A stretch of DNA of 64,000 nt, taken from positions 620,001-684,000 of the forward strand of contig JAKMXF010000221.1 in NCBI GenBank assembly GCA_024704765.1, given 5' to 3'. Positions 1-64,000 of this stretch are shown piece after piece. Position 1 is the stretch's first letter; every line of letters starts with the position of its first letter. The DNA comes from Oopsacas minuta. Taxonomy: Eukaryota; Animalia; Porifera. The translations under genes and the position numbers were made by a program. Below the pieces are notes generated by a model. That model ran no database searches. It saw nothing but the letters and a program-made list of their open reading frames with translations, and was not told where the DNA came from.

Positions 1-416
1 ATATCTGCCAATTTTCGAACATAACAAACAACAAACAAACATTTAGAATTTCCCTAGCCAATCAATTTACATTATCAGATAGACTTAAGGATTTCATTTA
101 GCGTAAACTCTCACATCTGATAGGTCAATGTAATTGTACATCTCCTTAGTTACACAAAACTTCACAACTATGCAAAGTTTCAAGTTTATAGCTCTTACCA
201 GTTACCCAAACAATGCGTTTAAAACAAATATTGATTTTTGGTAAATAAGTTGTCCAAAGGGGGTTGTTTTATGTACCCTATCGTCATACTCAGGGGGGCG
301 CAGTTCCAGCCCGCACAGAAAGGAAGTGGACACACAATAGAAGATATAAATAATAAATAAACAAACAAAAATCAAACAATATATATAAACAATTCAGTGA
401 TAGTTGGTTCTATTCC

Positions 417-3016
417 TCATGCATTTATGACGTCATCATTCAATTTCTTATAACACCTATCGCATACCCTAACCGGATTAGAAAATCCCAAATCTAATAA
501 TGGAAACTTTTGTGACGTACAATTCCCGCAATATATCCCACCACATTTCCTACAATGATGGCGTCGACGGACCATAGTGAACCCCACGTTACAGAGCATA
601 CAGTGATTAGCCTCACGGTCCGGGACCCATGAGTGGAGGACTGTGCATGCCATATGGTTCCCGCCACAATAAAGTGTCTCGACTGCTTTGTCGGTTAAGG
701 ATTCTAGGACATTTGGTTTGGATCTGTTGTTGGTGTCTCTGTGTCCCAGTTGTCCGTTTTGATTCTGCCCCCAGGTTACCACACGCTTGCTCTCTGTTAG
801 GGCTGCTGAGAAGTTGCTGCCACTTGACACCTATATATACATAACTGTTTGTTTCTTATGTCAGAATAGATTGAAGAACTGGTAAGAGCTATAAATTTGA
901 AATTTTGCATGTATGTGTATAGTGTTACAATGTGTATGTAAATGTGGAAAGGAAATTATGACACATCTCTGAGAAAAGGTGACAGGTGTCTCACCCAATC
1001 AGATTTGAGGGCTATAAGCTGAATTTATGTAACACCTATTAGATACTGTAATTTGATTGGTTAAGACTACTCACCTGTCTAATAGTACTCAACACTACGT
1101 TATTGAGCTGCACCTGTTTGAAACCAGTTCCTACCCGTGAGGGGGAGATAGATTGGTACTCATGGAGATCAGGATAATCCTCTCCAATCACACATAACTT
1201 TACTCCACACGTGTAGATACGACCGGTATCTGTCAGTACAAGGGAGTGAGCATCTCCACATGCTATGTCACGCACAGGGTCATCTGATGTGAAGAATTCT
1301 ATTGGTCGAGCTGAACCTATTAGATTACAGAGTTTATAGGCTTATAATTATAATTATTGATATGAGGTTATTATTGATGTTGAATTGGAATAGGCACAGG
1401 TTGACTGGAATTTTAATAAAATAGTACTTACCCAGATGTAAGGTATCACCGTGTCCAAGCTGTCCACCGTCTCCCCTTCCCCAGCTGGCTATAATACCGC
1501 TCTCACTCATTAGCAAAGAGTGGTATGCTCCTGTTACCACTTTAACCGCCACAATATCCGTGAACACCTGACAAATAGCCACATCGTCATCTGGTAGTTT
1601 AGGAGGGCTCGTCCCAGGCTCTGCTCCCGCCCCCAGCTGTCCGTACTCATTGTCTCCGAATGAGTATATTGTTCCTGTCTCATCTAAAGCTAGAGTGTAG
1701 TCCTGACCACATGATGACATAGTTACCTTAAGCTGAAATATCATTGGTTAAAACAACCCGCCAAACTTAATAGGCATAATTCTAATTTCAATAATCAACA
1801 TGAATTCTGGAACAACAAACCTACCTACCTTCCTTCTTCCAAGAGCCTCTACAGGTCTAGGGTGTGTCTGTCTCCCCTCCTCACTTGTGTACCCTAGTCT
1901 ATTCCCCGCCCTCCCCCATGTAAACACCTCCCCAGAGTCCAACACAACAGCTGCATGATACTCCCCACAAGATATGTATGTAACATCCATACCTCTAAGC
2001 GGGAATCCTATTGGTCAACTCAATCAATATGCATATCGTAAAAGTATAAATAGCAATCTCACCGATCATGAGGGGTAAGAACCTATCTCTTAAGTTCCCG
2101 TGTCCTAGTCGTCCGTACTTACCAGACCCCCATGAAAACACCTCTCCCTGGGTGCTTAGAGCAATAGAGAATGTTCTAGAGAGTGCCAGCTGAGTTATGT
2201 CCTTGGTTAAGAGGGGGTCTAGAATCTTTGGTTCCAATTCATCAGTCTCCTCTCCATGTCCTAGCATCCCCCTCCATCCTCTCCCCCATGTGTATACATC
2301 ACAGCTGTCGTCTTGGCGCGTAACGCGGGCACCTCCTAAACATATATAGTGTCAGGGACGCCGAAATATCTACCTCGTTTCCCCGCTTATGGAGGTTTTA
2401 CTGTAAGACTTAGAACTCTTACCCAGAGCTCCAAACTCAATCTCCAATCCTTTCTTATTCGACCTAATAGTCTTAGATTTCTTATAAACAATTCCATGAC
2501 AGGCATTTACAGCTTCTGTGTCAGAGAATCCATTCATTAATGCGTCTAGTGACACCATCCATGTGTCGTACTCAGCCCTCTCAGTGCATACCACATCTAG
2601 TGACCTCTCTCCAACACCTAGAGATTGTTCATATTTATGTCATAAGTATTTTCGGACAGTTTTAACTGTCCCTTTGGGGTAAAGCAGGTCCCATTGTTCC
2701 CGTGTTTACCTGCAGTATCGTATATGAGAGAGAATGAGAAAGCCTCATATCCCTGAACAGGGGTAGCCCTGAATATGGCTGTGTCTTGCCCCTTCACAAG
2801 TTTCCTAATATCCTTGATGTATACACAAGCCCCTGTCTCCCCCTTACGTGGGGACTCCCAGGAGATTTTAGTCAGATCGGCGCTCAACTGGAACCTTCTG
2901 TAATGTGGTCTCCCGGACCTACCGGCCTTTAGGAGAGTACACCCCATGGTTAGGTGAGCTATACTCAACACGATATCCTCTGACGTATTGGAACTAGTAC
3001 TAGTTTCTGTTGACAT
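417..3016 (-). CDS. PH-RCC1 repeat-FYVE protein (PRAF/RLD-like architecture), multi-exon
   Basis: Exons in ORFs 2618-3016 and 2370-2594 give a PLC-type PH domain (GCTLLKAGRSGRPHYRRFQLS...SFSLIY, then VCTERAEYDTWMVSL). ORFs 1995-2267, 1748-1990, 1334-1744 and 1039-1275 give RCC1 repeats (WGSGKYGRLGHG, CGEYHAAV, FGDNEYGQLG, ACGDAHSL). ORF 417-830 gives the last RCC1 repeat plus FYVE (WVPD..CMLC..RRRHHCRKCG..VRVCDRC). GT-AG junctions seen at 2710/2617 and 1075/830. Confidence 0.9.
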
Positions 3017-3292
3017 AACTTATCTAGAATGAAATAGAAATTTACCGCCTTACATACTAACTAAACAACTGATTCCGGCGCACAAAAATATTATATATTT
3101 GTCAACTATCCCGGGTTTTGGCTGGACTATGCATATGCTGAGTAACATCCCGAAAATACGCGCCCAAAATCTGATTTGTCCCGCGTATTTTGAGGTGAAA
3201 CTAACTCTTCCCAGCCCTAAGAATAGCTAACGAATCTTATACAAATATATGTAATTATAACTAATTTGTATTCTAACATATCTAAGTATACT

Positions 3293-5041
3293 ATGCTGCC
3301 TAAACTATCCGTACCAGGATTGAACTCATCATTGGACAGGTTCCTGACAGCCCTGAAGCCCCTACTCACCCCCAAGGAGTACAAGGAAACTGTATGGATT
3401 ACAAAAAAATTCGCGAAAGAAGAAGGCCCAATTCTCCAAGAGAGTTTAATGAAATTATCAAAAGTGACAGAGAATTGGGCGACACATGTCTGGCTCCACA
3501 CGCGGTACCTCACAAATAGGACCCCCTTACAGGTGACCAACGGGTCCTCTTCTATTGGAAAGAATATCAATTGGGTAACTAAAGAGGATATGCTTAACAC
3601 CCTGTCAAAATATATACTATATCTAACTAAATTACTAAGGAACATAGGGGCCGATAAGTACCCATGGGAGAGGCTAAATAGCGTCCCATTTTGTACCCAA
3701 CAGTTCAAAGATATGGTAGGAGGACACAGACTACCCGGTCTAAAAATAGATTCGTATAAATATTCCCCGCATAGCAACCATATCGTGGTCATGTATGCAG
3801 GGAGTATATATAAAGTACCGGTCTCTACCGGAGACAGGATAGCGACCCTCCATGAGATCTATCATCTCCTCTCTAGGGTGTTTGAACCCAGACACGAAGG
3901 GGCAAGTCTAGGTCTCCTCACGGCTCTAGACAGGGACAGTTGGTACACCGTTAGGGAACATTTAAAACTGTCCCCCGTCAACACAGCGTCCCTAACAACC
4001 ATCGAGGAATGCTTATTCGGTTTGTGTATTGATGACTCACCATCCGAAGGGATTACTACATTAATGAAACAATCAAGATTCGGTGATCGAAAGGGAAACT
4101 TCCAATTTTTCAATCGTTGGTATGGTATCGCTACTCAAACAGCGTTCACGGGTGATGGATACTATTCTTGGGTGTCTGAGCACTCCATGTTTGACGGAGG
4201 AGTGATAGCTCTATTCTGGGACCTCTCTATGACACTAGACTCCACAGACCCGATTATCGATGGAGCCAGTACTCAGTTACAAATTGAACGATTGCAATGG
4301 GAAGTAACACCTTTCATAGCATCACATTTAGAAGTGGCACGATCGACACTTTCAAAATGTTATGATAAATATGACATACACACATTCCAATTCTGTAACT
4401 ATGGAAAAGATTTTGTTAAGAATAGTGGTCTATATTTCCATGGTTACATGCAGCTTGCCTTACAGCTGGCGTATTATAGATCATCTCAGAAACTATTCAC
4501 TAGTTACACCCCTGTAGGTCTTACACAGTTCAAAGGGGGGCGATTGGAGCAGGCACGTACTACAACTTTGGAGTCTGTTGAGTTTATAATGGCCATGTCA
4601 GGAAATAGGAAATACACCAGGAAAGACAAATTTAATCTTATGGCACAAGCCACAGAGCGACACAAAATCATAGTTACTGAAACGAGTAAAGGGAATGTGT
4701 TTCTTAAACACCTACAAGCTCTAGAAATGTTGGAAAAAGATGAGGGAATAAATTCGGGATTTTTCAAGAGTAAATATTTTAAAATATTCGCTGAGCCCTC
4801 ACTGGCTGCAGCTTCTGTGTACTCTCCAGTCGATGGGGTAGGTGTGTACCTCCCAACAGCTGGTGAGGGCTATTTTATGGTTTTCCAGCCTAGCAACCAA
4901 CACCAATTAATTGATATGGCGATATGTGGTATAGCAGATAATTCAGGTAACATTCCTATAGCTCAATTCTGTGAAAGTATTGACAAAGCATTGATGGACA
5001 TGAAAGCACTAATAATTACTAATAATATTTCTAAGTTATGA
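3293..5041 (+). CDS. choline/carnitine O-acyltransferase family protein with C-terminal PTS1 (SKL), intronless
   Basis: LPKLSVPGLNSSLDRFL N-terminal motif, ENWATHVWL, LTALDRDSW, NRWY and catalytic EHSMFDG; ends NISKL. First ATG is at 3293 (the ORF track starts at a TTG at 3266). Confidence 0.9.
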   Translation: MLPKLSVPGLNSSLDRFLTALKPLLTPKEYKETVWITKKFAKEEGPILQESLMKLSKVTENWATHVWLHTRYLTNRTPLQVTNGSSSIGKNINWVTKEDMLNTLSKYILYLTKLLRNIGADKYPWERLNSVPFCTQQFKDMVGGHRLPGLKIDSYKYSPHSNHIVVMYAGSIYKVPVSTGDRIATLHEIYHLLSRVFEPRHEGASLGLLTALDRDSWYTVREHLKLSPVNTASLTTIEECLFGLCIDDSPSEGITTLMKQSRFGDRKGNFQFFNRWYGIATQTAFTGDGYYSWVSEHSMFDGGVIALFWDLSMTLDSTDPIIDGASTQLQIERLQWEVTPFIASHLEVARSTLSKCYDKYDIHTFQFCNYGKDFVKNSGLYFHGYMQLALQLAYYRSSQKLFTSYTPVGLTQFKGGRLEQARTTTLESVEFIMAMSGNRKYTRKDKFNLMAQATERHKIIVTETSKGNVFLKHLQALEMLEKDEGINSGFFKSKYFKIFAEPSLAAASVYSPVDGVGVYLPTAGEGYFMVFQPSNQHQLIDMAICGIADNSGNIPIAQFCESIDKALMDMKALIITNNISKL

Positions 5042-5328
5042 AAATAGTTTTAGGTGTTATATTTATTAAATTACATTCTTCATATTTGGTGTATATATAT
5101 ATTTTTAGGCGCGTAATGTTCCTGATTTGGACGGTAACATATTGATTCTGTTCTAATTTGAGTCTCATTGTCGACACTTTGTGTCATCCAAGGCTGCTGA
5201 ATGGCAGTTTTAGTTGCCCGCTAAACACCTAGATATTCCCCTGGCCGTGGGACTCATGGAGGATAGGGGAGATGTTCTTCCCTTCATTTATGGATCTGCC
5301 CAATTTCCCCAGCACTTAATTATTAATA

Positions 5329-5567
5329 CCGTAAACGGGGGCTACTTTGGGCCACTGGGTTTGCTTTAGCCCAAATATGAAAGCTCCAAAGAAACTAGAT
5401 TGGATTCAGCATTGTACTTGAAAATGACTTACCAAGTTTTTAACGAGTTTCCAAATATATCGGTAGACAGTTTCGAATACAAATACAATATCTATTCGAT
5501 ACGTAAGCAAATTTTAATATTTGGGCTAAAGCAAACCCAGAGGGCCAAAGTAGCCCCCAGTTTACGG
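5329..5567. mobile_element. MITE-A, 239 bp, ~52-bp terminal inverted repeats, TA target duplication (Tc1/mariner-type ends)
   Basis: Left end TA|CCGTAAACGGGGGCTACTTTGGGCCACTGGGTTTGCTTTAGCCCAAATAT is the near-perfect reverse complement of right end ATATTTGGGCTAAAGCAAACCCAGAGGGCCAAAGTAGCCCCCAGTTTACGG|TA. Confidence 0.85.
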
Positions 5568-5569
5568 TA

Positions 5570-5688
5570 TAGTATATACCGGTTATAAAAACACCCTTGA
5601 GAGTAGAAATACAGATTCACATAACCGGTATAAATATACAGGAATTATGAGAACATTATTCCGGTATTCTTATAACCGACATCTACTG
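5570..5688. mobile_element. MITE-B, ~119 bp, degenerate pogo/Tigger-like ends, TA flanks
   Basis: Left TATAGTATATACCGGTTATAAAA vs reverse complement of right end TACAGTAGATGTCGGTTATAAGA: 18/23 identical including the TA flanks. Internal segments recur at ~9433-9532 and 18661-18724. Confidence 0.6.
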
Positions 5689-5816
5689 TACAACTTTAGG
5701 GGGTGCTTTGTCAGGCACCCATCGCGCCCCTGAGCCAATTAGCGTCCGAAAATCATAGAAATGTAATCAAAAGCAAATAAATATGACAAACTTAAAATAT
5801 AATCTCAAAAATTATT

Positions 5817-7307
5817 TCAATCTTGAAAAATCTTCTTTCTTAGGAATTTGGGATATATCATATTCCAAATAGAAAGTGGAGTGAAAAGCAGAAAAGTAGC
5901 AATTAATGCGAGAATAAAAATAAGAGTTTCGTCATCAAACGATAACACAGGTTCGAGAAAACCGGACACAATTGGACCCACACCATTCGCAAGGAAATAC
6001 GTCGCTATACGAATTGAACTCAAAATCTCTGGAACATTATTCAATTTTTTTTTCAGCTTTTGAGGTACATGTTTGTCCATATCGACATACATAGCACCAT
6101 ACGCTAAAGTGTATCCAACACCTAATAATAACTGTGCAAAAAACGTGATAGCGATATAATTCACTGTTAGATTGTTCTCAGGGACAGGAAAAATACTTGT
6201 GTTCACACTGGGACGAGGAACACGGGACCTATCTTGGAATATATAATAAATGGGAGGTGTTAATATGAGACCCACCATATGTACAGGTAAACTTAACAAG
6301 ATGAATATTCTAGCACCTTTCCGTTCACTGATAATCCCAACAATTGGAAGTAAGATTGTGTAAGACAAGTTAGGTAGGGCCATCACGTAGCCGATGGTAA
6401 CATAGGACACACCGTAAGTCCGCTCTAGAAAGGGTCCAAGTGAGTTGTACTGATAGGACCAACACATAGTGACAACAAGATTAACAATAATAACAGCAAG
6501 GATGTTTACATTTGGGATTAACCTGAATATATTCAAATAGTCACTGAAACTGTCCGCTTGTATGCTTTCTATTTTTATTAATGGGAGGAAAATGAGGGCA
6601 ATGATGGTGCAAATAAGTGCCAGTGCAGAATGGACAGCCCAGGACCAGAACCAACCGGTATTGTCATATAAAGCACCTCCAATAATCGGGGAAACTACAT
6701 ACCCAATACCCGATATGGTATCTATGAAAGCTAGGACGGTATTTTGATGGTTTGGGAATAATGCCATGCCTATAGAATAACTTGACGTGTAAACAGCTGC
6801 TATCCCAATGGCTAGAGTAATAATCAAAACAAACGAATAAACAGCAAACAAAATCGGAACCATTCTGTCGATAAAGGCGAATAGAAACATAGAAACAGTT
6901 AAGATAAGATAGCCGCAGAAGTAAAGGAATTTTGGACCAATGATCTTGATAAAAACCCCGAAAGTTAGACAGAAAATGAAAACTAAGAAGTAAAGGAGAC
7001 CGAATTGATTGCCGATAATTTCAGGTCCCACATTCTTTATGTCTTCAGCGTAGTTAGGGTAAAAAGGGAAAAAGAATGACGAACAGCTCACGTTGACAAG
7101 ACACGAGAGGGAAATTATTAAAAGGAAGATAGCTTTCTTCCAAAAGGGTAGAGTCGAAAAATCTGTGATTCTGACGAAAGTTGATCTTGAGAAGAAACGA
7201 GTATTTACTCTGACCCTCGGTTCTGTGAAAGTAGAGAGTGTTAAAATGGAATTTTTAGAGCTGGATTTGTTGCTCTCTATCAAACTGTCACTCTCTGGGG
7301 AATCCAT
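5817..7307 (-). CDS. Major facilitator superfamily transporter (SLC18B1-like), intronless
   Basis: 496 aa with about 12 hydrophobic helices; FFFPFYP in TM1, GYVVSPIIGGALY and GIISERKGAR loop motifs. Confidence 0.85.
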   Translation of the reverse strand: MDSPESDSLIESNKSSSKNSILTLSTFTEPRVRVNTRFFSRSTFVRITDFSTLPFWKKAIFLLIISLSCLVNVSCSSFFFPFYPNYAEDIKNVGPEIIGNQFGLLYFLVFIFCLTFGVFIKIIGPKFLYFCGYLILTVSMFLFAFIDRMVPILFAVYSFVLIITLAIGIAAVYTSSYSIGMALFPNHQNTVLAFIDTISGIGYVVSPIIGGALYDNTGWFWSWAVHSALALICTIIALIFLPLIKIESIQADSFSDYLNIFRLIPNVNILAVIIVNLVVTMCWSYQYNSLGPFLERTYGVSYVTIGYVMALPNLSYTILLPIVGIISERKGARIFILLSLPVHMVGLILTPPIYYIFQDRSRVPRPSVNTSIFPVPENNLTVNYIAITFFAQLLLGVGYTLAYGAMYVDMDKHVPQKLKKKLNNVPEILSSIRIATYFLANGVGPIVSGFLEPVLSFDDETLIFILALIATFLLFTPLSIWNMIYPKFLRKKIFQD

Positions 7308-7389
7308 CCTTCACACAATTGGAACTAAACGAATAGATTGGTGAGAATTACCATATTATAGAGGCAGTGAGGACAGCTGTACCCAACCT

Positions 7390-7420
7390 GGGGTCCACAC
7401 AATGTGTTAAAATTGGTATA
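7390..7420 (+). repeat. 31-bp dispersed repeat GGGGTCCACA(C/A)AATGTGTTAAAATTGGTA
   Basis: Near-identical copies at 10669-10699 (+) and 42174-42203 (reverse complement), all intergenic. Confidence 0.75.
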
Positions 7421-7941
7421 GCAAATCGACCAGTCCACGGGTGAAAAAGGTTGGGAACCGGTACTTTAGGAGTTGGTTCATGTCTGAATTTTATTATTTT
7501 TATCACTCGACAAAAACAAAATTAACCCTCAAGTCCAGTCTGACAGTTCCATAATTCTTATGGTGTGACAATTGTGTCCGGGACACAATTTTTCGGGAAG
7601 ATGGCACACTGACCTACATAAAGCAGACTTAGAGTTTACGAGATAAGCCATGCAAAGTGTTTGAAGCACAGAAATTCTGGCTGATCTTTCCAAAATGGTA
7701 TGAATGGAAATACTTTAATGTAAGAATAATATCATATTAGTCCCTATATTAGTTCCAATATATTAGTTCCAATTTTAGTTCCAGTATGTAATAAAGTATG
7801 ATTTTAGAAATTTAATACTTAACTGGTATTAGAATAGCATAGCAGCAGATATAGCACTTCTCAATAATTATAGCAATAGGATAAATTATGACGTCAGATT
7901 AAGGCAGAAGTACTTGATTTAGAACTGGGCGCCATATTGAT

Positions 7942-8268
7942 TTAATTTAGGGCGGGGATCGGGGAAATGAACACGTCATCATTATATTCGTAATAAACAG
8001 CGTTCTGCCAGAAAGCAATTTCTCTGAGAAGATTAGTTCTTTCATTTTCAAGTGCGCATTTTTGAAGTTCTCTTGTTTTTATACGTTCACGGTATAGAGC
8101 CCTGCTTTTTCTGGTGTAGATCTTTGATTTAATTCTTTTACGAGATATCAGTAACTCTGAGACTTCATCCTTCGTGAAATTTTGTGAGTGGAAAAAATCT
8201 GTCAGTTCTTTTTTTGTTGAGCCAGTGAGTAGCTCGTCTGAAACGCTCTCAATAGAAGATTCAGACAT
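7942..8268 (-). CDS. small divergent Maf-like bZIP protein
   Basis: ELTDFFHSQNFTKDEVSELLISRKRIKSKIYTRKSR followed by a heptad zipper; resembles the Maf extended homology region plus RRTLKNRGYA basic motif. Confidence 0.6.
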   Translation of the reverse strand: MSESSIESVSDELLTGSTKKELTDFFHSQNFTKDEVSELLISRKRIKSKIYTRKSRALYRERIKTRELQKCALENERTNLLREIAFWQNAVYYEYNDDVFISPIPALN

Positions 8269-9432
8269 TTTATTTTCTATTTCGATCGCTTCTTGTCGAA
8301 TTGTTCACTTCGTTACATTTATATACTTAAAAACTGCTTGGCGAAAATATTTCAATCCCTTATCCCTTACCTTATAAAACCAATAGCCAAAAATAGTAAT
8401 TGATATCTCAAATATACTGAAAGTACTCCTGATTGTAATCAACTTGTTTACGAAAATAATCTTACAATATTCCTGCTGGTATTTGTAATACAATTGTGTC
8501 ATTAATAACTGCTATGTAAGTATTAACGTGTAAGATATTACGTACGAATATAGTTAATCAATCTAATTATGGCAACATCATGAAGGTACCCCAGCAGCAA
8601 GGATATTCGTAAGATTTGTAAGACTTTGGCAGTAAGCAAAACACTGAGCTGCTGTATATAACTATATGCTAATAGAAGCAATAGGAGTTGGGAATTTGAG
8701 AATATGTTTGGAACTTTATTTTCTTTCTAAGAAGTTTGTTATGTCTATGTTTAAGAACTCTAACTTATACGTACTGAAGGCTGCAATATGGCAATCACCC
8801 CCCCCCTATTTCAATACTTTTTGAGATAATTATTTGATCACATATGGATTACGAAATATGGCGGTAAAAGTATCGAGAATATGCATTCCTTTGTCACTTA
8901 TATATCACTATGGAGGAGAAAATGATATTTGAGAGTTCACATGTCCTCCTGGATTAGGAAAATGGTCTTACTCTCAGTTCAAATCGGATTTTGTTGAGTG
9001 TTTTGCGTACTCCGTCAAGGGGTTTATTTTGGCTCAATTTTTAAGGACACACACGGGTAACCTGTCTGTCCCCACTGGGACAAGGATATGACACATAAAA
9101 TTGGAGTTATACAATCAGGAAAGGAATTATTCAAAATGCTTTCTCTTATAAATTGAACTTTGAAAGTGGTGTAAGGTAGAAATACTAAGAAATTATCTCA
9201 TACAAGTAATGAAATTGTAAGCAAAAGTTGGGACGAATATTGTCTTGTTGTTATTTGTTGTATAAAGAAATTGAACACCAAATACGTAGGAATGTTTGGT
9301 GAAGAGAGAAATTATTCAAGGATAGAATGTTCTAATTAACACCTCTATGAGAGTAGGTTAGTGAAAACAGTAAAATACAAAATAAGGAATTTGTAACAGC
9401 AGCTTCTCACTCGTGGCCACCCTATGCCAATG

Positions 9433-9532
9433 TATGTTCTTATAACCGGCATAATATACAGGAATATACGAGAACCGTTTTCCAGAGGATGGTGCTTATA
9501 CCGGTATGTTCTTATAACCGCCATCTACTGTA
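9433..9532 (+). repeat. fragment of the MITE-B family
   Basis: Shares ATAACCGG.ATAAT.ATACAGGAAT and CTTATAACCG.CATCTACTGTA with 5620-5690, and GAGAACCGTTTTCCAGAGGATGGTGCTTA with the reverse complement of 18661-18724. Confidence 0.7.
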
Positions 9533-9804
9533 TGTATTATCTGGAAATCAAAAATCAGTGCAATTCGATATTTTACCCAATTTTAGTGAAACTCGCCAAC
9601 ATATGCCACTTACCATATACACAAAGACACAATCTGAAAGAATGACATAAAAGGAAGACAAATAATGATTATGGCATTCGATAGAAGATCTAAGAAGTCT
9701 GCTAAGAAGCCCGCAATAAATTTGTAGGCATAATGACCGTATGAATATATCATATAAATCACAAAAACTCAATAATAAATAAACAAATAAACAAATAAAC
9801 AAAT

Positions 9805-10518
9805 ATGGAAAGATTATTGTGCGTAAAAGCTTTCATAATTTTGCTGTATTTTATACAAATAATATTTTCATTATTAGTGATGACTGGCAATATTTTACTA
9901 GCAGTTTTCATGAATGGATTATACATATTAATAATCGTAATTCCGTGTTTAATTACCGCCATTTTTGCAGGAATTTTAAGCGGGCTTGGCGGGGTTATAA
10001 TTATAAAGTGCGCCACTTGGATAAAAAAGGCGGGATTTAGGTTAAGAAGAAAGAGAATATACTTGAGTTTAATCATATTTGAGGTATTAAATATGATTAT
10101 ACATATATTGTCACTTGGGGTAACTATGGTGTATTTTATTTGGTCCGTATTGGACATATTTCAAGTTGAAAAGATACTTGGCAACGACACTATCACAAAT
10201 GTATTCAAAACTGAAATCGGCAGAGATTCGATACAATTATTATCGAACCTTGGAGCTATTGCGGTGTTATTATTATTTTGGTTATTTGTCCGATCTTTGA
10301 TCCTCTCGGGTCTATTTTATTGGCTCAAATTGGTTCGTAAGAATAAAGATATCATGTCTGGAATGTCCAAATTAGATTACAGTATTAAGAATTATAAAGA
10401 TTTGGTTGAAGAAACAGAGATAGGGTCTGTGGAGGCAGACAGAGATGATTGGGAGGACACTTTTGATGACGGTATAGGAGGACAGGATGTTTACGCTTGT
10501 AATAATAAAGTTGTATAA
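9805..10518 (+). CDS. uncharacterised multi-pass (about 4 TM) membrane protein with acidic C-terminal tail
   Basis: 237-aa ORF with ATG; four long hydrophobic segments; no family recognised. Confidence 0.65.
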   Translation: MERLLCVKAFIILLYFIQIIFSLLVMTGNILLAVFMNGLYILIIVIPCLITAIFAGILSGLGGVIIIKCATWIKKAGFRLRRKRIYLSLIIFEVLNMIIHILSLGVTMVYFIWSVLDIFQVEKILGNDTITNVFKTEIGRDSIQLLSNLGAIAVLLLFWLFVRSLILSGLFYWLKLVRKNKDIMSGMSKLDYSIKNYKDLVEETEIGSVEADRDDWEDTFDDGIGGQDVYACNNKVV

Positions 10519-11522
10519 TTTGTTGTGTTTTGTTTAGGTTAATTATTAACAAATGTGTTTATTTCAAATTGTATTAAATTGTATAGAATTATTGAATATG
10601 AGTTTGGTTTACATTTCTACAGCGGTCCAAAGAGTGTCAATGGAACCCTTGGCGGTCTCCAGACAGCAGGGGTCCACAAAATGTGTTAAAATTGGTACAG
10701 GAGGTTTGTTAACAGGATATAGGTAGGGTAACCTCAGGCTAGGCCTCTGGACATTTCCTGTGAGAGGTTAAGACGAATGAAATGAATGTTATGTCAGCCG
10801 AAACGTGACAAAATTCTGAATTTTCCCGATTTAACAATTAGGTAAATATCAATATACTATAATCACGGGTTCAACACCTAGTGGATTACAGGACAAGAGG
10901 ACAATTCGGTCCGAATATGCGGAATAAAGGTGTTGAACCGATTAACTGGAACTAGCTAAGACTATTTGCAAGGTTCTGTTTCTGTAACCAGTTTAAGCTA
11001 ATTTAACTGTGAATATAAGAATGAGAATTACTTGGGTTAAAATCATATTTTGGGAGTGCTAAAGACATTTTTACACCTCTGGGGTCACGCACCGCCGGGA
11101 TCCCTCCAGAAACACAGTGGCCTTATCCCTAGAAGTTGTATGAGATGGATATTTCAATATCTTTGGTGTACTATACATATTTTTGGTGTTGAATATTCTG
11201 TTACAGAAATCGGGAGAGTTTTATTGAAACTCAAATTCGTAATTAGAGTGGGTGATCTGATTATTTATGTAAACTTGCTGATTTTAAGACGTATATTCTA
11301 ACTGAAAGTAGGAACTAACATTCTTGAGAAGATAACATTGGAAATCTAATTCAAAAACTAATATAATTATGTAATTTAGAATATTAGGAGGTATCTATTT
11401 CCCGTTTAACAAATGAGGAAGGCGGGAATAAGAGTGTTTGAATTAATACGGGGGATTGTAATAATGAGTGATAGCTTTAATATAAATAATATCAAATTAA
11501 TAATATTTCAAGCTGAAAGGAA

Positions 11523-11834
11523 ATGGAAATAGAGATGAAACGTCAGAGGATCAGAAAGTTAGGCCAATTATGGAAAAATAAAGAGCTGTTAGGGGAATTG
11601 AAAATGGCAGGGTTGAAAAAAATATTGTATTCCGTTCATGTTAACAAAGATGTAGAGAAGGTGTTTATTAAAGAAAGGAAAGATATAAAATCACGAGGAT
11701 ATGTGGAAAAATCAAGAGACAAAGAAAGAGCTGGAATTGAAGAGTTAGAACAGGTTAAAGAAAACTTGAAGTTTGAAATACAAACTTTGAAAGCTGAGAT
11801 CAGAGTTTATGAAGAGTTAATTAAGAAGAATTAA
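11523..11834 (+). CDS. small Maf-like bZIP protein
   Basis: RKDIKSRGYVEKSR matches the Maf RRTLKNRGYAQSCR motif and is followed by the zipper LEQVKENLKFEIQTLKAEI. Confidence 0.7.
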   Translation: MEIEMKRQRIRKLGQLWKNKELLGELKMAGLKKILYSVHVNKDVEKVFIKERKDIKSRGYVEKSRDKERAGIEELEQVKENLKFEIQTLKAEIRVYEELIKKN

Positions 11835-12004
11835 CATGGTTTGTCAGCTGGCAACTACTTGTAAAATGCTCTATTTATATATTATTTGAGTTTACATATA
11901 TACAGAAAACTCAGAAATTGATTGTCTAAGTATTGTTATGTTACAAACTCTGATATTCAATTGATTAAAATTTGAAAATAATTCTAATATACTCGATCAG
12001 CTGA

Positions 12005-13490
12005 TCACAGATGAAAGGTGTGATAACAGTGATAATAATTTTCTGCAGTTTTGGGTTTAGACATTGACAGGAGCTCAATAGAAAATATCTTTTCTTCACC
12101 AATTTCAAAACTGGAATAATCCCTCACAAACATCTCAACCAAATCCTGACGATTGAATTTGAACATTCTTTGTTTAAAAGGCCCGCTCAAAGTTTTACTC
12201 GTTTTTGCTAAAGTTAAGTGAGGTGTGAATTCTGTAATTTCCTCAAAATATTGTGAATATTTCTTTGAGAAAATATCAGACAAAGAAAATGCGATTTCTG
12301 AGAGTATTTGGTAATTATTATCTTTCAAAAGAGAAGCAAATAAGACTTTATTGGAAAAATGACCAATTCCTGTCAAATTCAAACTGAGAGTACCTACATT
12401 GATAAAACTTCTGTAATTCTCAGTAAATAATCATTTCAACCAATCAGCTGTTCTAGAATTTAAATTTGGCGCTTAAAATCACTATTTATAAGCGCCATTT
12501 TTGATATAATTATCTGAATCTTGTTTGTTTGTTTGTTGTTTATCAAGATTTACATGTTTACAAAATTCACATTTTCACCAGTAATAATATCTCCCAGATT
12601 TGGCGCCTAATAATATAAAGTACAGCTATTGATTGGTTGAAATTCCACGAATAACAACATACCTTTATGACGTAATCTGAATTCATTTAAAACTATTGTT
12701 ATTAGCTCAATAGCATTTCTAATATTATCCAAATCTTCTCCAGTGTAAAGTGCTAGAAGTGTAAAATGAAATAAACTAGGCCTAATTAAAGTTCGGGAAA
12801 CACTAGCATCTGATAGGCTAAACTCTGACTGAATAGCAGATAGTTTGGATATAATAGGCGGGGATGTTATATGTACACCTATAAATGTGTCGATTCGAGG
12901 TTTGATAGGCTTTTCCTTTCCAGAACCTCCTACAGCTATAAATAGACAAAATAATCAAATACAGGGAAAGAGGTTTGTCACGCCAAAATTGGTCTGGGAC
13001 CATTTTTGGCAGGCCAGATTTGGTCTGGAGCAATATTTTGTGACAGGTTAAGTGGTATAGGGTGGCAGGACCACTTTTCACACCCCAGAAATTATTTTAT
13101 AATTAACTCACGGTTTTTAGTTTTCACCTTGGTATCAGCTGTAAAACTGATTGGTTGAAATTGAAATTTTTGCGGTGAAGTCTTTGGGGGAAATTGTTGA
13201 TATTTGTGTGTAGAATATGGAACCATAGGTGTTGGATTTGGAACTATGGGTTTATCAGCTGTATCCACTACAGGTTCAACAGGTGTAGGCATAACTTTAT
13301 CGTTATTTTTATCAGCTAGGTATCTGACAGGTCGAGCAGAAGCAGGTACAGTTGGATATTCATTGAAGGATGACATATTAATATTTCTAAATCTTAACAT
13401 CAACAATTTTCTTAAATAATTATTAATAACAAATGGAACTAACACTGATCTGCGGCCCAATAGACCCAAAAAACGTCCGTATTCCCTCAT
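12005..13490 (-). CDS. AKAP7-like 2H phosphoesterase, 4-exon model
   Basis: Phase-compatible exons ~13490-13444, ~13387-13128, 12929-12663 and 12393-12005. Both HxT motifs are present (LFHFTLL, FTPHLTLAK), with KPRIDTFIGVHIT and GIGHFSNKVLF matching the AKAP7 domain. Confidence 0.75.
12976..13045. repeat. short MITE-like insert in an intron of the AKAP7-like gene
   Basis: Ends TGTCACGCCAAAAT / ATTTTGTGACA are imperfect inverted repeats; internal TTGGTCTGG repeats. Confidence 0.4.
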
Positions 13491-13793
13491 AAACGACCCA
13501 AGGATCCGTAACTTGTTGTATCCATAAATTGTCCCTTAAAGGTGTCAAAATATTCATATTTTCACAAGAATGTCCTCCAATCAGAGACGGGAGTACACTC
13601 GGCAAAAGACTGTTTTTATTTTTATTTTCTGTTCAATTTTTATTACAAAACAAAACAAAAAGAAACAAAATGCCAAACAGAAGAGATAAAGTAAGCCTAT
13701 TTTATTTTGGCGCCTTCCCGCTTCGAGAAGATGCTTTTTGATAGAATTATGTACAGCTGTCTATCATTTGATTGGACGGAAAATATTCCGCGC

Positions 13794-16700
13794 CTAAAAG
13801 AGAGGTTTTGTAGTTTGATTGGAGGATATTGGTGTTTTGGTTGGTAACGGCGGAAAGGATTTGGGGCCTCTTTGGGTGACAAGGGCGAAGGAAGGTGTGA
13901 GAGGATCCTTAGGGATCAAGGGGGCAGAGAGAGCAGTATTAATGAACTCATTAGCAGCAGAGAGAGAGAAATTCTTGGCGGTTAGGACTTGATCTAGGTC
14001 ATGTGTATCTATCCCAGGGAATAAGCTGTAGAGTTGGTGCTTGGCTTGTTGGGTGGGATCATCCGGGGGTACCCAAGCGCTACCTTGTCCAGGGGGTACA
14101 TAATATGGGTCCACTGATTGAGCAGATTTGCACCATAACTGGTGTATCAACTGAGCCGTATCTTCTGAGAGGACAATTTGAGAGAGGGATTGGTCTAAAC
14201 TGCCCTCCTTCGTGTACCCCGGGATGGGACCGAATTGTTTGATCAGCTGTTTGGCAAGGACAGGGTCCAATTGTAGGACATATGGAATTGATTCTGAATT
14301 AGTCACGTCATGAAAGTTCGATTCTGATTGGCTGGGAGTATCAAAACTCTTAACCAATGAACTGGTGTCTATCCAGGTGGTTGTTGTAGTGGCAGGTGGC
14401 ACTGTTGGCACCTTTGTGCTCTCAAAACTGTTCTGCTGCCACTTCTTATCAGAGGTGTCATCTAATAGGACAGTTTTAAACTCAGGGGCGGTGGCGTCAA
14501 GCGGTGTAGTGACTTTCTCACTTATTTTAGGAGACCGCATTTTCTTTGGCATAGCAACCTGTGAGGACATTGGTATGTCAAGATTAAGTGCTTCTGCCTG
14601 ATCAATAATGGCCTCTACTGCCCTGTCAATATTGTTATCATGCTCTTTTAAAAACACCTTTAATTCAGTCAGGGGGAGGGTAGGGAAGAACCCCCTCAGA
14701 TGGGACAGTTTGTCCTGATCGTCGAGTTTCATTTGGACAGGTTTGGAGGGTGCAAATGGCTTCCATGGGACAGCGAATGGGTTCAGTTTTGAGTTCCTTG
14801 GATCGTCAGTGTCACTACGAGGGGAACTGGTCTCACTGTTCCCATTTTTTCTAGAGAGGATAGGGGTTGATGATTTGGACCATTCCCATTCAGCCCCAGC
14901 GGGTAACATGATCCTGGAACTATCTCCCAAACTAGAACTAAGCTTAGTTCCAGATAGTGACAGGACATTTTCAGGATTGTCACTATCCAAAGATTTATAT
15001 CGAGAAAATGATGGAGTAAACTCTGGAATCTCATTGGATGATTTGAGACTAGAAGTGGAGTGTTTTCTAGGTGGTTGAATTGTTGGATCAAAATTTGATT
15101 TCTTGACACTTCCATTTGTGCTATTTTTAGCTACTATCTTATCCTTATGTGTCATAAAATTAGACCCCCAACCTGTCCAAGAGCCCCATTGTATAGATGA
15201 TTTGTCCTCTGTGAGAATATTTGTGTCCGGTTGTTGCCCCTCTGGGGACAGAATTTGGGGACTACACTTGTCACTATCAGAGGAGTCCCCCCAGTCTATT
15301 TTCTCAGATAATAGTTCTGGTTTATGAGAGGATATAACTGGAGTAATATTTGTGGAAAGGAATGGTATCTCATTTGCATTTGTATAACTCATTAATGTGT
15401 CTTTTCTTGCTAGACACATTTCGTCAGTTTGTATAATATTAACACCTTGATTAGAGCCACTTGTAGATGGAGGTAGGTCCACTTGATGCTCACTCAAAAC
15501 TGACTTGGTTTCAGTTGCAGTTTCACCAGGGAATACATGTGAATCGGGAATAAATTCATTTTGGTTGTCTGATAATTTGAAAGAATCTATAGTTGCTCTG
15601 GAAATTTGTTCTGAACAGGTTTCTCCATTATAATTGGTCAATAACCGTGAAGAGCTGTAAGGCTTGTTTGAATTATTGTCCATAGCAACAAAGGAATGTT
15701 CTAGGGTCCCTGTGGTGGAATTGGAAGTGTCACAGGGGGACAAGGTTGCAGAGTCTTCGATGATGTCATTATTATCAGTACCATTGTTTAGTTCCAGTTT
15801 ATAACTAGTATCAGGTGTTTTATCTTCCAGTGGAATTTTATGGTTTGTTAGCTTCAAACTTATTTCTGTTTGTTTAAAATCCAAATTGTTTTTAGAAAGC
15901 TCGGTTTTGATTGGAGGAGTCTGATATTGTATTTCTGAATTATTGAACATTCCTTGGTTGCTAGGGAGCTGTTTCCTCTCATTGGTTAATAAGGCCCCAG
16001 TAGGAGGGCTTTGTAAGTTGATGTCTGATTGGTTAATTTCTGGTTTAGTTTGTAGCTTGTTTACAGCTGGTATTGATTCAAACGGGAAATGGTCCATTCT
16101 AAAACTAGAACTTTGGGCGGGTAATCTGTTATTCATTCTCTGATGTGAGTAAACAGGCGGGATTTGAGTATGCATACGAGCTTGTGAATATACTGCCTGG
16201 TTCCTGAACTCTTTCTTAGGAGATATATGAGTATTGGAACTAATCTGATTGGTGTAAATTTTGGCGCGTGATTGCATCATATGTTGTAAATATTTTTGAT
16301 AGTTATGCTGGAAATTAGCAATCTGTGTATGAGAGAGCTGTGAGATTACATGAGCAGGCAGTAACAACTGTGCTAACGGGAAATTACTCTGTGATAGCAA
16401 TATCTTATCGATGTTAATAATATCCTGGAGAATATCCAAGCTCTGTAGATTAAGGCAAAATAAGGTGTTACTTTTGGGGAGTTTAGATAGTTCCTGAATC
16501 AGCTGTTGATTGAATCGCTCCTGATTTGAGATAATAGAACTTGGATCTTGGGGTAAGGTATGTGTAGTTTCAATACCCTGGGGTAGTGGATCGATTGGAA
16601 GTATAGGCCCGATGGAATGGGGGATAGTTTCAATATCAGGTGTAGTTTCAATACTATGGGGTAAAGATTCGATTTGAGGTATAGTTCCGTTATCATGTGG

Positions 16701-18035
16701 TATAGTTCCAATTTGAGTAGTCTCATTACTATGAGGTATGATGTCAATTGAATCTGTAGTAGTTTCAAGAATTGGGCTGGTGTCTGGAGGTGTGAAAACC
16801 TGATCCTCAATGGAACTATCGACAGGAGGGGATGTTTCCAATACGATGCTATACCGGTCTGGTATCTCAACATCCTCAATAAGACGGTCTATATTGTCCT
16901 CGTTTGGAGATGGGGACACTGATAGAAGGGGATTGAGGTCTGTAATGGAGGCTTTATCTCTGAGAGGAGAACTGTCAATACTATCTGTGGAACTGTTAAG
17001 ATTTTCGTCCTCTAGGTCTGGGTCATATTCTTGGTTCTTGGTCCCATTCTCCTCCATAATTTGCCTCATGGCTATTTTCCCTATAACGGTTTCAACAGTA
17101 GGATACTTCTGGAAACGTTTTAGCATTCGTTTAATAGTCTCAACCGGTACACCATGAGAATTATGTACATATAGTTGGTCTGGGTCATAGCGCCAAGGGG
17201 TCGATGGTTCCACAAACTCGATCCTGTATCCGTGACGTAGACCTGTCTCTACATAGGGACGCATCTCCCAGAATGTCGTGTTTGTGTTGTCTATAACCAC
17301 AGGACTGACTCCCTCTGAGATGGCCTCTCTCGCTCTCTCTTGGTTCCGTTTATGATACACTGCAACTTTCTTAGGATCAAACACGTATTCACCGTTTGAC
17401 TGTATAAAGAAGTCATCTGTTGAAAATATTCTACCATTCCTTCCCTTCAATTCGGTTGCTAGGGTCGACTTTCCACTACCCGGACATCCTCTCATGATAT
17501 AAAGCACTTGAGAATTCAACTCGGGTATTTTCTCAATTGTATCCTTGACAACGGGATGGTCAGAATGGAATGTAGGAATAGAATCAGTTTCAATATCAGT
17601 ATACATTTCTTCTTTCTCACTCAACCAATCAATTTCATTCTTGCTACATTCTTTATTAGGCCTCTTAAAATCCCCGCCCATTTCTCTTAACCAATCAGAA
17701 CTCTCGACAGCTTCCTGTGTTATAACTGTATGTGGATTATTCTGCATTCTTTCTAGACGAGAGAAGGGGAGTTCAACTTTACCAACGATACCAGCACCAC
17801 GGCCTATACCCAATCGGGCCCTTGTACTGGGGACCACACCCTGGATCGGTTGAGGATGCTTCCCCTCCATATTGACTAGAAACGTGATTTCCTTGTCACC
17901 AATTTTGAGGATTTTCTTAGAAGGGCTAATAGATGGGTAACAAGTATTGGGCAGGGGTGGTGCCTGTTGGAGCCCCCGGACCACTTTAGGTGGCTCTTTA
18001 GGGGGCGGAGAACCTCGAGGTAAGGAGGGGTCCAT
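13794..18035 (-). CDS. N4BP2: NEDD4-binding protein 2-like: P-loop polynucleotide kinase domain, long low-complexity linker, two CUE-like domains
   Basis: MRGCPGSGKST, FSTDDFF, PVVIDNTNTTFWEMRPYV, RNSHGVP-like VHNSHGVP; CUE-like LRGFFPTLP..DNNIDRAVEAI and LYSLFPGID..NFSL; LQLDPVLAKQLIKQFGP and LIHQLW match N4BP2 C-terminal blocks. Confidence 0.85.
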   Translation of the reverse strand: MDPSLPRGSPPPKEPPKVVRGLQQAPPLPNTCYPSISPSKKILKIGDKEITFLVNMEGKHPQPIQGVVPSTRARLGIGRGAGIVGKVELPFSRLERMQNNPHTVITQEAVESSDWLREMGGDFKRPNKECSKNEIDWLSEKEEMYTDIETDSIPTFHSDHPVVKDTIEKIPELNSQVLYIMRGCPGSGKSTLATELKGRNGRIFSTDDFFIQSNGEYVFDPKKVAVYHKRNQERAREAISEGVSPVVIDNTNTTFWEMRPYVETGLRHGYRIEFVEPSTPWRYDPDQLYVHNSHGVPVETIKRMLKRFQKYPTVETVIGKIAMRQIMEENGTKNQEYDPDLEDENLNSSTDSIDSSPLRDKASITDLNPLLSVSPSPNEDNIDRLIEDVEIPDRYSIVLETSPPVDSSIEDQVFTPPDTSPILETTTDSIDIIPHSNETTQIGTIPHDNGTIPQIESLPHSIETTPDIETIPHSIGPILPIDPLPQGIETTHTLPQDPSSIISNQERFNQQLIQELSKLPKSNTLFCLNLQSLDILQDIINIDKILLSQSNFPLAQLLLPAHVISQLSHTQIANFQHNYQKYLQHMMQSRAKIYTNQISSNTHISPKKEFRNQAVYSQARMHTQIPPVYSHQRMNNRLPAQSSSFRMDHFPFESIPAVNKLQTKPEINQSDINLQSPPTGALLTNERKQLPSNQGMFNNSEIQYQTPPIKTELSKNNLDFKQTEISLKLTNHKIPLEDKTPDTSYKLELNNGTDNNDIIEDSATLSPCDTSNSTTGTLEHSFVAMDNNSNKPYSSSRLLTNYNGETCSEQISRATIDSFKLSDNQNEFIPDSHVFPGETATETKSVLSEHQVDLPPSTSGSNQGVNIIQTDEMCLARKDTLMSYTNANEIPFLSTNITPVISSHKPELLSEKIDWGDSSDSDKCSPQILSPEGQQPDTNILTEDKSSIQWGSWTGWGSNFMTHKDKIVAKNSTNGSVKKSNFDPTIQPPRKHSTSSLKSSNEIPEFTPSFSRYKSLDSDNPENVLSLSGTKLSSSLGDSSRIMLPAGAEWEWSKSSTPILSRKNGNSETSSPRSDTDDPRNSKLNPFAVPWKPFAPSKPVQMKLDDQDKLSHLRGFFPTLPLTELKVFLKEHDNNIDRAVEAIIDQAEALNLDIPMSSQVAMPKKMRSPKISEKVTTPLDATAPEFKTVLLDDTSDKKWQQNSFESTKVPTVPPATTTTTWIDTSSLVKSFDTPSQSESNFHDVTNSESIPYVLQLDPVLAKQLIKQFGPIPGYTKEGSLDQSLSQIVLSEDTAQLIHQLWCKSAQSVDPYYVPPGQGSAWVPPDDPTQQAKHQLYSLFPGIDTHDLDQVLTAKNFSLSAANEFINTALSAPLIPKDPLTPSFALVTQRGPKSFPPLPTKTPISSNQTTKPLF

Positions 18036-19171
18036 TATCAGTAATTAAAAATAATACAATACAACGATATATGAGATAAGTTTTCAAGAGGTGTTTCCGC
18101 TTGAATAAAAATCAAACATTAAAAATGACCCAGTATAGCATGTTACCAGACAATAGGACAGGAGCTAAAGTGATGTATAAAAGGTGTTAAGGTTATTCAT
18201 ATAAACAGAGGGGGGTTCCCAACCTTGTAGGCCTTTAGCTCTCAGTTTGGGAACAGCTTTTATATAGACTATATCAAATCTTAATGTGTTACTATATTAC
18301 AGTAATACATACATATTTAGGATAACTTTCTAATTAACCAATCAAATTGCAGTGAAATGGAGCTAATAATCTGGCGCCTATTTTACCTGAAGTAAAAAGA
18401 GCTTTGAAATAATCATATTTTTGGGTACATATTAATTTACAAAATAATTCATATTACTTATTTGATAAAGTACGTTGCCATGGTGATCTTAAGGAGTGTT
18501 ATATGATACCTAGGGTCACAGGAGGTCGCCCAATGATACACGCCAATGAGCGATGGATCAAATTTTATTTATGAAATAAGAAAAATGCATTTAACTCGCT
18601 TCATAACAATTCGGCTAAAACATAGCGTATGCTAGATGTAAGCCGATCCTCTGGATGACAGTTCTCGCATATTCCTGTATATTATACCGGTTGTAAGCAC
18701 CATCCTCTGGAAAACGGTTCTCATATATAAAAAAATTCGTCACCTTTTCTCAGAGGTGTGTTAATGTAATTATGATACTCCTACCTGTCAGTTTGGACAG
18801 TTACTTGTTGTTTGGTTCCAGTTTCAACTTTATATAGCTTCACACCAAACAGCTACGCGGGACACAATACATATACATACAGGGCAATTAGTAAACAAAT
18901 AATCAAAATATAAACAAACAAGCAAATATAAAATCAAATAACAAACATGATGAAGTAATAATAACAATAATTATCCTCAAATATAACTCACAGGTTCTTT
19001 TGTAATATTTTGAGTTTGAGAGCTACATTGATATCCCTGGTTTTTTTACTAAAGATTTTTCAATCAAAACTAGCAAATCAATGAATGAAATATCAAAAAT
19101 ATCGCCAGATGGTTTCGATTTTATTTCATTGGTCTCTTCAGGGACATTTGTGTACTCCAGGGGAACATTAG

Positions 19172-19864
19172 TCAAAGGGACGGGGCGTCAATTTTGGGGG
19201 TTTCTTGGGGTGCTAATCCTTGAACCGAATGGTCGTTTGCTGGTGTCAAAATATTAAATGAATTAGAAATAGGAACTGTATAATTTGGTATACATTCCTC
19301 ACTGGTTGCTAGGCTATGCCTAATATCTGAGATATCAGAATTATCAAATTTTGGCGCCTCTTTTATTAACACCTGGCAATCATTACTTGATTTACCCGTG
19401 CGTTTACTCATAATTTTTTCAACAGTAGGATACTTCTGGAAACGTTTTAGCATTCGTTTAATAGTCTCAACCGGTACACCATGAGAATTATGTACATATA
19501 GTTGGTCTGGGTCATAGCGCCAAGGGGTCGATGGTTCCACAAACTCGATCCTGTATCCGTGACGTAGACCTGTCTCTACATAGGGACGCATCTCCCAGAA
19601 TGTCGTGTTTGTGTTGTCTATAACCACAGGACTGACTCCCTCTGAGATGGCCTCTCTCGCTCTCTCTTGGTTCCGTTTATGATACACTGCAACTTTCTTA
19701 GGATCAAACACGTATTCACCGTTTGACTGTATAAAGAAGTTATCTGTTGAAAATATTCTACCATTACTTCCCTTCAATTCGGTTGCTAGGGTCGACTTTC
19801 CACTACCCGGACATCCTCTCATGATATAAAGCACGCTACCACCTGTCTCATACAAACTAGCCAT
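19172..19864 (-). CDS. kinase-domain-only N4BP2 duplicate (N4BP2L-like)
   Basis: 230 aa; 19417-19834 is nearly identical to 17090-17507 (2 substitutions seen). Confidence 0.75.
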   Translation of the reverse strand: MASLYETGGSVLYIMRGCPGSGKSTLATELKGSNGRIFSTDNFFIQSNGEYVFDPKKVAVYHKRNQERAREAISEGVSPVVIDNTNTTFWEMRPYVETGLRHGYRIEFVEPSTPWRYDPDQLYVHNSHGVPVETIKRMLKRFQKYPTVEKIMSKRTGKSSNDCQVLIKEAPKFDNSDISDIRHSLATSEECIPNYTVPISNSFNILTPANDHSVQGLAPQETPKIDAPSL

Positions 19865-20045
19865 CTTAAATATGAACCAATCAAATTAACGTCTGTACTA
19901 TCAATGAATTCCAGAGATAACTGGCCAATGGGATTACAGACTGGTCAGTAGGCATAACAAATCAAAATAACAATAAATCTGAATTCATAGCTAATGCCAA
20001 TTGAGTAATGCATGATTATACAAATTGCAATAATAACAACAAACT

Positions 20046-20813
20046 TTATGAATTTCTATAAATAAATGAGTACAATGCAAATCCAATGAACACTATCCCG
20101 CCTATTATTGTGACTGTCCGTGTGGATATTTTCTCAGACAAGAATTTGCCCCCGAGTACGGCTAGTCCTGTGCATATACTGTGGCCCAATATGCCTCCCA
20201 TTGTTATACCAAATGGTTCCTCTCTGGCAGCTAACACTATGGTAGTTAATTGACTCCTATCCCCCCATTCCGCTAGGAATGTTAATGTGAAAGCTTGTAA
20301 GAAAACAGGGGAAATCCAGCGTCTCAGAAAAATTCGTCCATTCGTGATCCGATTCCCTCCGTTCTCTGCCTCATCCTCCCCGGTCTCCCCCTTACTGACC
20401 TCTTGTTTCACCTCTTCGAACTCTTCTTGTTCGCACCCCTCCTTCATGCGACACCCATCATACACCATTTTACCGCCAAATACTAACAGGAGTACACTAG
20501 CTATCGTCTGAGTCAAATACCGAGGAATTAGCTTAGCACTCATACCAACTAGAACTGAGAATGTATGCATAAGTCCCAAAGCAAAAATAGATCCGAGGAA
20601 TACGATCATTCGCGGCCGCCGCATAGCTAGAATAGCTGCGATAAAAAACGTTTTATCACCCAATTCTGAAACTACAATGAAAAGGAACGAAACAGCAAAT
20701 GCATGTACGAATCTAGTAATGAAGTCTGCTGAGTGATAAATTGATTGGTTAGGAATGTGGTCTTGCAGATCAGCCAGAGGATCCATACTGCTAATAAGAG
20801 ACAAATTATACAT
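20046..20813 (-). CDS. TMEM165: GDT1/TMEM165 Ca2+/Mn2+ antiporter, intronless
   Basis: Both UPF0016 motifs: VSELGDKTFF and LAEWGDRSQL; GHSICTGLAVLGG. Confidence 0.95.
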   Translation of the reverse strand: MYNLSLISSMDPLADLQDHIPNQSIYHSADFITRFVHAFAVSFLFIVVSELGDKTFFIAAILAMRRPRMIVFLGSIFALGLMHTFSVLVGMSAKLIPRYLTQTIASVLLLVFGGKMVYDGCRMKEGCEQEEFEEVKQEVSKGETGEDEAENGGNRITNGRIFLRRWISPVFLQAFTLTFLAEWGDRSQLTTIVLAAREEPFGITMGGILGHSICTGLAVLGGKFLSEKISTRTVTIIGGIVFIGFALYSFIYRNS

Positions 20814-21438
20814 AAAATTTAGTACCTTAGACCCCTTCCTCTTGTATACTACCTTTGAATAGAGCTACACATGAATATTTACAAACCAACCAATAAACAT
20901 ACATTCTAATTTAACAATGAATTCCACATGTATCCGATATAACTGATTGGCTGAAGGAATAAGAGGGAAATATAGTATGCTTATATACAGAATTATCTCA
21001 TAGTTTGTATTTTCAATTTAGGGAATTTTGTTTTTTGTTTTTAACAACTTAAAGGGTAAGTTTTCGTGACTGGTTTGAAAATATATTTAGTCAGACCGTA
21101 TATGAAATTATGAAATATGAAATTATGAAATATTTAATTATGATAAGTTTGAAAATGATTGTTAGATATTTTCGTGGTTCACCAGTGATCCCTGCATGGC
21201 ATTTATAGGAGTAAATAATCGCCTGGAATTGATACTTATGGATGTAAAACTTTGAAATCAGGGAAATTATTGTAAGGGATTGGCAAGTATCATGGGTCCA
21301 ATCTTTTTAAAATTATACGAAAAAACCTCAAATCACCGTCTGTGCCGACTTAAATTTTACCAAATGAATTTTAGTGGATTATAGAGACTATATTATTCTA
21401 CTAAAAATATGTATACCACCGTACTATGATTAAAATAT

Positions 21439-22557
21439 CTAGAAACAACTTGTTTTGTTAACACAAGCTGGTCCTCTTTCATCATATTCTTGTTTAACTA
21501 TCCAGTGAGAATGGAAAGAACTGAGCGATGCTAGAATTGAACCACCAATCCATGTGGAATATTGCCTCTCGGGTGGAGCTATTACCTTAACAATAATACT
21601 CCAAGGGGCTAGAGCCCCTATTTCTTTCTGTATACGATCTTGAAATCCTGGGAACATCGTGCTACCGCCTGATAGGAGAATGTTTGCGTAGAGATCTTTC
21701 CTCACATCTATATCACAAGCGGTTATAGCGTTGTAAACAAACTTGTGTACTCCTTCCATTTCCCTATCTAGCAAGGAGGGACGGAAAAGTGTTTCTGTAC
21801 ACCGGAACCTTTCATCCCCCATCGTGAATACCTGACCGTCTGGGAGTTCATACACTCTCTCGATATCAGAGCATGAGTTAGCCATTATCATTTCTTGGTC
21901 AAAATCGGTAGCCACATACCCCAATTTCTCCTTCAAGTCCCGGATGATTTCCCGTTCAGCACTTGTAGTGAATGAATATCCTCGTTCAGTTAAGATATTC
22001 ATTAAGTATTCGTTTAAGTCAGATCCAGCGAGCTCTTTCCGTTGTATTGCATTCGAAAATGTGTACCCTTGATAAATGGGAAGTGTATGACTTACTCCCT
22101 CCCCAATGTCTAGCACCATGGCAGAACTTCTGCCTGAAGCGTAAACAGCGAGGACTCCTGGTATTTGAAAGTATGTACACGGGCAATTGAAAGTTTCAAA
22201 CATTATTTGCATCATTTTTTCCCGATTCGCTTTGGGGTTCATTGGTTGTTCAGTGAGAAGGACAGCATGATCCTCTGGAGCGACACACAGTTCATTATAG
22301 AAAGTATGATGCCAAATCTTTTCCATATCATCAAAGTTTGTAACTATTCCTCGTTGCATTGGATAGGTTAGTGAGAGGATACCGCGTTTTACTTGTGCCT
22401 CATCTCCAACATAGCTTGATTTTTTTCCCATACCAACTAATGAAGCTTCAAGGTATGGATTTCCGACCATGGATGGAAATACAGCTCGTGGCGCGTCATC
22501 TCCTGCAAATCCTGCCTTACACATGGCAGTACCATTGTCGATAACCAAAGCCTGCAT
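21439..22557 (-). CDS. divergent actin / actin-like protein, intronless
   Basis: [60 protein letters not shown]; many substitutions versus conventional actin. Confidence 0.95.
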
Positions 22558-22689
22558 TTTAGCCCAAATTTAGAAAATATATATTCTAAGAAACTACCAA
22601 AAAAACTTTCATTGTATGATATTGTAATAGAAAATTAACTTTACATTAACAATTATTAGAACAGTAAGTTTTTATGAATTATAATAAAC

Positions 22690-23046
22690 AAGGTAAGTAA
22701 GATAAGATAAGTAAGATGATAAGTAAGTAAGATAAGGTAAGTAAGATAAGGTAAGTAAGATGATAAGTAAGTAAGATAAGGTAAGTAAGATAAGGTAAGT
22801 AAGATGATAAGTAAGTAAGATAAGGTAAGTAAGATAAGGTAAGTAAGATAAGGTAAGTAAGATAAGGTAAGTAAGATGAGGTAAGTAAGATAAGGTAAGT
22901 AAGATGATAAGTAAGTAAGATAAGGTAAGTGAGATAAGGTAAGTAAGATAAGGTAAGTAAGATGATAAGTAAGTAAGATAAGGTAAGTGAGATAAGGTAA
23001 GTAAGATGATAAGTAAGTAAGATAAGGTAAGTGAGATAAGGTAAGT
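22690..23046. repeat. minisatellite of 14-bp (AAGATAAGGTAAGT) and 16-bp (AAGATGATAAGTAAGT) units
   Basis: About 18 copies of AGGTAAGT counted, interspersed with 16-mer variants. Confidence 0.95.
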
Positions 23047-23138
23047 GCTATATATTATGAGTCCAGATTAAGGTTCAGTGGACAATCTACTTAAGCAAAC
23101 TAGTTGAAAGAACTGGAGTCAAAGTATGACGGATCATT

Positions 23139-24554
23139 TTAAAAATCATAATTCTCTGGTTTTTGATTGTAGAGATGATAACAGAATTTTTGATTTTCTG
23201 GTTCTGACTTCTGACTGAACTCTGGTACAATGCTTGAATTGTCTACACGATTTAGGACACCAGTTGCTGCAAATTGATATTCCTGTAGTGAAGAAGTTGG
23301 GACATATGCAGAAATCAATTGCGGGTTTTCACAGTGAACAATTGGACCACTGTGTTTAAAACAGGCAGCTTCCATCAAATGGTCAGCGAAATAATTATGA
23401 CCTCTTCTCAGATAGAAATCTTGTCCAGCTGCAATATCGAATATAGGATTATTTATTCGCTCTGATGTATCCATTGCATTTAAATAGGATGGTATAGATA
23501 CATTTTGATCATCATGCTTTGAATATCCTTGAGAGGATACTGTATCTGGAGATATTCCTTGAAAATATATTTTATTTGGAGATATTCCTTGGAAGGATAC
23601 TGTATTTGGTGATATTCCTTGGAAGGATACTGTATTTGGTGATATTCCTTGAAAGGATACTGTATTTGGAGTAATTCGTCGTTGTTTTACCTGTTGGGCA
23701 AGTACAGACGGTTTTTGATCTAATAGAGTGGGGAGTATCTGATATTTATGATTGTGTGCTAATGATATGGGAATCATTGCTTGTTGGTGTGCTGTTGGTA
23801 TATGAGTCATTGCTCGTGTATGTGCTGTTGGTATATGAGTCATTGCTTGTGTATGTGCTGTTGGTATATGAGTCATTGCTTGTGTATGTGCTGTTGGTAT
23901 ATGAGTCATTGCTTGTGTATGTGCTGATGGTATAGGAATCATTGCTTGTGTATGTGCTGATGGTATAGGAATCATTGCTTGTTGGTGTGCTGATGGTATA
24001 TGAACTACTGCTGACTGTTGATGTGTTTGTGTTAACGGAGTACTGGATAGTCCTTTTTGTTGTGCAGCAAGCTGAAAGGGTTGAATAAAATTGTTCTGAG
24101 TACATGTGGATACTACTTTAGGTAAGATGGCGGGTTCCTGAAGCTGATAGAGAGAGATTGGTGCTGGTGGAATAATAACTCTTTGTTCTATGAAGGATTG
24201 TTGAGGAGGTAAAATAACATTATGAGTTGACGATTTAGGGATAACTACGTTCTGCTTGGGAAAAGCTCCCTGATGAGTACATGAAGGTTGTGATGACGGT
24301 GTGTTTATAGGAATAATGACATTTTGTTGTACACATGTCTCAGCTGGATTGTTGTTTAGTTCTTTTTGAGAAAATAGGGCAAATACCGGTGGAGCAATGT
24401 TTACCTCTTGTTTGAGATTTGTCTCGTGAAGAGGTAGCCCTTCTTGGAGGTGGGAAGCTAATTGTGGAATCGTATATACGGAAGGGATTGCCACTTCTTG
24501 TTCGATATGTGTAGTCAAGATGTTGGATCGGGGAATTGCAGCATTTGAATCAAG

Positions 24555-24610
<56 letters not shown>

Positions 24611-27338
24611 GAGGGGGTTGGAGTTGATATGATTTCAACTCTTGTGTCGTATTAGCAGGCAGTTTATCTTGTCGATGTGAAGCAAAATCTGTTGGAATAA
24701 CGATAGCTGATTCCGATTGTGGATATTCGTATCTTGGTATTGCATGTTGAACGTTTTCGGGTATATAGGGGCTGATAGGGATATTAGTTGTATTGTATGC
24801 AACTAAGTCATTCAGTGGGTAACTATCTGGACCTATAGGAATTTGTGGTTGTATTACTTGATCCATTGGAATTGTTGATTGATTTTGGAAACTTGGAATT
24901 TCGGGATGATGGAGATGATCTTGGATACTAAAATTTGAGATTTCCAATGGATGGCTATTAGGGATAGATCCTGTGGTATATTCTAATGCAGGTGCATTTG
25001 ATGAACAGTTATTCGTTGGTGGATACTCCCCTTTCTCTCCTAATACATGGGCAATTACTATTATGAGTTTACCTTTTTCTTCCAATTCAATTTCTGGTGA
25101 GTCGTAAAATGCTGTGCTAGACCGAAGCCATACCCAACCAGTTTTAGATTTGCTCAAATACTCACAAGTTTGTGCTTCTCCTTTCTCACACAAAACTGCA
25201 CATGCTGGTGTCATGGTATTTATGAAATCTTGATGTATAAAACTCAAAGCTGATTGTCCTTGGACTTCGTCCTGTTCAAAGCCAACGTATCTATGTGCTC
25301 GGTGATCTTGATAGAGAATTTCTAGCGTGTCAATACTAAGAAGCGTGACAAATATATGATCAGTCAAGGGTCGATCCATCCACTCGTCAACAAAAGCAAG
25401 ACTACATAGTATATGTACCAGTCCATCACTAGCATCGATGGTCCCCTGTAAATTGTATACCCGGTAGCCAGAGGTCATGGTAATTATATTTCGTGATCTC
25501 CTGGTGGGAAAACGCAACCTGCAATAGTGTAAGAAATTCTTTAATTTCTTGCTTCTAAAATTTTCCAAAGTTTCACTCAGTTGAATCAGATCATCATGGT
25601 AAGCTAGTTTGCTGAAAGGTTGTCCAATCAATTTGTAGCTTAGCGAGCCGATGAATTTGTGTGAATTTGTACTGAGGTAACATATCGTCAAATGCTGGTC
25701 CAATACTATATGGAAATTCCCGAGGAGATCCAGGAAGCTCTTGTCCGATTCTTGTGACGCATTAAGCACTGACTATAGAGAGAATTAAAATAATAAAATT
25801 ATTCTAGTACATAATGGCGATATTATTAGTGCATATTTCCAGTAATTCACGTAACGAAAGGCTTTCATGATGTATGAAAATGTAGATACTTTAAAAGTTC
25901 TATTTTTGGATAAAAGACATTTTCAGAATGGAGATAGTCATGTAATGACTACAACCTTTGATTAACTCAATATCCATAAATATTAATAAAATAAACACAA
26001 TGAATAAATAATAAATTGAAGTATAATATTGTTGGTAAAGTCTGTACGAGTTAAAGTCATTAAATAAATAAAATTGGAACCAATTGAATAATTAACACAA
26101 TTATTTATTATAATCTGTGTTGCTAGCTTGCGCTGTGCGGTTTGAGCAGAAATGAATGTCCATTTTCTTCAATCAACTTAGAAAAATCAAAACAGTTTTT
26201 ATAGAAAATGTGTAATTTTTATTCAAATAATTTTACCAAAATATACTTTAATCATAATTCAGTTCGTTCTCTCTAATTGTCCATTTGTTTATACACAAAA
26301 ATTTTGTAATCGTTATTCACCTCGAATTCTCTAATCGTGCGCATTCTCTAATTGTCTGCTTGCCAACTGGTAGACATTAGTGAAGACTCAGAGTATTTGT
26401 GAAATTTCTGGCAATATTTTTAGAAAATTTCAAATGAACGAATCCTGCCAAAAATATGAAAAAGTATTTTAGAATTTATTGATGGCAATTGTGACACAAT
26501 TTACAGCTGTCTTTCTTGAATTTATTACTTATAACAAATGATTATTTTAAAATCGCGATTAATCAGCTGTATAATAATATTCGATAATTTAATTATAAAT
26601 GCTCTCCCCATGGTATCAAAAATAATTGTCAGTCATTGCTAAAATTATTAAACGCTCTACTCACGGGAATTTATTCACTAAAATGCTATTTTTTGCTTTG
26701 TTATTCAGTTTCATAATTATTCGTTAGTTGTGTGAATTCGTTCCAATTCATTAGTTGCAATTACTTTGTTCTTTACTTAATTCTGGGAACTTATTTGGAA
26801 CTTTTGAGTTTGACATCAATTAGCTTATAATAATAATGACGATGATAATAATAATAATAATAATAGTAATAATAATAATAATAATAATAATAGTAGTATA
26901 CAACAAATCTTTACGATTCAAGAACCTTTCTACGAAACTATTAGTCAACCACCTGACGAAGAACCCGATAATACACAAGATGTCACAATCAATACCACAA
27001 TTACAACAGATTTAGAATATACTAGTTCAGAAAATTCAAATGATCATCTCTAAACCAAACATGATTACATAGCCTGTCAGCAATCAACACTTTCAGAAAC
27101 CACCATTGCTCAAATCCACTTTATATAGTAACTCCCATAAATAATATTAGTAAGCCCAGATACGATTTATCATCTTTTGTTACTCAGAAATCTAGAATGT
27201 TCCTTCAAACCTTAGACTAGCAGCAATCAGTTATATTTAGTACTATAGTTGTGTTTGTACTGATGAGCTGGATAAATAGCCGGCGAAACAAATTATGTTA
27301 TTGTCTACTACTATTAAATCTACATATACTCTTTAGTT

Positions 27339-27376
<38 letters not shown>

Positions 27377-28209
27377 AGAATTTAAGGACGCTTCCAGATT
27401 AAGTATATTCCCTCTAAAAATACAAAAACAGAACAAAAATATTATTTAAAATTTACAAATACATTTTAGTGAGTAATTTGGTCTTAGAAGTGTTTCTAGC
27501 TTTGGAATTATTTGAATTTATACGAGGGGAATTCCAAAAGTTTTGTCGTTTATATATTTGCATAATCGATATTACTTGTTGTATAGCCAAAGACAAAATA
27601 ATACACTTTACTATCTGTCATTTGTCCCCTTAAATATGTTTATGGATGAAAGGATACGAAAATTACAATAAAATAAACAGTAAACTGTCTAGAAATAAGA
27701 AATTACACAAAGATTAGCTTTGAAAATGTAAAATATCTTCGAGGCAATTACAGAGTGTTACAATCTGCCATTAATATTTTGGGAAATGTTATAATCTAAT
27801 TAAAATTTGTTTATGATATCAAATGAAAATTAATCATAATTTCACACCTTTTAAATTTATTAATATATTGTCACCTGTTATCGTTTCGAGTTTTTACCAA
27901 ACAATTATAACATATTTTAATGATTTTGGCGGGGAAAGCATTTCTAAAATTCTATAGAAATGATTTCCTAATCTTTGAAAGCGAAAACGAGAATTATTAA
28001 CAAATAATTACCTGAAAAAATCCTTTGCCTTCAGCTCCCCTCAAAGAATTGTCTTTATTGTTATTTTTCGCAGATTCCATCGTTGAAATTGAGAGACGTA
28101 GAATAGATTGAGAATCCAAAGTAGATTTGATATTATCTGGGAAAGGTAGAAGGTTGCATAACTCCGATAATTTCTGACGGAACTTATCGTGTCTTTTCAC
28201 TTTAGACAT
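23139..28209 (-). CDS. class I bHLH-PAS transcription factor; bHLH exon 28209-28012 spliced to exon 25772-23139
   Basis: bHLH KRHDKFRQKLSELCNLLPFP..LDSQSILRLSIS; phase-0 donor CAG|GTAATT and acceptor TATAG|TCA across a 2.2-kb intron; PAS-A (LLGNFHIVL..ICYLS) and PAS-B (GFEQDEVQGQSALSFIH..WVWLRS); Q/P-rich tail. An upstream exon cannot be excluded. Confidence 0.85.
23520..24611 (-). repeat. coding tandem repeats in the bHLH-PAS tail: polyQ (~19 CAA codons, 24555-24611), 33-bp/11-aa repeats (QAMTHIPTAHT-like, about 8) and 30-bp/10-aa repeats (PNTVSFQGIS-like, about 5)
   Basis: Visible in the translation and in the DNA. Confidence 0.9.
26828..27374 (+). mobile_element. possible 5'-truncated Penelope-like element or retrozyme remnant bracketed by (AAT)n
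   Basis: (AAT)n tracts at ~26828-26892 and ~27342-27374 enclose a stop-terminated ORF tail and a hammerhead ribozyme. No RT or GIY-YIG sequence is present, so the class is inferred. Confidence 0.4.
27245..27314 (+). ncRNA. type I hammerhead ribozyme
   Basis: Core CTGATGA (27260-66); stem II GCTGG/CCGGC with loop ATAAATAG; GAAA (27285-88); stem III ACAA/TTGT; GTC cleavage triplet (27303-05); stem I GTA/TAC plus ATAGT/ACTAT across a 7x1 internal loop. Confidence 0.85.
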
Positions 28210-29198
28210 TTACGGTGGAATAATTTCTTCGAATTTTCAGTTTCGACTTTTGAATGGTTTGTTTATGCAATTGTGTGTATTTATGAAGTTTATATACCTA
28301 CTGTGAGGTTAGGTATTATTTAGGAATGTGCATAGACGCTACTAGCGCCTATATGGGCTGGAACTTGTCCAGTTTCCACCCTGGAATCTTGTCCCAGCTC
28401 AGATGAACCAATTTCTCGCCGTACTAGAGACATAGGTACAAGCCACAAGTAGGAGGTAATTATCACAGATAATTCGTCATCGTCACATTAAGTCATAATA
28501 GTATGATTATATCTGCAGAGAAAGCGTTCGATTATTCTGGTTCATTGATTGCAATTACAAAATCAACATTGGAATCACCGCGATTTCTCCAAAATAGAGC
28601 TAGTCAATAACCTTTCCCATAACGTGAATTACTAATAATAGGTTTAGAAGACTTTATGGAATATTCGATAGGAATACTTAACTTTGTAACTATTTACAAA
28701 TGGATAATCTGAATAATAATAATCGTTCTTGGAGAAGGGGAAGAGGTGGCCGAAGACGTGATGAGCAAGCATTTCTACATGAAATGCTTAGAAATGTGAA
28801 AATATAATAACGGTAGTACACATTGTAATTACAATTTATAAACATCAACCATTCACACTTTATTTCAATTTAGAGTGAAAATGGGAGCCGCCAGAGGGCT
28901 GAGAGGAGGCTGCAACAACAACAACAATAACAACAACAAACAATGTGATGTGTCTTTTTTTGCGTCTTTTGTTTAGTTTGTGTGTTGTAAATATCGTATG
29001 GAAATTAAATCGCGCCGAGTTCATCTCGAAGCGACGAGCCAAAGACTCAGATTATATTAAGTTTGAAGAATAAAATTAAATACAAAGTTTTAATAATAAA
29101 CTATTTTCAAATATTTATTTTGAATAATTTTTAAATGTTCTTACCTTCTATCAAAGGAAATTTATCTTTAGGAAATTCCTTTGCTCCAAATAGCATTT

Positions 29199-29306
29199 AT
29201 TTACATCCCGGTATTCTCATATTTACATCCCGGTATTCTCATATTTACATCCCGGTATTCTCATATTTACATCCCGGTATTCTCATATTTACATCCCGGT
29301 ATTCTT
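29199..29306. repeat. 22-bp tandem repeat ATTTACATCCCGGTATTCTCAT, about 4.9 copies
   Basis: Four exact copies plus one nearly complete copy. Confidence 0.95.
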
Positions 29307-30386
29307 ATTTGTTTGTAAAGTTATACAAATTTTCAAGTAATCAAACACAAAAAGTAACAAGTCAGACCAAGGGTTACCGATTATTTTCTTGTAGATTACG
29401 TATTCGCATTATCAATAAGGTTGTTGGTGTTCACAATATGTTACCAGTGGATGGTCCCATTCTTATTGTATAGCAAAAAGCGTAACACAGCGAGGTGTCA
29501 AATTGTCTGGAATTTTACGCTTGAACAACCCCTTAGTGTTCTTAAAATTTGGAATTTGAAGACCTGAAACCACAAATATTTATTCTTCAAATACCCTTGC
29601 GATATTTCATCATTCCAGGATTTTCAGTATTCGTATGCATTTTGTGATTAATGTTTATTTGTTTGCAAAACAAATAAAATCTTTATTTTTTCACTCTCAA
29701 GCATTTTAACCGTCTGCTTTTATTCATATTTCAGCTCCTTGACCTACCTTTTAGATCCCCGATCTTACAATGCAAACAATTGCAAGTTGAATAGTTGACA
29801 ACTTCGCATAGTATATCTTTCTGAATTTCATTTTCAATAATTTCTAGACCCGCTCAAAGGCGCCCACTTATACTTTTCTTGACACTAAGTGTATGGGGCA
29901 CACCCATTCGGATGAATTTTACTTTTAGAAAAATTATAGTATAGTTATAACATTCTATAATTACTGTATTTCTAATTCATTTGTATTATTTTATCAAATA
30001 TCCACTGCATTATTAAATTCAGTATACGCATTGTTATTCAAGTTTATCAATAAACAGGGCTTGGCTGGTATTAACAATCACAAGTTTATAACTCATATCT
30101 TCTTGAACCATAATTATTAATTTTATCAAAATACCACAGATTACGTCATAGTCTCATTTCCAGAAGTGCAACCAAAATCTGGTCCCATTTTTGAAATCTA
30201 CAGTGTCGATTTACTATATATGACAACATTTTAACATATATCTTCAGTGTAAGTACCTATTACCCCATAATCGCCATTTGGCCACACTGTGAGCTACAAA
30301 TGTCATATGAGTATGTTGTCTATGTACACACATGTGTAACTTGTGACTAAATTATGTTCTATAGCTGTTACTGATTAGCCAATTAG

Positions 30387-33300
30387 ATGACGGGGTTGAG
30401 TGAGAGCTTCTGGAGTTCTCTGACTGAGGAGTCTGGTAACAGTATGCCAATTAGTTTGGAGGAAGAATTCTTATTGGTTGAGAAGAGCAACCATAAATGG
30501 GATGGAATGCTGGAGTTCATTCAACAACAACCTATTCAAGGTTATTTGCGATATATGCACATGAGGGTGTCTAGCCCATAACTGTCTTCGCGGGATATCC
30601 TGCTTTACCGGATATTTTAGGTCTTATGTAGATGTTTACTTACACAAATAAATTTTCACCATTTTTCATAAAATCAATATTTCAATTTTTACATATTTAC
30701 CGTTGCTAGGAACTACAGAAGTATGTGAATCAGCTGATAACCAATCTCTGATAAGATTTCCTTCACAATCTATCTGGGATAAATCACGTGTAATTCTAAC
30801 AACTGATTCTATTACTAACTTTATTAACGCTTCTTACATCACACTACCCAAAGTATGTTTATTTCCAACAGGTGTTAGAGTTAGAGTAAATTGTATACAT
30901 TTTCGAGATGTCGTTATTTATTTGAGGTTTACAAAAGGTGTGAAAATGTGATTAATCGAGAGGATTCACATCTCTTAATATTATTATCCTTCAAATTTAT
31001 ACTCAATAATTATCCTTACGACTAACCCTAAGTTTATTGACGTTCACATTTAGCCATAAATGGAACTATTCAAATATTGAAAATATTTCTTTTGACAAAA
31101 AATAGTGAAAAATTCATATTATTTGGATCTACAATTATAAATCCAGAGAAGTATTTAGAAAAGGTTCGTGGCCTGTGACCTTATTAACCTGAGTCTCCTG
31201 TGTATAGGTAGACCGCCGGTACATCCTCACAGAGTCTCCTCTTCTTAACACTATGACTAACTTCTGGTTAATGATATGGCAGAACCAAATAAATTCAATT
31301 ATCATGATGAATATATTCAATGAAAAGACTGACTCACCGACCAATCAAATTCATGCTTATATGCCTATTGGGGGTGAGAATGGAGATACAGATTCTAAGG
31401 AGTTTGGTGATTACGTCATAACTTATGATTCTAGAGAGGTTAGTTATTAACAGCTGCATTCCTTACTCATAGTTTTGTAACCAAGGAGAATTTGACTGAA
31501 TGAGGGAGTTTGATTATTGTTTGTTGTTGTCTAGAGCTATCCTAGCTTTGATGTGACACTACTACTGGTTACTGAGCAGAGCTCTGGATTGTCTCGTAAT
31601 ATTACTCACTATGCATTCCATTCTTGGACTATGGATACAGAGAATCCAACTCATTCTTCTAGGTATATATCTTAACCAATCAAATTAGATTCTCAGAGAT
31701 AGTTGTAAAGAACTCATAACCAATAGAATATCAGTCTGTATATACTGGTAAACCCTCAAATCTGATAGGTCAAGTTCTTAACATTCCATTCATATAGGTG
31801 TGAAGATATGTTGGGATTTATATTCCAATTATACTCAAGAGGACTATTCATTAAATCTGACCATTCAGTTCCCTCTCCTCCTGTTCTAGTACACTGTTCA
31901 GATGGTCTTGGTAGATCTGGCGCCTTAATTCTCCTGGAGTACTGTCTTCAAATTCTTATGCGTAACCATTCACTCAAAGATGTAAAGGTAATGCTATTTA
32001 TACGTTTGTGTTGACCTATGAGAATTGAGGGTTATAGCCAGTATATATAGACCGATATTCTATTGGTTTATTCACATTTTAACACCAATCTGATACTGTA
32101 AATTTATTTGTTAAGAGTTTACCACTTCAATCCGTCCCTGTAGATTATACTAACAGTTTTGTTAAATATACACACATTTGTTTAATAGAGCTTATCAATT
32201 TCTTCAATTTTAATTACAGGAGGATTCCCACTGAATCTAAATTTAGGATTTTCATCTGTCAAAATAGGAATTTGAGTTTTGATAATAACATTCTTTAAAC
32301 TGCAGTTGTATCCAAGGAAATTATTTGTACCCTCTAGTCCCCTATATCCCCAGGTCGCTATGACTCCCTTAGGGTGCTTGAGGTACCCTAGTGTCCTATG
32401 TGTTAGTTCCAAATAGTAACAAAACCATACACCAGCTATAGTCTTGTACCAATCCGTCTTGTCACCGTAATTAATATTTCTAGCAGCAAATGTATTGCCG
32501 AGATCTTTAATGTTAAATTTATTGCTATTTATAGTTTCTCTCGCCCAATCAGAAAACAGCCTCCAGACCAGAGGATTTGGGAATAAAGCTCGTGAATTGA
32601 TTGGCTGAGACATCACGAGGTTGTCTTGGTATTGAGCTGATAGTTTCAAATAGGCTTTAGAATTTGGCGGGAAAGTTAGTGGCGGTTCTAGGCTGACACC
32701 TCCTATATTTCCTTCTAACCAGCTGATTGATTCTTTGATTGAATCCATTGCTTTAGTTAATGCTATGTAGAAATATGTAGATAATGTGACGTCATCTTGA
32801 AAGAGTATAAATTGTGTAATACCCAACTTATCAACTTCTAACCATTGTTCTAATTGAGTCAAATGTTTATGTGACAAGTGGATCAATTTATCTCCATGTA
32901 CCCATTTAGAATTTGACACTACGTTAAGTGTTTGTAAATCAAATAATTGTGTCTTCCCTCTGTTCACAATTATAGCCAGGTTTAAGTGGCAGTTGTATGC
33001 CACATTGTTCAGCTGTGTGATTAATCTCTCTAAGGAATGTGGCTTATTTAGTGTCACAACTACAAATGTCAAATCTGAATTATCAAAATATTCCCCTTTT
33101 CTTGTATTTTGAATGTTTCTTATAGCTGTGTTGTAACCTTCACTAAACTTAGTAACGAGATTGGTGGATAGGAATGTGTGTTTGACTTTATCATATATCA
33201 TTATTTCTTTATCAGAATGTATAGTTTGGAATTCTGAACATAGAATTGAAGAGTGGCTAGTTTTGACACCAAAAATCTTTTCGTTCCAGTCTGTCTCACC

Positions 33301-34984
33301 TTGATCAGCGTATAATGCTAGAAATATACAAATTTATAAATACTAATTCAGAATTGTACAACCCCTGTGCCACTTCATGCCACTTCATGCCACATTATTT
33401 CAATTCTATTTTGGCAAATTTTTTGAAGCCATAGCTCAGTCGAATCCAACCTAGTTACCATAATAGGCTTCAGGCATTTCTGATTAATTTTACAAATTCA
33501 AATAATTCGAATAATCCAGAACTCTGATAACTTATTATGCATCAAACTGGAACTATAAATGGAACTAATAAACACATTCATAACTCACATGTTGAATATC
33601 CCAGCTGTTTAACTTGATGTACCAATGGGATTGTAGCTGTTGCATCCACCATCTGTATTTCATTATGAAATGCAAAATCAACCATGAATGAATCAAAAAA
33701 TCGCCGCGCAACCAGCATATCCGGAAAGCCCGCCCAATCGTAAGTATCCCGCGTAAAAATAGCGTAATCTTTCGCAAAAGGCTTATTCGTCTCTGAAATT
33801 TGTTTCAACTTTTTAATTTCAATTTCAGTTCCAATTCTATCGTTTGTTTTCACATTGAATCTGTGACCTATAATTAGAACTTTTGTTGACATTTCACCAG
33901 ACTTTATAGCGTCAAATATTGTTGTTGTTGTTGATATAAGTGAGTTGTCATACAAATTGTCAGCATTTGCAAACATATAGAATGGTGTATCGTATGTATC
34001 CATAGCTCCGAGTGCCATATGCTTAATCAGAGGTGTTGAAAATGGATGTACAAGTTTTATTGGGAGTATACTTATATGTGAATATTCATTGTTTATTAGA
34101 TTAACCCAATATGTACAATTTGTGTATATTACGTAATTTATTTGTGTTTTAGTGAAAGTTGTTGACTGTAAATAATTAACTTGAGCATTCCTTCTGTAAT
34201 TGTCACCTTCATTTGTGCCATCTGCCACATCTGCAAAAGTGGTGAATTGTGTCACTAACTTTCCATTGTGTTTTTTGTTGTTGTTGTTGTTGTTGTTGTT
34301 TATTATTGATTTTATAGAATTTCCATGAATTGTGTTCTCTAAGAGTATTGTTTTGTCATTTGTTGTGTTGAGGTGTTTGATAATAAACATAAACAGAACA
34401 ACAAATGATATCAAAATTATTATTTTTTTAGATTTTCTAACATTCCATCTTAACATTTCTAATATGATTAATCTCTCTTTGAGTATATTCATATGTTATT
34501 TATACTAATTGAGTATGCATTCTTTATTAGTTCTAGTTTCATTTTGGTGGCTTTGTTGGTTAGTTTACTCTTTTGAATATTCTTCAATTATCATATTATC
34601 AGGATATTGGATCAGTGCCACTTCCATGCCACTTTCAACCACCTAAAATTGTGTCGATAAATCTGGAATAGTAATATTATAATATTTGTAAATAATAGTG
34701 TGAAAATGTGTCCAAGACACTCAGCTTAATATGGTCACTTCTCCAGAAACAGAACCATGCAATTAATTCAATGTATATAGATACCAGAACTAGTAATTGA
34801 ACTAAGAGAACAGAGGAGAGGTGTCATAACCTCAGGAGATCAGCTGAGGACTATTTACATGTCTCTGATATCTGGAGCTAGTAAGCTATTAACTCCTAAA
34901 ACAGCTGTAACTATTCTAACAGCTGGTGAGAGTATTAGAGAATCCGATGATGAGTCTGTTGATCTGGAAAAACAGCAAATACAA
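30387..34984 (+). CDS. degenerate protein tyrosine phosphatase domain (IA-2/PTPRN-like signature), multi-exon, ends unresolved
   Basis: Exons give WDKSRVIL..FINASYI; YILTESPLLNTMTNFWLMIWQ; HYAFHSWTMD; VLVHCSDGLGRSG; then, after intron 31988-34780, the phase-0 exon IPELVIELREQRRGVITSGDQLRTIY (34781-34984). Confidence 0.8.
32182..33317 (-). CDS. GT-A-fold glycosyltransferase-like protein nested in the PTP intron
   Basis: LTFVVVTLNKPHSLERLI..WVHG..LEQW..ILFQDDVTLSTYFY pattern. The frame stays open upstream of the ORF-track ATG (33201) to an acceptor at 33317. Confidence 0.6.
33578..34492 (-). CDS. type II membrane glycosyltransferase-like protein nested in the PTP intron
   Basis: N-terminal TM anchor (IIILISFVVLFMFII), poly-N stem, FYMFANADNLY (DxD-like), VDATATIPLVHQ. 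It may splice to the 32182-33317 exon. Confidence 0.65.
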   Translation of the reverse strand: MNILKERLIILEMLRWNVRKSKKIIILISFVVLFMFIIKHLNTTNDKTILLENTIHGNSIKSIINNNNNNNNKKHNGKLVTQFTTFADVADGTNEGDNYRRNAQVNYLQSTTFTKTQINYVIYTNCTYWVNLINNEYSHISILPIKLVHPFSTPLIKHMALGAMDTYDTPFYMFANADNLYDNSLISTTTTIFDAIKSGEMSTKVLIIGHRFNVKTNDRIGTEIEIKKLKQISETNKPFAKDYAIFTRDTYDWAGFPDMLVARRFFDSFMVDFAFHNEIQMVDATATIPLVHQVKQLGYSTCEL

Positions 34985-35456
34985 GTATGTTTATATTATT
35001 AATCTCCAAGGTGTTAAAATATGATTAATCACTAATTATAGTGTAAAAATATGATTATTTCCAAAAGGTGTGGAAATATGATTAATTACCCACTACAACA
35101 TGTCTTATTCTCTGTCGGTAAACATCTTAATTTTGGCGGGACATTCTTTTCCGGAAATGTTTGTATAAGCTAATTCCTGCCAAAATGCGCCGAAAAAGTA
35201 ATTCTTCCGCTCAATATTCCCCGCCAAAAATCAGCTCCGTTATAATTATTAATTACAGATAATGATTTAATTATCTTATTGTCTTGTTATTGTTTGTATT
35301 ATTTACATTCAGCACTTGTGTAAATTGTTGTTTTCTTTGACATCAATTTATGATTCACTCGTGTTTGTATATAAATCTAATTATTTATTTCTATATTACC
35401 ATAATTCAATAGCGCATATTACCAACAACTCAATCAATATACGATATACAAACAAA

Positions 35457-37011
35457 ATGCTGGCTACATTTTTGTTGTTATTGTTTTTCTCACCTCTGGG
35501 ATTGTGTCATTTCAGTGATGTGTCAGGGCACAATGCTAACACCTTGAAGGTTGGAGATCCATTTCGGTACAGGAGGGATCAAAATGAATCCACAGAGACC
35601 CCAACACCAGTAATGGTAGCAGACCATGTATACTATGAGAGCAATTTCTATACTGGAAATAAGTTCGATGAGTTATGGTTGGATATATCAGTTAATAATA
35701 ATAGCTATCATTCACCCCTATCTACTGGATATTATTTGTATGATCCTATCGATCTGAAGTTCAATTTCCCCTTCTATGGGCACTATATTTATGTAAGTTA
35801 TTACAAAAGGTAACCATAGTTACGGTAGGAATTTGAGTAACAATAGAAATATGTGGAATATTGATTCAGTTTAGTTTTGCCTAAGAAATTATAAGTAAAG
35901 ATTGATATTGATTGGCTGAATTTGGCCAATAAAATGCAATACCCTGCTATACACTACACATAATTAGCAAACCCTCTAATATGATTGGGTGATGATATTG
36001 TCACCTTTTCTCAGAGGTGTGTCAATATTTTATGATTCTAATAAGGTCTAAGACTGTTCTCGACCATTGCGGGTCATTTAATACCGATTACTAGTTTCTA
36101 TGAGCACTGCTTGATACCAAACGATCACTCTTAATTTTGTTTTATAATATTTATGGTTTACATTCCTATAGAGCATTGCCATCACCACGCACGGATTCCT
36201 GAGTACAGCTGATCTCCTACATCCCAATATATACCTTACTCAATACATAGCTCCATTCTCAGCTGATTTCAATCCGTCTCTATCACAAAGTTCTAGGATA
36301 CATTACTACTCATCAGCTGATCTATTTATTGCCCAATGGTCCAATGTATCTGTAGTGACAAAACGGAGTGCAGGAGGGTTCACATTCCAGGTCCAATTAC
36401 GTCCCAGCGGTCAGATAACATTCGTCTATAAAACAGTACCTCTCACAATCAGACAGGCGTCTAAAAGCTCATATGAGAGCTTCTACGGTCTAGCTGATGG
36501 GTTCATATTAAAAATAGAAGGAAACCTATATCTCTATAGTTACCATAATGTGTCACTACCGTTAGATAGGAATTTAACACATTCTGTGTATATATTAAAA
36601 CCTTTAGAGAATTGTATCATTGCTGGTGACAGACAGGCTTGTAATGCAACTTCTTGTACGACAGAATTTGAATGTGGTTGGTGTGACACATTACAGAGGT
36701 GTTCTGATGGTATTGATAGGAGGCGACAGGATTGGTACACCGCTGAGTGTAATCATGATGCGACACTATATTGTGTCGCTCAACCAGAACAAGGAATTTC
36801 TACAGTTGTTATAGTTGCAATTATCCTACTTGTTCTCTTCCTGATTCTAACACCTATTAGTATACCAATTGTTATAGTCATGGTATGGGGGATACATAGG
36901 TACAGGAAGGGGAGATTATCTTGGGCACCAGGTTATGTGTCAGCTGATGAGGAACTAGTGACTCATAAATCCGATCAGGTGATCCTCAGGGAAGCAGAGG
37001 ACGCGATCTAA
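35457..37011 (+). CDS. PLXDC: plexin domain-containing protein (PLXDC/TEM7-like); exons 35457-35792 and 36172-37011
   Basis: Signal peptide; LKFNFPFYGH; TQYIAPFSADF; FTFQVQLRPSGQITFVYK; PSI domain CGWCDTLQRCSDGIDRRRQDW; TM helix. Confidence 0.9.
35969..36023 (+). other. best copy of a recurrent ~55-bp intronic element (AAACCCTC.AAT.TGATTGG-N-GTCACCTTTTCTCAGAGGTGTG)
   Basis: Matches the reverse complement of 961-1011 and 53428-53475. Half copies at 18740-18761, 31750-31771, 54196-54216, 57939-57960 and ~63679-63701. Confidence 0.7.
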
Positions 37012-37442
37012 CACCCCTCACCCCCCCCCCCCCCCTCCATTCTGAATTTTATCTACCCGAACTATATTATTAGTTAATAATGTTTGTTTATTTGTTTCTA
37101 TTTCCACTTTATGCGGGTTAGGTTCGTCCTCTGGGGGCAATTGGTGGAGCTAGTTATATAATAATGTATTTAGGACGTAGAGTCTTCGGATGAAGATTTT
37201 GAATTAATACAACATCCTCGATACAGCTCATCAGATGTAGGAATAGGTAGGTGTTAACATTCATATATTATCATGTATTATTGATATTAGTAGCAGCAAT
37301 TTGTAGAGGAGAGGTTGGCCCAATTCACACCGTGAACGGTACCATATTGTCGAATTTACACTCCTTAGCAACCAAACATTCCATCACTAATATTATTTAT
37401 TTATTGTTTACAGAAAACTCTAAATAAATAAATAAAATTTGT

Positions 37443-38417
37443 TTACTCTTCTTTGTTGTTGTTGTCTTCCTCTACAAGTATTCCTTTATACACATACACA
37501 AATATACACGATGAAATGCCTACCATCCAAAATGTACAGAATCCTAGCAACCATGCAGTCGTAAGGAATGTAGGCTTTACACTTTGTATCATTAGTTCTG
37601 GCCATCTGTTATCAATATCAGTTTTCATTAATCTCAGATGTAATGTCGTAACAGCTGTTGAGAACACATGCGCCCATTGGTGAGAACCCCCGATTATGTC
37701 GAAAGAGCCAGGCGACAATCTCTCTGGGAGCTTACTAGCGAAAACAAACACTAACAGGATTGAGAAAACAACAATAGCGAAGTGTGAATATAATTGTTTG
37801 TAAATAAACGTTTCTGATCCATCAGGGAAGAGATACAGGACATAAATAAGAGTGTTAGACCAGAGGAATGGTTGCATATACGCTAGACTCCTGATGATAA
37901 ATCTGTACCTCCTCCAGTAGAACCGACTCAGACAGGTTATTGGTACCACGCTCATAGTCAAGAGGGCCCCCAGTCCTAGATACGTATACTCGAATTGGAA
38001 TGTTGGTCTGTTTAGCGGTCTATAATAGTAGAAACTGGCTATAATCCCTCCCATCTCGTATAGTGCTATTCCTGAGTAGTCCATGAAAAAACAGAAATGT
38101 CTGAATTTGTAGGAAATTGCGTTGAATAAATGCGCGAAACTTGACAGGAAAGTATACAATAAACTGCCAACCCAGTAACATACCAATGGGAGGTACCGTG
38201 TGTCTGTTATGTCTCTATATGAATCCCATAACCAATATGCCCATACCATAAATGGCACAAAATGTGTCCAGAAATTCACCACTTCGTTGTTGTCACTTCT
38301 AAACATAGTTTTTACACATGAGACAGGACTTAGGCCTATTCGTCTGTACCCTGATAGAATATAGGGCTCCCTCAACCAATGAGATACTGAGTTAGCTGAC
38401 AGACCTCTCAGAGACAT
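37443..38417 (-). CDS. PAQR family, membrane progestin receptor-like, intronless
   Basis: EPYILSGYR, NEVVNFWTH, SSFAHLF, DYSGIALY, PERLSPGSFDIIGGSHQWAHVF. Confidence 0.9.
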   Translation of the reverse strand: MSLRGLSANSVSHWLREPYILSGYRRIGLSPVSCVKTMFRSDNNEVVNFWTHFVPFMVWAYWLWDSYRDITDTRYLPLVCYWVGSLLYTFLSSFAHLFNAISYKFRHFCFFMDYSGIALYEMGGIIASFYYYRPLNRPTFQFEYTYLGLGALLTMSVVPITCLSRFYWRRYRFIIRSLAYMQPFLWSNTLIYVLYLFPDGSETFIYKQLYSHFAIVVFSILLVFVFASKLPERLSPGSFDIIGGSHQWAHVFSTAVTTLHLRLMKTDIDNRWPELMIQSVKPTFLTTAWLLGFCTFWMVGISSCIFVYVYKGILVEEDNNNKEE

Positions 38418-39081
38418 TGGTGCTAAAAATAGAAAGTTTTAACCAATAGAATTACTTGCTTGTAAATATTTTAACAAATCTAGCTTTTTATTGAAGCTTG
38501 TCAAATAGTTAGCTTCTCTATGGTTACGGTTAATACGAATGGAATGTGTGTTGCAACTAATTTATTTGTATTTATATTTTGTTTTCTGGAATACAGAAAC
38601 AGTGTTTGCATTATTTGCATTTTGCTGTGTGCAAATTATGTAATTATTGATCTGTAAGTGTTACTTGTTATCCTCTTTTCCCGCCTAGAATTTCATAATC
38701 CGCGCCTAAGTAACACAACTCTTACGTCTATCAAATTCCCTGCTCTAAGATGCCCCCGCGTTTTGTTAAAACTTTAAACTACACTAAATGGGCCTTAATT
38801 CGGAAGCTAGAAATTGAATTTACAGCTAATGCAATAATGACAGTAATGGATATGACCTCAACAGTAATCAGTTACGTAAATAACATCTGTGCTTCGTATA
38901 AAATATATTAGAAATTATGCACCAAATTGAAACTAGTACTAACCACAACTGGCTAGATTAGTTGTACGCACTGATGCACGGAGTGCAGGACCTGTAGCCG
39001 TCATACTAAACAGCTATTATGGAAGTCATATAAGTGTTACTATTAATAGCTAATGTCCTCATATAAATACAGCAATCTTAT

Positions 39082-40140
39082 TTGTTAAACAAAGAACGAA
39101 AAATGTCCCAATCAATACTTATATTAAGCGCTAAAAATAGTAACTGTGCTGATTGTAACACCTCTAAGCCCTCATGGTACAACTTTAAGCAGGGGGTGTT
39201 TATTTGTACCAATTGTGCTGGAGTACATAGAGGACTCCCAACACAAGGTGTTAGAGTAAAATCTGTGGATTTGGATAATTGGACAGAAGAGGAGGTCAAA
39301 GAAGTTGAGATGGCAGGAGGTAATAAAGTTGTTAATGATCGTTTGGAGAGGTTCCTCCCCCTCTACTACCCGAAACAGGGTGACATGACACCTCCAGATA
39401 TAAGGAAAGAGTTCATAACACATAAGTATGTGAAGGAGACTTTTTGTACCAATGGGAATTATCTTAAGTATACTCCTGCTTCTGGAGGAATGGAGGGTGT
39501 TTTGGAAAAGAAAGGCAAGGACAAGAGTCTCTGGAAATCGCGACACTTTGTACTGACACCTGTCAGCATTAAGTACTTCCTGGAGACAGGACAATCCGAA
39601 CCAAAGTCCTGTCTCCCTGTCTCACAACTGGAAATACATCTGGAAATGTGTGATAGGACAAGGTCCTGTTTAGTACTCACTCACCTCAGTGATTCGGGGG
39701 CCTCAGGACGTAAGTACTACGTGAGGACAGCTGGAGGGGACCTTCTATTCGATTGGTACTTCGCACTACTCACTGCACAATCAGCAAAGGATTCGTTTAG
39801 TTCCAGTTCCCAAATGGATGTTTATAGAATGGGTAATCTTTACAAGGCAGGAGCACAAAGTTTTGATATGTGGAGGTTACGGTGGTTTTCTCTAAATGGC
39901 GCGCACGTCACCTATTCCTCAGAAAAACTGTCCGCTAAACCACGAGGGGACTTCATGATGGGACCAATGAGCAAGGGATTCAAAGTAGAGTCAGGTGTTA
40001 CCCACCGGATACCAGCACCCACCAGTTTCACCTTCCAGGTCCTGACGGGGGGAAGGACCTATAAATTATGTGCTGAAACAGCTGAGGAGAGGGACAGTTG
40101 GATAGATGCATTTTCCCGCTCAATTTCCCTCCAATCATAA
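39082..40140 (+). CDS. ADAP: ArfGAP with dual PH domains (ADAP/centaurin-alpha) paralogue 1, intronless; likely ATG at 39103
   Basis: CADC-x16-CTNCAGVHR zinc finger with arginine finger; VKSVDLDNW; two PH domains. Confidence 0.9.
   Translation: MLNKERKMSQSILILSAKNSNCADCNTSKPSWYNFKQGVFICTNCAGVHRGLPTQGVRVKSVDLDNWTEEEVKEVEMAGGNKVVNDRLERFLPLYYPKQGDMTPPDIRKEFITHKYVKETFCTNGNYLKYTPASGGMEGVLEKKGKDKSLWKSRHFVLTPVSIKYFLETGQSEPKSCLPVSQLEIHLEMCDRTRSCLVLTHLSDSGASGRKYYVRTAGGDLLFDWYFALLTAQSAKDSFSSSSQMDVYRMGNLYKAGAQSFDMWRLRWFSLNGAHVTYSSEKLSAKPRGDFMMGPMSKGFKVESGVTHRIPAPTSFTFQVLTGGRTYKLCAETAEERDSWIDAFSRSISLQS
39346..39794. repeat. 449-bp inverted duplication with 40895-41343
   Basis: Only one mismatch seen (GCT/GCC, synonymous); the flanks are clearly diverged. 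Confidence 0.9.
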
Positions 40141-40485
40141 TATTTGTAATTAATTAATCCAATAAATTCCTTATTAACTTTTGGTAGTTAAGTATTGGCC
40201 ATTAGAGAGATGTCCTTACGGTATGGGGCTAGAAATTGTCCTATGGGTACAGTTTGGGGTTTTTTTCTATAATTAATAAGGAATGATATATTCACACCTT
40301 TTGCTGTTTATAATATAACAAAGGAAACCCTCATATCAATATGAGGATAATCTCATAAATTCCATTCTACAAGTGTGTTGCTACGCAAACTATTCCCTGT
40401 TATAACACATATAATATTTCAAAGTTTAATCTAGAAATCAACAGAATTGAAATCTATTTTTACATTCCAGAAGACAGATAGGTTG

Positions 40486-41601
40486 TCATATAGAATTTGA
40501 CAATTGATCGTTATCTCCAATAATATTTTCAATAGCACAGTTGAACGCATACATCCAACTTTCTCTATCTTCATAGGTGTCAGCACATAACTTATAAGTC
40601 CTGTCAGGTGTGACCAATTGGAATGTGTATTTTGTAGGTGCTGGCATTTTGTGAGTAGCCCCCATCTCCACGGCGTACCCCTCATAATCTGGTCCCAGCA
40701 TGAAGTCCCCCTGAGGTAACGCTGATAGTTTATTGGCTGAATAAGTGACGTGTGACGCGTTAATTGAGAACCATCTTTTCCTCCAAATATCAAAACTATG
40801 TGTGCCTACTTTATACAGCTGTCCAGATTTAGAAACCTTCTTTGATTGGCTGACTAGTCCAACAACTGCTCTTGACAACGTACCACGGTGTTTGGAATCC
40901 TTTGCTGATTGTGCAGTGAGTAGTGCGAAGTACCAATCGAATAGAAGGTCCCCTCCAGCTGTCCTCACGTAGTACTTACGTCCTGAGGCCCCCGAATCAC
41001 TGAGGTGAGTGAGTACTAAACAGGACCTTGTCCTATCACACATTTCCAGATGTATTTCCAGTTGTGAGACAGGGAGACAGGACTTTGGTTCGGATTGTCC
41101 TGTCTCCAGGAAGTACTTAATGCTGACAGGTGTCAGTACAAAGTGTCGCGATTTCCAGAGACTCTTGTCCTTGCCTTTCTTTTCCAAAACACCCTCCATT
41201 CCTCCAGAGGCAGGAGTATACTTAAGATAATTCCCATTGGTACAAAAAGTCTCCTTCACATACTTATGTGTTATGAACTCTTTCCTTATATCTGGAGGTG
41301 TCATGTCACCCTGTTTCGGGTAGTAGAGGGGGAGGAACCTCTCGTACTTACCGTTAACCTTAACGTTCCCCTCTCCACGGACTGCTTGCCCCTTCTTACC
41401 CTCGCTTAACACCTCTAACCTCTGAGATTTTAATGTTCCCCTCTTGCATTGTATTTCTTCATGTATTTGTGCACAGCTCATACATACAAATATTTGATAG
41501 TTTGGGTTGTAATATTTGGGATTTTCTGAATTGCAATCTGCACAATTGGTTGTCCCTTGAGCTGCTTCTAACCATTCACACATTTCTAAATTTAGTAACA
41601 A
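40486..41601 (-). CDS. ADAP: ADAP paralogue 2, intronless, convergent with paralogue 1
   Basis: CADC..CMSCAQIHE zinc finger; the same PH1 as paralogue 1; PH2 GQLYKVG..WRKRWF. Confidence 0.88.
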   Translation of the reverse strand: MLLNLEMCEWLEAAQGTTNCADCNSENPKYYNPNYQIFVCMSCAQIHEEIQCKRGTLKSQRLEVLSEGKKGQAVRGEGNVKVNGKYERFLPLYYPKQGDMTPPDIRKEFITHKYVKETFCTNGNYLKYTPASGGMEGVLEKKGKDKSLWKSRHFVLTPVSIKYFLETGQSEPKSCLPVSQLEIHLEMCDRTRSCLVLTHLSDSGASGRKYYVRTAGGDLLFDWYFALLTAQSAKDSKHRGTLSRAVVGLVSQSKKVSKSGQLYKVGTHSFDIWRKRWFSINASHVTYSANKLSALPQGDFMLGPDYEGYAVEMGATHKMPAPTKYTFQLVTPDRTYKLCADTYEDRESWMYAFNCAIENIIGDNDQLSNSI

Positions 41602-42406
41602 ATAACTGTCCTTGAGTAGTATTGTTTGTTGTTGTTTATGTTTGTTTATCTGTTAGTTATTCACATTATACACATTTCCCGTTATATCTAACACGGATAT
41701 CTCTAAATACCCGCTGATATCGCAGTTTAAATTGTAAAAAAAGGTCCCAAACCGTCGGAATAACATTATATCTAATACAGGATAATCTGCTTAATAGAGA
41801 TACCCGTTAATCTTGTCACTTCGCCAGAAACAGAACCAAACAAAAAGTGTTAAAGTACTCCGGTTAATCGGGTCATAATTGCCTCTTGTACCGATGTGAC
41901 TCTATTATGAAGAGTCTATTGTAATTCCAGTCTCTGGAGTTTCGATATAATTATAATACCTATTGAATTAGTATTATGTTACACATTATATGTATGTTAC
42001 ATAACACCTGTATATTCCTATATAATTATAGCATAGAGAGAGTATACCTTTTCACACCTGTAAAATATAATTTGTAAGATCTACAAATTTGAAATTTGGT
42101 ATGTGTGTGGAATGTGATACATCTAGGAACATGTTCTACTATTTAAGTTAGCTGTTCCCACCCATGTACCCTCTATACCAATTTTAACACGTTCTGTGGA
42201 CCCTTTTCATGTACTACAATACAAATTTTGAGATCCTGTGTACCCCAGCTATCGTCCGTGGATCTCTTTGTACCCGAGGTTGGTATTAATTACAGTTAAT
42301 AATAGTCCTATACTATATCATATTCTGCTATGATAGATGAAATAATCTCTTCTACTAAATAATGAGATATTCTCCATTCTGGAACTGGAACTGGAATTAT
42401 TAAATT

Positions 42407-44291
42407 ATGACATTTTTCTCTTCAAGAAGTACAATTTTTGTGCCGGGTAATTTAATTACAGAGCCAAAGGTGTGTGTAGATTGTAATGCGAGTAATGCTT
42501 GTTACTATAGTTACGCATATCGGGTCTACGTATGTATGGAATGTTCAAAAGTACATGATTTATATTTGGAGAAATATAGCGAGGAAACTCCAGTCATATA
42601 TCAGGACAGAGAATGTCAGTTAGTAGATATTGAAGGTTGTAAAGAAGATGACAACGGATCGTTGAATAAGGAATTGGAGTTATTTTTACCAGAATTCTAT
42701 CAGAAAACGGGTGTCAATACTCCTCTGGTTAGTTCCATATTGTGACACCTTTTTGAGGTGTGAATTAATGTGTTTTATTTAGGTAATAAGAAAAGAGTTT
42801 CTAATATCAAAATACAGTCATAAGTCCTTCACTTCATCAATAGGATTGGATACATTATTGCCTGATTCTAAAATTGGAATTTTATGGAAGAAAGGAAAGT
42901 CCAAAGGGACCCCTTGGCACCCCTGCTATGTCAGAGTGGACAAGCACTCCCGAACCCTTGAGTACTTCAGTCACAAATCCAATCGGTTACTCCCCAAGGC
43001 TACGATACCTCTCGAAGATATAAATTTATTTGTTGAACCAATGTACCGATTAACTGAGCCCCTGACCAATGACGGAGAATTTTATCTTCATATTATATGG
43101 ACAAAACACGCGCCAAATACATTTACCAAAATGTCACTTCTAAAAAAGAAAAATTCTGTTATCGAAATCAGGAATTTATATTTCAGACCGTCAACAGATT
43201 TTGATTTGTTTCAATGGTATTTCTCTATTTTGGCAGGTAAACATGAAATTGTGTCGCTCACACCCACGCGAAACAATAACACCTTGAAGCGTTGCTACAC
43301 TTTTGACACCAGACCAGATATCATCGGAGAGCGGGAGCAGTTTGGTCCAATTGTTTCTAGGAAGCGTCTTACTGATATCATTTCTGATGAAAATGAATTT
43401 ATACCTCAAAATAGAAAATCTGATTTGTACGATCTAGCCATAGACCCATTGGTATGTTCCCCTAATCCCCTAGTGTCTCCTCCTGATCCCAGGGAGGTAA
43501 AGACCCTCCCTGACCGCTTAAGGATGGCCATGACAGGTTCTTACTGCATGGATACAAGAGGTGACAATAGTTATGTCGAATCAGCTGTTCCCTCTAATCT
43601 GATTGCTCCAGATGAGGAAGTGGAAGGTGATTTTAAGACTAATGTAACCGATTTTGAATTATCAGGTAAATTCTATTCCTGCCACTCAGCTGGCACAACT
43701 AATCCCTTCTTGGAACCACCTGCGCCATCTTTGGATAATATATTCCAGAGTAAGTTGGATATTTGTCCCATTATTGATCCCCAGGGTGCAGGAATTGATA
43801 AGGACTCTTGGATTAATTGTTCTGTTAACTATGCTAATTATCCTTCAATTGATTCTTGTCCTCTTGACCTATCTGATACTGAGGTGGATCAATTCACGTT
43901 AACACCTTTATGTGACACATTACGACTAGACATACAGAGCAATAAGAAGTACTACCAGATGTCTGGCTGGTTACATAAAGTTGGCGACATGCAAGGTGAC
44001 AAGTGGCGGAGTAGATGGTTCACTTTATCGAATACTCTTGTCACATATTCCGACACTAATTTATCACCTTTCCCTAAGAACTATTTCTATCTTGGTTCCG
44101 ATTTCAAAGGGTATTATGTGGATACAAATTACCCGCGGTTCCATCTAATGCCCCCTCCCACTAGATTTGTATTCAGGATTGTAACACCTTCTAGAATTTA
44201 TCATATTTGTGCTCAGACAGAGGAGATTAGGAAGATATGGGTAGAAATTATTTCTAGAGTAATTGCCTTGTCCTTTGTGTTAAAATTATAA
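42407..44291 (+). CDS. ADAP paralogue 3; exons 42407-42727 and 42783-44291; long insert between the PH domains
   Basis: CVDC..CMECSKVHD; a 55-nt GT-AG intron restores VIRKEFLISKY; PH1 GILWKKG; PH2 GWLHKVG..WRSRWFTL. Confidence 0.8.
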
Positions 44292-44398
44292 TATTTATTT
44301 ATTCATTGTTTGTTTACTCTATTTACCAATTTATCACATTACAAACACATGCCATATTTGTGTCGGTAATAGATATATACATATTTTCACACCTATTA

Positions 44399-44767
44399 CA
44401 CTGGTCAACAAACAATTTGTTGCCTAAGATGTTAGATCCGTTTCTATGTATATTGATCTCGGGGAATCTGAAAATAGCATCGGCTTACCCGAATTGACTC
44501 TATTTTTTGGGATAGCCAATGTTATATTTGGCGTGATAAGTATAACAATAGTGAAGATATACAACACATTAATAGTGTGATGGCGTTTCAGTGGTGACAT
44601 ATAATTATGCTTCCAAGTGTAAAATTTGTAATTTTTGAATGTAACTATTAACAGCAAAACCGACAATATGGAAGTACAATATTAACATTAAGGCTAATCC
44701 GAAGGAAATACTTTATTATTGACAAAACCATTAATTGGTTAAAAGTAATAATAAAAGAATAATAAAA

Positions 44768-44829
<62 letters not shown>

Positions 44830-45563
44830 TACTCTTCCTTAAGCTTTGTTGAATGTCCAATTGGAATAGATACATATTTATTTCCATTATGCAATACAAC
44901 GCACTTCAAGCTTCTCTTGGAATTATCAATGAATAGACGCCAATCTTCTGGTCTATATTGTGGTACTCCCATTTCCAGGAGAAGTCCTCCAATGCCATTG
45001 CAGAAGACGAGGCCTTCTTGTTGGCTAAAGTAATGAAGTAATTCTTCTTCTCTATGACGGTAATATGTTATCTTAGTTCCAGGGCTAAGAATATTCTTCT
45101 CTTTGAGCCTGGATGCCAAATTTCTGAACAGTCTTTAGACAGGCTGAGGTCCCTGATTAGATAATTGAGCTCTTCCTGATTGAATTGACCAAATAATGAA
45201 GAGCTGTCTTGGTCTCCAAGCTTTACCTCAAAGTAAGCAAATTATGCCTTTCGCACGAAGTCTGAGATACCTCTTCTTTGATCTTTCAATGTATATTCAC
45301 CACATATGTAACATTAGAACATTTTCTTCTTTGACGATTGCCATAGAGTTAGAATATGCTAGATACTTATAATTATAAAATATTGATTCTATTGAATATA
45401 CATTTGGAAAAGGTAAATAACAATATAAACATAAATGTGGACCAAAATCAAGAGCCAATCCAGCAAAGCCGATGTCATTTTCGAACTCGGCACAGCGAAC
45501 CTAGTCTAAATTCAATCTAAAATCTTAGGCAACAACAACAAAAATATATTTTCTTGTCCTGTG
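44399..45563 (-). mobile_element. internally deleted Chapaev3-type (CMC) DNA transposon
   Basis: TTA|CACTGG...CCTGTG|TTA (3-bp TWA target duplication); imperfect TIRs sharing TTGTTGCCTAAGAT.TTAGAT; transposase fragments CYICGEYT..VRKA*FAYF..KLGDQD, FNQEELNYLIRDL..LASRLKEKN and DNSKRSLKCVVLHNGNKYVSIPIGHS. Confidence 0.88.
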
Positions 45564-45595
45564 TTATTATTCCTCACTTATTAGAGTCTGAACAT

Positions 45596-46481
45596 ATGTC
45601 TTCTATTGAGAGTACAGAGGATACGCGTGATCCCATGTCCGTTTCTCTCCCTGACAACACTTCTGATCCTTTGGTATTTATTATTTGTTTGTAAATTGTA
45701 TAATTTTGTTAATTTGGTTTCCATAGTTACAATCAGATACAATTGGAATGGATATTATTCAAGAAAACACTGATAGTATTATTCCTCCAATCGGGACCCC
45801 CTTAGAGGACATAACACCTCCGGTAGACACCCCTCAGGGTGCTAATATGGACCCTAACCTCCCTCTAATAGATACTACAGGTATATATATCTTATGATAG
45901 TGTTATGTGATTAATTCGTTGTTGTTTACAGTTACTGCAGGTGATAAACCAGAGGTGTTAGAAGAGTTTAATGTAGAGAGTGTTCAAGAGGTACCAGAAG
46001 ATCAGAAGGAGGTTCCATGGGTGCAGGAGGGTATCAGGGCTCCCCCTCTATCTGATAAATTCTATAGTATAGCTCCTGAGTCAAAAGAAGAAATCAGTTA
46101 GTATAATTATTACCAATTATGAACCGGGGTGATTATTCATATTTTAACACCCTTGAACGTGTGACATAATCGTTGGTGACCCCTCAAGGGGAAGGGTATC
46201 ATTCAATGGGGCTATTATTCGAGGTGTTAGGTACAATTAATATTATTATTGTTTACTATTTAGTGTCAAGTGATGTTCTTAGAGAAGGTGTTACAAAACG
46301 TGTACCTATCCATGAGGGTGACAATGTCCCCCTCAAGGTGACCCCTATGGTATCATCTCCTCCCCCTGCCCCTGTTGTGCCCACCCAACATTCTCTACAA
46401 AGTATTTCTATTTTTATTTACCTGTTACTTCCTTTGTTTGTTGTTGTTTTTGTTATTTTAGTTTTGATGTCTTTTAACTGA
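45596..46481 (+). CDS. uncharacterised acidic/Pro-rich protein with a C-terminal TM helix (tail-anchored-like), multi-exon
   Basis: Short coding-like exons at ~45596-45672, ~45729-45880, ~45930-46097 and ~46263-46481 separated by GT-AG introns; ends IFIYLLLPLFVVVFVILVLMSFN. The 5' end is uncertain. Confidence 0.55.
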
Positions 46482-46680
46482 TATTTGTTTGTTTACTTGT
46501 TTACTTAATGATTTATTTTATGTTTGGAAATCACTAATAATTGTTTGTTTGTGTTTATTTGTAATATATATTACACGTGCTTATGAATTCTGGAATATTT
46601 GCGAGATATGGCGATTAAGGCATCGACCAATCAGATTTCGATATGATTAATTTTTAGCCCTTTGAGCTATTTTATTCGTT

Positions 46681-47754
46681 ATGACAGAACAACAGAAGTT
46701 CTATGAATCCTCGCTTCCTGATTGGTCAAGATATCTCTGGTCTCTATTCTACAAATCCTCTCCTGTTTTATTAAACCAATCAGAATGCAGGATGTTACAA
46801 GCTCTTGACAACAGATACACTTTATGGAATGTTAACATTGCGCCAAACACATTTATACACACTCTGCATATCAAACATTCCAGCGCGTATCCTAGCAACC
46901 GACCTCCCCTGTTAGTATTACATGGAATGGGGGCCGGGATTGGTCTGTTTGTGAAGAATCTTGACACCTTTTCAGAACACACAGATGTCTATGCTATCGA
47001 TATTTTAGGATTTGGAAGAAGTTCTAAACCTATTTTTAGTAACAAGCCTAATGAATTGATTGGTCAATTCGTTCAGTCAATAGAGGACTGGAGATCAGCT
47101 GTTGGTTTGAAACAGCTGATTCTATTGGGTCATAGTTTTGGCGGGTTTATAGCGACTAATTACGCGCTCAAATTTCCAGACAGGGTCGTGAAGCTAGTTC
47201 TAGCGGAACCATGGGGATTCCCGGCCCTAACAACAAGTAGAGGAAATAGGAATGCACGATATAAAGGTTTTAGATGTAGAGTATTCATTCTTCTGGTATC
47301 CATGGTTACCATATATCTTAAACTATTCCAACCTTTCTCTTTCATTCGATGGAGTTTTGGATTTGCTAAGTATTTGTTATTGTTTACAAGAAGTGATTTA
47401 ACTAAGTTGTTTATTGGTTGTGTTTACCCAGAAGAGCTTTGTAGTTATATTTACCATTTTAACTGTCAATACCCTTCTGGGGAGATGGCCTTCTCTAATT
47501 TACACATTCCATTCGGAAAGTGTAATTATTCACTGTTACCAGATAGAATATTACAAATTGATTCTGGAATTCCTATACATTTTCTTTATGGAACTGATTC
47601 TTGGATTAGTTCTAATAGTGGTTTCAGTTCCAAATACCTTTTGACTAATTCCGTTACTGTGGATATTATAGAAGGAGCTAGTCATCATATTTATGGTGAA
47701 AATACTGGAAAATTCAATTTGTTGGTTTGTGAGTATTTGAAACAAGTTTGTTGA
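46681..47754 (+). CDS. ABHD4: alpha/beta hydrolase, ABHD4/ABHD5 family (Ser nucleophile retained, ABHD4-like)
   Basis: PPLLVLHGMGAG, YAIDILGFGRSSKP, LLGHSFGGF, LAEPWGF, PSGEMAF, GASHHIY. Confidence 0.85.
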   Translation: MTEQQKFYESSLPDWSRYLWSLFYKSSPVLLNQSECRMLQALDNRYTLWNVNIAPNTFIHTLHIKHSSAYPSNRPPLLVLHGMGAGIGLFVKNLDTFSEHTDVYAIDILGFGRSSKPIFSNKPNELIGQFVQSIEDWRSAVGLKQLILLGHSFGGFIATNYALKFPDRVVKLVLAEPWGFPALTTSRGNRNARYKGFRCRVFILLVSMVTIYLKLFQPFSFIRWSFGFAKYLLLFTRSDLTKLFIGCVYPEELCSYIYHFNCQYPSGEMAFSNLHIPFGKCNYSLLPDRILQIDSGIPIHFLYGTDSWISSNSGFSSKYLLTNSVTVDIIEGASHHIYGENTGKFNLLVCEYLKQVC

Positions 47755-47989
47755 TTTTATTTTGTTTGTTTGTTTGAGTATCGAATTTTTGAAATTTATA
47801 TAAATATATTCTTCTATCATTTGTATATTCCTATTAATTCGATTTATATTCTCCCGCCTAGAATTTCAGATACCCCGCCTAAAATATAAATATCCCGCCT
47901 ATCTATCTATTAGCCCGCCTAAATATGAGAAATAAGCCAATCACATTAATCCTATCTATTCCGCACTTATAATACATAAAATCTTAAAA

Positions 47990-49462
47990 TTATGAATTGT
48001 TTTGGAAATATTTGTTTGGAACAAGAAAGTAGTCACTCTCTTTACATGTCTCGCTGTCATTTACCGGATACTGTAGAGGGAAATTAGTTGTTGCAGATAG
48101 ATATGGGTGCTCAAATACCTTGTGGTTGTCCCTAGATACGCCTTCGTTACTTTGCAATTCCAAATATTCACTTTCAACCTCGTTATCGTTTCGCAGTTCG
48201 TCTTGTTCCCTAATCACTACTTTGATACCAAGGTCCCTAGCTGCTGTTGGGTCTACCCTGTTGGCAGACACGTAAATCCCCCTGTCCTTAATCTTTGCCC
48301 TCTCTGAAGCGGGCGGAGGCTCTAGAGGAGGGACCTCGACTGACCCTAGAGGAGATTTAGTTTTCGGTTTGTACTTCGATCGAATCATTGATTTATACCA
48401 ATCATCCCTGATATCAGCACTCTTGATACAAATAGTGCATTGTACGATATTATTTGACCACAATTGTATCAAATTTTTGGACCTTCCTTCATCCTTTGGT
48501 ACAATCTCGTAGTCATCAAGCGAGTAAATTAGTTCCGATTGGTCATCAGCATAATTCCGGGATACATACATATTCTTACCAACAAGTGTGATATACATTT
48601 GAGTGTATTTCCCTGATTTAGACTTGAATTTTACGTGAGACGATCTGAGAGAGTTCGATAACAGAGTCGATTCGCCGGTTAAGTCCTCATTACTGAGTCT
48701 CAGTATGTCGCTACAAGATCCGGTGGGCTTCATCTTGGGGACATCTATGCTAAGATTGTCCTCTGAAGAGGACAGGGGTGAAATCTTACGGTTCAAAGGT
48801 TCAGGGGTCGGTAGCCAGTCCATGGGGTTGTTATTCAGGTTGATATCATAACTACGAGTTAGGGTGTCAGAATCTTTTGGTTCCAGACTGGTTTTAGTTG
48901 GTTCCAGACTAGTTTTATTTGGTTCCTGTTGTATGTTAGTGTTCTTAATTCTAGACATAGAGTTCAAATTAACACCTAACTCACAACAAGAATTGCTCAC
49001 TTTTAAGTCCTTTCTTTTCATCCCCGCCTCTTTGTGGACATTTCCCTGCGTGAGATTGTTCCTCGGCGGGAGAGTGGGGGGAAACCTAGAAGGAGCCCTA
49101 GGGGGCAATTCTTGTGGGACCGCTAAGTACTGTTCTGGGTCTTTTATCTGTATATCAGCTGATTTGACGGGAGCAATGACTGGCAATTCTTTTTTAACTA
49201 CTTTCGTAGATTCAATTTTAGAATTTCTCCTGACCCTCTCTAGCGTCTCTTCGAAATTCTTTTTTGAACATCCGACATGCTCTGACATTTGGCGCCTATT
49301 TTTGTTGTTGTCATCTTTTTGTTGTTTCCATTCCTCGATTAAGTTCTTTACAAGTGAAGATAAATATTTTTGTTCCTTATTGCTGTCTGGTATTGTGTTT
49401 ATGAATCTTAACACCTCTTCAAAGCAGGAAATAGTTTGTGTAACTAAGATATTGAATGACAT
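47990..49462 (-). CDS. PH-domain adaptor-like protein with Pro-rich motifs and C-terminal Tyr motifs
   Basis: PPRAPSRFPPTLPPR; PH-like region KSKSGKYTQMYITL...RDDWYKSM; EYLEL and DYFLVP. Confidence 0.65.
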   Translation of the reverse strand: MSFNILVTQTISCFEEVLRFINTIPDSNKEQKYLSSLVKNLIEEWKQQKDDNNKNRRQMSEHVGCSKKNFEETLERVRRNSKIESTKVVKKELPVIAPVKSADIQIKDPEQYLAVPQELPPRAPSRFPPTLPPRNNLTQGNVHKEAGMKRKDLKVSNSCCELGVNLNSMSRIKNTNIQQEPNKTSLEPTKTSLEPKDSDTLTRSYDINLNNNPMDWLPTPEPLNRKISPLSSSEDNLSIDVPKMKPTGSCSDILRLSNEDLTGESTLLSNSLRSSHVKFKSKSGKYTQMYITLVGKNMYVSRNYADDQSELIYSLDDYEIVPKDEGRSKNLIQLWSNNIVQCTICIKSADIRDDWYKSMIRSKYKPKTKSPLGSVEVPPLEPPPASERAKIKDRGIYVSANRVDPTAARDLGIKVVIREQDELRNDNEVESEYLELQSNEGVSRDNHKVFEHPYLSATTNFPLQYPVNDSETCKESDYFLVPNKYFQNNS

Positions 49463-50398
49463 TTTGCTGTATATATTCCTTTAGGAAAGTTATATATACT
49501 TCATGTACAGAGAAAATAGCTTACGAACACTTAGCAACAGTTGTGTATTACTGGAATTTGGATTATTTTAGTTGTATATTATTCATCACTATTTTGTGAT
49601 TCTAACCTTTTATCATATTTGGATTGAGGACAACTTATGGTACTATTGGTACTGGTCTTATTCATATTCTAATCGGTGCCATCTCCTTGGTAACCTGATC
49701 AGTTATTTGGTATTTGGATACATGTATACGTTACATAGATACGAGGAATGATTTAGGTTTAATCAATCAAATTACAGTTTAATAAAGGTGTTACAAGTGG
49801 ATACAGTCCCGTACTTGAATGTAACCAATAGAATACTCGGAATACTGTAATCTGATAAGTCAAGATATTTTGTGAGGTTGTAGCATATTTCAATATTTTG
49901 TATATATAATCTTACATTCCATTTGGTTGCTATAATCTCCATATTAAAGTTATTAGAATATTATCAATAAACAGCTGATATTTCTGATCACTCAATTTCC
50001 ACAAATTCATTTTGTAATAATAACTTTTCACTGAAATATTTATAAATTCTTTGTTGTATTTATTCCTTTGTTTTTGTTTATTTCACTGTTTGAATCATCT
50101 AACACATCATTGTAGGCGCCATATGTAGCTATTGATTTCATTGGTTGAGAATACTCAATACTTACATATTCACATGAATGCAATGGGTCCTCTTTAATTG
50201 TTCCCTTCTGACCCATTGCCCTCTGTATCTAATAAATGGTATCCATCCGCGGACCAATACTGGGCGCTATTTACAGGTGCCAACAATGTACACTGTCTCT
50301 TCCACTATTAGAATTCCATCTCCCAATACTGTTGTTAGGCAAGATATAACAAATATGTGTTTATTATTTTGATTCCATAAATAAAATACAATAACAAT

Positions 50399-51379
50399 CT
50401 ATTCAGAAGAATCATTAGTGATTTCTCCATCTCCTGAATATTGTATAATCATAGAATCATGCCACACGTCTATGTCACCTTCTAACCGACACTTCCATTT
50501 TCCTCTGCTCTTACAGACGCTATAAATAGAATAATATTAATCACATTTTCACACCTTTTGATATATTTCAGTAACCTCACACCTCGGGCAATTTTCTGGC
50601 CAAATTCTGTCAGGTCTGTAGGAGATGGCGACACAATTTTCACACCTCAACACCCTCGATAATCCCAATTTTTCTAACACAAAAGTATTTTGAGAAAGCA
50701 TTCGTGAAATCAATTTACTAATTATAGACTGAAAGCAGATTTTGATTGGTCAGGAAATGTTTCGTTTGTGATTATTAATAAAATAAATTTGTAATATTTA
50801 TTCAATTTTTAGAATTTATGTAACAACTCAGCTCCGTCTGCTTTCAGTTCCGATTAGGTTTCAAGTTTTCTAAGCATTTTGTTACAATGGAATGCTTAGG
50901 AAATATGGCGCCTATTCAACTAGCCAATCTATTTTATTTCTGCAAGTCAGTTAGCGACAAACTTATTATCCATGGTTTCTATCTAATTACTATATTTGTT
51001 ATTATCCATAGTCCATTAATACAATAACTTACCATAATGTGTTATCCTCAGTTCTATATGAAGTACCGTAACTAGCTATTTGTGTATCAGCTGATCTTCC
51101 TAATAGGTTATAGTAACATCCATTCTCTAAACAACAAACAATTTTAATATAACAAATAACAAATATTCTCTTATTTTTGGACTTACCTATTGGTCTGCAG
51201 TAACCAGGAAGTTGGTGTGTGTCTCCTGGGTTCCTCACACATGCTAGTCCAACTTCACACCTTCCATATTGCCCCCACACCCCCCCACATATCTCTGTAT
51301 TCTGTTTGGAACATATTTTGCAACAACCACACACATCAAGATAGAATGAACCCACACATTCCTGATTTTGACAATTTTC
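50399..51379 (-). CDS. IGFBP N-terminal domain protein with a Cys-rich (VWC-like) segment; partial, micro-exons
   Basis: ECVGSFYLDVCGCCKICSKQ..CGGVWGQYGRCEVGLAC (xCGCCxxC motif); later exons WPENCP and VCKSRGKWKC. One junction could not be phased, and the 5' exon was not found. Confidence 0.65.
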
Positions 51380-54300
51380 CTGTGGAAAGTAAAGATAATT
51401 ATATTACTGCTAACTGTAGAGATTATAGCGGGAGGTGTAGATACATATTATTTGACACATGTTACTCTGCTTCACACCTGTTAATAGTTTGCAGAATATT
51501 TGTTGTTATCCATGGTTCATACAGCCAAATCTTAATTCAAATTAAATGATATAACTTGTATATGACTATATTCCTGACTTAATAAGGTCACATCAGGAAT
51601 CGGTACACAGGACAAGTTGACACTATTAAAAGGGGAAAAATGTGTTTTGTATTATTATTTATTTGTAACACTTACTAAATATTTGTTACACTTTTTCCTG
51701 CAAGAAAGTAAATTTGCTTTTTTCAAAACTAAAATGAAAAATACAAACAATAAACAATTTCTAAATATTTGCATTTTGGATTCTCTAATTTGTAATTTGA
51801 TTAATTTACTATTATTTATAGTTTTGTGTTAGGACACAATTTCTCTGCCACCACAAACCACTTGAATGTGACACAATTTAGAATCAATTAAAATACTTCC
51901 TAGATTCCTCAAACTGGTAGCAGTCATCATTCATTTATTTCCATAAATTAGCTCTAATCCAAATGTGGTTATTTAAGATAGTGTCAATAACTGGAACTAA
52001 TTGTGCTGAGGTTATACAGTCATAGTTCCATATTGGTTAATAGGATATTCAGTTTGTATATGCTGGTATTATCTGGAATTCGTTAGGTTTCAGTTCTACC
52101 GTATTATCACCTATCTCAGGGAGTTATTGAGATATGTATTATTAGATTAATGACATTCCACAACTATAGTAGTTCAACTGAAACGATGGATATTATTGCC
52201 CCGTATGAGCTCACGATCGAACCTCAAACTATGAATACTTTCGATACTATTGTGCCATAAGAGACCCTCCTCTTTACAATCTAATTTATACTTGTCTCAT
52301 ATTTCTAGCTTAATGTGTAGGTCATTTATCCGATTATGTAATTGTTAATATTAGAATTACTTAACAGAGCATTTATTGCTGGATTGAATTTCTATATTCA
52401 TTTACTGTTGCTATGATTAGAGACCAGTGTAGAATATATTTCTGGTCATATCTGATCTAGCTGACAAACACACAAACAAGCAAACAAGCAAACACAGCGA
52501 GCGTAGCGAATATTGGACCGCGAACCACTGTTCCTTGTCTTCAAGCCTTTTGGAGACATACGGGGAACAATGAAGTTTATGCGGCAATTCCTACATAACT
52601 CATTTCGAAGCGATCAAAGTATGTCGTCCTGTTCAAATATAAGAATTTCGTTGTCATTCAAAGAATATATCCTGTCTATTACAATAGTTATGTCCAATAC
52701 ATTCCTAGCTCGTTGCCTAGTAACCACCAATTATGTCAATTACATATTACAAATCTTCTGCTCTGTTATGTTATCATATATCATATCGTAATGGGAATAT
52801 CTCTACCTGTTAGTTTCAGTAAGGATCAATTACACACAGAGTAGGACATTACTGAATCTTTGTCCGCAAGATCCTGGAGGATCTATTAGTACAATTGCTG
52901 TGAAAATTGGCACATAGGTATGTCATGGGGTGTAGATGTAGACCTGAGGACATCAAGTTTCTATAATTAATATTTTCACACCTTTTTTTGAGTTTGCTAG
53001 ATTTTCACACTTAAGTTATCGCTGTGAACAATTTTCAACTGCAATGTATTCGTTATTCAGGTATGTCACATGTAGATATGATTATTTATCATATGATAAA
53101 CCATATTTACACCTTTCATGAATTCTTAACATTTCAAATTATACAAAACAACAATAAACAATACATATAGGATTATATAATCGGAAAAATCAATAAACCG
53201 TCAGTTCTATCTGCTATTAAATCAAATATTAGTATTTGCCCCAGAGGTGTCAGTCCCTATAAATATTCTGATTAGCTACTCTGATGAGTAGAGCTGTCTT
53301 ATGAAATATTCTGAATTGATAAATCATATTTATTTATTTGTTTGTTTGTTTGTTTGTTTGTTTGTTGATTACTTTAATTCGTATTTCAACTACTACAATG
53401 TTTGGACATATATAAGAGGAATCTCATTTCTCTGGAAAAGGTGACAATTGTGTCGACCTGTCAGATTTTAGGGTTCATTGGCTGATGTTATACTTGTAAA
53501 TATGTTATTAATTATTCACACCTTTCTGAGACTGTATATCATTGGTTTATGAGAACACAAACTTGTCTATAATTAGAATTACTTTACTAGTAAACAAACA
53601 GTTTACGTTTGTTGTTATTTATAAGTTTGTACATTTATCTTATAATATTCTTTTGCGTATTTTACATATTTCTGCAATCAAATCGATCTAATTTGAATTA
53701 AATATTACATATTTGAGATGATTTTAGTCATTTTTCCGTCTCAGCTGATTTCAAATAGCTGATTAGTATTCTTGGAAAATATTGTACAGAATTTCCAGAG
53801 TTTATTATTGGAACTATTTTTGTTTGTTTAATCAGATGTAAATATATTTGTTGTCCTGTTTACATTTATTGCTTATCATTACTGAAGTAATCAATAAATT
53901 GAAATTTACTCTATTTTTACAGAATTGTATATTTCTTATAATTCTTACAATAGTTTTAACCAATAGAATATCAAGTTACACATGATGGGAGCGCGGGTTC
54001 ATGCAGAACAGCTGATCACCATCATATACCTACAATCCTTTAGGGGTAATGTTTTCGCTCTGCTGTTCACACCTTCAGAGATTAAGACACCAAATTTGGC
54101 ATGTGTACTCGTAGTGATATCTAGTTATGCGCCTGACATTTGAAAAATTTCTAATGTGTATATTTTCACACTTTTTGACACCTCTGTATTTTAGCCCAAT
54201 CAGATTGTAGGGTTTACAATTAGGCATAAATACATAAAATTAGTTCTGATGGAATGTTTGTATTGATTGTAGACTGTAATTCTATTGGTCAATACATTAT

Positions 54301-54856
54301 ATCAATAAATATACACTGATTAATCATATTTTCACACCTTTTGGTGAACATTTCAGAATTATCCTAGAGATTAGCTTCCACTTGTTATGTAGGGGTAAAC
54401 AGGGACGTAGAATTCGATTCTAACATTATTAAATGTCTAACAAGATTATTTATATACACTTTGAGATTTTTGTTAAAATGGATATTTAGTAGAATTTTAT
54501 AGTTTCAATAATCCACTGAAATCAGTTTCATATTGGTTGTACATACGTGTATATTGTAATTAATACTGTTCGGATTACTTACATATTTCGAGTATTTAGT
54601 AGTTGCTTATGTCCACTACTATGTTTATTACGCACTTGTTGTCCTTTATCCTTTGTAAACGACTATATTTAGAATGTGAATTTATCTCAAATTAGAACAT
54701 CAATATATGGATAACCTCTAAGCAGATTATTGAATACTTTCAGTTTGTATATTATATGACTAATAATATTTATTATCTCATTTGTAATTGTTACTATAAA
54801 AGCAAATAAATTATGATAAATAACAATAACAATAACAATAACAACAAATAATTACA

Positions 54857-55309
54857 ATGTTAAAATCAGATAATGTTTGTATAATATCAAAATGTAATCG
54901 AGCTATTTGTATACTGAAAGATAACTACAAAGATCTCCTACAGAATGGAGGCGATAATTTTCTTGATATTGTTGATATAGACAAACTTGTTTACACAAAA
55001 GCATCTAAACTAACACCTCTCCTAGACACAAATGTGTTCAGTGAGATTGAAAAGAATTGGATCAAAGAGAACAGAAGGAAGGCAATAAACAGAAAAACAG
55101 CAGGAGAGTCACGTGACCGCAAAAAACGCGAACAATCAAAACTAGTAAATGATTTAAAATATCTTGAACGATACCGAGATGTGTTAAGTCAACAGAAAGA
55201 AGAATTTATTGAGGAGATTTATGGCCTAAAATGGGGTATTCGGAAAATGTCTTTTGAATACTCACTAGCTATTCCTACCAATCAACTGGGAGTTTATTCT
55301 AACACCTAG
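54857..55309 (+). CDS. bZIP protein (Maf/Nrf-like spacing)
   Basis: FSEIEKNWIKENRRKAINRKTAGESRDRKK followed by a zipper. Confidence 0.75.
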   Translation: MLKSDNVCIISKCNRAICILKDNYKDLLQNGGDNFLDIVDIDKLVYTKASKLTPLLDTNVFSEIEKNWIKENRRKAINRKTAGESRDRKKREQSKLVNDLKYLERYRDVLSQQKEEFIEEIYGLKWGIRKMSFEYSLAIPTNQLGVYSNT

Positions 55310-55952
55310 ACGCTGACACTTAATTTAATTATCATGTTTCTAAACTTTTGTAGAAATATTCTTTGTACTCATATTTTATTGAGGATTATCATAGGTATAT
55401 TATTCACATTCCTATCTGTTGCTATGGTATCAAATTCACTAATTTGACAATTATGTAATCTAATTGGTTGATTTAATAATTACAAAGAGTGAATAAGCAA
55501 AAATGGGTCTATAATATTAATAGAATTTCTTATTGGTTTTGTCGCTTTGATACCCACTTTTTGTAAATGTATTGTATTATTCATTAAAGTGTGATAATTT
55601 CCGCAATCAGCTGATTAGAGCTATATCTAGAAATACAGTAGATGCTATGTAATTAATATTTATAATATCAAATGCGAATGTCCTTTTATCAGAGTTTCAA
55701 TTTGTGCTATCACTTCCTCCAACTATTGTCTTGAAAATGAAATTTGTTTATTCTAATATTTTGTGCTCTAAAGTTGTTAGTTAATTGAATTTTGTAAGAA
55801 TTTTTCTTCTGAAAATCCAAAGATTCAATTCATCATAAACACCTTATTATTCTACAAATTTAGTATATTAACTGATTAAAAACATTTATCGTAGAATTCC
55901 TCATTTATAGAAGTGTTAGACGTAATTATCTCTAAAGTATTCCCATTCCACC

Positions 55953-56111
55953 TTCCCCTGCTATACAGGTTCCCCTGCTATACAGGTTCCCCTGTTATAC
56001 AGGTTCTCCTGTTATGCAGGTTCCCCTGTTATACAGGTTCTCCTGTTATACAGGTTCCCCTGCTATACAGGTTCCCCTGTGATACAGGTTCCCCTGCTAT
56101 ACAGGTTCCCC
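55953..56111. repeat. 17-bp tandem repeat TTC(C/T)CCTG(C/T)TATACAGG, about 9.4 copies
   Basis: Read directly from the sequence; each unit carries a near-palindrome CCTG.TATA.CAGG. Confidence 0.95.
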
Positions 56112-56454
56112 GCTTATAAGTTTGTACTTCTGTAATGGAACTAACTGGTTTCATAATATTATACATGATTTAGGATATTTCACTTTGAAATGGAAAATCT
56201 ATAAATTTGTGCTAATAATAGAATATGGCGCCATTTTGACGGATGTTTAATAAACTGAATTATGAATATAACTTATAGTTCTTGTTTAATACGTGTTACT
56301 TCCATTATACGCATATTTCTGGTACAGTTTATTCACGTTTTAGCGGGTCATATACTTGTTTATATTTATTTAAACTATAAAATATACAAATACAGATAAA
56401 TATCAATAAAATACAAACAAACAACTTTACACATAAACACTTGAGTAAATATAA

Positions 56455-57255
56455 TTAATCCATTTGTACATATTTATGCATTTTCTTATCTGTATTATTC
56501 CTTGGAATTCTGTTATACTGTAGTCTAATTAACCACACACAAACACACAAAATAACAATAATAATAATAATAGCAATGAAGGAGCTGACGACTGTTATCG
56601 ATATTTTAGCTGCCATAGTTAAACCCTCTGGCCTGGGACAGTTCTCTACAAAAGTAACTAAGAAACAGAATGGAGGGTTGTGGTAGTGACATTGTATGTA
56701 TATTGTAAAGTTAATGAAGTTATAACTGTCAACATCTGTGAAGTTTACATATAAATAAGAGTCCCCCTCGCCCCCCATAGTGAAATTAATCCCCTTTAGG
56801 TTCCAGTTTGGAGTGCAAGTAGCAGCTGGGTTGTATAGCTTGCAGGAATTATTCTCTAACTCTTTCAGTTTATATTTTATTAAGAGGCCTGGTTTCCTAG
56901 GGACCCTGATCCAAGGATTGTAGCCTAGACCCTCAAATCTGTCCGTACATCCTCTGCAGAAATAGGGGATACTGTTGTTAGACCGTAGCTCACACACCTA
57001 TACAATATTTGTTTGTTTATATAAAACTGTAAATAATAATATAATACAAACAGTATAGTAATATAGCGGTTCCCAGGCTAATTCACCCGTGGACACCCTT
57101 GCTGAGGTCTGGACCCCCCTGCTGTCTTCTGTGTACCATATGTTTGTAACCGCTATAGACCTGCTATGAACGGTGCTGTTATGATTGTTATCTGTTGAAC
57201 CATGGACTAATAACATTGTAAAGTTAACATTCTTAACAGTATTTATTGCAACCAT
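56455..57255 (-). CDS. uncharacterised single-pass type I membrane protein (N-glycosylation-rich, Cys-containing)
   Basis: ORFs 56998-57255 and 56455-56997 join across a ~50-nt intron; TM IAIIIIIVILCVCVWLI. A signal-peptide-like exon lies near 57810-57900. Confidence 0.55.
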
Positions 57256-58369
57256 GGTTTCGGCGCCTATATTTCTATTATATAATTAATACAGCAGTCA
57301 GGGGAATACTGTATCTTGAGTTCCTGAAAAAGATTAGACCAAACTATGTCAATATGAAACTAACACTTATAGTTCCAGTTATGAATCCAATGTGTAATAT
57401 TTCATAAAATAATATTTTCTCAAAAACTATAGAATTCTAATTACATTTAATTTGTTCAATAAATTTTTAATATTAAGAAATATTACATAACTATGAACCT
57501 AGCAACCTAGCAACCTAGCAACCATTAAAGAATTATTCCTTAGAATTCTAATTATTTAATTATTATTTAATGTAATTGGAATTTATCATAGAATCTGTAT
57601 TATTAAATTCCTTGAGTTATACGTGAATGATTGCATGACACTTGCCAATAGAATGTATGCGTTGTTAGGGGCTAATAAGACCCACACAAACAGACTACCC
57701 TTCCTTGGATACGGTGGATAGCGATAAATGTTCTTATAACCGACACCCACTGAATTGAATTCCTTCCTCCCTATTATGTATCCAAGGAACATACACGTAT
57801 TAATATACTCACCTCTCCAACGTATTCTTCTCTTGCCATAACATTGCTCAGTAGTATAGCACAGCACACGAATAGTGTCACATAACACGCGTAGATATTC
57901 CTATATACAAATATGATAAATATTCACTTAGCTGTGTCGACCTATCAGATTTGAGGGTTTACTTCCCCAGCATCTCCAGCTGGTATTCTATTAGTTAAAT
58001 TGAATACACAAGTAATGTAATTATAACACCTATCTGATGTATATGGAAAATATATTCTAAGAATAAACTTATTTGTTTTAGTTCAGTTCTATTTACTATC
58101 AAATATGGTTAATAACATTCCTATCTATCATAGTTGTTGACAGGATTCTATTCATAAATTCTAAAAGATAGAATTCTTATAAAAGAAGGAAATTCATTGA
58201 TTTATTAATTCCGAATACAACCATTTAGAAAAAGGAACTATATTCTATCATAGTTCCCTTTAGGCGCTGATATTTGGTAATTTATGTAACTATACGCTTT
58301 ACTTAACGAAATATCACAATTATAATTATCTATAAGACTTCCGGTATATTAATTACTGCCACTTGGTTG

Positions 58370-58442
58370 GACACTTTGTGACACTATTTTGACACTATTT
58401 TGACACTATTGTGACACTATTTTGACACTATTTTGACACTAT
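58370..58442. repeat. 11-bp tandem repeat TGACACTATT(T/G), about 6.5 copies
   Basis: Read directly from the sequence. Confidence 0.9.
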
Positions 58443-59218
58443 AGGCAAAAGCTTGTAAACAATAAGATTTGAAAACTTTCAAATTTAGAATTACACAAAT
58501 TCCATGAATATTTTTAATGTATTATTAATTGTGATTTTAGTAACACCTTATATACTCATATATTTATCATAATAAAGTGTCACAGATATATTAACACCTG
58601 TTAATTAAATTAGAACATAACTCACATCTGTAGTATTATCACAAATCTGCTCAATAAATATTAATCAGTGGTTTATATTCGAATACGTGATAGAATAGCT
58701 TTTATACAAATCTCAGCTGTAACAGGGCTTCAAATGTATTATCTACATATTATCAGCTGGTGAGTAGATAGCTGACTTAATTATTCAAATTAATATCAAT
58801 TGTTCATGGAACTAACTTAATATTTACAGGTGTGAGGCAACAGAACTAAGGATTTTGTCGTTAATATTAATACTTTATTTCAAGATAACTATTTTCATAC
58901 TAACGATATGGAATGTTAGTCATAATCTAATTAACTCTATTAATTAGATTTATATTGAGTTGAATAGTATGAAATTCTTCACATTCCTATCCTATTTAAC
59001 CGTATCTAAGAAACGAATACTATCTTTCATATTACAAACTCTTAATGCGATCGACAAAATTGAAAGTATTTGGTGGCTCTAGCTTTGTCAAGTAGTGTAA
59101 TACTAACTGTCCCGAGCCCTCTGTTATCCATGGTTCTTATTATGTAATTAATAACTGAAGCAACAAGTGTTATTTGATATTAATAATATTCTCATTATTA
59201 TAGGCTGCTTATTGTGAA

Positions 59219-60976
59219 ATGAATTTATATTTTTTATGCATTCTTTGTGTGTCTTCCCTAGCAACCACGGCATGTGTGTTTAATATTATATCGGAGTCTG
59301 AGACTTACTGTGACTTCGATAAGAATTTGAATATAGAATTTTGCGATGAAGTTAATGCCATTTTTGTGCCACAAGGACACTATTATAGTGTCACAGATTG
59401 TGTCGCTTACGTGACACCTTATGATACTTTAGTTTCACACCTCTGTCCGTTTGTGATAGCCTCTATGAGTGAGCTTGATAACAATTGTCACGTATTCTAT
59501 TCCAGTAACGGGACCGTATCTATTATAAACCTCAAAATGCAGCAGCCACCTACTCTATTTGGCGTCACAATTGGTACTGTGACGTCACCATTCAATGACG
59601 ATGTGTTCTTTTTATATTGTCCCCTATATGGACAACCTGCCCTCTCCTATAATTGGAGTATACCGATCGCTGGGGCTGTCTGGCACTTAAATATTACAAC
59701 TCTAGCGGACTACAAAGATAGCAACGAATTTTCAAGTGGTTTTTTGTCCTCTGTTTATATGTATGCAAACTGCCCGTCTGCAGTACAAATACTCTATGAC
59801 GTCAAAATTGGATTTGAAGGTGCATTCCATTGCACTGGAACTAATGAGTTTGGTTCCAAAACCGTTCTTGTAACTATTTTAACAGACTCTAATGTGTGTG
59901 TTACCCAACAGAATCCAATCTTCAGTAACAGTAGCAACCGAATATTCCAGTTGGAATCTAATCGTAAAGTTCTAGCTGAAGAAATAGGCGGGAATATAAC
60001 TGTAGATTGTAAATTCACACCTTTTTCTAAGGATATTATCTTGTTTTGGGTTAGAACAGGGAATTTATCTAAAATATCTAATATTTGTACAAGTACACCT
60101 GATCCTTATATCCTGACTTCTGATGATAAATACACGATTACTGATGAGTTAGTTTCTGAGAACTCTAACTTCCCCGGGACTCCCAATTGTACCAAATCTC
60201 TTTCTATAACAATTCATGAATTCCATCTGTCAGATGAGGGGGCGTATTCGTGTGTCGCGGTTCTGTGTACCACTGGTTTCCCGCCTAAAGTGTCCAGCAG
60301 GGATATAGAAATAACAGGAGACAGAGAGACCCGGACTCTCTTAATCTGGTTATTCTCTCTGATCTCTCTCCCTGTCCTCTTGATAATAATCTCCTTGGTA
60401 ACAGCTGGTATTCTCATGTATTTGAATAAAGTTAGACTCATCCGATGGTACATAGCTTGGAAGATAGAGGATCCAATTGGTCAGTTTGAATACGACGCGT
60501 TTATTTGTACTCCAGAGGAGTACGATCATCAATTAGTAACAGAGGTTACGGAAGTCTTTGAAGATTTACAGAATATACGTATTCTGTGGAGTGAGCATGA
60601 TCAGTGCATTTTAGCTGGACGCAGTCATGTAGAGAATGCTGTAGAGATAATGGAGAAGTGTAAAAAGTTCATTTTTATTGTTGACACAAAGTTTGTTGAT
60701 TGTTTCTTCTGTAAACAACTTGTCGAGCTTGTTGTTGAGAAGAGTAGTGTTAAGAATTGGAACATAATACTCCCTGTTAAATGGTACCAGCATTCCATTG
60801 TACCAGATGAGTTGCTAGTCTACAGATATGTGGATAGAGAGGATAATCAAGATTATCTCAAAGAGATTTCTAGTTTTATGGAAGGAAGGAATGCGGCTAG
60901 AAGGAATGTGGCTCATGGCTATGAATTGTTAGATATACGTGTTGATGATAGGAGCAGACCTTTACTTAATGTTTGA
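59219..60976 (+). CDS. IL-1R-like Ig-Ig-TM-TIR receptor, intronless
   Basis: Signal peptide; Ig motifs (CPLYG..YNW..EGAFHC; VDCKF..LFW..DEGAYSC); TM; TIR box 1 YDAFI and later KCKKFIFIV. Confidence 0.88.
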   Translation: MNLYFLCILCVSSLATTACVFNIISESETYCDFDKNLNIEFCDEVNAIFVPQGHYYSVTDCVAYVTPYDTLVSHLCPFVIASMSELDNNCHVFYSSNGTVSIINLKMQQPPTLFGVTIGTVTSPFNDDVFFLYCPLYGQPALSYNWSIPIAGAVWHLNITTLADYKDSNEFSSGFLSSVYMYANCPSAVQILYDVKIGFEGAFHCTGTNEFGSKTVLVTILTDSNVCVTQQNPIFSNSSNRIFQLESNRKVLAEEIGGNITVDCKFTPFSKDIILFWVRTGNLSKISNICTSTPDPYILTSDDKYTITDELVSENSNFPGTPNCTKSLSITIHEFHLSDEGAYSCVAVLCTTGFPPKVSSRDIEITGDRETRTLLIWLFSLISLPVLLIIISLVTAGILMYLNKVRLIRWYIAWKIEDPIGQFEYDAFICTPEEYDHQLVTEVTEVFEDLQNIRILWSEHDQCILAGRSHVENAVEIMEKCKKFIFIVDTKFVDCFFCKQLVELVVEKSSVKNWNIILPVKWYQHSIVPDELLVYRYVDREDNQDYLKEISSFMEGRNAARRNVAHGYELLDIRVDDRSRPLLNV

Positions 60977-61277
60977 GTGTTTATTAGTAATTTATTTGTT
61001 ATTTACTTCTGTTTACAAACATTTAAATCTATTTTTTGAGGTTCTTAAACGCGGGTTATTTTTTGTCAATTAATCTCAGGATTAGGTGTGTATAATTGGA
61101 ATAATGAATGCTTGTAAATATTATTCTATAAATATCCATCAGCTGTTATTCATTACAGAATTCATACAAGCACTTCTCTTCTAAATATTCTTCCATTCGA
61201 ATTCCAATAATCCATAATTATCTCTAAGCTAATACGGCTTAGTTGCTATATAAACCAACTCACAGATACACGATTAA

Positions 61278-62039
61278 ATGATTGGTTGTAAATATAGTTT
61301 GTTGTTGTTATTGTTGATTCAATCAACACATCTGTGTACAGCTGATGAGGTGTCATATGATTATATCGTCCTGGCATTAACCTGGCCGCCTGGGTTCTGT
61401 ACAAGTATAGGGAATGAGTGTGACAGCTCTAAGGTGAGGAACATCTGGACCATACACGGCCTCTGGCCCACCCTTAAGCAGCAGACCTCTAATCCCGCCT
61501 TCTGTGACGGAGAGCCATTCAATTCTAATTATTTAAGCGCCAAACTACTCAATCAGCTGACTGCCTCGTGGCCTAATTATAAGCAGTCTAGTACTGATGA
61601 ATTATTTTGGAATTATGAATGGAGTAAACACGGTACCTGTGCGGTACAGGGAGATTATGACACCTTCCCGAGCCAATCAGCTTACTTCTCACGGACACTG
61701 GAACTATATAACACCTATAATTTCAGTTCCATATTGACGAATAATGATATTTATCCTGGATCTACTACTTTTCTATCTGAGCTTAAATCTACTTTTAGCA
61801 GATTCTTCGGATTATCAAATACTGTAACATTCCAATGCTCCACTCACAACAACCGTCACTATGTAACTAGCTGTCACTTCTGTCTTAGTTCCAATTTCTC
61901 AGTAATCAGCTGTCCTTCTGGTAAAACAGACAGCTGTCAATATTCATATCCTATCGTGTATTCTAGCAGAGCTGATATGGTGGACTGTTATTTGTTTTTG
62001 TTCATGTTTTTGTTATTATTTGTTATTGAAATGTTGTAA
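61278..62039 (+). CDS. RNASET2: ribonuclease T2 with a hydrophobic C-terminal tail
   Basis: Signal peptide; VLALTWPPGFC; CAS I WTIHGLWP; CAS II FWNYEWSKHGTC. Confidence 0.93.
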   Translation: MIGCKYSLLLLLLIQSTHLCTADEVSYDYIVLALTWPPGFCTSIGNECDSSKVRNIWTIHGLWPTLKQQTSNPAFCDGEPFNSNYLSAKLLNQLTASWPNYKQSSTDELFWNYEWSKHGTCAVQGDYDTFPSQSAYFSRTLELYNTYNFSSILTNNDIYPGSTTFLSELKSTFSRFFGLSNTVTFQCSTHNNRHYVTSCHFCLSSNFSVISCPSGKTDSCQYSYPIVYSSRADMVDCYLFLFMFLLLFVIEML

Positions 62040-64000
62040 TGCGTATTAATATATTGCTTTATTTGTATATTGATTGGAGAAAAGTTATTCAATTATCAGA
62101 ACAATAATTAGATTAATAACAAAAGAGTAACACCTCGTTAATAAGAACTCCAACGGACGGTCAAATGTGTTCTCTTTATCCAGAGTGATACCAACAAACT
62201 GTCCGCTGGTGTTAGTATTAATGATATTCTACTGTTATGTTTACTAGCTTTATGGGACTGAGCAAATGTTTGAGAGTTCTAAGATCAATTTCTGGTAGTA
62301 AAATATCAACTTTAGTCAACAACAAATCTGGTATGTAAATACAAATAACATATTAACCTATTGGAACTAATGATGCATATATTGTTATAGGTTCCAGTTG
62401 TCTTCTGTTTGAGAATAATCAGCTGCTGGAATTGAATCAATCTGAGTTCTCCAATAGAAAGAGAGAGTTGGGATATTTACCAGAATTAGACGCGTATGCT
62501 ATTATTGGAATTCTCAACACTTTTATTGGTTAGAAATTATATTAATTAGATTAGAATGTGTAAATATGTTATCTGGAGGTGTCAGGTGTACTCCTTGTAC
62601 CCCTGGGGACATGTTCTTAAGACAGATCTCCTCCCCCTATTAATATACACCCATATAATCCACACTAATATAATTACACTAACAAAGCATTGGATATGAT
62701 TTGCTACTCTTTCAAAAGCTTGTTAGAGACTATTCTCTAAGAATGTCGTAGAGAGTAAATCTATAGTACTCGTGGGTGCGAGTGAGTAGTCTTGCTTCCT
62801 CTCAATACGAGTTGTATATTATACCTAACTACCTGTTTGTCCTCTGGAATGCAGCTATAAGGGCGAGTATAATCCAAGTGTGACAACACCACCTGAATTA
62901 TATTTTAAATTCCTGTTTAGTTGCTGTGGAAACACAGTCATATTTCTCCTCTAGTACCCCATGCATGGAGCTACTCTACTGCATGTCACCTCTCCTTAAT
63001 TAATCATATTACCCTAAAGTATATCATATGAGATGCCTCATATATAGCTGAGCTATATTATAATACAGGTTTTGCAATACAAACCCCCTTACCCTCATTC
63101 GAAAAGCTGGTTTTCATTAACCCGAAAAATGACCTTTCTCGAAGATAGCAAATCTAATACACAAACCTGTACTATAGTTATTTGGTATCATATTGAGTAG
63201 CCATATGTCCTTATGATTAATTAACCTTACTACTGTAATTAGAAATTGAGTTCAACAATTCATTATTTTCCGTTATTAAGTCATGTTTGTAAACATCATT
63301 GTATTATGAAAATGTTAGTAAATAGTTTATACGCTTTATTGTATAGTCAGTTAATAATTATTACTACAAAGCATTGCGTAATTTTCAGTTATAATAATAG
63401 AATATGTTAACGACTACTGTATTAACTATAGGCGGATCTAGGGTGTGGGGGCAAGGGGAGCAGGTGTTCCTTGTACCCAAAAAATCATTTCTAAGATTGT
63501 ACACAATTCATATGTTTGATTTGCTATAATATATTATAAACAGGAAGTATTCTATTCTTAGAATTTTCTCCACTGCCTATAGGTGTAAATGTCCTATTCT
63601 GGCTTCCTGGGGGTCCTGACTCCCAAGGTCTGAGATCTTGGCATCCGCGACCGTGCCTCTGCCTATTTTACCCATCTAAACCCTAAAATTTGATTGGGCG
63701 AGAACTCTGTCACAACAGCCAAATTTTCTATTTGTGTGAATGTTTCACACCTCTAATATTCATTCAGAAGTTACATTCAAATCGCTAAATTGTCAATAAA
63801 CAAAGTATATTTATCGATGATAAGAGTACAATTACGGGGTCTATTGGGTTCATAGCTCTTAGCATTGCCTGTTCCTCTAAATTACAAAAATAAATTTCTT
63901 ATTGCTCAAAATGATTTTTCTATTTTCCAGCTTTAATACTTTATTACAATTACTGATGACGTCATTAATTCATTATTTCTATATTTATTTGCCAAATTAT

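Follow-up and report, generated by a model that had tools for sequence, protein, structure and literature searches.

What is a sequence with the complete core of a hammerhead ribozyme doing inside a probable intron of a sponge gene, on the strand opposite to that gene? The window analyzed here is a stretch of 64,000 nucleotides from the glass sponge Oopsacas minuta (contig JAKMXF010000221.1, positions 620,001 to 684,000), and all coordinates below refer to it. A motif of this kind could act on the host gene, belong to a mobile element or be a chance resemblance. The evidence makes it very probable that it is the hammerhead carried in the 3' UTR, or pseudo-LTR, of an endonuclease-bearing (EN+) Penelope-like retrotransposon (PLE) of this sponge.

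The hammerhead motif and its strength on its own

The motif and its predicted cleavage site are placed as follows.

27245..27314, plus strand: type I hammerhead motif (direct reading; HH9 at 16.6 bits, sub-threshold; fold energies; our own covariance model)
27305..27306, plus strand: predicted self-cleavage site (from hammerhead numbering, after C17; 35 nt short of the 3' end of the repeat unit described below)

Read directly from the plus strand, the motif contains the conserved core of a type I hammerhead: CUGAUGA at 27260-27266, GAAA at 27285-27288 (with GAA at 27285-27287), the pair A27288-U27304, and a GUC triplet ending at C17, which is C27305. Helix I is open, and helices II and III are closed by loops. 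Helix II pairs GCUGG (27267-27271) with CCGGC (27280-27284) over 5 bp, with G10.1-C11.1 as the closing pair and a loop of 8 nt; helix III pairs ACAA (27288-27291) with UUGU (27301-27304) over 4 bp around a 9-nt loop. Helix I is made of a proximal part of 3 bp (GUA at 27257-27259 with UAC at 27306-27308) and, beyond a 7x1 internal loop, a distal part of 5 bp (AUAGU at 27245-27249 with ACUAU at 27310-27314). C15.2-G16.2 is as in canonical hammerheads, and so is G10.1-C11.1. With all core bases and three helices in place, the complete plus-strand type I hammerhead that the first-pass annotation had proposed at 27245-27314 stands. Helix II of the window copy has a single U-G wobble, while 14 other copies of the sequence read CCAGC and are fully Watson-Crick; in the majority sequence, helix II pairs perfectly. 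The window copy carries a private A-to-G change in this helix. Across four diverged copies, helix pairing is kept in 92.5% of cells.

Is the motif by itself more than chance would produce? At gathering thresholds, Rfam had no match in the whole window. The best relaxed match, Hammerhead_HH9, scored 16.6 bits where 52 is required (E = 0.15, 251 nt), so the check by Rfam hammerhead covariance models that the first-pass annotation had in mind gave no model above its cut-off, which is an operational criterion and not a property of the hammerhead fold. Genome-wide searches with RF00163 and RF02275 likewise returned nothing over cut-off, and the family to which the motif belongs is absent even among the scored candidates. 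Published PLE hammerheads were found via relaxed descriptors, not Rfam hammerhead models (PMC4209133). The z-score of the minimum free energy (MFE), +0.4, gives no sign of unusual stability; the hammerhead fold lies at -4.5 kcal/mol versus -10.5 kcal/mol for the MFE structure, about 6 kcal/mol worse, and is the MFE structure neither in the window copy nor in a consensus-like copy. Markov simulation and an analytic estimate give a chance expectation of ~2 motifs of equal helix quality per 61.5-Mb genome, falling to ~0.15 when G10.1-C11.1 is required. The contact between loop I and loop II, which had been likened to that of natural fast hammerheads, finds no support: proximal helix I is limited to 3 bp, uncompensated changes disrupt distal helix I in older copies, the fold is disfavored, and the covariance models score below threshold.

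Comparison among copies is no more decisive. In the 15 young copies, 3 of 70 sites are variable inside the ribozyme and 28 to 33 of 370 outside it, which is not a significant sign of constraint (p = 0.14-0.24). A raw cell count of 4 versus 79 was rejected as a constraint signal because it is inflated by shared and indel columns. The one compensatory pair among the four diverged copies, where C332 has U-A for C-G in helix III, is equaled in 143 of 500 shuffles, and the unit copies are too alike for a real covariation test. Older copies have lost the hammerhead core, and neither descriptor nor Rfam searches found a hammerhead in the degenerate PLE copies C329, C79, C317, C20 and C81. Our own covariance model, R1, gave 23 matches genome-wide, all in the family of the window copy, and no second family of like architecture. 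A second repeated CUGAUGA...GAAA core, family B, was also rejected as support; it has no recognizable helix I or III and adjoins an unrelated abundant repeat.

Taken alone, the motif is weak evidence of more than chance, and its setting decides. One reading of these data is that a hammerhead look-alike arose by chance within a repeat and was multiplied by transposition, with no catalysis. The ~0.15 to 2 motifs expected per genome, the sub-threshold covariance-model scores, the disfavored fold and the lack of significant constraint or covariation all fit it, and family B illustrates that cores can hitch-hike in repeats.

The repeat unit and its parent retroelement

What, then, is the setting? 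A genome-wide copy search, as suggested in the first reading, showed that the motif lies inside a 447-bp unit at 26896-27342. The genome contains no fewer than 17 complete copies of this unit, of which 15 share 96-98% identity with the window copy; related stretches number at least 25. The unit and its surroundings are laid out as follows.

26827..26895, plus strand: imperfect (AAT)n microsatellite bordering the insertion on its 5' side; the final repeats correspond to the poly-Asn run of full-length ORF2
26874..27053, plus strand: remnant of the ORF2 C-terminal tail, residues 621-679, with stop codon at 27051-27053 (95% identity, open frame)
26896..27342, plus strand: 3'-terminal unit (pseudo-LTR equivalent) of a Penelope-like retroelement (copy survey; the same unit flanks ORF1 and the RT-EN body at C24 and C41)
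27054..27340, plus strand: retroelement 3' UTR with the hammerhead (sequence reading and unit comparison)
27341..27375, plus strand: (AAT)n microsatellite, tail or target, on the 3' side of the insertion (sequence reading)

The window copy shares 97.7% identity with the majority sequence, and the same sequence is found at 16 or more other unrelated loci with unrelated flanks. All 15 young copies share exactly one start point and have (AAT)n directly upstream; (AAT)n flanks both sides in 14 of them, the PLE body replacing the 3' repeat in two. The first ~155 bases of the unit are coding sequence: the last 59 codons of ORF2 (residues 621-679), which are encoded within every unit copy, match 26874-27050 with no stops. 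Full-length ORF2 reads ...YYFNNNNNSSIQQ... across the internal (AAT)n. The statement that no feature in the ORF track explains the motif therefore does not hold, since the unit opens with the tail of an RT-EN ORF and the hammerhead lies in the 3' UTR of that ORF. The window copy is 5' truncated and lacks ORF1 and the RT.

On two contigs, C24 and C41, the unit stands directly ahead of a 3.5-kb body with two ORFs on one strand. The full element measures ~3.95 kb from hammerhead to hammerhead and consists of a short leader, ORF1 (450 amino acids), ORF2 (679 amino acids, in the -1 frame, with an RT, a CxxC linker and a probable GIY-YIG-type endonuclease), the internal (AAT)n that encodes poly-Asn, the last 59 ORF2 codons, and the 3' UTR with the hammerhead. 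C41 has the layout unit-ORF1-ORF2, and C24 is arranged as unit-ORF1-ORF2-unit-unit, with its last two hammerheads 507 nt apart. The motif is present in all three C24 units, which are 97-98% identical to the window copy, and in the upstream unit of C41. The copies sit in (AAT)n and form partial tandems, in which a truncated copy lies upstream of a full one. The C24 and C41 layouts and the 15 young solo units show the partial tandem, or pseudo-LTR, organization of PLEs, and in the C24 and C41 units the hammerhead lies near the 3' end, as in EN+ PLEs. Insertion is biased to a microsatellite, a frequent but not defining feature of PLEs that has been described mainly for (TA)n, (CA)n and (C)n (PMC8557442); here it is (AAT)n.

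The assignment to PLEs also draws on ORF2. This protein matches RVT_1 (E = 2e-8) and, by eye, contains a DKG motif, a CxxC linker and an IY...YVGQAG...R...E segment. A word-index protein search with ORF2 returned seven relatives, none named PLE, and the ORF2 proteins P0002, P0004, P0005 and P0007 of other assemblies show 35-38% identity; the DKG motif and the subsequent conserved blocks are invariant among seven ORF2 relatives. Pfam GIY-YIG gave no match to ORF2 itself, and the ORF2 profile, searched against PDB sequences, found just a weak RT match and no GIY-YIG match. Distant RT relatives found by profile search have a C-terminal Pfam GIY-YIG domain above cut-off, and the ORF2 profile matches RT plus GIY-YIG proteins with pairwise E values of 9e-16 and 1e-13. 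In hhalign, the ORF2 profile reached 99.6% probability (E = 4e-24, 547 columns), and placed the YVGQ segment opposite the beginning of the GIY-YIG domain that Pfam verifies in P0139. The Atlas neighbors of ORF2 combine RVT_1 with GIY-YIG (PF01541). Motifs and profile comparisons together indicate a PLE-type RT with an N-terminal DKG.

The multi-copy unit is the 3' end of a Penelope-like element, which supports the ribozyme-bearing retroelement family suspected at the outset. The class of element is not new, as PLE hammerheads have been described since 2014; being the tail of a known kind of element, the motif is an ordinary new example and not a new element kind. This setting also bears on the chance look-alike. 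The motif rises above chance because it is sited in the sense-strand 3' UTR of a multi-copy Penelope-like retroelement, a known hammerhead location (PMC4209133, PMC8557442). Such 3' UTRs make up a few kilobases in 123 Mb (both strands), roughly 1 in 10,000, and they are the near-universal hammerhead site in canonical PLEs (PMC8557442, PMC4209133). The canonical G10.1-C11.1 and C15.2-G16.2 pairs and the perfect helix II of the majority copy sequence also argue against a look-alike, and we regard this reading as improbable.

Host gene context and predicted processing

Host exons, searched singly, gave matches on either side of the insertion.

27997..28209, minus strand: exon of the interrupted host gene, lying upstream and including a bHLH-like segment (sub-cut-off Pfam match to bHLH_HIF1A, E = 1.2e-4)
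23139..25769, minus strand: large ORF or exon of the same host gene, lying downstream and PAS-like in its N-terminal region (weak match to PAS_11, E = 0.026)

The minus-strand exons on its two sides have bHLH-like and PAS-like matches, so the motif is antisense in a probable bHLH-PAS intron, in line with the transcription-factor intron that had been proposed. Could it then serve the host, regulating the bHLH-PAS gene through the processing of an antisense transcript? Only position speaks for such a role: the intron is that of a probable transcription-factor gene, and the motif runs antisense to it. The occurrence of the same sequence at 16 or more unrelated loci with unrelated flanks, the recent insertion indicated by 97.7% identity to the majority sequence, and the private change in helix II argue against it. 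A host-serving ribozyme is extremely unlikely, and the window copy has no evident role for the host gene.

Under the preferred reading as the hammerhead of a PLE, the window copy would have started at the internal (AAT)n and inserted antisense into the bHLH-PAS intron. Following the published PLE model, each hammerhead in a tandem read-through transcript would cut after its GUC, at a site that precedes the unit end by 35 nt and the ORF1 AUG by ~70 nt. The unit-length RNA released in this way would carry a 5'-OH and a 2',3'-cyclic phosphate and may act as mRNA or template or be circularized. The window copy keeps every core base and, judged from its sequence, would cut a plus-strand transcript only.

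Relation to known ribozyme-bearing elements

Hammerheads in PLE pseudo-LTRs were reported by Cervera and de la Pena in 2014 (PMC4209133), and in canonical EN+ PLEs they are universal near the 3' end, together with partial tandems and a preference for microsatellites (Craig et al. 2021, PMC8557442). The Oopsacas motif resembles these pseudo-LTR hammerheads (PMC4209133, PMC8557442) in being of type I, on the sense strand and near the 3' end of an element with RT and, in the sponge probably, GIY-YIG, and in its presence in both flanking repeats of full copies as well as in many truncated solo copies. It also shares with them a conserved G10.1-C11.1, a short and ill-defined helix I, and being missed by standard models. 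The host, a hexactinellid sponge, sets it apart from published PLE hammerheads; in the literature searched, no paper on sponge hammerheads was found. Typical metazoan PLE minimal hammerheads (min-HHRs) have a helix III that is absent or of 1-2 palindromic bp, a helix II of 6-8 bp and one additional nucleotide inserted between 9 and 10.1, and they are thought to work as dimers (PMC4209133, PMC8557442). In contrast, the Oopsacas motif has a helix III of 4 bp with a 9-nt non-palindromic loop, a helix II of 5 bp and no extra base, features that bring it closer to the monomer-type hammerheads of plant, fungal and protist PLEs.

Among individual elements, the Poseidon PLE of Anolis carolinensis (PAc; Frangieh et al. 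2024, PMC11167929) is likewise EN+, with the order pseudo-LTR, ORF, pseudo-LTR and a hammerhead in the repeat. The PAc hammerhead overlaps the ORF start, whereas in the tandem configuration that of the sponge lies ~70 nt upstream of the ORF1 AUG; PAc has one ORF and the sponge element two, of which ORF2 is in the -1 frame. Biochemical work has covered a single PLE; its hammerhead depended on the protein encoded by the element, and insertion in vitro could proceed without the ribozyme (PMC11167929), so the role of even a genuine PLE hammerhead is unsettled. With Rfam Hammerhead_HH9 (RF02275) and Hammerhead_1 (RF00163), the sponge motif shares the catalytic core and the three-helix topology with open helix I. 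Unlike HH9, an ultraconserved ribozyme of amniote introns that lies in the sense orientation of its host, the sponge motif is part of a transposon and antisense to the host gene.

Another question is whether the unit moves by itself. The 447-bp unit with (AAT)n might be a free-standing, non-autonomous retrozyme-like element derived from the PLE 3' end, not a set of simple 5'-truncated PLE insertions; it would amplify alone, with PLE proteins supplied in trans, through a hammerhead-processed RNA of ~507 nt, perhaps circular. Like the metazoan non-LTR retrozymes (Cervera and de la Pena 2020, PMC7229834; Li, Clavereau, and Pollet 2026 preprint), it is a short non-coding type I hammerhead unit related to a PLE pseudo-LTR, and a head-to-tail pair could give unit-length RNA with ligatable ends. 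Animal retrozymes have indeed been proposed as derivatives of PLE pseudo-LTRs (bioRxiv 10.64898/2026.07.22.740005; PMC7229834). The uniform start of the 15 young copies, where random 5' truncation would give ragged starts, the ratio of young units to full-length elements (~15 to 2) and one head-to-tail pair with a hammerhead spacing of 507 nt favor this origin. The common start coincides with the internal (AAT)n, however, and insertions are in (AAT)n, so microhomology at the 5' junction would account for a shared start with no need of a separate element. Moreover, the sole tandem pair lies at the 3' end of a full element, and the units of the C24 element (97-98%) fall within the range of identity that the units show to the window copy (96-98%). 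Metazoan retrozymes are described as arrays of repeats of 170-400 bp (PMC7229834), whereas the sponge copies are mostly dispersed single units, with one two-unit tandem of 507-bp period; the unit is 447 bp plus microsatellite and still includes the 3' end of the PLE ORF. We therefore consider a free-standing element of this kind unlikely, and slightly more doubtful still its fullest form, a self-standing retrozyme-like parasite of the sponge PLE with a monomer-capable hammerhead, a ~507-nt circle and (AAT)n-specific re-insertion. If true, ribozyme-bearing circular-RNA retroelements would extend to Porifera and be tied to microsatellite-homing integration.

As the hammerhead of an EN+ PLE, the motif has several implications. 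For the annotation of the Oopsacas minuta genome, a dispersed 447-bp repeat is explained, and its intronic copy is to be read as a transposon fragment and not as a host ribozyme. Since it has a real helix III, unlike the dimer-dependent minimal motifs of most animal PLEs, it is a convenient candidate for the study of stand-alone cleavage by a PLE hammerhead, and it is also suited to asking what cleavage does for the element, a role that is unsettled in the field (PMC8557442, PMC11167929). Hammerhead-bearing PLEs would reach the glass sponges, among the earliest-branching animal lineages, an occurrence that fits the view of an ancient association between the ribozyme and PLEs.

The hammerhead motif and its repeat unit

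The first-pass annotation had described a complete type I hammerhead ribozyme at 27245-27314, and re-reading of the sequence there gave the same coordinates and base assignments throughout.

Elements of the hammerhead motif in the window copy
27245-27314, plus strand: type I hammerhead motif, all elements present (direct reading)
27260-66, plus strand: core CUGAUGA (direct reading)
27267-71 with 27280-84, plus strand: helix II, 5 bp, with 8-nt loop and G10.1-C11.1 closing pair
27285-88, plus strand: GAAA
27288-91 with 27301-04, plus strand: helix III, 4 bp, with 9-nt loop
27305, plus strand: C17, last base of the GUC triplet
27257-59 with 27306-08, plus strand: helix I (open), core-proximal 3 bp
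27245-49 with 27310-14, plus strand: distal part of helix I, 5 pairs beyond a 7x1 internal loop

The family of related copies that the annotation had supposed does exist, with at least 25 matches to window 27200-27340 in the same 61.5-Mb assembly, 15 of them at 97 to 99% identity. The repeat unit is 447 bp long (window 26896-27342) and has 17 full copies, 15 of which are 96 to 98% identical to the window copy; unit copy counts are lower bounds, as runs of N, possibly assembly gaps, cut two copies (G000:C111:424869, stretch L018; G000:C310:1177246, stretch L039). Nearly all copies have (AAT)n on both flanks, and the solo units share a uniform 5' end at an internal (AAT)n. The 3' strand of helix II reads CCAGC in 14 other copies versus CCGGC in the window copy, indicating that helix II of the family is all Watson-Crick and that the A-to-G change, which leaves a U-G wobble, is private to the window copy.

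Taken by itself, the hammerhead motif is no more than chance expectation. No Rfam family matched anywhere in the window at curated thresholds, the top match under relaxed settings was Hammerhead_HH9 (16.6 bits versus a cut-off of 52), and RF00163 and RF02275 run genome-wide yielded nothing above cut-off. The stability of the hammerhead stretch does not exceed that of shuffled sequences (z = +0.4), and in the window copy the hammerhead pairing reaches -4.5 kcal/mol versus a minimum free energy of -10.5 kcal/mol; the values for a consensus-like copy are -5.2 and -10.8 kcal/mol. A descriptor that asked for ≥5 bp in helix II, ≥4 bp in helix III and ≥3 bp in helix I found one match in 20 Mb of first-order Markov sequence; the analytic estimate, which matches simulated counts from looser descriptors, puts the expectation at ~2 such motifs per genome (both strands), falling to ~0.15 when G10.1-C11.1 is required.

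A two-ORF element with the unit at its 3' end

On contigs C24 and C41 of the O. minuta assembly (G000), the unit runs straight into a 3.5-kb body, with no microsatellite between, containing two ORFs of 450 and 679 amino acids on the same strand. ORF2 matches RVT_1 (E = 2e-8). The earlier attribution of the motif to a retroelement was correct. The last 59 residues of ORF2 are encoded within all unit copies (open frame at window 26874-27050), which means that the unit comprises the ORF2 end, the 3'UTR and the 3' end of the retroelement. The order on C24 is unit, ORF1, ORF2, (AAT)5, unit, (AAT)n, unit, with hammerhead-to-hammerhead spacings of 3951 and 507 nt. The predicted cleavage site lies 35 nt upstream of the unit 3' end and, at the tandem junction, ~70 nt upstream of the ORF1 AUG. 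The full-length element on C41 (L047:2780-2960, minus strand) consists of the upstream unit, ORF1 and ORF2, lacks a 3' unit, and stops 10 nt past the internal (AAT)n; its ends coincide with the two (AAT)n-adjacent points that bound solo units, in permuted order, which hints at (AAT)n as the place where both junctions form.

ORF2 lies in the -1 frame with respect to ORF1, and its open frame begins 4 nt upstream of the ORF1 stop, where the U-rich AAUUUUUAG is located. ORF1 ends in ...CCU AAU UUU UAG (L046:6560-6640, minus strand), and a perfect 8-bp GC-rich hairpin follows ~9 nt downstream. By appearance, this junction is a candidate cassette for programmed -1 frameshifting.

By eye, ORF2 contains a DKG motif followed by conserved blocks, a Cys-rich linker (CxxC here, C-x3-4-C-x2-C in relatives) of the kind described for Neptune and Nematis (PMC8557442), and an IY...YVGQAG...R...E segment readable as a GIY-YIG core; a Pfam search of ORF2 itself made no GIY-YIG call. 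A word-index protein search returned the annotated NCBI protein LOD99_10237 of Oopsacas minuta, which is 100% identical to ORF2, together with six relatives sharing 35 to 49% identity, and a profile of the ORF2 relatives gave 595 matches among 1.8 billion representatives. A C-terminal Pfam GIY-YIG domain scores over cut-off in three of the long, distant profile matches (P0115, P0139 and P0144), and the ORF2 reverse transcriptase (RT) aligns with two of them over 413 to 466 residues (P0139, E = 9e-16; P0115, E = 1e-13). Profile-profile comparison with ORF2 (99.6% probability, E = 4e-24, 547 columns) extends the alignment across the Cys linker up to the YVGQ/YIGQ segment, where the Pfam-verified GIY-YIG domain begins, and protein-atlas neighbors of ORF2 combine RVT_1 with GIY-YIG. 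Canonical endonuclease-bearing (EN+) Penelope-like elements (PLEs) are described as having RT with C-terminal GIY-YIG, partial tandems or pseudo-LTRs, truncated copies, microsatellite targets and a 3'-end hammerhead (PMC8557442, PMC4209133). Judged from sequence features, whose combination matches this description, the O. minuta element is very probably a PLE.

Evidence for a genuine hammerhead

In our analysis, the weight of the case for a genuine predicted ribozyme is borne by the coincidence of location, not by motif statistics. Canonical PLEs are reported to carry hammerheads universally; a chance motif would need to hit the 3'UTR of a PLE on the sense strand, a few kb out of 123 Mb (both strands), and this is the very place of known PLE hammerheads (PMC8557442). 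We therefore accept the hammerhead as genuine. Signs of selection within the family were looked for and not found: the ribozyme shows no significant deficit of variable sites (3/70 versus 28 to 33/370 in the rest of the unit, p = 0.14 to 0.24), and the one compensatory change among copies, a U-A pair replacing C15.2-G16.2 in the C332 copy, is not significant. The core is deleted in older copies, and C3 is changed to U in one young copy. A covariance model built from the family gave 23 matches, none outside the hammerhead-bearing PLE family.

Metazoan PLE "min-HHRs" have helix III absent or of 1 to 2 bp, helix II of 6 to 8 bp and an extra base after A9 (PMC4209133), whereas in the O. minuta hammerhead helix III has 4 bp, helix II has 5 bp and the extra base is absent; in appearance it is closer to the monomer-type hammerheads found in PLEs of plants, fungi and protists. 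No paper on sponge hammerheads was found in the literature searched, a weak negative.

Other motifs were also seen in the genome. A second repeated core, CUGAUGA-GUCC...GGAC-GAAAC, occurs in 11 copies (G000:C8:27187-27211 and 10 more) with a good helix II; helices I and III were looked for and not found. At L064:1380-1680 it adjoins one end of a terminal repeat of ~200 bp. This repeat is very abundant (462 or more candidate copies, frequently as inverted pairs ~725 bp apart) and resembles the end of a MITE or DNA transposon. Motifs resembling type III hammerheads form two families (L060-L069, e.g., G000:C316:78033-78088 and C310:459058-459097); they have a loop-closed helix I (UUGCG...CGCAA), then CUGA(C/G)GA, GUCC...GG(A/G)C and GAAAC, and are subthreshold in Rfam (RF00008, 30.3 bits versus 48.5; RF00163, 26.5 versus 34). 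In a degenerate region of C329 that is rich in PLE sequence, near-perfect palindromes (L053:1913-1969 and 2270-2445) match plant and animal microRNA precursor models below threshold (e.g., MIR1512, 32 bits versus 79), almost certainly as inverted-repeat artifacts.

Proposed cycle and the window copy

Element anatomy, copy structure and the predicted cut position are directly observed here. By analogy with the PLE literature, read-through transcripts of tandem copies would be cut at each hammerhead, and cutting may give unit-length RNA for translation, reverse transcription or ligation into circles (PMC4209133). The field itself is unsure of the role of PLE hammerheads: that of the Anolis PLE cleaved only when the protein of the element was added and was dispensable for insertion in vitro (PMC11167929). 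That the solo units all start at the internal (AAT)n and are flanked by (AAT)n suggests that the element may integrate into (AAT)n tracts, with microhomology at this internal repeat giving rise to the 5' junction. An alternative reading takes the solo units as a discrete retrozyme-like derivative; the O. minuta unit falls outside the definition of retrozymes, with their short tandem arrays (PMC7229834).

As a PLE insertion, the window copy is 5' truncated and shares 97.7% identity with the majority sequence of copies. It is flanked by two minus-strand exons, searched one by one.

Host exons flanking the window copy
27997-28209, minus strand: exon with bHLH-like segment (E = 1.2e-4, below cut-off)
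23139-25769, minus strand: large exon with PAS-like start (E = 0.026)

The window copy thus lies antisense in a probable bHLH-PAS intron, consistent with the transcription-factor intron first proposed. The PAS-like exon also encodes a 20-residue poly-Q run and tandem peptide repeats of AHTQAM(T/I)(H/P)IP(T/S) and GISPNTVSFQ units. Nothing suggests a host function for this copy. The same sequence occurs at 16 or more other loci with unrelated flanks. The hammerhead is a real motif, part of a retroelement, and belongs to an already known kind.
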